Below, piece after piece: positions 1 through 40,774 of a stretch of DNA of 40,774 nt. Origin of the DNA: Promethearchaeota archaeon (GTDB lineage Archaea; Asgardarchaeota; Lokiarchaeia; Sigyniarchaeales; SOKP01); assembly GCA_030599585.1 (NCBI GenBank), contig JAUVNS010000027.1:1-40774 (forward strand), read 5' to 3'. How positions within the stretch are numbered: position 1 is the first letter of the stretch; each line of letters starts with the position of its first letter. Below the pieces are notes generated by a model. The model did not search any database and was not told where the DNA came from. It was given only the letters and a program-made list of their open reading frames with translations. The translations under genes were made by a program, and so were the position numbers.

Positions 1-141
1 ATGGCAAAGAAAGATGTGAAAGAAGTGTCAAGTAAAGGTGGTTTTACAAAGCCAGCAATTGATTATAGAAATAGTTACCGTCCAAATATGAAATTATTTC
101 AAAAAGGGAAGGAAATACCCAAAAAGAAGAAAAAAAAATAG
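1..141 (+). CDS. Small basic hypothetical protein (46 aa as visible; may begin upstream of the window)
   Basis: ATG at 1, open to TAG at 139-141: MAKKDVKEVSSKGGFTKPAIDYRNSYRPNMKLFQKGKEIPKKKKKK. Confidence 0.4.
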   Translation: MAKKDVKEVSSKGGFTKPAIDYRNSYRPNMKLFQKGKEIPKKKKKK

Positions 142-562
142 GGATTTAATCTTTTAAGCTCAAATTGCCTTTAATAGAGAACTGATAATCCGAGTAAATA
201 TGGCATAAAAATGATTTTAAATAATAAGAAGAGTGAAAATATCGGCTAAAAAACTGATTGGAAAGACAAAAAAATAATTTATAGAAGGATATTATTGACA
301 GAAGATTTTGAATATATAGAAAAAGAGATATTAGAATACTGTTATTCAACAGTTCTTTCATTAAATGACTATTATCATAATTTTACTATCAAAGAATTGA
401 AGGAAGATGATAGATTCAAAAAAATTTAATCTTGGCTCGAAAACATGTATATCCAAGTAAACACGTAAAATTCTATGGTTTCAGCCGTTTTTATCGGTGG
501 GTACCAAAGGGGTCTGTAAAAAATAACACGCGATATTACTCGATTTAAAATAATAACACGTT

Positions 563-583
563 TTCAGAAATATTATTTCTGAA
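563..583. promoter_or_regulatory. Perfect 10-1-10 palindrome (possible operator or hairpin)
   Basis: TTCAGAAATA-T-TATTTCTGAA; preceded by two AATAACACG direct repeats 30 bp apart (522, 552). Confidence 0.35.
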
Positions 584-664
584 TAATCTCAACGCATTCG
601 TTGTAAAACAAGTCCCCGTAATGAGGATATATCTTCCGACTTCCGTTTGCATGGAATTTTTTTG

Positions 665-1780
665 TTATAATTCTATATTTTTTCCTACTCGAATTAACGC
701 CTTGTGCCCCTTTCGATCAATATATAAATAGACGGGCTTTATCTTCATTTTTCGTGCTATAAGTGCCATTTCTTGATCTCTCGTTGCTAGTCCATACCTT
801 TTTTCAATAAGGGCAAGCCTTAAGTTGCCGTCAGAGTGAGTTTTAAGTCCACTTGGTAATGGAATTACTTCGTATCTGTCATTGAGCGTATTAATAACTG
901 ATTTATTGTTATGTAAGCACTCATCCATAACTATAATTTTTTTTCCAAGGAAAATTTTTCTGATAGATTTGCTGATTTTTTCGCGGAGATTAAACCTCTC
1001 GTATAATTCTAACTTGTTAATAACTACGCTTTTAGGTTGAAGTATTGAAACTTCTTCGCTAGTTATATCTTTAATTAACTGAGAAATTGAGGTAGTATGC
1101 TTAGTTCGTTTATGTTGTTCCAAGGCAGGGAGCGTCTTGAATTTTCTATTACATAGGTCGCATTTAATTTTTTTACTTAAATGAGACGAATTAATGTGCT
1201 GGTTTAACGAGTTTAGAGAATCTAAAATTTTGCCACAATGAGAACAAACGAATTTCTTCTTTTGACAAACGCTACTTTTAACGTGTTGATTCATCGCATT
1301 TTCGTTTTTAAAGCCTTTTTTACAATGTGGACAAGTGATACTTTTTTTTGTACACGTTGCTGCTTTCTTATGCTGTTTTAACCCGTTTTCCGAGGCAAAT
1401 CTCTTGTCGCAATTAGAACACGAAAAGAGCCCCTCTTTTTTAATGTGGTCGCTTAGTTCTTTTTCTGTTTTAAAACCGTTCTTACATTTTGGACAAGAAT
1501 ATTTAGTTTTGTGCGCGTCTTTTTGATGCTGGGCTAATGATTTTTGTGTCTCGAATTTTTTTTTACAAGTATTGCACACTAATTTTTTTTGATGAGCAGA
1601 TTTTTTATGTTGATTAAGAGAGATTTCTGAAGTAAAAACTTTTTTACATTCCGTGCATCTATGAATATTATGACCTGTTGATTTATAATGCTGATTTAAT
1701 GCGTTAGATGTCTTAAAACTTTTATTACAGGTAGCGCAAATATAGAGTTTTTCAATTGGTTCCGTTGTAATTGAATTCAT
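665..1780 (-). CDS. Tandem C2H2/C2HC zinc-finger protein (8 fingers) with C-terminal PIN-like (DUF5615/Mut7-C type) domain
   Basis: Eight CxxC-x3-F/L-x5-L/M-x2-H units in aa 14-228; C-terminal IVMDE...SD...LATRDQEM fits the PIN DE / D / TxDxD pattern. Confidence 0.8.
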   Translation of the reverse strand: MNSITTEPIEKLYICATCNKSFKTSNALNQHYKSTGHNIHRCTECKKVFTSEISLNQHKKSAHQKKLVCNTCKKKFETQKSLAQHQKDAHKTKYSCPKCKNGFKTEKELSDHIKKEGLFSCSNCDKRFASENGLKQHKKAATCTKKSITCPHCKKGFKNENAMNQHVKSSVCQKKKFVCSHCGKILDSLNSLNQHINSSHLSKKIKCDLCNRKFKTLPALEQHKRTKHTTSISQLIKDITSEEVSILQPKSVVINKLELYERFNLREKISKSIRKIFLGKKIIVMDECLHNNKSVINTLNDRYEVIPLPSGLKTHSDGNLRLALIEKRYGLATRDQEMALIARKMKIKPVYLYIDRKGHKALIRVGKNIEL

Positions 1781-2706
1781 CTCCTTCCTCTCAAAATTAC
1801 GTAATTTGCTTCCTGCTTCATAATTTCTGCTTCATAATCTTCGTCTAAATCTCCAATAGCTATAAGATCAAAACTTTGCTCATTAATTTCCTTTTCATCA
1901 AAAGGGATACCATAATTTATATCAAAATAATCAACATCCTCATCGTTTATTATATTACCTTCGTAATCAGCCTCCCTATACCTTGGATAAATAGATATTG
2001 TTAGTTCTTTTGGATTAATTATAAATAAAAAACCAATATCACCTGCCCATAGTATTACTTTTTCACCTTCGATAATACTTGTACTTTTAGAAACTCTGCT
2101 TCTTTTACCGGGAGAAATTATATCAAAACCCCAAAAAGCGTTATATTCTTGACAGATATAAAGCCTTCTCTTTAAATTTTCGTGAGAATTTTGGATTTCA
2201 GAAAATCTTATACTATTTGTAGCCCCTTTTCCTGAATATTCGTCAGGCTCGTAGTAATAAAGAACTGCGTCTCCTTCGTTTGGAAACCCTAAAGTTAATT
2301 TAACAATTTCCTTATTAAATGTATAGCTGTTTGCATCTGTATCGTAACTACATTCAACTAAGAACCATTTACCATTTATCGTTATTTTAACTAATTCCCA
2401 ACCGTCACTAGTTTTTTTTAAATTAAAAATACTTTTTGAGGGTTTAAGGTAATACACGTATTCCCATTTACTCTTGCCTTCTTCTTGATGGGAGGCTTGC
2501 GCTAGTTTATCCTTATCTGTTAATTTTTGAACGATCTTCCTTATATTTGAACTAAATCCCGTATCCCTTAGCATTTGAATAGAAAACGCTTCTCTTGGAT
2601 GTTCTTCGAAAAATTTTAGCACGGCATCTTCAGTTGTAATTATAGCCTCGTCTAAATTAATTTTTGAAAGTGGAATTCCTTTGATGTTCTTATTTTTCTT
2701 TTGCAT
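1777..2706 (-). CDS. Hypothetical protein, possible N-terminal winged HTH
   Basis: 309-aa ORF; N-term VLKFFEEHPREAFSIQML...IRKIVQKLTDKDKL...YVYYL resembles a wHTH; 4-nt ATGA overlap with the zinc-finger gene. Confidence 0.65.
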   Translation of the reverse strand: MQKKNKNIKGIPLSKINLDEAIITTEDAVLKFFEEHPREAFSIQMLRDTGFSSNIRKIVQKLTDKDKLAQASHQEEGKSKWEYVYYLKPSKSIFNLKKTSDGWELVKITINGKWFLVECSYDTDANSYTFNKEIVKLTLGFPNEGDAVLYYYEPDEYSGKGATNSIRFSEIQNSHENLKRRLYICQEYNAFWGFDIISPGKRSRVSKSTSIIEGEKVILWAGDIGFLFIINPKELTISIYPRYREADYEGNIINDEDVDYFDINYGIPFDEKEINEQSFDLIAIGDLDEDYEAEIMKQEANYVILRGRR

Positions 2707-2816
2707 CGATCTATCTAGTAAAAATTAGGTTATATAAAGGTTTTGATCTTAATTAACTTGTTTAACTTAATTATGCAATAATTTTCTTTCTACTAAAAAA
2801 GTAAACTTTTATAAAG

Positions 2817-2849
2817 GTAAGTAAAGTAAAGTAAAGCAAAGTAAAGTTG
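2817..2849. repeat. GTAAA pentanucleotide tandem repeat in a divergent promoter region
   Basis: GTAA-GTAAA-GTAAA-GTAAA-GCAAA-GTAAA-GTTG; GTAAAGTTG recurs at 2906. Confidence 0.6.
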
Positions 2850-3053
2850 CGAAAAGGAGGGGAGTAGTTTGGAAGTTTACTATTACTACTTTAAAGCTTA
2901 CTAGCGTAAAGTTGACCTAACATTTATATAGGAAAATGGTTGTTATTATATTGTAAAATCACCTCGGATTTTTATTAATTCGATAAAATAAAGACAAAAT
3001 CGAGACTTGCGTAAAATAAAAAGATTTTCTAAAGATGAATAGAACTTCCAAAG

Positions 3054-3323
3054 TTGAGTAAAATACCTGAGAAAAACAATAATTATAAAGAGGAAATAGT
3101 TTCTTTCGCGTACGATTTAAAGAGCGGTGGGAGTTACGTCAAGAACGTTTTTTACGAACTCGAAACCGATAAGGCGGTGATGTTTGGAAGGAATGGCGAC
3201 GATAAAGTTCTTTTTATCCCTAAATCAGCAATTAAAGGTGGGTGGATAAAAGATAAAAAAAAAGCTCAAAACATCGCAATAAGATTTGGAATTGAACTAC
3301 GCTGGAGACCCAATAAAACTTAA
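3054..3323 (+). CDS. Small hypothetical protein (beta-rich), co-oriented with uvrD
   Basis: 89-aa ORF with TTG start, ending 48 bp before the helicase gene. Confidence 0.6.
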   Translation: MSKIPEKNNNYKEEIVSFAYDLKSGGSYVKNVFYELETDKAVMFGRNGDDKVLFIPKSAIKGGWIKDKKKAQNIAIRFGIELRWRPNKT

Positions 3324-3371
3324 TTTAAAACAAAAATGATACTACTATAAGAAAATTCAAGAGGTTTAGGA

Positions 3372-5525
3372 ATGACGCAAAAAAAAGATGGTGAACAGGA
3401 GGAATTCATCTTTGAGTTTTACGACGAAGACTACGCGAAATCTCTAGAGGGTGCCGAAAAACCAGTAATAACTGAGGAATACAACGAGATCGATTTTGAA
3501 ACGGATTTAAACGAAGAACAACTCGAAATTGTAAACAACATCCAAGGGGCAATGCTGGTCATTGCCGGAGCGGGTTCTGGAAAGACGAGGACTATCGTCT
3601 ATTCCGTTGCGAAACTGTTAACGTCGGGAGTAAAACCTAGCCAGATAATGTTAGTGACCTTTACCAATAAAGCCGCTCACGAAATGATTAAACGCGTCGA
3701 AATTTTACTTGGTAAAAAACCAAGAGGTATCTGGGGAGGGACGTTTCACTCGATTGCTAATAGATTCTTAAGGATGTACGCAAAAACGCTCGGACTAAAG
3801 CCTAATTTTACCATAATGGACGAGACTGACGCCAAAGGGTTAATGAAATTGTCAATTGATAAAGCAGGCGTAAAAGATCTCGAAGAGCGGTTCCCTACTT
3901 CGGCAATGGCCAAATCAATTTTATCGTTTTCGATTAATTGTAACAAATCTATTAAAGAAGTAATCCAATGGAAATACGGACAGTTTGATAGCGATCCTGT
4001 GCTTGCTAAATTAAACGAAGTAATTAAAATTTATAAAACTAAAAAAGCAGACGACGGTTTATTAGATTTCGACGACTTGCTTGTATTCTGGAGTAGATTG
4101 CTCGACGAAAGATCTATAGCTAAACTAATCGCTAGTAAGATTAAATACGTGTTGGTTGACGAATATCAAGATACTAACTACATCCAAGACGAGATTATTC
4201 ATAAAATCGTGTTGCAAAATCCAGATCGAAACATCATGGCGGTTGGCGACGATGCCCAGAGCATATACGCGTTTCGAGGTGCGAATTTTCAGAACATTTT
4301 GAATTTCGAAAGTAATTACAAAAAATGTAAAAGATACACCATTACCTACAATTATCGGAGCGCCCCTCAAATATTAGACTTAGCAAATAATTGCATAGAA
4401 CACAACGAAAATCAATTTAAAAAATCCATGAGAGCTACGAGACCGAGCGGTGTTAAGCCATTTCAAGTAAATTTAGGAGACGACAAAGACCAAGCAAGGT
4501 TTATCGCAAACCAAATTTTAAAATTGCGCCAAGATGGCTACAAACTGAACGAAATGGCAATTCTCGTACGAGCGGGGTTTCACACGATTAGGATCGAGCT
4601 GGAATTAAAAGCAAAAAACATCCCTTACGAAGTTCGAGCAGGAGTGGCTTTCTTTGAAAAAGCCCACATCAAAGATATGATTGCTCACCTACGCGTAATT
4701 GAAAATCCTTACGACGAAATCTCGTGGTCTCGAATATTTGGTATTATTTCAGGTATAGGTACCGTTTCCGCGTCAAAAATTTTTGAAGCGATCTCGAAAA
4801 CGGACGATCCGATCGTTAGCGTTTCGAGTAAAACATTTATCGATAAGCATCTTAAAGGCTCAAGAATCTCAAAAGATGGGATAAAAAACTTACTTTCTCA
4901 CGCGAAAAAATTAAAGGGGTTTACAATTGACGACGCTCCAACTGAACTAGTGAAAAAGTTAGTAGGGGCGCTTGAGGATTATATCAAAGCCAAGTACGAC
5001 AATTGGCAAGATAGATTAGAAGACTTACATCAATTAGGCGTTTACGCTCAAAACTATCCTAACACTCAGAAATTTCTGGAGAATTTAAGCTTGAATGCCT
5101 CGGCTTTAGAATCTAAAACGGTTTTAATGGGCTCTCAAATCGAAGACGAAAAACCTGTAGTGTTATCTACGGTTCATCGGGCTAAAGGGTTGGAGTGGAG
5201 GGTAGTGTTCATCCCAATGTTGTGCGAAGATTCGTTTCCTTCCAGTAGAGTAATTGGCGACCCCGACGCGTACGAAGAAGAAAGAAGGGTGTTTTACGTG
5301 GCAACAACAAGGACTAAGGACGAGTTGTATCTTATTTCGCCGGCGGTAAGAAATACCTATCGAGGCCCTCAGACGGTGCGGGTATCTCAGTTTGTCGGGG
5401 AATTAAACCCAAAAGTCTATAAAAGATCGTCAGTTCGCTATAAACCAACTCCGATTAACAAGAAGAACTCAAAAAAAAGCAAAGGATCGTTTTTTACTAC
5501 GGCAGATAAACTAGGTGAGAAATAA
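3372..5525 (+). CDS. uvrD: UvrD/PcrA/Rep-family SF1 DNA helicase
   Basis: AGAGSGKT, TFTNKAA, DEYQD, VGDDAQSIYAFRGA, NYRS, STVHRAKGLEW, EERRVFYVATTR. Confidence 0.95.
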   Translation: MTQKKDGEQEEFIFEFYDEDYAKSLEGAEKPVITEEYNEIDFETDLNEEQLEIVNNIQGAMLVIAGAGSGKTRTIVYSVAKLLTSGVKPSQIMLVTFTNKAAHEMIKRVEILLGKKPRGIWGGTFHSIANRFLRMYAKTLGLKPNFTIMDETDAKGLMKLSIDKAGVKDLEERFPTSAMAKSILSFSINCNKSIKEVIQWKYGQFDSDPVLAKLNEVIKIYKTKKADDGLLDFDDLLVFWSRLLDERSIAKLIASKIKYVLVDEYQDTNYIQDEIIHKIVLQNPDRNIMAVGDDAQSIYAFRGANFQNILNFESNYKKCKRYTITYNYRSAPQILDLANNCIEHNENQFKKSMRATRPSGVKPFQVNLGDDKDQARFIANQILKLRQDGYKLNEMAILVRAGFHTIRIELELKAKNIPYEVRAGVAFFEKAHIKDMIAHLRVIENPYDEISWSRIFGIISGIGTVSASKIFEAISKTDDPIVSVSSKTFIDKHLKGSRISKDGIKNLLSHAKKLKGFTIDDAPTELVKKLVGALEDYIKAKYDNWQDRLEDLHQLGVYAQNYPNTQKFLENLSLNASALESKTVLMGSQIEDEKPVVLSTVHRAKGLEWRVVFIPMLCEDSFPSSRVIGDPDAYEEERRVFYVATTRTKDELYLISPAVRNTYRGPQTVRVSQFVGELNPKVYKRSSVRYKPTPINKKNSKKSKGSFFTTADKLGEK

Positions 5526-5541
5526 CTAAATTTCTAGAGTA

Positions 5542-6462
5542 TTAACGGTATAAATTGGTTCTTCTTCCTAATATTTCTTTCACAACTCGTTTGTTCGCAA
5601 GAAATGGATTGGTTATCTCCTTTTTTGGAAATTTTAAAGGAGGTGTAAAAATCTGTTCATTTTTGATTAGTAAATTATAAGCTTGATGTAAGAGAAATTC
5701 GAGATTGATGACATCTTCGTTGTTATAGGCGAGTAGCGTTTCGAGATATTCTTTTTTATTGGTTTGCTTAAATTTATTCCACAAGAGCACCGCAGAATAG
5801 CCGTCCAAGTCTTCAAGAGCTCCACGCGAGATTCCAAACCTTTTTTCAATTTTTTTTAACCCGCCCTTTATCTGTAATCTCCTGAGTAAGAAGCACACGT
5901 CAAAATGGACCTGATTAAAATCGATTCCCATTTCGTGCTTGATAAATGGAATATCAAAAGCTTTTCCGTAAAAAGTTGTTATTGCAGGGAATTTTGAAAT
6001 AAACGCAGGAAAGTCGTCTAAGTTGTCACCTCGGACAAAATCGTGAACTCTCGTTCCATCGTAAACGGCAATAGTCGTTATATGGCTATAATGAGGGCTT
6101 AGACCAGTCGTTTCAATATCGAGGTAAGCAATACGGTCAATAAAGTTTGGGATCATCTTCCAATGTTGCATTTTGGGTATAAGTCTTGTTAATTGAGAAA
6201 TATCGAGGATTTTTAGCGCTTTTATCGCTGAATTGACGCCATTCCATATGGCGAGCCATTTTTGTTTTGGAAACAATTCAGGACACTGTTTTTTTATCAC
6301 ATCGTTCCAACAATATATCCCTAATTCTCTGAGCATTACTTCTGTTTTAACACCAATCCCTTTTACAAAGGTAAACGAGTTAAATAGCGGATTATTCGCT
6401 TCAGAGGATATAACATCGTCTTTTGTCACGATTTCTTTCACATTATTAGTTTGAGGTTTCAA
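5542..6462 (-). CDS. YprB/RNase_H_2-like DEDD exonuclease with N-terminal HhH-like motif
   Basis: YLDIETTGL, FYGKAFDIPFI, GGLKKIE, YNNEDV; N-terminal VKGIGVKTE. Confidence 0.85.
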   Translation of the reverse strand: MKPQTNNVKEIVTKDDVISSEANNPLFNSFTFVKGIGVKTEVMLRELGIYCWNDVIKKQCPELFPKQKWLAIWNGVNSAIKALKILDISQLTRLIPKMQHWKMIPNFIDRIAYLDIETTGLSPHYSHITTIAVYDGTRVHDFVRGDNLDDFPAFISKFPAITTFYGKAFDIPFIKHEMGIDFNQVHFDVCFLLRRLQIKGGLKKIEKRFGISRGALEDLDGYSAVLLWNKFKQTNKKEYLETLLAYNNEDVINLEFLLHQAYNLLIKNEQIFTPPLKFPKKEITNPFLANKRVVKEILGRRTNLYR

Positions 6463-6559
6463 AAATTTAAAGCATGAGTCCTAATTAATTTAATTTTTAT
6501 TATAAGATTTATTTGTTAAGTGTTTAGTTAGTAAAAAATTATTTTTTGATAGGAATTTA

Positions 6560-8188
6560 TTATCTCATCCAAAATTGATTCTGGCATTTTTCGCAAAATT
6601 TAGCAGATTTTCTATTTACTGCGCCGCAATTGTCACAATACTTAATATTATTTTTTATTGGAGGTTCGGTCTTAAAAGTTTTGACATCAATAGGGAATTT
6701 TGAGCCTTTTATAGCATAATTAAGTTTTGTATCGTTTTCTTTTACTACAATAATTCCTCTAACCGATTTCGTTTGAGTTAGATTTTCACTTACCCACGCC
6801 ATATACCTTTGTATCTGACCAACAACTTTATCGCTTCCTTTCCCTCTTTTCAATTCTACAATTACATAACTATCCTGTTGATCTTTAAAAAGAACGTCTA
6901 TAAAACCAACGGAAGTTTTATACTGTCTTCCAATTAACTTCAATCCGTCTTCAAGTATTTCCGGATTTTTAACAATTGTATCTTCGATTTGCCTTTCATA
7001 AACTCGTTCATTAGGGCGATTTTTTTCGTAATTTAAAACAGTCTTCCATTTTGCTGAATCTAAATTCTTCTTAATAATTCCGTTTTTATCAGTAATGCTC
7101 TTTCTTTCTAACATTTTAGCCAAATTAGAAACTTCGAGAGACTTCTTAATTTTACCGGTTTGTTTATACGCAATGCTGAGAAGATCATAAGTTTTTGGAA
7201 TCTGCTGTTTATAAATTATATCTCTAGGATGCCATTTAATCTTGAAAACGTTATCGCAGAGTAGAAAAGCTTTTGTGTAATTCTTTACTTTAAGATGTGT
7301 TCTTATTAGATTGTTCCAAACGGTAATATTTTTATAATGGTATTCTAAAGAACGCTCAAAAGCTTTAATGGCATTACTATAATCACGAGCAATACTATAC
7401 GAAATACCTAAATAATTCCATACTGATCCGTTTTTTGGATTTTTCTCAATAATGTTTTTAAAAGTAATAATTGCGTTTTTGTAATCTTTTGCTTGATTAT
7501 ACGCTATACCTAAATATTGTTGATGATATTGATGATTTGGTTCAATTTCTATCGCTTTTTTATACATTGTAATAGCTTCATTATGCTCATTTTTGGCTCT
7601 ATAAACGTGACCTTGAAGAATCCAGGTAGAAGCGTCCTGCGAATTGATCTTTAATGATTCATTAAGAGATTCTAGTGCTTTCTTATAATCTTTCCTTACA
7701 TAATAATAAAAACTGCCAAGTCTTCGCCAAATATTATGATCATTGGAATTAATTTCTAAAGCTTTTTCAAGGGAATGAAGTTGTTCGTCGCGGTTTCCTT
7801 TCATTGCATGTGCTTCAGCGAGACCGCACCAAATCTCATGATCATCAGGATCTAACTTTATAGCTTTTTTATAAGCATTTATAGATTCTTCATATTTTTC
7901 TATAATGCTATATTTTATTCCAAGATGATACCAAGCTTCTAGATTATTAGGATCACATTTTAATGCGTCTTGATGTTTTTCTATAGAAAATTCTATCAGT
8001 TTTATTGCTTCGTTATGCTGATCCATTGTAAGAGCTTTATTAAAATAAGCGTGTCCTAAGTTATTCCAGATTTCTACGTTATTCATATCAAACTCCAATG
8101 CGTGGTTGTAAGCTTCTATTGATTTGTCGTATTCTTCCTTGTCATAATATTCATCACCTTTTATCATCCATGTGTAAAATTCAGACAT
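6560..8188 (-). CDS. TPR-repeat protein fused to NucS/EndoMS-like (DUF91) PD-(D/E)XK nuclease and C-terminal zinc ribbon
   Basis: About 9 TPRs; ERQIED...GRQY...GFIDVLFKD...VIVELKRG...VGQIQRY; CDNC...CEKC. Confidence 0.85.
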   Translation of the reverse strand: MSEFYTWMIKGDEYYDKEEYDKSIEAYNHALEFDMNNVEIWNNLGHAYFNKALTMDQHNEAIKLIEFSIEKHQDALKCDPNNLEAWYHLGIKYSIIEKYEESINAYKKAIKLDPDDHEIWCGLAEAHAMKGNRDEQLHSLEKALEINSNDHNIWRRLGSFYYYVRKDYKKALESLNESLKINSQDASTWILQGHVYRAKNEHNEAITMYKKAIEIEPNHQYHQQYLGIAYNQAKDYKNAIITFKNIIEKNPKNGSVWNYLGISYSIARDYSNAIKAFERSLEYHYKNITVWNNLIRTHLKVKNYTKAFLLCDNVFKIKWHPRDIIYKQQIPKTYDLLSIAYKQTGKIKKSLEVSNLAKMLERKSITDKNGIIKKNLDSAKWKTVLNYEKNRPNERVYERQIEDTIVKNPEILEDGLKLIGRQYKTSVGFIDVLFKDQQDSYVIVELKRGKGSDKVVGQIQRYMAWVSENLTQTKSVRGIIVVKENDTKLNYAIKGSKFPIDVKTFKTEPPIKNNIKYCDNCGAVNRKSAKFCEKCQNQFWMR

Positions 8189-8262
8189 AAGTTATCACTT
8201 AAGATTTGAAATTCGATTCTTTTCTATATTCTTATTTTTGTATTTGTTATTCTTATTAAATC

Positions 8263-8321
8263 GTTGACTAAATCGACTCTCTCTGGACTCTTGTAGTTTT
8301 CTTAAACGTGTATATATCAAT
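8263..8321 (-). pseudogene. Orphan diverged copy of the rad50 3' end (direct repeat of 10039-10106)
   Basis: Reads IDIYTFKK---TTRVQRESI* versus Rad50 TDIYTFKKSNHITKVQRESM*; 44/54 nt identical plus a 9-nt in-frame gap; both followed by TAGTCAAC. Confidence 0.9.
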
Positions 8322-9992
8322 TTATTTCTTTAACAAACCATCCAAGAATTTATTAATATTGTCTATAACTTTCTTTTCTTTGAAATTTATTGGCTTGCTA
8401 TCTCCATTCAAAATCGGAATTAACATTGTTTTATAAAAATTGACGAATTCACCGTCTTTTGATCTTATGCCAATCGTGTTTTCTAATTCATGGGAAAAAG
8501 GCGTTAATATGAGTTCTTCTTCATCCCTCAATGCTACATAAAAACCATAAGGATGCGAAAGTAGTCTAACTTGAATATTCCCTAATTTATTCATATTTGA
8601 GTAGATTTTATCAAAAAATTCATCTTCCCAAAAGGAATAGAATACGATTTTCTTATCTTGATGTATATAAGCCCACTCTGAAGCAAACGAGAGTATTTCT
8701 TGAAAAGGTAGAGGTATGTAAATATAAGCTAATTCTTTTGTATTGGAAATCAGAGAAGCAATTAAATTAATTATGGCTTCACCTCCATAAAAGACTTCAA
8801 GGTTTAAAACTAATTTTGGATAAGTGTGGTCAACAAAAAATTTAAAATCTTTTTTATCTATATTTGAATCGATATATGCTATCGTAAACTTCTTTTCGAA
8901 GAAGCTAATAATAGTATCTCGGCAAAAAACTAATCTTTTATTCTCAATTACTTTTCCTTTTGCGTCTTTTTTTAGATTATGTAAGTTAGAACGATTTAAG
9001 AGTTCAATGTATTCGTAATTATCGTCATATAATCGCTGGGCAATACTAAAATAATTTTCGTCAATTACTTGAGCCTCACTTTTTCCTTGAGGTGATTCTT
9101 CTTGTAGACCTAATTTTTGTTTTATAAGTTTCTTAAGTTTGAATATTTCCTTCGAGTTTCTTTTATTTTCAGAATAATCATAATCTAAATATTGATTACA
9201 ATATTCTAGCGCTTTTTCATACTTTCCTGAGTTAAAATGAATTTTAGCTAAATGACTTACAGCTCTAAAATACCAATGAAATGATCCAGAGTCGTAATCA
9301 CTTAAAGTTTTTTCGAAAAATTTTTGCGCTTTTTCAATATCACCCAATCCGTAATAGGCCATACCAAGGCAAACCCATCCATCTGGATTTAAGCTTGCTA
9401 TCTCTACTGCTCTTCTGCAAGCTTCTATTGCCTTATCGTATTGTTCTGCTTTAACGAGAAGTTCTCCAAGACGAGTCCATCTTTTATACTCATTTGGGCT
9501 AAGCTTCAATATTTTTCTTAGTATATTTATTATAGATGTAATATCTCCTTCTTTTTCACTTTTCCTAAGTAAAGAATCAAGTTTTGTTTTTTCTTTACTT
9601 GAATATTTTGGTCCTATTTGGTAAATTCGATGTTCACTAATATTTTCTTCAGGCACAGTAAAAAAAGAAACATAATCAACCTTAGATATAACATCTTCTC
9701 CCTCCTCGTGATTAAACGAAGCAAAATATTTTATTCCTTCGAATTCCAGAGGATCTTTGTCTACTAATTTTCCGCCCTTGATAGAATAATGAAATGTTAA
9801 ATCTTTACGAGTTCCTTTCCAAATATTTTTAAACAAAATGGGAAATTGATCTAATTCGTATTTATGAAAGTTCCGAATTCCTCCTAAGCTGTTAACTATA
9901 ACTTTTGCAATTTCATCCTCACTTAGGTAGGGGGTATCTTTTGGTGATGCAATTATATATTCTTCCTTATGAATAAGAGCCTTGGTATCCAT
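8322..9992 (-). CDS. TPR protein with C-terminal TrmB-effector/PLD-fold-like domain
   Basis: 3-4 central TPRs; C-terminal LGNIQVR...VALRDEEELILTP...GIRSKD resembles TrmB C-terminal-like domains. Confidence 0.65.
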   Translation of the reverse strand: MDTKALIHKEEYIIASPKDTPYLSEDEIAKVIVNSLGGIRNFHKYELDQFPILFKNIWKGTRKDLTFHYSIKGGKLVDKDPLEFEGIKYFASFNHEEGEDVISKVDYVSFFTVPEENISEHRIYQIGPKYSSKEKTKLDSLLRKSEKEGDITSIINILRKILKLSPNEYKRWTRLGELLVKAEQYDKAIEACRRAVEIASLNPDGWVCLGMAYYGLGDIEKAQKFFEKTLSDYDSGSFHWYFRAVSHLAKIHFNSGKYEKALEYCNQYLDYDYSENKRNSKEIFKLKKLIKQKLGLQEESPQGKSEAQVIDENYFSIAQRLYDDNYEYIELLNRSNLHNLKKDAKGKVIENKRLVFCRDTIISFFEKKFTIAYIDSNIDKKDFKFFVDHTYPKLVLNLEVFYGGEAIINLIASLISNTKELAYIYIPLPFQEILSFASEWAYIHQDKKIVFYSFWEDEFFDKIYSNMNKLGNIQVRLLSHPYGFYVALRDEEELILTPFSHELENTIGIRSKDGEFVNFYKTMLIPILNGDSKPINFKEKKVIDNINKFLDGLLKK

Positions 9993-10043
9993 TATGGTTC
10001 GCTTTAATCTTGTATATTTTTCTAATCTTATTTTAGTGGTTGA

Positions 10044-12125
10044 CTACATTGACTCCCTCTGAACTTTTGTAATATGATTGCTCTTTTTGAACGTGTATAT
10101 ATCAGTTACGAAGGAATCTAAAGCCCTTTCGTGAGAAATGATGATCATTTGGGAAGTGTTCAGCGAATTAAAAATTTCTTGCATGCGATTAACTTGTTGT
10201 TGACTAAAACCGTCGGTAGGTTCGTCTAAAATCAGTAAATCTTTCGTTTTGACGTCTTGATACCGCTCGTTAATGATCTTAGTTAAGCCTAACCTGTACG
10301 CTAACGAGATTGCGCTTTTTTCTCCGCCTGAAAGATCTTTAAAGGGAGAATCGTATCCGTTCACGTTAATTATTGGCTGAAAATCGTCAGGGCGAATCTC
10401 AACTTCTATATTTCCGCTCTCAACTAATACGTTAAACCATTCTTTAAAAAAGGTGTTAAAATCGCGAGCGCTCGAAATTAAAATCTGTCTTTCAATATCT
10501 CTTAACAATACGGGAAATTGATCTTTTACCCAATTCCTAATTTCAGTAGAGTATTCCAGCTTCTCTTTTAATTTTTTCTTTTCTTCTAACCAAGTTTTTA
10601 AATCGTTAACTTCTTTTTTCATATACTCTAGAGTTGTTCTTTCGGCGCTTAACTCTATGTCAATGGCGTTCTTTAGGGATTTCAGTTCTTCTATATTTTT
10701 TTCAAAAGAGTCAAGATTTTTTCTAATTTCTAACTCTAATTGTTTTAACTCTGTTATATCAGCGATTTTAAAAGCCTTTAAGGTATCGTCTATTTCTTTT
10801 TGCACCTGAGTTAATTTACCTATCATCTCGTCTAGTTTTTTCTGATTATCCATTTCCTGTATTTTACTTGCTTCAACTAGCTTCTTGTACAACTCTATTT
10901 TACTTTTATTTGCTGTATAGTCTTGTAAATTTTTCAGATTTTGCTCTAATGTAGTAATATTTTTAGATAACGTTTCTATTTCGCTCGAAAACGACTCAAC
11001 CTTCCCTAACGCGTCTTTTAACTCTCCTTTAAATCGCTTCTCTTCGTGGATTTCTTGTCCACACATCGAACATTTCCCTTCTTTTAGTAATTTATCAACA
11101 TCTTTAATTTTTTGCTCCAGAACAGCCTTTTCTTTTCCTTTTTCAGAAATTTGTTCTCGGTCTTCGGAGATTTGAGCTCGTATCTGGTCTTCAGTTAAAT
11201 CTGTTGACAACTCGGCCAATACAATTTTTTTAGCTTCTTCTTCGTTCGTCTTAATGTTATTCTGGGCAGTTTCAAGATCTTTAGCGTATTTTTCTCTTAA
11301 TTCGGTATAATCTTTAAAAGTCTTTTCTTTACCTTCAAGTTCTATTATTTTCTTTGATAGGTCTTCTTTTTTTGATTTTATTGCGTCAAAATCTTTCTTA
11401 ACAAGGTTTATCTCGTTTTGTTTTACTTCGCTTTCTTTTTCCATGCCACTAATTTTGTTTACTTGAAGTTTTAACTCCTCTTCTTTTTCAGGAATCACAT
11501 CTTCGATCCCTTCGAGTTGACCGATTCGAATTTCGGTCTCTTTACTGTCGTCTCTTAAAAAATCTATTATAATTTTGATATTTCTTAGCGTAACTTCGTA
11601 TTTCTCAATGCCAAATACGTCCTTTAAGATTTCAAACCGTTTTTCTGGAGCAGCTTCTAAAATCTCTTTCACTGATTCTTGAGGTGTATATACCGTGTAA
11701 CGAAACAAATCAATTTTTTGTGCTCGTTCGTACCTTGTAACTGAATAGTTGAGCGTTTCTAAAATCTTTCTACGCAAATCAGTTGGGGCGTAAGAAGTTA
11801 GACTATCGTTTATTGTAAACGATCCTTTAGTCTGGGAGACCGTCCCAGCTTTACTTTTTGAAAGACTTCTCTTTATTACATATCTGTCGCCATCAAGTAA
11901 AAAGGTTAACTCAACGGATGCTTTGTTTTCGCCTCGGCGTAAGATAGAATCTCCGCTTAAGTCCGCGCTTTTTAACGTTCCAAATAAAGCGAATTCGATC
12001 GCCTTTAGAACTGAACTTTTTCCACTCCCGATATCTCCGTAAAAAAGCATGGTTGTCTGAGGAAAAGTAAGATCAATATTTTTAATACTTCTAATGTTCC
12101 CTATTTTAATTGATTCCAAAATCAT
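10044..12125 (-). CDS. rad50: Rad50 ATPase
   Basis: Walker A GDIGSGKSS, Q-loop YTPQE, coiled coil with Zn-hook CSMC, LSGGE, LILDEPT, ISH; overlaps mre11 by 4 nt. Confidence 0.95.
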   Translation of the reverse strand: MILESIKIGNIRSIKNIDLTFPQTTMLFYGDIGSGKSSVLKAIEFALFGTLKSADLSGDSILRRGENKASVELTFLLDGDRYVIKRSLSKSKAGTVSQTKGSFTINDSLTSYAPTDLRRKILETLNYSVTRYERAQKIDLFRYTVYTPQESVKEILEAAPEKRFEILKDVFGIEKYEVTLRNIKIIIDFLRDDSKETEIRIGQLEGIEDVIPEKEEELKLQVNKISGMEKESEVKQNEINLVKKDFDAIKSKKEDLSKKIIELEGKEKTFKDYTELREKYAKDLETAQNNIKTNEEEAKKIVLAELSTDLTEDQIRAQISEDREQISEKGKEKAVLEQKIKDVDKLLKEGKCSMCGQEIHEEKRFKGELKDALGKVESFSSEIETLSKNITTLEQNLKNLQDYTANKSKIELYKKLVEASKIQEMDNQKKLDEMIGKLTQVQKEIDDTLKAFKIADITELKQLELEIRKNLDSFEKNIEELKSLKNAIDIELSAERTTLEYMKKEVNDLKTWLEEKKKLKEKLEYSTEIRNWVKDQFPVLLRDIERQILISSARDFNTFFKEWFNVLVESGNIEVEIRPDDFQPIINVNGYDSPFKDLSGGEKSAISLAYRLGLTKIINERYQDVKTKDLLILDEPTDGFSQQQVNRMQEIFNSLNTSQMIIISHERALDSFVTDIYTFKKSNHITKVQRESM

Positions 12126-13432
12126 AGGCTCTTCCCCTTCTTAGTTAGATCAAAAATCTCAAGAAATTGGTTCAGTAGTTCTTCGTTGTATTCTCTAACT
12201 TGAGTTCCTTCTTCTCTATCAGTGCCCAACACTCCTAAGATTCTGTGAATTTTGTTTTCCATGTCTTTTTTGGATGTTTTTTTCATAGTAGTTTTTTCAG
12301 CGTGTTCGTGAATTAGCGCTTCTTCGATTTCCTCGTTTGTTTTTCCAACCGCAACGCTTACTGGAGCGTATTCCTTTGATGTAAGAGCGTTCTTATTTAT
12401 TAACGCGTCGAGCGCTCCTTTATTCTTTAGTTGTTCTGCAATTTCGCTCGATTTAATTTCGTAGGCTCTACCAGAAGTAAGCGAACCGATAATTCGGATC
12501 GTTACTATTTTTCCTTCAGCATCTAACCCTGAAATTTTTTGGGCTATAAGGTCTAGAGCTTCTATAGCGGTCTTGTTAGCGCAATCAATTACCAAGGTAA
12601 GAATTTCTCGTGGTTTTATCGGAATGTATTTAATCGTAAGCTTCACACTTTGAGATTCGGCGTTAATATCTCCGGAAACGATACAGAAACCACCATATCG
12701 ATATTTTTCAAGCTCGCGAAAATTGGTTGGATAAAGCGATCCGGGGTAAATAATGTTATTTTTTTGATCAACAACAAAAGTTCCATCGCCTTCTCGTAAT
12801 TCTTCAGGAACAGTTTTATGCAGGTGACCACCGGCGTAATACGCAAAATTTTGAGGTAAGAGCGATTTAGGAGCAGATTCCATTTCTTTGAATTCGACCG
12901 GTTTTAATTCGCTCATCATAGTGTGCAATACAAATATTTTAATTCCTGTTTCGTCCTCTAAATTTTCCCGCAGCAAACGCTTATAATCTTCAATTTCCAA
13001 ACTTCTTTTCCGTGCTCGTAATCCGGTTAGTTTTATACCCGTTTTTTCATCTTGGAAAAAATGTAATTTTAATTGTTTATTATCAGTGAGTTCGCCTTTA
13101 GATAGGTCAATAAACAGTCCTGCCGAAATTAAGGGACGGATCATTGAATTATCGGACGGTGAAAAATCGTGCGAACCCATAATTCCATAGACAGGTATGT
13201 TTTTATCGCGTAATTTTTTTAACTCTCTTACTGCTAAATCTATAACGTCTACTTTTGGATTGCTGATGTCGAATAGATCGCCACTGATTACAACAAAATC
13301 TACTTCCTCTTCAAGAATTGTATTAATTGTCTGTTCGAACGCTTCGTATCCCATCTGATTTAGTACTTCGTTTCGCCAAGCTCCCAAATGGCAATCAGAT
13401 AAATGGGCAAATTTTACATCCATCCTTTTCAC
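12122..13432 (-). CDS. mre11: Mre11 nuclease
   Basis: HLSDCHLG, GDLFD, GSHD, LH, GHLH phosphoesterase motifs; lies between herA and rad50. Confidence 0.95.
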   Translation of the reverse strand: MKRMDVKFAHLSDCHLGAWRNEVLNQMGYEAFEQTINTILEEEVDFVVISGDLFDISNPKVDVIDLAVRELKKLRDKNIPVYGIMGSHDFSPSDNSMIRPLISAGLFIDLSKGELTDNKQLKLHFFQDEKTGIKLTGLRARKRSLEIEDYKRLLRENLEDETGIKIFVLHTMMSELKPVEFKEMESAPKSLLPQNFAYYAGGHLHKTVPEELREGDGTFVVDQKNNIIYPGSLYPTNFRELEKYRYGGFCIVSGDINAESQSVKLTIKYIPIKPREILTLVIDCANKTAIEALDLIAQKISGLDAEGKIVTIRIIGSLTSGRAYEIKSSEIAEQLKNKGALDALINKNALTSKEYAPVSVAVGKTNEEIEEALIHEHAEKTTMKKTSKKDMENKIHRILGVLGTDREEGTQVREYNEELLNQFLEIFDLTKKGKSL

Positions 13433-13464
13433 ATTTTCCTATTTTTTTTTTAATCAATTAAAAT

Positions 13465-15054
13465 TCACGAAAATCCTGGCGATACTATGTTAGTTTTTGA
13501 ACTTTGTTTTTGTTTGCTTCCCTTAATAAAATCTTCAAATAACGGAATGCTAATGGGAACTGCAAATTTAGTAAAGGTTGATGTAACAATAGCCTCTCCC
13601 TTATCAAGACTTCCGATCGTTTGATAATCGTCCGATAGGTCTTGAGCAGCGCTATCAATTAGAGCCCTTCGTTCTGGACCCATCTCGTTACCAAGAATAA
13701 TTTTCGTATTCATATTTGCAAGTATTTCTCGATCGATTATACTTGGAAGCTGTGTAATTGCAATAAGACCTATTTGAAATTTTCTTCCTTCTCGAGCGAT
13801 TTTTCCAAAGACATTATCAATTGATTCTAACACTTTCTTTCCTATAACCCGCGGAGCTTCTTCGATTACGATGGAAATAACAGGTCTTTCGTGTAATTTA
13901 TCTTGAAACTTAAGCTTTTTATATTCTTTAAAAACGCCTTCAACAATAATTGAAGCGATAAATATCTCTTCTGCGCCTTCTAGTAAGGAGGTATCGATTA
14001 TTACCGTTTTACCTTTTGATAAAGAACTTATTATAGCGTGCGTAGTTTGTTCGTAGCCGCTCGATGCGTATATCCCTTTTTCGATTAGAGTTCCATCGTC
14101 CTCGACGTAAAGGTTTAATAATAACCCAAGCTTCCTCCTTAGAACTTCGACAGTTGTAAGTTGAATTCCCATTTTTTTTAGTTCTTCTAAAGTATGATCT
14201 TCGTATATATTTTGAATCCACTTTTTTCTATCAGCTCGATAAAACACTACAATCGCTTGTTTTTGGGCGTCTGTAAGCTTTATACTCCCGATAATGTGTG
14301 CCGGATTAATGAGGTTCATATTAAATTTCAAATCGTTAGACCCTGAAGTGCCTCTAATAGTATAATATTCTAAGAATTCAGGACTTTTTGGGTGATCTCT
14401 CAAACCTTTTTGAGTTATACTTCCGTAATATTCGTTATGGGGGTCAAATATTAATTTACCGCACTTTTCGTTGTCCAGAAGATCGTAGAGTATTGTTTTT
14501 ACCAAATTAGATTTACCTCTTCCCGTTGCTGCGGGTATTAATATGTGATGTTTTAATACCTCGGGAGCGTTAACTTTCACGTTTATATCTAAGACTTTCG
14601 AACCAGAACGCACTTTCCCAAGATTTAGTGGCGTCTCAATCTCTTCTTCTTGAAAAAATTGAAGGTGAGATTCCTCTAATTCGAAGATATCTGAAAAGAA
14701 TTTGGGTAATTTTTTGGGAATTGTAAGCTCGAATTTTTCTGAAATCTCGCTTTTACTAATAGATATTAACTCTCTTGCGTGAGCAAGCACATAATTTCTT
14801 AGTTCAGGTTCGTAAATTTTGAGATTTGAGCGTTCTCTTTCCAACACATAACCAGCCATTAATTCCAAAGAACTATCGGGAATTTGGCTTCCGTAAAATA
14901 AATCTTTAATTTGGAAGATAGAATATTCCTCCATACTATTTCCAGCGACAATTAATTCTCCAATCTCAAAATCTTTGTCGGATTTTTGTCTTAACATTAA
15001 TTTAGCAAAAGATCCCGAGACGAAACTACCTATTTTATTTCCTAAACCAGTCAT
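13465..15054 (-). CDS. herA: HerA helicase/translocase
   Basis: N-terminal HAS-barrel-like region, [40 protein letters not shown]. Confidence 0.92.
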
Positions 15055-15086
15055 TTTTTTATCCTCATTCTAACCTAATTTCATTC

Positions 15087-15347
15087 TTAAAACTCAACCT
15101 TTACTCTAGGTTTAAAAGTTTCGCTTAAAATTTGAACATCGAAAATGTCTTTTAACCTAAGAGATCTCCAATCATTTCTTTCAAGACAGAAAAAATGAAA
15201 AATGGTTCCTGTACTTTTTTCTCGAAAGGAGTATGGTTCGCATATTCTTTCTGTATAAGAGCCATCCTTTTTATAGGCTTTTAATTGTATGAGATTTAAC
15301 TTTTGACCCGCCTTTATAATTTTTTGTTGTATATTCACATTAAACAC
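15087..15347 (-). CDS. Stand-alone WYL-domain protein
   Basis: YKKDGSYTERICEPYSF...HFFCLERNDWRSLRLKDI matches the WYL pattern (R.v.P.....yC..R...R.FR.DrI); no HTH. Confidence 0.8.
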   Translation of the reverse strand: MFNVNIQQKIIKAGQKLNLIQLKAYKKDGSYTERICEPYSFREKSTGTIFHFFCLERNDWRSLRLKDIFDVQILSETFKPRVKVEF

Positions 15348-17177
15348 CTAATTGGAATTTGCTATTGAATTCAATTGTAAAATAATACTTTTTAGATTTT
15401 CTGAAATTTCATCTTTATTTTTTATTGATTTAGACAGAGCTTTAACTAAATCTGGTTTTGAAACTTGTTCTAAACATTCTGTTTCGATTAATTCTAAAAG
15501 TTCTTTCGACAGTTTTACCCGGGTTCTTATATTTTCAATTTCTTGAGGGTTCCATTCATTATCATTCTTTTTAGGATATTTATTATTAAGCATAGTCACC
15601 CATTGTTCTGATGTAAATTCACCTTCAAATTCTCCTTCAGAATCTGGTTCTTTTCCTACTAAAAATAAGTCGATTCCTTCTCGAAAACCTAATTTTCTTA
15701 AACCAGGTTCTTTAAATTGTTTTATCTTTTTTGAATCTTTATCTACTACTATAATTACCCGTTTTTTGTTATTTCTTAAAAATTTGGCAAAAGATAGTGC
15801 TTGAATGTTGCTTTCAGCGTTTATAAACAATATTCCTGCTTCAAAATGAGTTTTATCATTTATCAATTCAAATAGGATAGGGAATGCTTTATACTCAGAT
15901 TCACCCTCAACTATAACAAATATTTTTTCAAAGAATAAAAAAGAACTACGAAAACCAATTGAAAAGGCTAGGTCTTTGAGAAAATCGCCAATTTGTTCAT
16001 AATCTTCATCTGTTATAAATAATATTTCAGTTTCATCATTGTTATTTAGAGTAAAATTAACTATTTGATTAGGAGGAAAATTATCAATTAATTTTATTGA
16101 ATGCGTAGCAATTAAAACTTGTACATTACCTTTTTTTGAAAAATCATTTAAAATGTTTAATAAGTTAGAAATCTGGAAATAATCGAAGTGAAGATCAGGT
16201 TCATCAAAAGCTATTACGAAATTTTCATTTAGTTCTTCAGTAATTTGAAGATTTGACCATTCATAAATTCCTAGCATTATTTGCTTTCTCTTACCTGTAG
16301 CTTCAGACTCGAATCTGACTTTATCTCCACTTTTTTTTATAATATTAAACTCATCTAAATTCAATCCTTGAAGTGCATTATATTCGGGGTTTATATCAAT
16401 CCTTTCAATATCCTTACAATATTTTTTTATTATATCATTAGCTTCTTCGATTTTTTGATTGCATATACCTAAAACAACAGTAGTTATTTTTTTAACTTCT
16501 TTTTCAATATTCAATTCTTCTACTTTTTCTTTAAGAGTGTTTATTAGAATTTTTATCATTTCTCTTTTAGGATCAGGAGATTCCTCAGAAGAAAGCAAAA
16601 TGAAATTTGGTAGAATTGTTTTTATATTTTTCGTAGGGATTATTTTTTCGATTTGTTTGTCGCCTGGAAATTCTTCTCGTTTGATCTTCAATTTATCTTT
16701 CATGCTTGAAACAGTTTCACTTGAACTTAATTCAATGTCATATTTGTTACATAATTCTTCATAAGGTCCTTTAAAGCGACCTAAACCAAGATTATCTAAA
16801 TCTGTGCCAGTTCCTAAAGTGTATATAAAATAATATAGTTCTGGATCATTTACTTTAAATTTTTTATAAATTGTAATAAAATTATTATCTAAACTTGGTT
16901 CATATGTTAGGAAGAATTCTTTTTCTTCTTCCGTTATTTGAAACTTACCAGAAAAGATTACCTCCAAATTCTCAATTTTTACGTTACTATTGATATCTAC
17001 CTCATTAATTTTTTGATGGGGCTCAAGAAATAACTTAAGAGCGTCCAAAGTGGTTGTTTTTCCTCCACCATTTTGTCCTATCAAGATGGAAATTTCATGA
17101 ATTGGCATTGAAATCATTCCTTTCACACTCCGAAATTTTTCATAAGATAATTCTAATAATTTAATCAATATCACCAT
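15348..17177 (-). CDS. OLD-family ATP-dependent nuclease (ABC ATPase + TOPRIM)
   Basis: GQNGGGKTT, FDEPDLH, IATHS; TOPRIM IVEGESE and VDKD. Confidence 0.9.
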   Translation of the reverse strand: MVILIKLLELSYEKFRSVKGMISMPIHEISILIGQNGGGKTTTLDALKLFLEPHQKINEVDINSNVKIENLEVIFSGKFQITEEEKEFFLTYEPSLDNNFITIYKKFKVNDPELYYFIYTLGTGTDLDNLGLGRFKGPYEELCNKYDIELSSSETVSSMKDKLKIKREEFPGDKQIEKIIPTKNIKTILPNFILLSSEESPDPKREMIKILINTLKEKVEELNIEKEVKKITTVVLGICNQKIEEANDIIKKYCKDIERIDINPEYNALQGLNLDEFNIIKKSGDKVRFESEATGKRKQIMLGIYEWSNLQITEELNENFVIAFDEPDLHFDYFQISNLLNILNDFSKKGNVQVLIATHSIKLIDNFPPNQIVNFTLNNNDETEILFITDEDYEQIGDFLKDLAFSIGFRSSFLFFEKIFVIVEGESEYKAFPILFELINDKTHFEAGILFINAESNIQALSFAKFLRNNKKRVIIVVDKDSKKIKQFKEPGLRKLGFREGIDLFLVGKEPDSEGEFEGEFTSEQWVTMLNNKYPKKNDNEWNPQEIENIRTRVKLSKELLELIETECLEQVSKPDLVKALSKSIKNKDEISENLKSIILQLNSIANSN

Positions 17178-17185
17178 GTAAATAA

Positions 17186-18319
17186 TTAATTTTTCCGAAT
17201 TGTATTTAACAAATCGTGCGCGTCGATGGAGCGAATGCGCGGTAAAATAAAATTCTCGTACAATTCCGAATCGAATTCAGCCATTAACTGAATTTTTTGA
17301 GGGCCAATTTCTCTTGCTGCTACTCTCGATAATTGATCTACTTTTATTAAGCCGTAGGGGTAACCCGGAAACGATAAATCGGTTGAATTTGCGGCTAAAT
17401 TTGAAATAATTACTTCTTTTTCCCGTTGATCTAACTTTTCTGATTGGTCTAAATAAATGTCAAACCTAAAAGGCGAACGAGTAAATTTATGAAGTTTTAC
17501 GAAATAGACGTCTGCTAAATTATCCGCCTTAGTCATCCTATAGATTGGATGATAATACCACGTCTCTTCTGGATATTTTTTACTAGCCATCATGTCAACT
17601 AAAGAGATTAAGGAATCTCCGGTTTTTGTAATCAGCCTACATGTCTTCGAGAGCCCCGTAATATACACGTTTTTCTCCTTGGCTGTTGCGTGTAACTCTC
17701 TCACCAACAAGATTTCGTCTTTATATCCAGTTTGAAGCGATCCATCTCGAATAAATATATCTCCCTTACCCAGTTCATACGCAATAAGTTTGGTGGCGTA
17801 CGACCATTCGGCAAACCTCATTGCAACTCCGCCAAAAATCTCAATTCTTGGCATAAATCGAAATCCAATTAATTGTCTTACCTCGTTCAAAGGTATAATA
17901 ATTTCTTCGTCTGGCAAAAATTCTTTAAATTCTGGCTCTCTCGGAAATAGTTGGATGTTGTAAGCCATTTTTCCACCAGTCATAGGTTCTAGGATCGTTG
18001 CAGTGTAAAATTCTATTACCTCGGGAGTTTTCTTGAACGAAATAATTTCATTTCCTTCGAATAATACTCCTGCGACTCTATTCAAACTAATACTAAAATC
18101 TGCCGCGCTCAAAATTGAAGCAGTCCCTCCGTCCACGAAGGCTAATTTTCGCGATACATCACAGTCCGGAATTGGAAAAATTCTCTCTTTAGCGATATCA
18201 TAACTTATTTCGTTCTCTCCTTCGATAAAAGGAGAATCTTCAATATTGATTTCTCGCTTGCGTTGTTGAATAAAGTCGATACAATCTTTCAGCACAGAGG
18301 GGTTTTTATCGTCGTTCAT
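17186..18319 (-). CDS. nurA: NurA 5'-3' nuclease
   Basis: FVDGG, IRDGSL, GLSKT, GYPYGL..VD..SRV; context upstream of herA-mre11-rad50. Confidence 0.9.
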   Translation of the reverse strand: MNDDKNPSVLKDCIDFIQQRKREINIEDSPFIEGENEISYDIAKERIFPIPDCDVSRKLAFVDGGTASILSAADFSISLNRVAGVLFEGNEIISFKKTPEVIEFYTATILEPMTGGKMAYNIQLFPREPEFKEFLPDEEIIIPLNEVRQLIGFRFMPRIEIFGGVAMRFAEWSYATKLIAYELGKGDIFIRDGSLQTGYKDEILLVRELHATAKEKNVYITGLSKTCRLITKTGDSLISLVDMMASKKYPEETWYYHPIYRMTKADNLADVYFVKLHKFTRSPFRFDIYLDQSEKLDQREKEVIISNLAANSTDLSFPGYPYGLIKVDQLSRVAAREIGPQKIQLMAEFDSELYENFILPRIRSIDAHDLLNTIRKN

Positions 18320-18364
18320 TTATAATCGTTAATTTTGCCTTTAATATTGTAATATAGGCTGTGA

Positions 18365-18374
18365 TATTTATATA
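18365..18374 (-). promoter_or_regulatory. Candidate archaeal TATA box for the nurA operon
   Basis: TATATAAATA on the minus strand about 46 nt upstream of the nurA ATG. Confidence 0.35.
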
Positions 18375-18478
18375 CTTAAACTCAAAGAAGTTAATATTCC
18401 ATTAATACTACCAAGGAATTTTTCCATTTTTATTTGGATGAGTATAAAGTTGTAAGATTGTTAATCTCTTGACAAAAT

Positions 18479-19162
18479 TTAATTCTCTCTAGATTCCAGT
18501 TCTTTATTGACTTCCAAATACAACGCTTGACGGTTTACAGGTGCTAAATCAATTTTTTTTTCTGATAAATACAATTTCAAATTGATTTTTGAGAGTTTTT
18601 TCAAATTTTTTTCATAAACCCATTCAATAATACCGTCAATTAAATTCAATGATTCATTTCTTTCTTTTTCAATTCTTTCGTGTTTTCTTTGCTTTTTCAG
18701 TTCTTTAACTTTTTGCCAAACCATGTTGCCAATCTTTTCTAACCTCTCATGTGTTGCTAGCGGTAATTTTAAAAAATCTTCGATGCCTATGTCGCGATAA
18801 TACGGATGAAGATTAATTGAGGAAAGATCCACTTGAGTTTTTACTATGGCATAAAGCTTATCAACTATTTCTTCATCGGATTTAGTATTTAATACTTTAT
18901 TTCGTTTCAATACTAGTTCCTTTTCTAATTCTATAATTTTGAACCAAGCTATGTCAAATATTTCCGATTGTCTATTTTCTAACTCTGGTATCTGTAGCAA
19001 CTCCTCGACTTGATGTCTTGACCAGAATAATTGCTCAAAACTCTCAAATCTTTTTCTAACATTATCATCAGTTAAGGTGTTATCACTTACAAACTCATTA
19101 TAAATTAACTGAGCAATTTCTTCATTAGAATATTTTTTAAACAAATTTTCTTTCATTCTCAT
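18479..19162 (-). CDS. Hypothetical helical protein
   Basis: 227-aa ORF, charged and alpha-helical, no recognised motif. Confidence 0.7.
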   Translation of the reverse strand: MRMKENLFKKYSNEEIAQLIYNEFVSDNTLTDDNVRKRFESFEQLFWSRHQVEELLQIPELENRQSEIFDIAWFKIIELEKELVLKRNKVLNTKSDEEIVDKLYAIVKTQVDLSSINLHPYYRDIGIEDFLKLPLATHERLEKIGNMVWQKVKELKKQRKHERIEKERNESLNLIDGIIEWVYEKNLKKLSKINLKLYLSEKKIDLAPVNRQALYLEVNKELESREN

Positions 19163-19179
19163 CCCGAAAATATTTCAAT

Positions 19180-19446
19180 TCAAAGTAATTTTACATCCTG
19201 ATTCAGATTAAAGCCACAGAATCCACATAAAAAGTCTGATAAAGGATTTGTAGGATCTTTCATTATATAATCCATATCTTCTAAAAACATATTAAAATTG
19301 CTACATTTAACAGGTGGGTAAGTCTTGGCTTTATCAAGTTTTTTTTGCCAGAATTCCCACGCTTCTATTCTCGCTAAACCTTTTTGAGCTATTTTTATTT
19401 GCTCTCGTATTCTTTTTATTTTGCGAGTCATATATTTAACTCCCAC
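19180..19446 (-). CDS. Small hypothetical protein (CxxC near C-terminus)
   Basis: 88-aa ORF 17 bp upstream of the 227-aa gene; LCGFCG. Confidence 0.5.
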   Translation of the reverse strand: MGVKYMTRKIKRIREQIKIAQKGLARIEAWEFWQKKLDKAKTYPPVKCSNFNMFLEDMDYIMKDPTNPLSDFLCGFCGFNLNQDVKLL

Positions 19447-19645
19447 ATTTAGATTGTTTTTTTTTAATTTTTACCAATTTTGTCATTCCATAAAAAGAAT
19501 TCTTTTGTTTTTAAATATTGTTAATCTTCAATTTTTGGTCTTAAAATGAATGGTGAGGAACAAAGCTCTTCAAAATCAAGATTTTTCCTAAATTAAAAAA
19601 AGATCTAGAGAAAAACTATGATTTCTTGTTCTTTAAATAAGTCTA

Positions 19646-19957
19646 GTGTTACGAGTAGTCATGAACGAAAATACTAAAGTAGCGATCAAGGTAGAATACG
19701 AATGTGATGGGATAAAAAAGGTTTGTCTCGGGGAAATCGAGGAGAGTAAGTTAGAAAAATTAAAAAAATTAATGAATATTGATGCGGGAGAGGAGAATTA
19801 TATATTGATGGAAAACGATGGCAACATTATCTGGAAAGATAAAGAATCCCTAATCTCCATAGAAACATTAGATTCGAAATCGGTTGTCTTTCGTAAAGAC
19901 CGGATTGCAGACTACATTCGAGCCAATAACGATACTGATATAGGAATTTGTTCTTAA
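19646..19957 (+). CDS. Hypothetical protein
   Basis: 103-aa ORF (internal ATG likely the true start), normal composition. Confidence 0.6.
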   Translation: MLRVVMNENTKVAIKVEYECDGIKKVCLGEIEESKLEKLKKLMNIDAGEENYILMENDGNIIWKDKESLISIETLDSKSVVFRKDRIADYIRANNDTDIGICS

Positions 19958-19968
19958 AATTGTGAATA

Positions 19969-20186
19969 ATGAAGCCAAACATCAGAGTATGCAGCTTATT
20001 TAGTGGCTGTGGAGGGCTTGACTTAGGGGGCTCCTAGCGGGATTCGAGCTTGTGTTTGCAATAGATTCATACAAACGAGCGTATGAATCATACAAATTAA
20101 ACTTAGGTCTTTCCATAATCAATAAAAACATAAAAGATCTTTCTTACGAAGTTATACCCGAATTTTCTTTTTTACCTTTGCACTAA
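19969..20186 (+). pseudogene. Frameshifted, truncated DNA cytosine-5 methyltransferase remnant
   Basis: MKPNIRVCSLFSGCGGLDLG (motif I); frameshift at the G5 run 20026-20030; continues LLAGFELVFAIDSYKRAYESYKLNLG...NIKDL...IPEF and stops before the PC catalytic motif. Confidence 0.85.
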
Positions 20187-20201
20187 ATAAATAACCTATT
20201 T

Positions 20202-21200
20202 TTAAATGTAAAGTGAGATCAAACCAATAGTTAAAGTAGCAATCGAACTCAATATACTAACTATATTCGTTGTGATCATTTTAGAGTTGAAAGGCCAGTT
20301 TTTATCTTCGCTTAAGATGTTATATACGTTCAAAGCGGACTCAAATGAATCGATATATTCAATATTTTCCAGAAACGGTTTTAATTTTTTCTTTAGACTT
20401 TCAATTTGCTTTTCTGTTATTTTATGGATATTTCTACTGCTTACTTCTAGAGAATACCCCATGCTTACTGTTAGCGTAATACCCACGATAAAGAGCCCTA
20501 AAGCGTTTAAAAGGTCTTGAAAGCCATATAGATATAATAAACCAATTAGTCCTACTATAATAGAGATAAATAATGGTCCCACAGTAGCTTTTTTTACGTA
20601 ATTTCCTGCTTCCCGAAGAATTCCTGTTTGTACGTCGTAGTAATCTAAATTTATAGTTTCATGGACGCGAATGTGACTGATATCGTATGAGCTTTGGACG
20701 ATAAATATAGCTGCAATTGAGGCAAAGCATAGAATAAAAGGATAAGTAAATAAGTTAAAGAGAATAAGTAGAGTGTCGATGGGATGATACCCAATTTTTG
20801 GGTTTGTATAATTAAAATAAGTGTAAATAATCCAAAAGATATTGGTCGCCATTATTAACGAGACTATAACAACCTTTAATATAATGGTAAGGCTTTTCCT
20901 CTCATCCTTAATCTCCGTATAAATTTCATTCATTGTTTTAACTTTTTTTTTAAGGATATCAAAACTTTGATATAAATAAGAACTAATATAGAAGGATACC
21001 CATATTCCTAAAATTAACCAAATGTGCATAAATAAATCGTGCGAGAAGTTTAGGGGTCTTAATACTAGGCTTATAACCGACTGCAAAATAATTAAAACCG
21101 TTAACACGCAAACAATATTTCTTATCCAATTACTAGATAATTCACCAATTCTCAGATTAATCTTTTTCATGTGGATTCTTGATTTTAAATCGAGATTCAT
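20202..21200 (-). CDS. Multi-pass membrane protein
   Basis: About 7 hydrophobic segments; C-terminal WPF followed by a TM helix. Confidence 0.75.
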   Translation of the reverse strand: MNLDLKSRIHMKKINLRIGELSSNWIRNIVCVLTVLIILQSVISLVLRPLNFSHDLFMHIWLILGIWVSFYISSYLYQSFDILKKKVKTMNEIYTEIKDERKSLTIILKVVIVSLIMATNIFWIIYTYFNYTNPKIGYHPIDTLLILFNLFTYPFILCFASIAAIFIVQSSYDISHIRVHETINLDYYDVQTGILREAGNYVKKATVGPLFISIIVGLIGLLYLYGFQDLLNALGLFIVGITLTVSMGYSLEVSSRNIHKITEKQIESLKKKLKPFLENIEYIDSFESALNVYNILSEDKNWPFNSKMITTNIVSILSSIATLTIGLISLYI

Positions 21201-21358
21201 TTTTATAAATTATGATTACTAGTAGAAAAAACTTCAAATGTTTTTTCTAAGACCAAGATTAAAACTTATATATTTTTTTTAGGATTAAATAATATTCTAT
21301 TAAGTTTTGAAAACAGAATCACCAGAAAATAAAATTAAGAGTTATTCCAAAATAAATT

Positions 21359-21736
21359 TTAATCTTTTCTTAATGTGTCTAATTCAATTATCCATTCAAA
21401 TTCTCCATAGAAACTTAGGGAATTAAATTTAGGAATTATTTTATTCAAATAACAAGTATCTTCCATTTGCTCATCTGGAATCACATTTAATTCGTTTTGA
21501 TAAATAATTAACTTAAGCTTATTTTGTGTTTTTAATTCTAAAAATGGTTTTTTTTTAAAATCATAAACATACCTAATTTCATTCCAATAAAGTTTTCCCA
21601 CTCTACTTCCATCTTTTAAAAATTCAACTCTAGCGTCTCCCATTTGTGCTTTGTTAATACTTTGTTTATAGAATTCATCGTGTACTTCATCATATTCAAA
21701 CCCATGTTCTTTTTTCCTTAACATTTGTTTATTCAC
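21359..21736 (-). CDS. Hypothetical protein
   Basis: 125-aa ORF with GGTGA-like RBS upstream. Confidence 0.55.
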   Translation of the reverse strand: MNKQMLRKKEHGFEYDEVHDEFYKQSINKAQMGDARVEFLKDGSRVGKLYWNEIRYVYDFKKKPFLELKTQNKLKLIIYQNELNVIPDEQMEDTCYLNKIIPKFNSLSFYGEFEWIIELDTLRKD

Positions 21737-22056
21737 AATTATTTCACCGTATTGCTATTGTTCTATAGTTAATTATTATATTAAATTTTGTATCTTCTCT
21801 GATAAATAATAGAATTTCATTGGTGCTCCAGAATATTTTTTCTCTATTGTTTAGAAATTTTGATATTTTAAATCAATATCATCTATTTACAGGTTAAAAT
21901 ATTTAAAAAATTTTTATTAAGATTGAAAAAAATGTTTAGGATACATTTTATTTTTGCTACAATGATGGAATTCCCTTATTGATAAAAACTACAATTTGAA
22001 AGTAATAATAAAGTTAACGAAATGAAAGGAGTATGGGTTAAATTTAAATACTTACC

Positions 22057-22980
22057 TTGATTTTTTTAAATGTGTCAAAACAATTATTTGATAAATGTCA
22101 GATTAAAGAAAGGAAGCTAAAACATCAAATTAATTTAGATTGGGCAAATTTTTCGATCTTTTGGGGCATTAAAATTGTCGACAAAATTATTGAATGGTAT
22201 CTGAATTTAGAAAATTATCGAGATTTATTGCTTCAATTACTTCCTAAAGCTCGAATTAAAGAGAATATAAATTCTAAGACGCAATGGTTTGATCATACTG
22301 TCCCTTGGTATTGTCATTTGGATCCCGATATAATCCCAGAAGTTTTACCAAGAGAACAAAACTGGCGCTCTATTTTTGGTCAAATAAAATCAGCTCAAAG
22401 ACACTTAGAAAAACAGAGCGTAGAAAAAAACGATCTTTTTCTTTTTTTTGGTTGGTTTAGGAAGACTAAAATAGTAGAAAAAAGTAGTGGTGCGAAATTG
22501 ACATATGACCCGGCAGATCCTCAAGGTAGGCATATCATTTTCGGTTATTTACAAATTGAAGAAACGCTAAAGAAAAAAGATTATTTAAAGATCCAATCGT
22601 GGATGAAACCACACCCTCATTTGGGGAAAGGTTTATGGAACGCTCCTCATAATACTCTTTATATTGCACGAACAACACTCTCTTGGAATAGAAATTATGC
22701 TGGTGCGGGCTATTTTAAGTTTCATAAAGATCTCGTTTTAACAGAAACAAACACTAAAATAAATCCTAAGAAGAACCGATCGATCTGGAAATATTCTTTT
22801 TTACCTTTTGGAACAGAAATAACTTATCATAATAACGATAGTTGGATCGAAAAGAATAATGAACGTGGAGAAAAAATACACTATTTCAAATCTGCTGACC
22901 GAGGGCAAGAATTTATCGTTGACAATTGTTTAGAATTAGAAAATACTATAAAAAAATGGGATTATTTTAATCAAAAATAA
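22057..22980 (+). CDS. Nucleotide modification-associated domain 3 (Nmad3) protein, probably 5'-truncated
   Basis: CHLDPDI, FGQ..SAQ.HL, DLFLFFGWFR, HIIFGYLQI, HPH, RGQEFI. Confidence 0.75.
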   Translation: MIFLNVSKQLFDKCQIKERKLKHQINLDWANFSIFWGIKIVDKIIEWYLNLENYRDLLLQLLPKARIKENINSKTQWFDHTVPWYCHLDPDIIPEVLPREQNWRSIFGQIKSAQRHLEKQSVEKNDLFLFFGWFRKTKIVEKSSGAKLTYDPADPQGRHIIFGYLQIEETLKKKDYLKIQSWMKPHPHLGKGLWNAPHNTLYIARTTLSWNRNYAGAGYFKFHKDLVLTETNTKINPKKNRSIWKYSFLPFGTEITYHNNDSWIEKNNERGEKIHYFKSADRGQEFIVDNCLELENTIKKWDYFNQK

Positions 22981-22986
22981 TAATAT

Positions 22987-23676
22987 TTAACAATTATCTT
23001 GTCCTATTGTCTCATCCGCTTCTGCTTCTTTTAGATCACTTTGAGAACATTTCACATCGTATTTTTTTGATAAAATCTCTTTTTTCATTTGAGGGTCTCC
23101 GTTTATACCTTTTTTTCGTTTTCTAATCCATTCGATAAAATCGTTGGCATATTCGTCGTTAGATGTTGATCTATGACTTTGACCTTGCTTTATTATGCCT
23201 TTCAAGTTATTTGGAAGTGGTTTGGGGTTATTTCCAAAATAATAGAAATCTGTTGATAAAAGAGCGCATTGACCTCCCAAATCGGTTTTCATATTCTCTT
23301 CGGTGTGAACTGCCTTTCGAATTTTAGGATTTGATGTATCTGGATCGGAAAAATCGTATATACAATCTCCGATTCTTTTCGTGTAATCTCCGCTATCCCA
23401 GTCTGGTATTTTTCCAGGGTAATTTATGTTGCAAAAAGTATCGTATTGTTTCATTGACATTTTATTTGTTATTCTCATAGCATATACGACTTGTCCTGAA
23501 ATGTCTCCGATAGGAGAGTTTTTTGAGCCTAACCCCACTACCCAATCTTTTACTTTTGCGGTTCTTCTAATAACTGGTTTGCATATAACTAAAGTACATA
23601 TTCCATGATATGGATTTGGAGCAGACCCTCCATCGTGTGGAATAACGTAACTAAATAATGTTGGTTTATCTGCCAT
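22987..23676 (-). CDS. Nucleotide modification-associated domain 2 (Nmad2) protein
   Basis: LFSYVIPHDGGSAPNPYHGICTLVICKPVIRRTA..DWVVG; GDCIY; LLSTDFYYFG. Confidence 0.85.
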   Translation of the reverse strand: MADKPTLFSYVIPHDGGSAPNPYHGICTLVICKPVIRRTAKVKDWVVGLGSKNSPIGDISGQVVYAMRITNKMSMKQYDTFCNINYPGKIPDWDSGDYTKRIGDCIYDFSDPDTSNPKIRKAVHTEENMKTDLGGQCALLSTDFYYFGNNPKPLPNNLKGIIKQGQSHRSTSNDEYANDFIEWIRKRKKGINGDPQMKKEILSKKYDVKCSQSDLKEAEADETIGQDNC

Positions 23677-23693
23677 ATTAATAGCTTTAATAT

Positions 23694-25703
23694 TTAATTT
23701 ATCATCTTACCGCAGCACTTTTTATATTTCACCCCACTTCCACATGGGCAAGGTTCATTTCGACCAACCTTTTTAGGCTTTTTTAGTGGTATTATGTTTA
23801 TATTTTCATCTTGTGGAATCTCTATGCCCTTTATCTTATTGATATTGGATTGCATTTCTTTTACTTTATCTTTCATTCCCAATTCAAGATAAAGTGCCAG
23901 AGCTCTTCCCAGATGCTTTAGAGAATCATATTTCTTATTCATTTTATCATATATTTGACCAATTAGATCATTTCCTACGGCTTGATCAAATTTATCACCT
24001 ATATAACCAGCAATTTTCAATGATTCTTTACATGATTTTAGAGCCCTCTGAAAGTTTTTTCGAGTATAGTAAATAAAACCGAGGTTGTTGAGACAAGTGG
24101 CGTGGCCAGAAAGATCTCTTAATTGATCTGTAAGGTTTAGCACTAGCTTGTTTATTTTTAATGCTTTTGAATAATTCTTTTGAACAATATGAACACCTCC
24201 TATATTGTTAAGAACTACAGCTTTTCCTGATAAGTCTCCTAATTTCTCGTAGATCTTTAATGCCGCGCTATAAAACTTTAGTGCTCCTAAATATTTTGTT
24301 TGTTCAAAATAAATAAGACCCATATTATTAAGAGTTGGAGCTTTACCTGAAAAGTTTTCTAATTTCTCGTCGATCTTTAAAGCCTCTTTTAAATATTTTA
24401 AGGCTTCTGAATATTTTCCTAGTGATTTGTATAACTTACCCATGTTATTAAGACTTGTTGCTATTCTACGAAATGACAATTTATCTCCTTCTAAGCTTAA
24501 TTTTTCATGAATCTTTAATGATTTCTGACAGTATTTCAGTGCTTCTGAAAAGTTCCCTTGTGCATCATAAATCTCCGAGATGTTACCTAAAGCCAAAGCC
24601 ATCCATTGTTGGTCTTCTATATCTTTAGCAAGCTTAAGAATTTCTCTCGAACATCTTAATGCATCATTATATTTATCAAGAGTATTATAAATCCCATAAC
24701 AAATTTGATTTTTCCAAAAATTATTTGATGGTCTAATATTTGTCTTTAACCAATCATATGGATTTAAGGAAAAAACTTCCGTATCTTTTTTTGGTTTTAT
24801 TTCTATAATTGTATTAATCAACCTTGTTGTGTTTGCATCTACACGATAAACGTGCTCTGCGTTGTTAGCTCGTTTTATTTCTTTTAAAATTTGATTAATT
24901 TTATCTGTATTATCAGTTGTATCTGAATTAATTTCATAAACTAGTTCCTTACCGCCATCATTTCGCACATATTTTATCCATATAATGCTTTTAAGGTTTT
25001 TTAAAATCAATAATGTAGGAATTACATCAAAGTCATCGCTTCCTGAATAACCTATGACGACCAATGAACGATCTCTTGAAATATTATTGAACGCTTCTCG
25101 TTGAAAAGGTTGGATTTGGAATACATTTAACCCTTCCTTATTTAACCCTAATGCTTGAATCGTGGCAACCAGAGAATCTTTTGTATCCTCTCCCGTGATT
25201 AAATTTTTCGTCGAACCATGAATTTTATATAATGTTTTTTTACCATTCTTAAATAATTCATTTGGATTACTATAGTTTTCAAAATCCTGTTTTGTAATGA
25301 TGGGAATAATTTCCTTTTTAGAAACTTTAGATTGTAATAAAGCATATTCAATTAAAAAATCAAAATTCGTGGTCATGACAAAATGTCCTTTAGTAATCAG
25401 ATCTGCCAGAAAGAAATGCTGAAAATTCGGTTTATCGCATTGACCATAATAATCTATAATTTTAAGTTTTGGATCTAAAGTATCACGCAAAATTCCCACT
25501 AATTGTTCAAACCTAAGTTCCTCTAATTCTAAAATTTTCTCAATCTCAGATTCGGCACATGTATAATTAATGATTGCTTTCATCATAGAGCGTCCGGCTG
25601 GTAAACACGAGGGAGGATCAACAGAACACCCTGCACCTACAAGAAAGGTTAATTTTGCCTTATCATTAAATAAATCCTTTATAGTGAGATTTGTAGGTTT
25701 CAT
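23694..25703 (-). CDS. SIR2-like domain + TPR repeats + SEC-C motif protein
   Basis: FLVGAGCS, TTNFD, KIHGS, IGYSGSDDFD; about 7 TPRs (LNNMG/LNNIG); GRNEPCPCGSGVKYKKCCG. Confidence 0.88.
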   Translation of the reverse strand: MKPTNLTIKDLFNDKAKLTFLVGAGCSVDPPSCLPAGRSMMKAIINYTCAESEIEKILELEELRFEQLVGILRDTLDPKLKIIDYYGQCDKPNFQHFFLADLITKGHFVMTTNFDFLIEYALLQSKVSKKEIIPIITKQDFENYSNPNELFKNGKKTLYKIHGSTKNLITGEDTKDSLVATIQALGLNKEGLNVFQIQPFQREAFNNISRDRSLVVIGYSGSDDFDVIPTLLILKNLKSIIWIKYVRNDGGKELVYEINSDTTDNTDKINQILKEIKRANNAEHVYRVDANTTRLINTIIEIKPKKDTEVFSLNPYDWLKTNIRPSNNFWKNQICYGIYNTLDKYNDALRCSREILKLAKDIEDQQWMALALGNISEIYDAQGNFSEALKYCQKSLKIHEKLSLEGDKLSFRRIATSLNNMGKLYKSLGKYSEALKYLKEALKIDEKLENFSGKAPTLNNMGLIYFEQTKYLGALKFYSAALKIYEKLGDLSGKAVVLNNIGGVHIVQKNYSKALKINKLVLNLTDQLRDLSGHATCLNNLGFIYYTRKNFQRALKSCKESLKIAGYIGDKFDQAVGNDLIGQIYDKMNKKYDSLKHLGRALALYLELGMKDKVKEMQSNINKIKGIEIPQDENINIIPLKKPKKVGRNEPCPCGSGVKYKKCCGKMIN

Positions 25704-26002
25704 TTGGACTTTCGCTTAGAATAACATCTTAATTAAATTAATTATACAGAAATTGACATCTTTATTTATAAATTTTCTTTAAGTGCTTCTTTTACTCTTA
25801 AAACTCTTACGCTTAAAGGTCTAGAGATTTTCTCAATCTTTATAAATATAAATTTGATTTTAAATAGATTTAACCCTCACTAGCCGAGATGTGTCGTTTC
25901 TAAACTCTATTGAAGAAAAAATTACTATTTTTGATAATTTTCTAGAAGACTAGTTTTTAACTCGTCTAAATTTTGTTAAATTAAACCTCTTGATAGTAAT
26001 CT

Positions 26003-26860
26003 TCAGTTAGTAAAGAATGATTTTTCTTCTTGAGCGATAAAGATGGTGAGATCAGGAATAAGTACGTCAAGATCTAGTCTTAATTGGTAAATTATTTTAT
26101 ATCCTAAAGAGAGAAAAATAAAAACAATCAGGAAAATTAAGAAAATAAGACTGCTAAAAGTTACGATAAAAGGATCGAGCCCTGGATTGTTATTAATTAG
26201 ATCGTAAGAATCTCCTATTCCATAAATAGATCCTAAAAACCAATAACATGCGTCGTTAAATAATTCAATCCATATTATCACGCTAAGGGAAGCATTCAAC
26301 ACCAAAGGCATCTTTTTGTCTTGTTGGAGTGCGATTAAAAAGATCATTCCAATTAAAACCATCCAAAATGTACCTGAGATTAGTATTAGATTACGTTGCT
26401 CCAGGGATGGAAATCCAATGTATTTCACAAAGCCGTTTGTAAGCGAAATGGATACTTCCAAAATTCGTTGATTAAAACTGAGTGCAACTATTAGATGACC
26501 GATTTCGTGAAAAAATACTCCTAAGTTTACAAAAAGTTCCCTTAAAAATAGGTATGATCCTATAAAGAGCAATGCTATTAATAATCTCACACAGAAGATA
26601 TCCCCTAATGTCAAAATTCTTTTATTTTTACCCACTTTCAAATAGTTTAGATTTTCAGCTGGTGGATTATACACGCGTTTCTCAAAAAGAGATGAAATTG
26701 TAATAGATGCGTACTCCAATCCAAAATATATTAAGACTAAAGCAGACAATTCAAATATAACTTTTAGCAAGATTAAAATTCCTATATAACTTAAAGTGAG
26801 AGCAAGGATGAAAATTAATACCCCTATACAAGCTCCAAGAAGATATTGCTTTAACTCCAT
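26003..26860 (-). CDS. Membrane metalloprotease, M50B-like
   Basis: HEIGH zinc motif within TM helices; later GD motif. Confidence 0.7.
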   Translation of the reverse strand: MELKQYLLGACIGVLIFILALTLSYIGILILLKVIFELSALVLIYFGLEYASITISSLFEKRVYNPPAENLNYLKVGKNKRILTLGDIFCVRLLIALLFIGSYLFLRELFVNLGVFFHEIGHLIVALSFNQRILEVSISLTNGFVKYIGFPSLEQRNLILISGTFWMVLIGMIFLIALQQDKKMPLVLNASLSVIIWIELFNDACYWFLGSIYGIGDSYDLINNNPGLDPFIVTFSSLIFLIFLIVFIFLSLGYKIIYQLRLDLDVLIPDLTIFIAQEEKSFFTN

Positions 26861-27045
26861 TAGCTTATCATCTTATGATTTTTACTTTTATTTAATTTAT
26901 TTGCTCTCGTGTTAATAATATAAAGCCTGATTTATCCGACTTAAATTCGACAATTTTCGCTGCAAATCAATCAAATTTATTCGGTAAAAATTTCTAATCT
27001 AAAATGGTCTTATCGGTTATTAGTTCGAAAATAATTTCGTTTTGT

Positions 27046-27219
27046 ATGGAAAAACCTGAATCGTATTTTGACTGGGAACAGATCTTTAGAAAAAAGAGAG
27101 CGAAAAAGATAAGCAACCCAAATGATATAAGAATCATTAACTCCATCGGACTTCCTCACGATTTTTTTAAAAGTTACTTGAAGCTCTGGAAATCAGAAAA
27201 CATAACCAAGAAATTATAG
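27046..27219 (+). CDS. Small hypothetical protein (57 aa)
   Basis: MEKPESYFDWEQIFRKKRAKK...; internal ATG of ORF 27004-27219. Confidence 0.35.
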   Translation: MEKPESYFDWEQIFRKKRAKKISNPNDIRIINSIGLPHDFFKSYLKLWKSENITKKL

Positions 27220-27396
27220 TTTTTAATTACTAAAATCTGAAGAAAAAACTAATCTTGAATGATCTTTACCAGTAAAAGTAAGATTTTACCGGTTAATTTC
27301 AGTATAATCTTTATATTCCATCTTCACCACTATAAATTTGATCGTTAATTTTTAAAATAAGAAATCTAATTATGTTGCGAGGTTTTCGTAAGAAAA

Positions 27397-28761
27397 ATGC
27401 CTGATGAAAAGAAAATTGAGATTAATGGACCAGTAGAAATAGTAATCGGTAAAAAAGAGGAAAAGAAAAAGGCTGTTACGATACCAACTAAATGCAAAGA
27501 TGGCAAAAAAATATTTTATCCCGAACCAAGTAAGAAGTTTGATAAATTCTTTATTGACGAGTCTAATAAATCTACACAAAAGGGGTTATTAACTTCAATT
27601 AAAGAAGAGGTACTTGATATTAAGCCTGATGAATTTTTGATAATCTGTAATAACAAAACCAATAGTGCTGATTGTAATAGCATTATTCCTATACCGATTC
27701 ATTGCGGTAAGTCAATGATAATATTAAAAGAAACTGGTGATAAAGTTACAGGTAAATGTGATATTTGTAAGATTAGTAGCAAGATAAAAGAACTTAGGTG
27801 TCCTACTTGTAAAAAGATTGTCGTTTTATCTGCCCTCAATTTGCAACCTAAAGAAAATAAAATCGAACGGATCCTGGTCGATCTTAACGGATCCACGCAA
27901 AATAAAATAATTTTATGCCCCGAAGGGAACACTTTTAAAAATTTAAAGTTAGCGTTGTATAAGACTTCAAAAGGTAAACCGTCTGATCTTCTTAGATATG
28001 ATGCAAAAAATGGAATTGTTCCTAGACAAAAAAAGGAAAATAATGAAACAGAGAATAGTGAAAATAATAAGAAAATTTATGTAAAGTTTAAGCAGTTTAA
28101 TCATAAGACGGGAAATAGAGAGGTAAGAACTTCTTTAATAATTGGAAACATAAAAATGTTAAAATATAATCGATCGTGGGAAATACCCCCTTTAGGGCTT
28201 CCAAAAGGGACGGTGAGATCGATTCTCTTGTTAACGGTATTCTGGCTATTCTTAGGTTTTTTCCTACCTGAACCAGATAAAATTTTTCATCCGATCCAAG
28301 TAGAAGTTCTCATACTACTCATTGTAGTGTTTATTCCCTCCCTTCTCGATAAATTGGACATAAAAGACGATTATAAAACGGGAGGTAAACTCACCTTTTT
28401 AGGTGGTGCGGGTATATTTGGCTGGTTAATGTTTCAAGAATTTTTTGAAGCAAATACCTTTAACTTGATGATTGCTCCTTTATTTGTTTTAGTCGGAATA
28501 GCACTCAGAAAAGCTGTGAACGAAGTTATTAGTAACCACCCCGAAAGTGAATTAAAGAAGCTAGTAGTTAAATGGGCTTGTCATATCCTATCTCTTTTAG
28601 TAATTGCCTACGTAGGTGGCTACGTGTATTTTAATTTAGAGTTAGGGACAGAAAACATACCGGATATCTGGCACATTATCTTTGCTATTCTCACATCGTT
28701 TTATGTGTCCGAGAGATTGTTCGAGCAAGATGTTAAAATTAAGGCGACTTATTACCCCTAA
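27397..28761 (+). CDS. Membrane protein with Cys-rich N-terminal region and about 6 C-terminal TM helices
   Basis: CDIC/CPTC pairs; PPLGLPKGTVRS precedes the TM block. Confidence 0.75.
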   Translation: MPDEKKIEINGPVEIVIGKKEEKKKAVTIPTKCKDGKKIFYPEPSKKFDKFFIDESNKSTQKGLLTSIKEEVLDIKPDEFLIICNNKTNSADCNSIIPIPIHCGKSMIILKETGDKVTGKCDICKISSKIKELRCPTCKKIVVLSALNLQPKENKIERILVDLNGSTQNKIILCPEGNTFKNLKLALYKTSKGKPSDLLRYDAKNGIVPRQKKENNETENSENNKKIYVKFKQFNHKTGNREVRTSLIIGNIKMLKYNRSWEIPPLGLPKGTVRSILLLTVFWLFLGFFLPEPDKIFHPIQVEVLILLIVVFIPSLLDKLDIKDDYKTGGKLTFLGGAGIFGWLMFQEFFEANTFNLMIAPLFVLVGIALRKAVNEVISNHPESELKKLVVKWACHILSLLVIAYVGGYVYFNLELGTENIPDIWHIIFAILTSFYVSERLFEQDVKIKATYYP

Positions 28762-28847
28762 AAGCAGTTATTTCAGCGGTATAATGTTTTCTCAATTCCT
28801 TTTTTTATTACTCATAACTTAAAAGAAAATTTAAGGTAGAAAATACA

Positions 28848-29003
28848 TTAGGGTAGACCGAATTCTAAAGCTCGCTGTTTGAACCATTCAATAAAATCCG
28901 GGTATGTTGATTCGTTTATTAAATCTTCCACTTTGTAAATGTGAAGGTATCCGTGTCGAGAAAAATATATGCCTATTTTGGTGATTTTGTTGTTGTCAGA
29001 CAT
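28848..29003 (-). CDS. Small hypothetical protein (51 aa)
   Basis: MSDNNKITKIGIYFSRHGYLHIYKVEDLINESTYPDFIEWFKQRALEFGLP. Confidence 0.35.
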   Translation of the reverse strand: MSDNNKITKIGIYFSRHGYLHIYKVEDLINESTYPDFIEWFKQRALEFGLP

Positions 29004-29160
29004 CCCCTGAATGCCGCCAATTCTGTACAACGTATAATAGCCTTAATTGTTATCTTTCTAGTATTCGATCTCAATAAAAATTCCCTCTGAGCCAAAAATG
29101 GACGAGTATTATAAATAGGAAAAAATCTTGAGAAAAAATAAAATAAGTCACAATAATAAG

Positions 29161-29454
29161 TCAACCTAATATTTGTTTTATGTTATCGGAATTACCCGTC
29201 ATGTGCACCTTTTCCACTCCTTCTACAATGTAAAACTGCGCGTCTTTGTAAGGCCAAAATATTCGCTCCTCTCCCGGCAAGCTCGCAGTCACCACAGCTT
29301 CAAAAATATCTTTCACGACCTCGCAGGTTTTTTGATACTTTTCGAACTGACTTTTCTCGTCTCTGACCGCTTCCACGTTAAAAATAACAATTTCTTTCCC
29401 TTCAGCGCTAATCAACTGAGAGATTCTATCTATTATATATTGCCATTTAACCAT
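29161..29454 (-). CDS. Hypothetical protein
   Basis: 97-aa ORF co-oriented with its neighbours. Confidence 0.6.
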   Translation of the reverse strand: MVKWQYIIDRISQLISAEGKEIVIFNVEAVRDEKSQFEKYQKTCEVVKDIFEAVVTASLPGEERIFWPYKDAQFYIVEGVEKVHMTGNSDNIKQILG

Positions 29455-29498
29455 CCAATCATTATACTTAAAGCTGATCTTAATTCACCTTCCAAAAT

Positions 29499-29762
29499 TT
29501 AATAAGGAGGTTCTTCTCCTAAAAGATAAAACGCCGCGTTCATCAATATTTCGCAATCGCAATACCCCCCATTCTCCTTACAAATTTCCAACACTTTTTC
29601 TTGATCTGGTTGAGGAATTCTCATTAACGTAAGAATTTCTCTTGCGTAAGTAAACTCAGGACCACCGCACTTCCATTCGTCTCCGCCAAATTGACACTGA
29701 ATTCCTAACGCATCGAGAAAAAAGCGAAGTTGTAACTGCGTAAGTGGCAAACCTTTAATCAT
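29499..29762 (-). CDS. DUF2695-like protein
   Basis: ENGGYCDCEILMNA signature. Confidence 0.75.
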   Translation of the reverse strand: MIKGLPLTQLQLRFFLDALGIQCQFGGDEWKCGGPEFTYAREILTLMRIPQPDQEKVLEICKENGGYCDCEILMNAAFYLLGEEPPY

Positions 29763-29798
29763 ATTGAACTATGAATTTTGTTTTATTTAAAGAAAAAA

Positions 29799-31076
29799 TC
29801 ACCAATCCTCAAACGAGCCCTCAAATAATTCTTTGAAAAAATCGGGAGAATAATCAAACACCCTGAAATCTAATAAATTGCGCATACCCCAGTCTAGCTG
29901 ATGTAAGTTTTTGTATTTTACGAATGTGAACTCAGAATTTCTCAGTCGGTAGAGCGTTTTTTTCGCCCTATTTATCTTCTTTTCGAACATATACAGATGG
30001 GCGAGAAAAAATAAGGCTTTTTCGTCGTTTTTGTAAAGCATCAAAATTTTTCTCAATACGAGGATTGCCATTCTTGTATCCTTGATCTTGATGTATCTGT
30101 TTGCTAAAACCATTAGATATTCGTAATTTATGAAATCCTTTTCTACGAGTAAGTTTAATACTTTTATTTCTGACACTAAATCCCGTTTGCGTTCAAAATA
30201 CCCTCCAAGACAAGATAATGCTTGTTTGTCCACAATATAGGGGAATAAGTCTTCAACGCATTTCTCTTTCAAAAATTGAAGGTATTTACCACTGATTAAA
30301 AAAAGTTGGACCGCAGTGGAACCACTTTTTAACCGCTCCAAAATTTCTTGAGCTAACGCTTCTTTAGCTACGGAGTCTCCAACGCTTGAAAGCTTTTTTA
30401 ACAGCGGAAAGGCTAAATTTCTATGTAAGAGACACGTATCGTAATTATTTTCTACCCATACTTGTAGGTTCGAGCAATGTCCTTTGAATTCTTCTTCCGG
30501 AGTCAAGCCAACTTCTTGGGGCGTGATTTCATTTTCTAGTTGTTTACTGTAAAATTCGCTCGCTTGGTCGATTGAGTCGTAATCGCACACTTCGCTCAAT
30601 GGAACCTTCATAAGCAAGTATTTGCAAATTCTAAACGGCTCACCTTTTATGTATATAACCGTTTTTTCGCAAACAAACCGCACCGTTAAAAAATCGTTGA
30701 GCTTAAACTTAATCGAGGGAAATTTTTTTCTTAATCTCAACAAAATGAAAAGATCTACTATGTACCACCCACCCACACATAAAAAGGTTATAAAATAAGG
30801 TGTAAAAGTTGATAAAAAAGAGAAAGACGCGTCAAACAACACTTGCATAAAGATATTGACCGGTACCTCCCAAAAGATGAGAATTGTCGTAACCCCTAAT
30901 ATTAGACCTATGAGAGTAAGCCCAAAGAACGCTGAAGATATCTCTATTACATTTTTAGCAACGGCTTTCCAATGTTTCATATCAACTTTTTTTATCAAAT
31001 AGTTATATTTAAAGAAAAAAAAAAGGGTGGATTCAAAACTCAGTGATGACATTGAAGGTAGAATAGACTCATACAA
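29799..31076 (-). CDS. Membrane-anchored protein with a Lokiarchaeota-type conserved domain and C-terminal TPR-like repeats
   Basis: Two N-terminal TMs; FKLNDFLT..TVIYIKGEPF.ICKYLL..PEEEFKGHCSNLQVW.E..YDT.LLHRNLAFPLLKKL. Confidence 0.7.
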   Translation of the reverse strand: MYESILPSMSSLSFESTLFFFFKYNYLIKKVDMKHWKAVAKNVIEISSAFFGLTLIGLILGVTTILIFWEVPVNIFMQVLFDASFSFLSTFTPYFITFLCVGGWYIVDLFILLRLRKKFPSIKFKLNDFLTVRFVCEKTVIYIKGEPFRICKYLLMKVPLSEVCDYDSIDQASEFYSKQLENEITPQEVGLTPEEEFKGHCSNLQVWVENNYDTCLLHRNLAFPLLKKLSSVGDSVAKEALAQEILERLKSGSTAVQLFLISGKYLQFLKEKCVEDLFPYIVDKQALSCLGGYFERKRDLVSEIKVLNLLVEKDFINYEYLMVLANRYIKIKDTRMAILVLRKILMLYKNDEKALFFLAHLYMFEKKINRAKKTLYRLRNSEFTFVKYKNLHQLDWGMRNLLDFRVFDYSPDFFKELFEGSFEDW

Positions 31077-31092
31077 TAAAAAAATGAAGTAT

Positions 31093-31902
31093 TTATAGAT
31101 TTTTTTCAGTAATTTTAATTAATGTGTTGATTGTATTCTGATAACAATAAAAAATCCACTCAAGCCAAGCATCCTCATCATAATCAGTACGCTGGTTTTT
31201 ATTATGGTGTCGAAATGAAAAAGTGTTTGCTATCTCAAATAATCTGCTTTCATCTTTACTTAATAAATGCAATTTTACTTCGAGTCTTAAAAATTCTAAA
31301 ACATCTGCTAAATTATTTATAGCATCTTTCTTATCCTCAATAGTAGATGAATGATGAAGAAATTTGTGATTAGCATGTTCAATTTTATTATTAATAGATT
31401 CATTATCTTTCGATTTAGGACGATTTAATACAATATTTTTCAATTTATCTTTAATTTGAACATAAATTTCACCATTTGGCATTAGTTCATATTTGCTATC
31501 TTTATATTTAGATAAAATTCTGTTAACATCCGCTCTAAATTTATCCCTTGCATAGGTATAGTCATCTTCTGATATAGACCGACCAGGGTAATATCTACAT
31601 ACATGATTATAAAAATATTCAATCAAATCAAAACAAGTAGCCTCATCATAAACAGCATACCATATATTTATTGGCCATATTTCTCTTCCAGGGAAAGTTA
31701 ACATAATATCTTCTTCCATCGGAATCCCTTTTTTACCCTCATAGTAATGATTAAAATCATAAATACCAAACTCTATTCTGAAATATCCTTTTTTATCAGA
31801 TTTTTCATATAAACCTTTTAACAAATAACAGAGATCTCCGATCCCGATATTTTTTTTCTTCGTACCTGATCTATAAGAATAATAATCCTTTTTTTCATTC
31901 AT
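31093..31902 (-). CDS. AbiJ-like / putative HEPN-related defence protein
   Basis: FDLIEYFY...FR.DVN.IL..Y...YEL..NGEI N-terminal pattern; C-terminal LADVLEFLR...LFEIANTFSFRHHN. Confidence 0.5.
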   Translation of the reverse strand: MNEKKDYYSYRSGTKKKNIGIGDLCYLLKGLYEKSDKKGYFRIEFGIYDFNHYYEGKKGIPMEEDIMLTFPGREIWPINIWYAVYDEATCFDLIEYFYNHVCRYYPGRSISEDDYTYARDKFRADVNRILSKYKDSKYELMPNGEIYVQIKDKLKNIVLNRPKSKDNESINNKIEHANHKFLHHSSTIEDKKDAINNLADVLEFLRLEVKLHLLSKDESRLFEIANTFSFRHHNKNQRTDYDEDAWLEWIFYCYQNTINTLIKITEKNL

Positions 31903-32152
31903 TTTTCTTATACTAAATATTGTATAAAATGCTTAATGAGAATGATCTTATAAATTTTTTGCTTCAAAATATGTTTTATCTCTTATTTATAAATAGATTA
32001 ATGTTATTTGTGTTATTAATAAGCATTATAAATATTATAAATCATATAAGTAGGATAAATTCTTAAAACTGGTTAAAAGTTAGATTTATTGTGAAAAGAG
32101 AATACGTTGTTTTAACTAGATAACATAAAAAAACAATATTTGAGAACGATTT

Positions 32153-32172
32153 AAAACCCAACACTGGGTTTT
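32153..32172. terminator. 8-bp hairpin (possible terminator or binding site)
   Basis: AAAACCCA-ACAC-TGGGTTTT. Confidence 0.3.
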
Positions 32173-32224
32173 GTAGCTACCCAAAAAAAATATTATGAGT
32201 CATTGAAATTTTTACTATATATAT

Positions 32225-32308
32225 TTGAAGAAAAAATCAAAAAAGAATAGTTCAAAAGAAAGCAAAGCGTCGTTGTTTACAACGGCAGATAAACTTTAAA
32301 GGAAATAA
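32225..32308 (+). pseudogene. Orphan diverged copy of the uvrD 3' end (direct repeat of 5469-5525)
   Basis: 32252-32295 versus 5469-5512: 39/44 identical, ungapped; SKESKASLFTTADKL versus SKKSKGSFFTTADKL; GAAATAA at the same offset as the uvrD stop. Confidence 0.85.
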
Positions 32309-32483
32309 AACATTCAAAAAGCCATTCTAAAGAGAAGCTATTGTACTAAAAGGGATAAATATATCTCCTCTACCAACTTGAATATTTCAATTCTCATTAA
32401 TTTTAATTCTATTAAACTATAGTGAAAATAAAACTATCTAAAAAAATCCAATTTAGAAGAAGCTCAATGGTAGAATTCTCTTT

Positions 32484-35400
32484 CTATAAAAATGAAGTTA
32501 AAGTACCTTTTCCTGTTTTTTCTTCAAATATATTTATAACTAGTTCAGAAATTTGTTCAAGTTCATCTGAAATATATTCTCTTATTCCATTTCTAATAGA
32601 TGCAATGCTTTTATACTTTGTAATTAAAGTAGGAAGTAGTTTTTTAGCCTTTTCTTCACATTTTTTACTTAATTTTGTTATCCTTTGATGATCAATATTT
32701 TTTTGATTAAATTTTGGAATTGGCAATTCTAATACCTTTTTATGTATATCTCTTGGACCAAACAACCCCTTAGATTGCATATCTTTAATTAAATTATCTA
32801 CTATAGGAGCGTTTAATATCCCCGTTAAGTAGTAAGCTTCATTCTCATTACTGGTCTCAAAATAATATGTTTTATGTTCTGCAATAAATCCATTTAAAAT
32901 AATTTCTATACCATTAAGACTAATATTAAAATTTTCATTTTCGTTATCAATTACACATGCCGCAAGATGAGTTCCTGAGGTCAAATAGAGGACTTTAAAT
33001 CTTATTGAATGATTTTGAGAAATAATTCCTTTGAATTTATTTATACGCTCATAAATCGAAATTAATTTCGTCTTCCCTAAATTTGCTTTTTTCCAATTTT
33101 TTTCATTTTCTTCAAGAATATCCACGAGTCCGTCAAAACCTCTTATTTGAGCATCTTCCTTCTCTAAGATTTTATATTTAGTCTTAGTTTGAGTCACTGG
33201 TAAACCAACAACGAGAAATGGAAGGTGAGCAAAAGGAACAACTTCAGAACCTCTTAAGGTTGCGTATAAAAAATCTTTTTCAATATTTCCTTTTGTAATA
33301 AAATCTTTATATTTTGGCTTTGCCACTTTAATGATCTTTTTTGATGTTTCTATATATGGTTTATCAGGATTAATGCCTAATTTGGGATGTTTTATGAAAT
33401 CCACAAACCAAAAATTTCGTGGAGTCAATGTAGCACCTTGTTTAAATTGCTTTAAATAATATCTTTCTGATAAAGTAATCTCCATTTTTTTTTTAGCAAT
33501 AAATGTTCTCTCTCCTATCCTATTAAGAAAATAATCGTTTTCTTCAATTGTTAAATGCTTTTTAGCTTCTATTAAATTTGCATTTTTTCTTGGGAGTTTT
33601 CCTATAAATTCTTTTCCTTTTAATGGGTAAGTCGTTTTTAATCCTTTTCTTCCAATTATAACGCATGTATTTATTTTAAATAAGGGTTTAACTTTATCTA
33701 AATCATAAAGTGAAATAATTTTTATTTTATTTTCAAGATTTTTTTTATCTTGTAAATTATATTTTCCTTCTCTGAAATCATTATGTTGATCTGCTTGGAA
33801 AAAACTTCGTGGTAATACAAAACCAATAACACCATTATTTTTTAAGTAAAGATGTGCGCTCTTAATAAAAAATAATGACGCAAATTCCATATGTGTTATA
33901 AGGTTTTGTTTTTTCGCTGACAATAAATTGTATGTATTAATAACTTGATCTTTTACAAATTCTTGATAATCTTCATTCATATAACGATAAGATATCCAAG
34001 GTGGATTTCCAATAATAATGTCAAATTTATCTTCTTGTAAGAAAATGGGTTTATAAATATTCTTAATTACATAAATCCAAATTGTATCTCTCTTCTGTTT
34101 TACAAGATTCCGGATCTTATCGGTTAATAGAGTTAGAACTGTTAAAAGTCGATTTTCAAAATTATAGCTTTTTAAACGAGACTTTAGTTGGTTATGAGTT
34201 TCATTTTTGTCCATATCTTCCTTTTGGGCTAATACTTTTATATTCTTTAAAACTTCATGCAATAGTTCTGTCGATTTTGCAATCATTTCTGGTATTTGCA
34301 GTTGGATTTTTTTTTCAATTCCTAACGTATAAACAGGTACTAAAATTTTCTTATCTTCGTCACTTGCAATTTGGGTCCTTTCATGTTTTGGTAATTTCAT
34401 AGTATCTGCTAAATAAACTGGGATTGTAATAGGATTTTTCTTATATCTTACTATATCACCAAGTGCAAGTAAAAAATTTACCTTACTTATAATTACAGCC
34501 AACGGAAGGATGTCAACCCCAACAACATTATTCACCACATGCTCTAATATTTCATGACTTGTTTTTTTCTTTTTCAACAAAAATTCTTTCATAACTTTTA
34601 TGGTTTCTACTAAGAAAGTTCCTGAACCACATGCTGGATCTAAAACTCGTTTATTTGGATCTAAAATTAATTCATCCACCATATAGGTTGCTAACCAATC
34701 AGGCGTATAATATTCTCCTAAATCATGTCTTTCTTCAGGATCAACTAATGATTGATATAATCCTTTTAAAATATCTTCATCAATCTCTGTTATTTCAAAC
34801 GAAGTTAAATGCTCTATAATGTGTTTAGTTATCTCAATACAAAAATCATCGCTCACTCTTAATATCCACGCAAAGAAGTCTTCTTCTAAAAAATTATTTA
34901 TTCCCCATTTCGTAAAAGCCTGCCCGTTTAAAATATGTATTATTTGATTTGGAGTAGGGATTGCACCTCCCGAATAAAAAATAAAAGCTATCAATTTGCA
35001 TAGGGTAACGAGATAAGTATGACGTAGATATAGAGATTCTTTACCAAATTCACCTCCATATACAATCTCTAGATATCTTGACCATTCATCAAATAATACT
35101 TTAATATTGTCATCATTTTCAATAGATTGCCACTTATCCTTTAATAATCCAAAAATCTGTTTATATACAGGACTATCTTTACCAAATACCTCGAGAAAGT
35201 TTTCAGTGGAAGGAATTAATAGAGTTTTATATAAAATGTAACGGTCTAACCACAAATATGCAAAATTATGATCAACTTCATCTAATTTTAAAGTATCTAT
35301 TAAATCTAATTCAATATCTTTTTGCTCGATATTAATTATACTTTCTTCAATTAAACGAGGTCTGTAAACTATTATTTCAATACCATCTGATGCCATCAGT

Positions 35401-35744
35401 AGATATTTTACCCGATTTTTTTCATTTGACCAAATGATTGAAATATATCTTGTTAACTCTTCTATAGCTGTAGATAATTTATCTTCTTCTAAATCTGTTT
35501 TAAATTCAATAATAATATTTCCTAGTAGTGCATCTGCTCTTCCTTTAATTGTTAAAGTTCTTTCTTTTTCCTCTTTTTTTAAAAATTTTTCTAAAATTGG
35601 AAATAATACGTGAGTTCTATCAATCTCTGCTGAACTAAAAATCTTTCTAATAAATTCTAAGAAATAAAAGGTTTTAGATGCTTCTGTATGAGTTTTATTT
35701 ATATCACCAATATAAGATTTTAACACATTCTCAAAATTTATCAT
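32484..35744 (-). CDS. Type IIG restriction-modification enzyme (REase + N6-adenine MTase + TRD)
   Basis: RADALLGNIIIEFK nuclease motif; GEYYTP, VLDPACGSGTFL, DIIIGNPPW; C-terminal TRD-like region. Confidence 0.92.
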   Translation of the reverse strand: MINFENVLKSYIGDINKTHTEASKTFYFLEFIRKIFSSAEIDRTHVLFPILEKFLKKEEKERTLTIKGRADALLGNIIIEFKTDLEEDKLSTAIEELTRYISIIWSNEKNRVKYLLMASDGIEIIVYRPRLIEESIINIEQKDIELDLIDTLKLDEVDHNFAYLWLDRYILYKTLLIPSTENFLEVFGKDSPVYKQIFGLLKDKWQSIENDDNIKVLFDEWSRYLEIVYGGEFGKESLYLRHTYLVTLCKLIAFIFYSGGAIPTPNQIIHILNGQAFTKWGINNFLEEDFFAWILRVSDDFCIEITKHIIEHLTSFEITEIDEDILKGLYQSLVDPEERHDLGEYYTPDWLATYMVDELILDPNKRVLDPACGSGTFLVETIKVMKEFLLKKKKTSHEILEHVVNNVVGVDILPLAVIISKVNFLLALGDIVRYKKNPITIPVYLADTMKLPKHERTQIASDEDKKILVPVYTLGIEKKIQLQIPEMIAKSTELLHEVLKNIKVLAQKEDMDKNETHNQLKSRLKSYNFENRLLTVLTLLTDKIRNLVKQKRDTIWIYVIKNIYKPIFLQEDKFDIIIGNPPWISYRYMNEDYQEFVKDQVINTYNLLSAKKQNLITHMEFASLFFIKSAHLYLKNNGVIGFVLPRSFFQADQHNDFREGKYNLQDKKNLENKIKIISLYDLDKVKPLFKINTCVIIGRKGLKTTYPLKGKEFIGKLPRKNANLIEAKKHLTIEENDYFLNRIGERTFIAKKKMEITLSERYYLKQFKQGATLTPRNFWFVDFIKHPKLGINPDKPYIETSKKIIKVAKPKYKDFITKGNIEKDFLYATLRGSEVVPFAHLPFLVVGLPVTQTKTKYKILEKEDAQIRGFDGLVDILEENEKNWKKANLGKTKLISIYERINKFKGIISQNHSIRFKVLYLTSGTHLAACVIDNENENFNISLNGIEIILNGFIAEHKTYYFETSNENEAYYLTGILNAPIVDNLIKDMQSKGLFGPRDIHKKVLELPIPKFNQKNIDHQRITKLSKKCEEKAKKLLPTLITKYKSIASIRNGIREYISDELEQISELVINIFEEKTGKGTLTSFL

Positions 35745-35985
35745 TATCTTAATAAGGATTTTTAATAGGTTATATAATCAATAGTTTCAATCAAAAATAA
35801 TAAAGGTTGTCTAGAGGTTAATAATGAATTTTTTCCATAACCTTCATACCGACAAAAAAATTGGTTTAATTTATTTTTATAGACATAGGATTAAATAAAA
35901 AAACTTTATTGCTATTTTTGAGGGTAAAAACATATAAAGATAAATGTGCTATCGTGATTAATTACATCTCCATCCGGAACAACTT

Positions 35986-36612
35986 TCAACACAGTATGAT
36001 CGATCTATCTCCGTCTAACATTGAGTTGGCGCGCGAAGCGTTCGCAAATGTTTTTGTGTATTTAATAGTAAATAACTTGAATTTTAGCATTATTGCAAGA
36101 GCGATGGCGTCAAAACCTTTATCCAATATTAAGAGAGCATAATGAAACTCATCTAATTGAACAATATTTCGATGATCTTCATATGTTAGTTCATCCCTAT
36201 TATTATAATCTCTAATTCTTATTGAACCATCTCCTAATACTGTCATATTTCTATGAGAACAAGAATTTCTAATATGGATTAAAACTTTCAATGCTTCTCT
36301 TGGTAAATCAGGAGGTGTTCTATCATTATTATTGTATAATTGAAAAATATCTCTAATTGAGTGTAAAGGATGTGATCTATTTTCCCATCTATAAATCTGT
36401 TTTTCTATATATACACACTTTCTTTTGAATAATTCATAAAATCCTACATAATATGTTCGAAATATCCGTAAACGTTCTACAATAGGACTATCATCAGAAA
36501 GAACATCTGGGTAATCAAAATTTTGAATTAAGTCAACATTTTCATGCAGTAAAGAACTTGCTGCCTCAAAATCTGGAACAGGTATAATATCATCTGTGTA
36601 TAGTTTAATCAA
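35986..36612 (-). CDS. HEPN-motif protein (possibly a fragment)
   Basis: IRNSCSH (RxxxxH) in a helical context followed by IRIRD; TTG start, no clear RBS. Confidence 0.55.
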   Translation of the reverse strand: MIKLYTDDIIPVPDFEAASSLLHENVDLIQNFDYPDVLSDDSPIVERLRIFRTYYVGFYELFKRKCVYIEKQIYRWENRSHPLHSIRDIFQLYNNNDRTPPDLPREALKVLIHIRNSCSHRNMTVLGDGSIRIRDYNNRDELTYEDHRNIVQLDEFHYALLILDKGFDAIALAIMLKFKLFTIKYTKTFANASRANSMLDGDRSIILC

Positions 36613-36702
36613 GAAATTATATCTAATTAGAAGTCAATACTTATAAAGGAAAAAATAAAAAAAAAAGATGAGTTAGTTATTATTATTTAAATATTGGTTG
36701 CG

Positions 36703-37473
36703 TTAGTAGACTCTTGCAGAAGAAAAAGAATTATTGAAACTATATGTAGCAAAATCGAAGGTCCATACATGAGTATAAAATCTCATCCATGCACCCTTAA
36801 GATACTTATCTGTATAAAGTGTACCATAACTACCACAGTCAACTATTAAAGCAGATGCTCTGTTATCAAAGCCTCTACCCGATTGATCTTTGAAGATTCC
36901 AAGATCGGGATAGTCTCTATAATATCTTTTACCACAATAAGAATGTCCTCCCCTAAGTCCGATAAACAACCATGGAAAAAAGGGAAACACTTTATCCCAG
37001 AGATATAAGCTATGTGATTTGTATTTGAAGAATGGATCATAATCTTCTAGAATTTCTCTTCTCTTTTCTGTCTCTTCCGGTTTAAGATTATGCTTCTTCA
37101 AGAAATTCTCATACTTTTCAGTTGTTTTTTTTACTTCTTCAATTTGAGATTGTTTTATCTTTTCTAACATTTCAGGAGTTCTTTCTTTCTTTAATCTCTT
37201 TTCCAATTCTTTTTCTCTCTTATATTCACCAAACCGGTTTGTAGCTTTTAACCACGTCTCTAGTTTTTCTTCTGTGGAGAAACCATATGCAGTTCCATCT
37301 TCAGCTGCTTCTCGCGGTACAATTATAAATTGTATTGTTCCTCCCTTTTCTTCTCCAAAATCTTCGAATGTATACTTTTTCTTTCGACTTGTAATATTTT
37401 TTCGATCTTCTGATATAGAATAATCTTCGCCATCTACTACATACTTTAAAATATCTTTAACCATTCGTATCAA
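36703..37473 (-). CDS. Protein with coiled coil and C-terminal beta/gamma-crystallin-like domain
   Basis: YPDL...FDNRASAL and TLYTDKYLKG...FNNSFSSARV Greek-key-type motifs. Confidence 0.65.
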   Translation of the reverse strand: MIRMVKDILKYVVDGEDYSISEDRKNITSRKKKYTFEDFGEEKGGTIQFIIVPREAAEDGTAYGFSTEEKLETWLKATNRFGEYKREKELEKRLKKERTPEMLEKIKQSQIEEVKKTTEKYENFLKKHNLKPEETEKRREILEDYDPFFKYKSHSLYLWDKVFPFFPWLFIGLRGGHSYCGKRYYRDYPDLGIFKDQSGRGFDNRASALIVDCGSYGTLYTDKYLKGAWMRFYTHVWTFDFATYSFNNSFSSARVY

Positions 37474-37504
37474 TTCTTTTATGTTTTTTTTAGATTTCTA
37501 AAAA

Positions 37505-37528
37505 TTCTTCTCAAATTAGTGAGAAGAA
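37505..37528. promoter_or_regulatory. 9-6-9 inverted repeat upstream of the crystallin-like gene
   Basis: TTCTTCTCA-AATTAG-TGAGAAGAA. Confidence 0.35.
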
Positions 37529-37736
37529 CTAGTATAAGTATATGAAATGAAGTATTTAAGAATTTTGCCAAAAATGTCAATTTATTTTTATGATAATATA
37601 TTTATAACGGGAAAAAATCAATTTTTTAAAAGGACTAAAAGAATTAACAATAAAATCACTATAAATCTATTGACATCTGCATTTTTTCAAATCTTTATTG
37701 CTTTAGCTTAATTTTTTTTTAAAAAAGCTGGAAAAA

Positions 37737-38453
37737 CTAACCTAAAACTATCCGGCAGGCAACATCCATTACTTTTGCTATATCCGTCATATACCATGCA
37801 AATTCCTGATCCGAGCAGTTTGTAATCCAATCAAGGAGTTTATTCTCACTTTTAACCCGTAATTTATCCATTAATACGCTAAATAATTCCAAATCTGCGA
37901 AAGATATGCTTTTTTTCTTAAATCTGATAAAACTGTCTTTAATAATAGACTCGTTTTGCTGCCAACGTTCTTCGCATATATCTTCAAACTTGTCATGCTC
38001 TGCTTTGAACTTGGCAAGGTTAAAAAGTCTATTGAATAGTATGGTCCAAATAGACACACCACCATTTTCAGAGTCCTTATTAAATATATCACTTTTTGAG
38101 TCTAAAATATATCTAGACATTGACTTTAAAGAATGGTATGGCGTTAACCAATCCGTAATATAATGAAAACACCATCCAAGCCAACGAGACCAAGAATTAT
38201 CACCAGAATTATAAGCTTTAAAAGCCTTATTAATATTTTGGATAGCCATTTCCTTTGCTCCATCAGTATGGTCAGCAAACCACACAATTGAAGTGGTTAC
38301 TGCTTCGAGCATATCCTTACGTAACCCCTCTCTGTTTATTTCGTCTGGTTCTACTGATGAAGACACGAGTATTTGCAAGTTATCGGAATCTATAGCATGA
38401 TATCCGTATAATCCTACTAATCGAGCTAAACCTTTATGCGTGATCTCTCTCAA
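37737..38453 (-). CDS. Zinc-dependent phospholipase C / P1-nuclease fold protein
   Basis: N-terminal TH, EPD, DH, LGWCFHYITDWLTPYH, HDKFE. Confidence 0.8.
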   Translation of the reverse strand: MREITHKGLARLVGLYGYHAIDSDNLQILVSSSVEPDEINREGLRKDMLEAVTTSIVWFADHTDGAKEMAIQNINKAFKAYNSGDNSWSRWLGWCFHYITDWLTPYHSLKSMSRYILDSKSDIFNKDSENGGVSIWTILFNRLFNLAKFKAEHDKFEDICEERWQQNESIIKDSFIRFKKKSISFADLELFSVLMDKLRVKSENKLLDWITNCSDQEFAWYMTDIAKVMDVACRIVLG

Positions 38454-38896
38454 TTTACTTCTTTTTTATGTATTTTTATTGCCCTGAATTACATTCTAGA
38501 TTTTAGAATTTTTGTTAATTAAAATAACATGATAATCTTTATTAAATTGTCTTTAGCAAATCTTAGAAGAAATATTAAAATCCTGTAAAGACTCAAGATT
38601 TTAAAATATAATAGATTGTATAAGAAAATCCAATTAGAATCTAAAAGTTTAATCAAAGTTCGAAAAAATTTACTAAATATGTGAATTCTTCCTAATTTTT
38701 GTTACCATAGTTTTGACATTAGTGTCGACTATGATAAGGTTTTCAGGAAAGTGAAAAAATAAAGATTAAAATTAACAAAACGAGACAGAATTCAGAAGTA
38801 GTACGACCTTCCTTTCCTGAAAAGGTTGAAAATCTCGCTAATTCATCGAGGGATCTAGAATTAAACTTTATTAAAAATAAAAAAGAGGTATTTCTA

Positions 38897-40018
38897 ATGA
38901 ATGAAAATGTAAAGGAAATAAGAAAAGAACTTTATAACCTTAGATCAACTATCCGAAATGAGTCTTTGAAATTAAGAGGAGTTGATTTAGACAAAGTAAA
39001 TGCGTTAGAAGAACGCATGGAAAAGAATCACAACAACCTAATAGATAGATTGCATAAAATAAGGATAAGTCAAGGTGAAGCTAGGGCAAAAAGCCAAGAA
39101 AAGCTAATGAAAATCGACAAATCGGCATTGAGAGAAGAAGCAAACAACAAAATTAAGGGGCTATTAAAGGATTATAAATTAGGGTTTTTTAGAAAATGTG
39201 GTTGTAATATTAATGAAGTCTGTGATTTTTTATACCACGGTGCAGAAGATGAAGGCATAACTACAGAAGATGAGTCAGGGATGAACAGAGTAACTGTATC
39301 TGGCCCGTATGATACAGAGAAAATGCAAGCACAACCCGTTGTAGATATTAATGGAAATGTACCCCATAATTATATAGGTCAGATTTTTAGGTATTTCGTA
39401 TTTCACTTTGAACCCGGAGAAACTCGAACTTATTGCATTCAACCCGAAATCTATCTGAATGGTTGGTGGCTTATATGGCCTTTTAATTCAGGTACATGTC
39501 CACCTTCAGATGTAATAAACGGAAGGGGAACTATTTGGATAAAACTAAGAGTTGAAGCTCGACAAGGGGGGGACCTTCATTATGTCGAGCATGTTGTAGT
39601 AATGGAAGAGAACATTGAAGCTCCAGGTGATCGAGAAGGTCCAGTATATTACGTACCTTCTGCAAAAACAAACCTCCAAGTTGAGCTAAGAGCACATGAA
39701 GATGTAGCAGTAATTGTGTATTGTGAAGTATATGCTGAAACAAGTAATGTATGCCGAGCAATTGTAGATCTAGGTTCAAGTCCAGGTTTTTATTTTAGGG
39801 TGCCAAAAGTTGATGTAGGACCTAAAATAAGATGCCTGACATTGAAGGAAGAAGCTTTAGGCGAAAGGGTTTTAGAGGAATTAGGAAGATTAATTATAGT
39901 TGATGAACGCCCCATAATTGACAAAGAATTCCCACCCGAGCCGGACTGCTTACCAGGCCCTTGCTTCACTAAATTTAAACCTTCTCTGAAGCAATTTAAT
40001 GAAAAATATATAGGATAG
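38897..40018 (+). CDS. Hypothetical protein (N-terminal coiled coil, Cys-containing beta-rich domain, Pro/Cys tail)
   Basis: 373-aa ORF with GAGG RBS; directly upstream of the rSAM gene. Confidence 0.75.
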   Translation: MNENVKEIRKELYNLRSTIRNESLKLRGVDLDKVNALEERMEKNHNNLIDRLHKIRISQGEARAKSQEKLMKIDKSALREEANNKIKGLLKDYKLGFFRKCGCNINEVCDFLYHGAEDEGITTEDESGMNRVTVSGPYDTEKMQAQPVVDINGNVPHNYIGQIFRYFVFHFEPGETRTYCIQPEIYLNGWWLIWPFNSGTCPPSDVINGRGTIWIKLRVEARQGGDLHYVEHVVVMEENIEAPGDREGPVYYVPSAKTNLQVELRAHEDVAVIVYCEVYAETSNVCRAIVDLGSSPGFYFRVPKVDVGPKIRCLTLKEEALGERVLEELGRLIIVDERPIIDKEFPPEPDCLPGPCFTKFKPSLKQFNEKYIG

Positions 40019-40033
40019 TGTCTAAATCTAAAG

Positions 40034-40774
40034 GTGGTTTTAATAGAAAATCTTAATTATTTCCCTTTTTTCCCTATAAAACTGGAAAAAGATAAAAAAA
40101 AATATTTAGTTAAAAATCCGGTCAATGGCATTCAATACGAATTAAATCAGGATACATTCAGGCTTTTAAATTTCTGTGATGGGCAACATACTTATTCCGA
40201 GATCATTAGTGAATTAAAACGAATTTATCAAGCTAAACCGAATCGAATTGAATCAAAATCAAAAAAAATCTTAAAAACGCTGAATAAAGATGGTATCCTA
40301 TGGTTGCGTAGAACATCTATGAAAAAATGGCAATTAGCTCCACCAAATACAATCTTCTGGAATTTAACTAATCAATGTAATCTTTCATGTTTCCATTGTG
40401 TTGTTAGCGCAGGTAAATCTCATAAAATGGAATTAGATTTGGATGAATCTTACCGATTAATAGATGAAATCTCAAAATTTGGTGTACAAAACATTATGTT
40501 TACTGGTGGTGAACCTCTACTAGACGATTCAAAATTTTTCAAAATAGCAGAATATGCTAGAAATCATAATTTAAGTCTGCAATTAGCAACTAATGGTACT
40601 TTAATTACAAAAAAAATAGCAATGATGTTAAAAAAACTTAGTTTAAATGTTCATATAAGTCTGGATGGAGCGACGTCTATGGTTCATGATAAAATTCGTC
40701 GAATTTCCGGAGCATGGGAAACAACTATACAAGGAATTAAACATCTTAGAGAATATGATGTACCATTTCTAGTA
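40034..40774 (+). CDS. PqqD/RRE-fused radical SAM enzyme (partial, runs off the window; not in the ORF track)
   Basis: ELNQDTFRLLNFCDGQHTYSEIISELKRIY (PqqD-like), then WNLTNQCNLSCFHC, FTGGEPLL, ATNGTLI, ISLDG..HDKIR. Confidence 0.9.
   Translation, partial: MVLIENLNYFPFFPIKLEKDKKKYLVKNPVNGIQYELNQDTFRLLNFCDGQHTYSEIISELKRIYQAKPNRIESKSKKILKTLNKDGILWLRRTSMKKWQLAPPNTIFWNLTNQCNLSCFHCVVSAGKSHKMELDLDESYRLIDEISKFGVQNIMFTGGEPLLDDSKFFKIAEYARNHNLSLQLATNGTLITKKIAMMLKKLSLNVHISLDGATSMVHDKIRRISGAWETTIQGIKHLREYDVPFLV

Follow-up and report, generated by a model that had tools for sequence, protein, structure and literature searches.

Tandem arrays of C2H2 zinc fingers characterise eukaryotic gene regulation, whereas prokaryotes rarely have them. 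In engineered zinc-finger nucleases, a modular C2H2 array is tethered to the non-specific FokI cleavage domain. Natural proteins that join zinc fingers to PIN-like domains have also been described. In human ZNF451, a SUMO-pathway and transcription cofactor, a PIN-like domain, PIN_11, follows a long C2H2 array; this domain mediates protein binding and is non-catalytic, whereas in Regnase-1/MCPIP1 (Zc3h12a) the PIN-like domain is an endonuclease and a zinc finger aids substrate binding (PMC5499597). In archaea, C2H2 arrays have been reported in the Tn7 TniQ target selectors of Asgard archaea and Hydrothermarchaeota, mobile-element proteins for which they provide the targeting module (10.1101/2025.07.27.667033). 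Finally, PIN-like domains of the DUF5615 type are encoded by the second gene of coupled, sporadically distributed DUF433-PIN operons (VapBC family, e.g., Synechocystis VapBC10), which are toxin-antitoxin (TA)-type modules (PMC5499597, PMC3834315) and in which the first gene product is a DNA-binding protein of the winged-helix type (PMC3834315).

Here, we analysed a locus of an Asgard archaeon that shares features with each of these systems. In the window, i.e., the whole stretch of 40,774 nucleotides that was analysed, two genes form a compact cassette (Table 1): the downstream one encodes a protein, hereafter ZF-PIN, in which a C2H2 array precedes a divergent PIN-like domain, and the upstream one encodes a winged helix-turn-helix (wHTH) protein with an all-beta domain and an acidic tail. 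In public records the protein is named 'hypothetical protein' only, and our literature search retrieved no description of an archaeal C2H2 + PIN fusion. Both ORFs and their ATGA overlap were present as originally noted. The conserved N-termini of orthologues back the start codons of both ORFs, the ZF-PIN start being conserved across four orthologues with 68-86 % identity. The ATGA overlap and the purine-rich run just upstream of it imply translational coupling of the two genes, and the same abutting arrangement is found at three other loci (L088, L089, L092). The TATA-like element TTTATATA is likely an archaeal promoter, in which case the mRNA would be short-leader or leaderless; this candidate promoter is still part of the cassette, whose boundary is at 2772/2795.

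Table 1. Features of the two-gene cassette (positions are those of the window).
Feature	Position	Strand	Basis and remarks
Two-gene cassette, ~2.1 kb	665..2795		Synteny and sequencing-run contigs
ZF-PIN gene	665..1780	-	ORF call; 371 aa, pI 9.8, net charge +43
Divergent reduced PIN-like domain, Mut7-C/COG4634 (DUF5615) group, aa 280-368	677..943	-	Putative catalytic D286, E287, D317, D335, E337
Helical lead-in linker, L.LYE..L.E+I motif, aa 229-279	944..1096	-	Alignment and model helix
Eight C2H2-type fingers, aa 13-228, period 25-29 aa	1097..1744	-	Pfam and finger-by-finger motif parse
Upstream gene	1777..2706	-	ORF call; 309 aa, pI 5.0
Stop/start overlap ATGA (1777-1780) with purine-rich GAGGAAGGAG (1781-1790) just upstream	1777..1790	-	Sequence
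Acidic C-terminal tail, aa 251-309, net charge -12, pI 4.05	1780..1956	-	Composition and alignment
All-beta domain, ~aa 92-250	1957..2433	-	AF2 secondary structure, pLDDT ~70-90
Winged helix-turn-helix, aa 23-90	2437..2640	-	Structural searches; invariant SSNIRK..QKL recognition helix, W81 in wing
TATA-like TTTATATA, ~25-32 nt upstream of the ATG of the upstream gene	2731..2738	-	Sequence

Pfam searches of the array returned both zf-C2H2 (9.2e-31) and zf-C2H2_jaz (1.7e-31), with eight finger stretches, and the motif parse yielded the C-x2-4-C-x12-H-x3-6-H/C pattern of the C2H2 family, with four ligands in seven of the eight motifs: five are C2H2 (H-x4-H or H-x5-H), two are C2HC (H-x5-C), and one lacks the fourth ligand. 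The inter-finger linkers are 4-8 residues long and TGEKP is absent. Helix position +6 is occupied by Gln in seven of the eight fingers, position -1 by Ser, Thr or Asn, and position +3 mostly by Ala, Ser or Gly, and none of the eight helices has Arg at -1, +2, +3 or +6. The parse thus reproduced the original description of the array point by point. The array differs from canonical Krueppel-type arrays in that H-x3-H spacing and TGEKP linkers are missing and the helix residues are near-uniform. Given this uniformity, sequence-programmable recognition by the natural fingers is unlikely.

The Pfam scores do not discriminate between a double-stranded RNA-binding JAZ-type array and a generic one, since the JAZ model (PF12171) scored 108.2 bits against 104.9 bits for zf-C2H2 (PF00096; cut-off, 25.2 bits). 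The H-x5-H spacing is confined to finger 1, and the short linkers contrast with the long inter-finger linkers of JAZ proteins. Fingers at aa 177-223 scored 33.8 bits with the ZNF451 C-terminal finger-pair model (PF23107; cut-off, 30 bits). However, nothing points to a shared ancestry of ZNF451 and ZF-PIN, and the resemblance of their fingers is generic. When the array was used as the only query, matches outside its own family were generic fungal, insect and metagenomic finger proteins with 26-35 % identity, so that the array search says nothing on origin; the suggested relevance to how eukaryotic poly-zinc-finger proteins arose found no support. The TniQ arrays resemble that of ZF-PIN as rare tandem C2H2 fingers of Asgard archaea, but they belong to target selectors rather than to a PIN-like effector, and one of them has near-canonical linkers and metazoan-like fingers, in contrast to the H-x4/5-H spacing and missing TGEKP of ZF-PIN.

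The C-terminal domain escapes routine annotation. Pfam searches with three cuts of the domain returned no family at E <= 10, NCBIfam gave nothing relevant for ZF-PIN, and a PF18480 search of the genome (E <= 1e-3) missed the domain, its sole match being a Mut7-C gene. In profile-profile comparison, hhalign aligned the domain with a profile of 27 DUF5615 sequences over 70 columns with 94.5 % probability (E 8e-8), pairing the motifs MDE/DEn, SD/G.sD and (T/S)KD.EM/T.DkDF. The score of 45.8 compares with 10.7 +/- 1.9 (maximum 16.8) for shuffled columns, and the probability stayed at 94.3 % after removal of the gene's own clade. As controls, DUF5615 matched Mut7-C at 97.9 %, and receiver-domain and VapC profiles gave <= 3 %. 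The domain itself matched Mut7-C at 5 % (4.7 % with the N-terminal 100 aa of Mut7-C) and VapC-type PIN at 0.06 %, the latter reference being a weak profile of 3 sequences.

Structural comparison points in the same direction. The AF2 model of the domain core has a beta-alpha pattern with pLDDT > 90, and the top rows of the VIA search are enriched in PIN nucleases (Utp23, 6.1; the 5f4h PIN domain, 6.0; AF0591, 6.0; Utp24, 5.9; further, 3i8o, 3ix7, SSO1118 and VapC2/21). All named look-alike clusters in the ESM Atlas are DUF5615, PIN_10 or Mut7-C. In the model of a 141-aa segment, the lead-in also appears as a helix (residues 35-47, pLDDT ~81-83), and its motif precedes the PIN-like core even in a stand-alone form of the domain (P0025), with which a sequence search of the PDB gave chance-level matches only (E >= 0.08). 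The proposed PIN-like nature of the domain is supported by profiles, by VIA and ESM Atlas and by residue conservation. Foldseek against the PDB returned no match at E <= 1e-3 for the domain model, nor for that of the upstream protein. Taken together, these comparisons support assignment to a divergent PIN-like domain of the DUF5615/COG4634 type, for which nuclease activity is predicted.

The acidic motifs MDE (285-287), SD (316-317) and TRDQE (333-337) are conserved in the family: D286 and E287 are each found in 17 of 17 sequences, D317 in 18 of 19 and D335 in 19 of 19, and position 337 is acidic in 18 of 19. This pattern bears on the possibility that ZF-PIN is a non-catalytic DNA- or chromatin-binding regulator, with the fingers acting as a transcription factor, the PIN-like domain serving oligomerisation or partner binding, and the wHTH protein being a co-regulator. 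The finger period differs little from the 28 aa that are canonical for DNA binding, ZNF451, with 11 C2H2 fingers and a PIN-like domain for protein interaction, offers a eukaryotic precedent (PMC5499597) that the PF23107 score recalls, and the PIN fold of the Mut7-C-like group is described as deteriorated and variable in activity (Matelska et al., PMC5499597). Nevertheless, the near-invariance of the five acids in a family that diverges to ~30 % identity is difficult to account for unless they serve catalysis or bind metal. The uniform helices, with neither base-reading Arg nor the H-x3-H and TGEKP signatures, argue against a regulator as well, and the sporadic, cassette-like occurrence of the family and its frequent truncated copies resemble more a selfish or defence gene. 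We consider a purely regulatory role rather improbable. PIN_11 of ZNF451 is treated as a cluster of its own apart from the Mut7-C-like group (PMC5499597). The arrangement in Regnase differs from that in ZF-PIN, with a single CCCH finger C-terminal to a PIN domain of the PRORP/NYN type, as opposed to a C2H2 array N-terminal to a reduced PIN of the Mut7-C type. Engineered zinc-finger nucleases embody the same concept with a different fold, PD-(D/E)XK in FokI and PIN-like in ZF-PIN.

As originally proposed, the upstream protein is wHTH-like, an N-terminal winged helix having been found in structural searches. These were run with whole models, the lists were filled by winged-helix matches, and neither Foldseek nor VIA gave a meaningful match for the all-beta domain. 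The protein had no match in Pfam, NCBIfam, PADLOC or PHROG, and its ESM Atlas leads, all below 0.9, point to small HTH clusters. The acidic tail ends in a conserved beta-strand and is expanded into poly-Asp/Glu in distant relatives (the L006 and L007 ORFs). Thirteen relatives of the upstream protein have 51-85 % identity, and others, in G035 and G042, have ~42-45 %; a contig scan with this family retrieved one short contig, representing the same locus as G035.

Among known systems, the nearest counterpart is the DUF433-PIN module, with its homologous PIN-like domain, matching positions of the acidic motifs and similar operon organization. The association of DUF5615-type PINs with TA systems, mentioned in the original prediction, holds within the phylum, where 15 of 25 canonical DUF5615 genes have a coupled upstream ORF with a motif in common and all six of the ORFs scanned are DUF433. 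That these PINs are RNases, as also stated there, is in PMC3834315 inferred for the clade and not measured. The ZF-PIN domain differs from its DUF433-associated counterparts in failing the Pfam model and in following one to eight fingers and the helical lead-in. The two genes do have the layout of a type II (VapBC-like) TA operon, with bicistronic overlapping ORFs and a wHTH of DNA-binding type in the first gene; a constant small antitoxin, however, was not found. With 309 aa, the upstream protein is of unusual size for a classical antitoxin, and it is unrelated to DUF433 (hhalign, 0.9 %). Although the gene pair is kept at L088, L089 and L092 and in G035, the upstream gene has no counterpart at four distant ZF-PIN loci and stands without ZF-PIN in G042. 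The partner is thus clade-specific rather than family-wide, and the family as a whole cannot depend on inhibition by this protein, which weakens the case for this protein as an antitoxin.

The combination of fingers with this PIN-like domain recurs in a family that is itself rare, with 17 representatives among 1.84 billion proteins, nearly all of them, according to the motif parse, fusions of one to eight fingers with the PIN-like domain. Contamination of the contig was rejected because the same-genus genome G004 shares the adjoining DNA, which is 81-84 % identical over the adjacent 89-aa ORF, UvrD (90 % protein identity) and an RNase H-like gene. This synteny starts at 2795, and contigs of sequencing run X5 that match the cassette, from 665 and as far as 2772, lead into unrelated sequence beyond these points. 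The gene pair behaves as an accessory mobile cassette in a variable, defence-gene-rich region, where neighbouring genes match GajA/B-like, OLD and PDC-S02 models (PADLOC-DB 2.0).

Such behaviour is difficult to reconcile with a housekeeping RNA-processing factor that, like Nob1 or Utp24, would function in ribosome biogenesis, its fingers binding structured cellular RNA. The presence of the pre-ribosomal Utp23, Utp24 and Fcf1 among the top structural matches, and the fact that the JAZ/U1-like RNA-binding finger model matches finger 1 best, would fit this role. Yet, of 400 species genomes of the phylum, only 2 were found to contain the C-terminal domain, in one case as a remnant, and the search of other genomes of the same genus detected none. 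Moreover, the gene resides in a cassette that moves between contexts, and the profile homology leads to the TA-associated COG4634 group rather than to Nob1 or Fcf1. A housekeeping function therefore appears highly improbable.

Alternatively, the pair could be an abortive-infection-type defence against viruses or mobile elements, in which the upstream protein, combining the all-beta domain with the wHTH, would be a sensor that releases or activates ZF-PIN on invasion. This we regard as unlikely: neither protein matches PADLOC-DB 2.0 (E <= 0.01) or PHROGs, the viral contigs scanned contain no ZF-PIN relatives, and the distant ZF-PIN genes lack such a partner. In addition, the key Z-alpha residues are seemingly not conserved, as far as a reading of the sequence by eye can tell.

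The best explanation of the locus as a whole appears to be a cassette that encodes a nuclease effector targeted by its fingers, together with an upstream protein that regulates or inhibits it, a reading to which we assign a probability of roughly 55 %. Under this scheme, the eight non-canonical fingers would be a nucleic-acid-binding module that holds the protein on nucleic acid, and the PIN-like domain, with its full complement of putative metal-binding acids, would cleave the bound molecule in a divalent-metal-dependent manner, with RNA a somewhat likelier substrate than DNA. ZF-PIN would then be a toxin- or effector-type nuclease. The upstream protein would autoregulate the operon via its winged helix and would restrain or gate the nuclease; the acidic tail may act on the basic fingers as a nucleic-acid mimic, an idea in line with the contrast in charge between ZF-PIN and this tail. 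The analysis itself establishes what domains the two proteins have and what these are related to, which residues are conserved, and that the genes are coupled, rare and cassette-like in behaviour; nuclease activity, substrate, toxicity and inhibition are inferred. A more far-reaching version, which we put forward tentatively and think unlikely as it stands, is that the family represents a natural Asgard zinc-finger nuclease in which an array that grows and shrinks between one and about eight fingers targets a minimal PIN to a particular nucleic-acid structure or repeat and is gated by a wHTH/beta/acidic-mimic partner. In that case, the two proteins would form an unrecognised class of immunity or addiction module in archaea and would set a precedent, in a prokaryote, for the architecture of ZNF451.

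The ZF-PIN locus places a tandem C2H2 array in the closest archaeal relatives of eukaryotes, where it is predicted to target a nuclease encoded by a mobile cassette rather than to serve as a transcription factor. The protein provides a concrete, expressible test case for binding by non-canonical archaeal C2H2 fingers. If active, ZF-PIN would be the natural equivalent of an engineered zinc-finger nuclease, with a PIN-type catalytic module smaller than any other known (~90 aa), and, with its partner, would add a new effector-partner combination to archaeal TA and defence biology, which is poorly charted in Asgard archaea.

The C-terminal domain of ZF-PIN, the 371-aa protein in which eight C2H2-type fingers precede a PIN-like domain, falls in no Pfam family when searched in isolation, even at E ≤ 10, and is not detected by a PF18480 HMM scan of its own genome. 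Searched exhaustively with phmmer, a set of 1.84 billion representative proteins yielded only 17 relatives at E ≤ 1e-3, nearly all of which combine a C2H2 array of one to eight fingers (motif parse) with the same domain; one is a complete stand-alone form (P0025, 133 aa), and one family member gives a sub-threshold PIN_5 match (E 0.003). The alignment of the domain displays the conserved core h-h-MDE-x-VGN ... Y-x-V-x-x-LP ... SD-x-x-LRL ... WGLVSKD-x-EM ... PVY-L ... LIRI, and its acidic positions are nearly invariant (D286 and E287, each 17/17; D317, 18/19; D335, 19/19; E337, acidic in 18/19). The AlphaFold2 model built from this alignment (mean pLDDT 82, core above 90) has the order beta-alpha-beta-alpha-alpha-beta-alpha-beta-beta and, as a lead only, all Pfam-named look-alike clusters in the ESM Atlas are DUF5615, PIN_10 or Mut7-C (scores 0.78-0.83).

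Using the trimmed alignment as an hhalign query against sets of DUF5615 (27 sequences) and Mut7-C (19 sequences) drawn from genomes within the same phylum or order, with 3 VapC-PIN and 15 receiver domains from the window's genome as controls, we obtained a match to DUF5615 at 94.5% (E 8e-8, 70 columns), or 94.3% when the window's own clade was omitted from the query. DUF5615 and Mut7-C, the positive control, matched at 97.9%, the domain and Mut7-C at 5%, and the remaining controls at ≤3%, the VapC-PIN reference comprising 3 sequences only. The real score of 45.8 compares with 10.7 ± 1.9 (maximum 16.8) for 60 column-shuffled queries and 10.1 for the reversed query. The match pairs MDE with DEn, SD with G.sD and (T/S)KD.EM with T.DkDF. 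The PIN nuclease-like domain of the original prediction is supported. Membership in Pfam DUF5615 itself was rejected, the domain missing that model's own threshold. Our conclusion is that the domain forms a new, divergent family within the COG4634/PIN_10/PIN_16/Mut7-C group, which has a shortened PIN fold without H3 and S3 and was structurally unsolved when described (Matelska et al., PMC5499597); its modest structural scores against classical PINs fit this shortened fold. We regard it as established that a C2H2 array is joined to a PIN-like domain of the COG4634 type whose acids are conserved; we found such a fusion described in neither the literature searched nor the source annotations.

Pfam delineates eight finger stretches (zf-C2H2, 9.2e-31; zf-C2H2_jaz, 1.7e-31), and a finger-by-finger parse agrees with the features first read from the sequence: five C2H2 fingers (H-x4-H or H-x5-H), two C2HC (H-x5-C) and one without the fourth ligand; linkers of 4-8 residues, measured from the last ligand to the first Cys of the following finger, none of them TGEKP; Gln at helix position +6 in seven of the eight and Ser/Thr/Asn at -1; and Arg at none of the canonical base-contact positions. 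Because the fingers are non-canonical (H-x4/5-H), the helices are uniform and devoid of base-reading residues, and the relatives are presumed RNase toxins, RNA is somewhat favored over DNA as the putative substrate; the finger period of 25-29 aa, near the canonical 28 aa, speaks for DNA, which retains an appreciable probability. The suggested relevance to the origin of eukaryotic poly-zinc-finger proteins is not supported, the array matching only generically (26-35%) outside its own family. Multi-finger arrays are unusual among the relatives searched, most genomes having zero or one single-finger match, and all five PF00096 matches in the window's genome fall in this gene alone. The sole other C2H2-bearing gene that the JAZ and C2H2 finger models found there (L102) encodes a large N-terminal domain followed by two C-terminal fingers and is another instance of fingers joined to a non-transcription-factor module.

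Coordinates of the features discussed
Feature	Position	Strand	Remarks
ZF-PIN ORF	window 665..1780	-	371 aa
Upstream ORF	window 1777..2706	-	309 aa
ATGA overlap of both ORFs	window 1777-1780	-	sequence
Purine-rich run GAGGAAGGAG	window 1781-1790	-	immediately upstream of the ATGA overlap
AAGTA pentamer tandem repeat	window 2812-2847		5.8 copies (CTTTA on gene strand)
89-aa ORF	window 3054-3323	+	directly upstream of UvrD
Counterpart in congener G004	L114 6574-6882		102 aa
UvrD/GajB-like helicase gene	window 3372-5525		cassette neighbor
Other UvrD-type genes, same genome	G000:C12:89180-91324; G000:C11:118933-121011
TPR-NucS/PD-(D/E)XK fusion gene	window 6560-8188		PADLOC candidate system PDC-S02, 2e-23
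OLD/GajA-like ATPase-TOPRIM gene	window 15348-17177		OLD and GajA models; inside rad50-mre11-herA-nurA cluster
Two-finger gene	L102 702-1886 (G000:C15:20201-21385)		394 aa
Finger-less copy	L091 3914-4399		161 aa
PIN-like remnant	L002 1410-1631 (G034:C56)		73 aa
Paralogous 90-aa genes	L097 1267-1539 and 2949-3221	-	both start M(S/R)EL(P/A)DI(Q/D)FKSAR
Upstream protein, winged helix	aa 23-90		AlphaFold2
Upstream protein, large all-beta region	about aa 92-250		AlphaFold2
Upstream protein, low-confidence acidic stretch, then terminal strand	C-terminal part		AlphaFold2

In the window's clade, the ZF-PIN gene is translationally coupled to its wHTH-containing partner: both predicted ORFs are present and share the ATGA overlap, and their N-termini are conserved among orthologs, supporting the start codons. 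The upstream gene abuts ZF-PIN in every close relative with enough upstream sequence (L088, L089 and L092; 67-73% identity across all three modules), and in G035, a genome from a different family of the same order, an upstream-type gene (43% identical) again immediately precedes a C2H2 gene, which carries the family linker motif and is truncated by the contig end. Four more distant ZF-PIN genes (L094, L096-L098; 338-374 aa) lack the partner and lie in unrelated neighborhoods, the complete 6.0-Mb genome G042 carries the upstream-type gene alone, and truncated or finger-less copies occur at several loci (L091, L100, L101 and a remnant in G034). The L091 copy, on a 40-kb contig, is 70% identical to the window's C-terminal domain, is preceded by a small membrane-protein ORF, and represents either a decayed copy or a stand-alone form. 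The G034 remnant, the C-terminal half only, sits between two large genes built of repeated NQPIGNWNVS..VT.M units. At the metagenomic locus L097, the partner-less gene (374 aa) lies between two paralogous genes encoded on the other strand, which may be alternative companions or element ends.

The upstream protein has no match in Pfam, NCBIfam, PADLOC or PHROG; 13 relatives share 51-85% identity with it, and two further ones, in G035 and G042, about 42-45%. Its three-part AlphaFold2 model (pLDDT 77) includes the anticipated winged helix, and structure searches gave no meaningful match for the all-beta region. The protein is acidic (pI 5.0), with a tail of net charge -12 that becomes poly-Asp/Glu in distant relatives; the net charge of ZF-PIN is +43.

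The two genes behave as one mobile cassette, which is rare. The window's genome, 4.85 Mb on 52 contigs, carries genes for Vps28-like proteins that pass the Pfam cut-off, as 0/14 control prokaryotes do, so that an Asgard host is well supported. Across 400 species genomes of the phylum, the C-terminal domain was found in two, intact here and as the remnant in G034; it was found in none of the 24 other same-genus genomes in a first draw and had no relative on the viral contigs searched. DNA homology with the congener G004 begins at window 2795 and spans the 89-aa ORF, UvrD and an RNase H-like gene; to the left, the genes of G004 are unrelated. Contigs from an independent marine-sediment run (X5) span the junction of the two genes and match the window only from 665, the ZF-PIN stop codon, to 2772, continuing into unrelated sequence. 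Together, these boundaries delimit a cassette of about 2.1 kb found in differing contexts. Contigs of another run (X4) pile up (summed word depth about 1029, bin 2737-2850) at the intergenic AAGTA repeat just beyond the boundary, which suggests that this simple repeat is widespread; it may mark a recombination-prone junction. The 89-aa ORF, conserved in position in G004, matches nothing in Pfam, PADLOC or PHROG. Of the three UvrD-type genes in the genome, the C12 copy is 91% identical to the window's at the protein level, with different flanking genes, and could stem from a duplicated island or from another strain within the bin, for which contamination is estimated at 8.9%. The TPR-NucS fusion and ATPase-TOPRIM genes are consistent with a defense island. 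One main rival to the proposed reading gives the upstream protein a sensor role within a defense module.

The nearest family to ZF-PIN is the DUF433-coupled COG4634/DUF5615 toxins. An ORF of 73-130 aa is tightly coupled upstream of 15 of the 25 canonical DUF5615 genes in the phylum; these ORFs share one motif, and all six scanned are DUF433 (E 1e-18 to 1e-26). Growth arrest and rescue experiments have shown a PIN-COG2442 (DUF433) pair to be a toxin-antitoxin module, the toxin's RNase activity being deduced from other VapCs and unmeasured there (PMC3834315); hence, of the premise that DUF5615-type PINs are toxin-antitoxin-associated RNases, the association stands and the RNase activity is an inference. 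The upstream protein is not DUF433-like (0.9%, hhalign). We only tentatively propose that it controls its own operon and holds the nuclease in check. In architecture, ZF-PIN comes closest to eukaryotic ZNF451, which has 11 C2H2 fingers and PIN_11 (PMC5499597); in concept, it is nearest to Regnase-1 (PIN and CCCH finger) and to engineered ZF-FokI nucleases. Among Asgard archaea, the nearest precedent for a mobile-element protein bearing C2H2 fingers in tandem is the Tn7 TniQ selectors (10.1101/2025.07.27.667033). The other main rival reading makes ZF-PIN a non-catalytic regulator. We consider, with a probability of about 60%, that ZF-PIN is an active metal-dependent nuclease.

Follow-up and report, generated by a model that had tools for sequence, protein, structure and literature searches.

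A candidate OLD-WYL module recurrently found beside supernumerary archaeal NurA-HerA-Mre11-Rad50 operons

Introduction

Nucleases of the OLD family have been divided into classes 1 to 5, defined by a gene that stands alone or by its partners, namely UvrD, a reverse transcriptase (RT), split ATPase and Toprim proteins, or a membrane protein (PMC12392090, PMC12796447). The link of DNA-end processing to OLD control is an open question, and a study of P2 Old closes by calling for a missing activator (PMC12445682). WYL domains are candidate sensors of the products of such processing. The regulator CapW binds single-stranded DNA (ssDNA) made by resection (PMC11662680), and its WCX domain contributes to the pocket that holds ssDNA. 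The WYL domain fused to Thermotoga Pif1 gives affinity for ssDNA and couples the ATPase to function (10.1101/163188). The NurA proteins of Asgard archaea, which belong to the resection machinery, are uncharacterised (PMC13748450).

Here, we analysed a stretch of 40,774 nucleotides (the window) from a genome of Promethearchaeota (Lokiarchaeia; GCA_030599585.1, contig JAUVNS010000027.1), in which a predicted OLD nuclease and a stand-alone WYL protein are encoded inside a resection operon. An OLD with its own candidate nucleic-acid sensor makes a small test system for the question above.

Results

An OLD-WYL cassette lies between nurA and herA

ORF calls gave the order nurA-OLD-WYL-herA-mre11-rad50, with all genes on the minus strand (Table 1) and with gaps of 8 bp (nurA/OLD), 0 bp (OLD/WYL) and 32 bp (WYL/herA). 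Together with the family scans, they matched the order, strand and gaps that an earlier reading of the letters alone (the sequence-only reading) had described. Pfam and NCBIfam scans showed that nurA, herA, mre11 and rad50 were all intact and clustered. Because homologues are called shorter, translation may start three codons further in, at the second GTG (15338) for WYL and at a TTG (17168) for OLD. The junctions of the cassette are not an assembly artefact, since a 2224-base contig from another study covers 15029-17249 with 87 differences and the identical gene order was seen in further assemblies. In two runs, the cassette had less contig depth than nurA and herA, a depth that sums other organisms as well. 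A promoter and terminator scan, built on bacterial consensus and applied here to an archaeon, found no terminator-like site on the minus strand of the operon. Close relatives of the nurA carry Promethearchaeota labels.

Table 1 Features of the 40,774-nucleotide window
Feature	Position	Strand	Basis or remark
Protein of 371 aa, many tandem C2H2 zinc fingers	665-1780		eukaryote-like architecture
UvrD helicase, 9.8 kb away from OLD and convergent with it	3372-5525	+	Pfam
TPR-NucS nuclease, candidate sensor-effector defence gene	6560-8188		
rad50, short (693 aa), CxxC hook motif	10044-12125	-	Pfam Rad50-like; NCBIfam Rad50 2e-41
mre11 nuclease	12122-13432	-	Pfam Metallophos; NCBIfam Mre11 9e-28
herA ATPase/translocase	13465-15054	-	Pfam DUF87 2.4e-21; NCBIfam HerA 9e-30
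Stand-alone WYL-domain protein, 86 aa	15087-15347	-	Pfam, AlphaFold2, structure comparison, alignments
OLD-family ATPase-Toprim nuclease (predicted), 609 aa	15348-17177	-	Pfam, PADLOC, motifs, Foldseek, tree
nurA	17186-18319	-	Pfam NurA 5.8e-6; 'type B' nurA-first operon, island clade on tree
Gene of 227 aa upstream of nurA	18479-19162	-	no Pfam family
Nmad3 and Nmad2, convergent	22057-23676		
SIR2-TPR-SEC-C, candidate sensor-effector defence gene	23694-25703		
Eco57I-like (type IIG-like) restriction-modification gene, 1086 aa	32484-35744		

The predicted OLD nuclease belongs to a rare clade

The OLD protein matched the Pfam families AAA_15 (3e-14), AAA_21 (8e-13) and, over its cut-off, OLD-like_TOPRIM (PF20469, 4e-8), and its PADLOC matches were led by Old (8e-23) and GajA (2e-16), with AriAB far below both. 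The ATPase part carries Walker A at residues 34-41, a signature-like ESEATG at 290-295, Walker B at D325-E326 and an H-loop at H359; Walker A, Walker B and the H-loop were invariant across the alignment, and Walker B of this clade reads 'DEPD'. In the Toprim part we found E424-G425-x-x-E428, D479-x-D481 and the acidic residues E516/E518, which by motif appear equivalent to the known catalytic ones. The best Foldseek match was the T. scotoductus OLD (6p74, E 2.9e-16), and GajA was also among the best. The model of the OLD was middling (pTM 0.57), which accounts for the low TM-scores (0.38) to solved OLDs.

In trees from quick searches, with SH-aLRT support only, the paired OLDs of DEPD type formed one clade (97), which L226 joined at 85. 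The clade is rare, being found in 2-3 of the 161 genomes of the class and in 2 of the 301 genomes of a Bathyarchaeia sample. Neither the OLD nor the WYL of the window had relatives among viral contigs, and a species-genome scan with the OLD alignment gave no match; one unannotated and unverified phage record held an OLD homologue without WYL. Homologues of the clade also occur on Streptomyces (L199, L202, L205, L200) and Kitasatospora plasmids. In 9/12 of these plasmids they lay within about 15 kb of the record end, often directly behind the terminal helicase gene, from which a KTSC gene separates one of them. One Streptomyces homologue sits ahead of sbcD-sbcC.

The partner is a bare WYL domain

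The 86-aa protein scored 21.4 bits (2.5e-4) against Pfam WYL, just below the cut-off of 21.8 bits. Its AlphaFold2 model had a pLDDT of 93, and in structure comparison it aligned with PafBC at Z 13.0 (rmsd 2.4, 82 aligned residues) and with the WYL domains of PafBC, BrxR, CapW and DriD at Z 11-13, the next unrelated rows reaching Z 9 or less; Foldseek gave a TM of 0.80 to BrxR. The predicted structure thus confirms the WYL fold. Neither a wHTH nor a WCX is present in the stop-bounded ORF (86 aa, or 83 aa from the second GTG), and homologues are 83-112 aa long. As it has no DNA-binding head, the protein is not expected to be a classical transcription factor. It keeps R34, E37-P38-Y39, R57, R61 and R64, of which the four arginines are conserved among close homologues, and is without the third (last) arginine of the RxFRxDR-type motif. 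The profile of the family also matched the WYL-bearing ATPases 8BNS/8BNV, which we take to be Pif1, and an Atlas search returned generic small-WYL clusters only. Fusions of this family of small WYLs with other defence effectors also occur, one with TIR (350 aa, P0031) and one with a nucleotidyltransferase of AbiEii type (461 aa, L241:331-1716).

The OLD-WYL pair recurs in several lineages

OLD followed by WYL was found between nurA and herA in L016-18, L054, L055 and L026, with OLD identities of 57-90%, and the pair recurs within this range in L058 too. Many of the loci came from a search with NurA, a choice that favours adjacency. The pair also occupies the nurA-herA junction in L027/L059, where OLD and WYL are 68-69% identical to those of the window and the operon itself is distant (nurA 30%, herA 23% identity, Mre11 and Rad50 fused). 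This natural Mre11-Rad50 fusion, of about 1190 aa, occurs in a third nurA-herA operon clade (L059:2991-6557, L232:9913-13491). In Bathyarchaeia, the pair follows rad50 with a 4-bp overlap in L141 and adjoins nurA, WYL first, in L123. A broken OLD-WYL pair follows rad50 in G052. Pairs without resection genes were seen in L025, in L019 (where nurA is missing), in L166 (14-bp overlap) and in a Bacteroidota-labelled MAG, L226 (4-bp gap). The OLD of L166 (L166:4176-6014) has Gly at the position of a Toprim catalytic Glu and may be nuclease-impaired.

A second OLD clade is paired with a second WYL subfamily in L086, L090, L229 and L232, a subfamily that in L025, L226 and G052 is paired with OLDs of DEPD type as well. 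The sequence-only reading had proposed OLD and a stand-alone WYL as a two-gene system, and the two do occur together widely elsewhere, in more than one archaeal phylum and in contigs of other origin, in two OLD clades and with two WYL subfamilies. The layout varies (L025 is convergent, L086 and L229 are divergent, and L123 has WYL first), whereas gene order and orientation are tighter in Gabija.

When the 161 class genomes were searched starting from WYL, seven of the eight full-length stand-alone WYL genes adjoined an OLD (G000, G052, G066, G091, G140, G119 and G120, not G155), the remaining matches being fragments or fusions that were left out of this count. The profile that picked up G052, G066, G091 and G140 had been built without them, and in G066 OLD and WYL are both broken. 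OLDs of the same clade also occur without WYL (L051, L052, L221, L204 and Streptomyces plasmids), so that WYL is dispensable for the OLD clade.

The operon of the window is a supernumerary island copy

The window genome holds a second nurA-herA-mre11-rad50 operon on contig C12, about 90% identical, in which nurA is followed directly by herA and the cassette is absent. A distant herA-393aa-mre11-rad50 operon lies on contig C22 at a conserved chromosomal site (about 200100-206550 of G000:C22; L077:8113-14548), and its 393-aa gene had no Pfam match. The genome has herA, mre11, rad50 and nurA copies other than those of the window; bin contamination is 8.9%, and the window contig, C12 and C22 may not all be from one cell. 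The sequence-only reading saw in the cassette a candidate guard of the archaeal end-resection machine. The operon is, however, a supernumerary island copy and not the sole copy at a conserved chromosomal site, given the C12 copy and the operon of a different clade that holds that site on C22.

Six genomes of the same genus carry the nurA-first type at the conserved site that the C22 operon fills here. The operon type of the window (type B) occurred in 46/161 class genomes and the C22 type (type A) in 54/161, and both together in only four other family genomes against about 17 expected if independent, kin not being independent. The two types may thus be alternatives for the ordinary repair job, which would make the window copy an extra one. 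Across the family, the conserved site holds either of the two distant types (C22 versus L042-L047 and L110-L118), nearly mutually exclusively, an apparent replacement of whole operons. On the NurA tree, nurA-first operons fell into two clades found mainly at the conserved site and an 18-row island clade, which includes the window.

OLDs and other defence genes gather at island-clade operons

On the NurA tree, an OLD adjoined 8/18 island-clade rows against 0/19 conserved-site rows. Likewise, 6/16 Toprim matches in type-B genomes abutted the nurA-first operon, and one more followed the third operon type (L232), against 0/12 on the contig of a type-A operon in genomes with that type; kin are not independent in these counts, and Fisher values overstate the difference. 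According to the tree, at least three OLD lineages arrived at resection operons independently of one another. They lie upstream of the operon, within it or downstream, and are found in Lokiarchaeia and Bathyarchaeia. One OLD clade (L086, L090, L127, L148, L159, L232) was nearly always beside such operons. The association of OLD with nurA-herA-mre11-rad50 held up, OLDs being strongly drawn there, although none was seen beside a conserved-site copy.

Other genes are found in the same places. Argonaute leads the operon in L016/17, L026, L094, L096, L142, L143 and L150. Long Argonautes that lead or closely precede nurA-herA-mre11-rad50 (including L016:6369-8738, L026:3186-5453 and L259) occur in Lokiarchaeia as well as Nitrososphaerales. 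These proteins could obtain their guides from resection. Copies of the island operon also carry NERD-helicases, UvrD, restriction-type methylases, TPR proteins and small ORFs. In one island subclade (L095, L096, L097, L119), a NERD nuclease-helicase of 622-627 aa fills the slot before nurA. In Jordarchaeia/Freyarchaeota (L126, L134-L137, L146) other small ORFs are inserted at the nurA-herA junction, which indicates that this junction accepts inserts generally. The 227-aa gene upstream of nurA is a probable optional member of the island operon, judging from homologues (27-33%) that sit after rad50 in the Argonaute-led Nitrososphaerales operons L142, L143 and L150; an Atlas search with it gave no usable match. 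Close homologues of the window UvrD flank this operon type with or without OLD.

The cassette is present or absent in close operon alleles

The OLD gene has a GC content of 0.272 (4th percentile of genome ORFs) and a CpG observed/expected ratio of 0.72, whereas the flanking genes have 0.34-0.38 and 1.4-1.5, with nurA and herA at the 96-98th percentile for CpG. Of the AT-rich, CG-poor insert that had been noted by eye, the contrast between OLD and its flanks was borne out, but the flanks are themselves atypical (CpG-rich) for the genome. Cassette and operon both depart from the host average.

Close alleles have or lack the cassette at the nurA-herA junction. In a three-sequence mosaic test, the informative sites of the window nurA sided mostly with empty alleles (66:36 and 97:58), while the last six nurA sites together with herA favoured L017, an allele that has the cassette (49:74 and 73:132; Fisher p 3e-4 and 5e-7). 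The last ~25 nt of nurA match cassette-bearing alleles. These patterns fit a cassette that would move between operon alleles via homologous recombination in nurA and herA. Inspection of the cassette ends by eye revealed neither a target-site duplication nor an inverted repeat.

Discussion

We put at about even the chance that OLD and WYL form an undescribed two-gene defence module that has joined mobile resection operons repeatedly and in which WYL would be an ssDNA-binding modulator of OLD. Beyond gene content and synteny, we infer the following steps. OLD would be the effector, an ATP-controlled Toprim nuclease whose target may be DNA or tRNA. The bare WYL most likely binds ssDNA and would recruit or gate OLD post-translationally, by analogy with the fused WYL of Thermotoga Pif1. 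The spare resection machine, if co-expressed, would place the pair where the ends of an invader or of a damaged chromosome become ssDNA, so that a DNA end would be resected by Mre11-Rad50 and HerA-NurA, the resulting ssDNA would be met by WYL, and cleavage by OLD would follow. Cran1, an archaeal OLD that does not serve in defence (PMC12796447), counts against a defence reading. Also weighing against the module are the clade members that lack WYL, a layout looser than that of Gabija, and the absence from the WYL of a WCX domain and of the last motif arginine. Only tentatively do we suggest the fuller picture, in which ssDNA made by mobile NurA-HerA-Mre11-Rad50 is read by free WYL, which switches OLD on, and the island operon serves as an archaeal immune hub. 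As part of this tentative picture, DNA ends of invaders might be chewed in a RecBCD-like manner, feeding both Argonaute and OLD-WYL.

The same data could arise if OLD-WYL were a real unit with no functional tie to resection, the operon junctions being a handy landing or exchange site with a ready promoter. We hold this less probable than a module with a WYL modulator, but a serious competitor. Pairs without resection genes (L019, L025, L166, L226), the many unrelated genes found at these flanks (NERD-helicase, restriction-modification enzymes, TPR proteins, small ORFs) and the lack of OLD at conserved-site operons speak for it, and flank recombination would explain the spread without selection for coupling. 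It sits less well with at least three OLD lineages having reached such operons separately, one clade being nearly always there, with the presence of one cassette at the nurA-herA junction of two operon clades that have diverged too far for recombination (L027 and the window), and with the Streptomyces homologue ahead of sbcD-sbcC. The sequence-only reading offered a different tie, a guard that could kill or arrest the cell when resection is blocked or ssDNA accumulates. In such a guard, OLD would be restrained during resection and released when a virus blocks it, by analogy with the response of P2 Old and Gabija to loss of RecBCD. P2 Old is lethal to recBC mutants (PMC12392090), Gabija targets ends free of RecBCD (PMC12407980), OLDs are repeatedly beside resection operons, and the island-clade operon may be the sole one found in some genomes. 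Such a guard should watch the conserved-site operons, and the absence of OLD there (0/19, 0/12) weakens the proposal, as do the other herA, mre11, rad50 and nurA copies in the window genome and the finding that V. cholerae OLD acts independently of RecBCD (PMC12392090). Firing on blocked resection also runs against WYL sensors, which bind and respond to the ssDNA that resection makes (PMC11662680); activation by the ssDNA product is of the opposite polarity. We regard a guard of this kind as improbable.

Two further explanations concern the pair itself. WYL might inhibit OLD as an antitoxin, with ligand binding or loss of WYL freeing OLD and the cassette kept partly by addiction. A large nuclease with a small coupled partner, the joint decay in G066 and the closest fused relatives of WYL (a TIR protein and an AbiEii-type toxin) would suit this arrangement, which we nevertheless hold very unlikely: some intact members of this OLD clade have no WYL (L051, L221, Streptomyces), and closely related OLDs have swapped WYL subfamilies (G052 and L025 compared with the window), which is hard to reconcile with a specific antitoxin. 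Least credible to us is an accessory repair nuclease, in which OLD would serve the resection complex by trimming hairpin or blocked ends, helped by WYL as a small ssDNA-binding protein, with no killing. The embedded position and tight packing, the cellular role of archaeal Cran1 (PMC12796447) and the clustering of homologues near the ends of Streptomyces linear plasmids are in its favour, but a clade so rare and patchy (2-3/161 class genomes; 2/301 in the Bathyarchaeia sample), often broken (G052, G066, L058), AT-rich and placed among defence genes speaks against a repair function.

If a defence module with a WYL modulator is true, a partner class would be added to the five OLD classes and a function given to stand-alone WYL proteins, and spare resection operons would seem to serve immunity in Asgard and other archaea. 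If the pairing is mere co-location, the finding shrinks to a new defence hotspot.

No description of an OLD-WYL system was found in the literature searched, a scope that did not take in the OLD-ATPase neighbourhood survey of Krishnan et al. 2020 (PMC7544218). Judged by sequence, the pair belongs to the OLD and WYL families but to no named system. With class 1 OLDs (P2 Old, Ts OLD 6P74, V. cholerae OLD) the OLD of the window shares an N-terminal ABC ATPase and a C-terminal Toprim in one chain. Ts OLD is its best structural and profile match, yet at only about 14% identity, and P2 Old is likewise tied to DNA-end processing. Class 1 OLDs are stand-alone genes in variable neighbourhoods, whereas here WYL adjoins most close and several distant homologues, although some clade members stand alone; the recurrent partner, the DEPD Walker B and the archaeal host set the window OLD apart. 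Gabija (class 2) is also a two-gene OLD system with a reported RecBCD link, and its GajA models match at 2e-16, but its partner is the UvrD helicase GajB and not an 86-aa WYL. The UvrD of the window was rejected as a GajB, lying 9.8 kb away on the opposite strand with independent synteny, while the genes downstream of OLD are WYL and then herA. Retron-OLD (class 3), like PARIS and Cran1, shares the ATPase and Toprim folds, and it has an adjacent RT and ncRNA; no RT family was found among the scanned window ORFs, and the neighbours of the OLD-WYL pair are nurA and herA (gaps 8 and 32 bp). The partner is therefore neither the UvrD of Gabija nor the RT of retrons, as had been stated from the letters alone. 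ATPase and Toprim are separate in PARIS (class 4), although PARIS fusions exist; PARIS was rejected for the single 609-aa ORF and for an AriAB score far below those of the Old and GajA models. Cran1 (class 5) lies in a Sulfolobales operon with a membrane-protein gene, and the OLD of the window differs in its neighbours and its patchy distribution.

The WYL regulators CapW, BrxR, DriD and PafBC share the fold (Z 11-13), and their ligand-face arginines are partly kept in the WYL of the window. They carry wHTH and WCX, and the lack of both in the WYL of the window precludes repression or activation in their manner. In Pif1-WYL the domain is fused to the enzyme, whereas here it is encoded by a gene of its own. 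The ordinary archaeal herA-mre11-rad50-nurA operon has the same four genes, while the operon of the window is nurA-first, has a short Rad50, is supernumerary and patchy (46/161), and carries swappable add-ons: OLD, WYL, Argonaute, NERD-helicase and UvrD.
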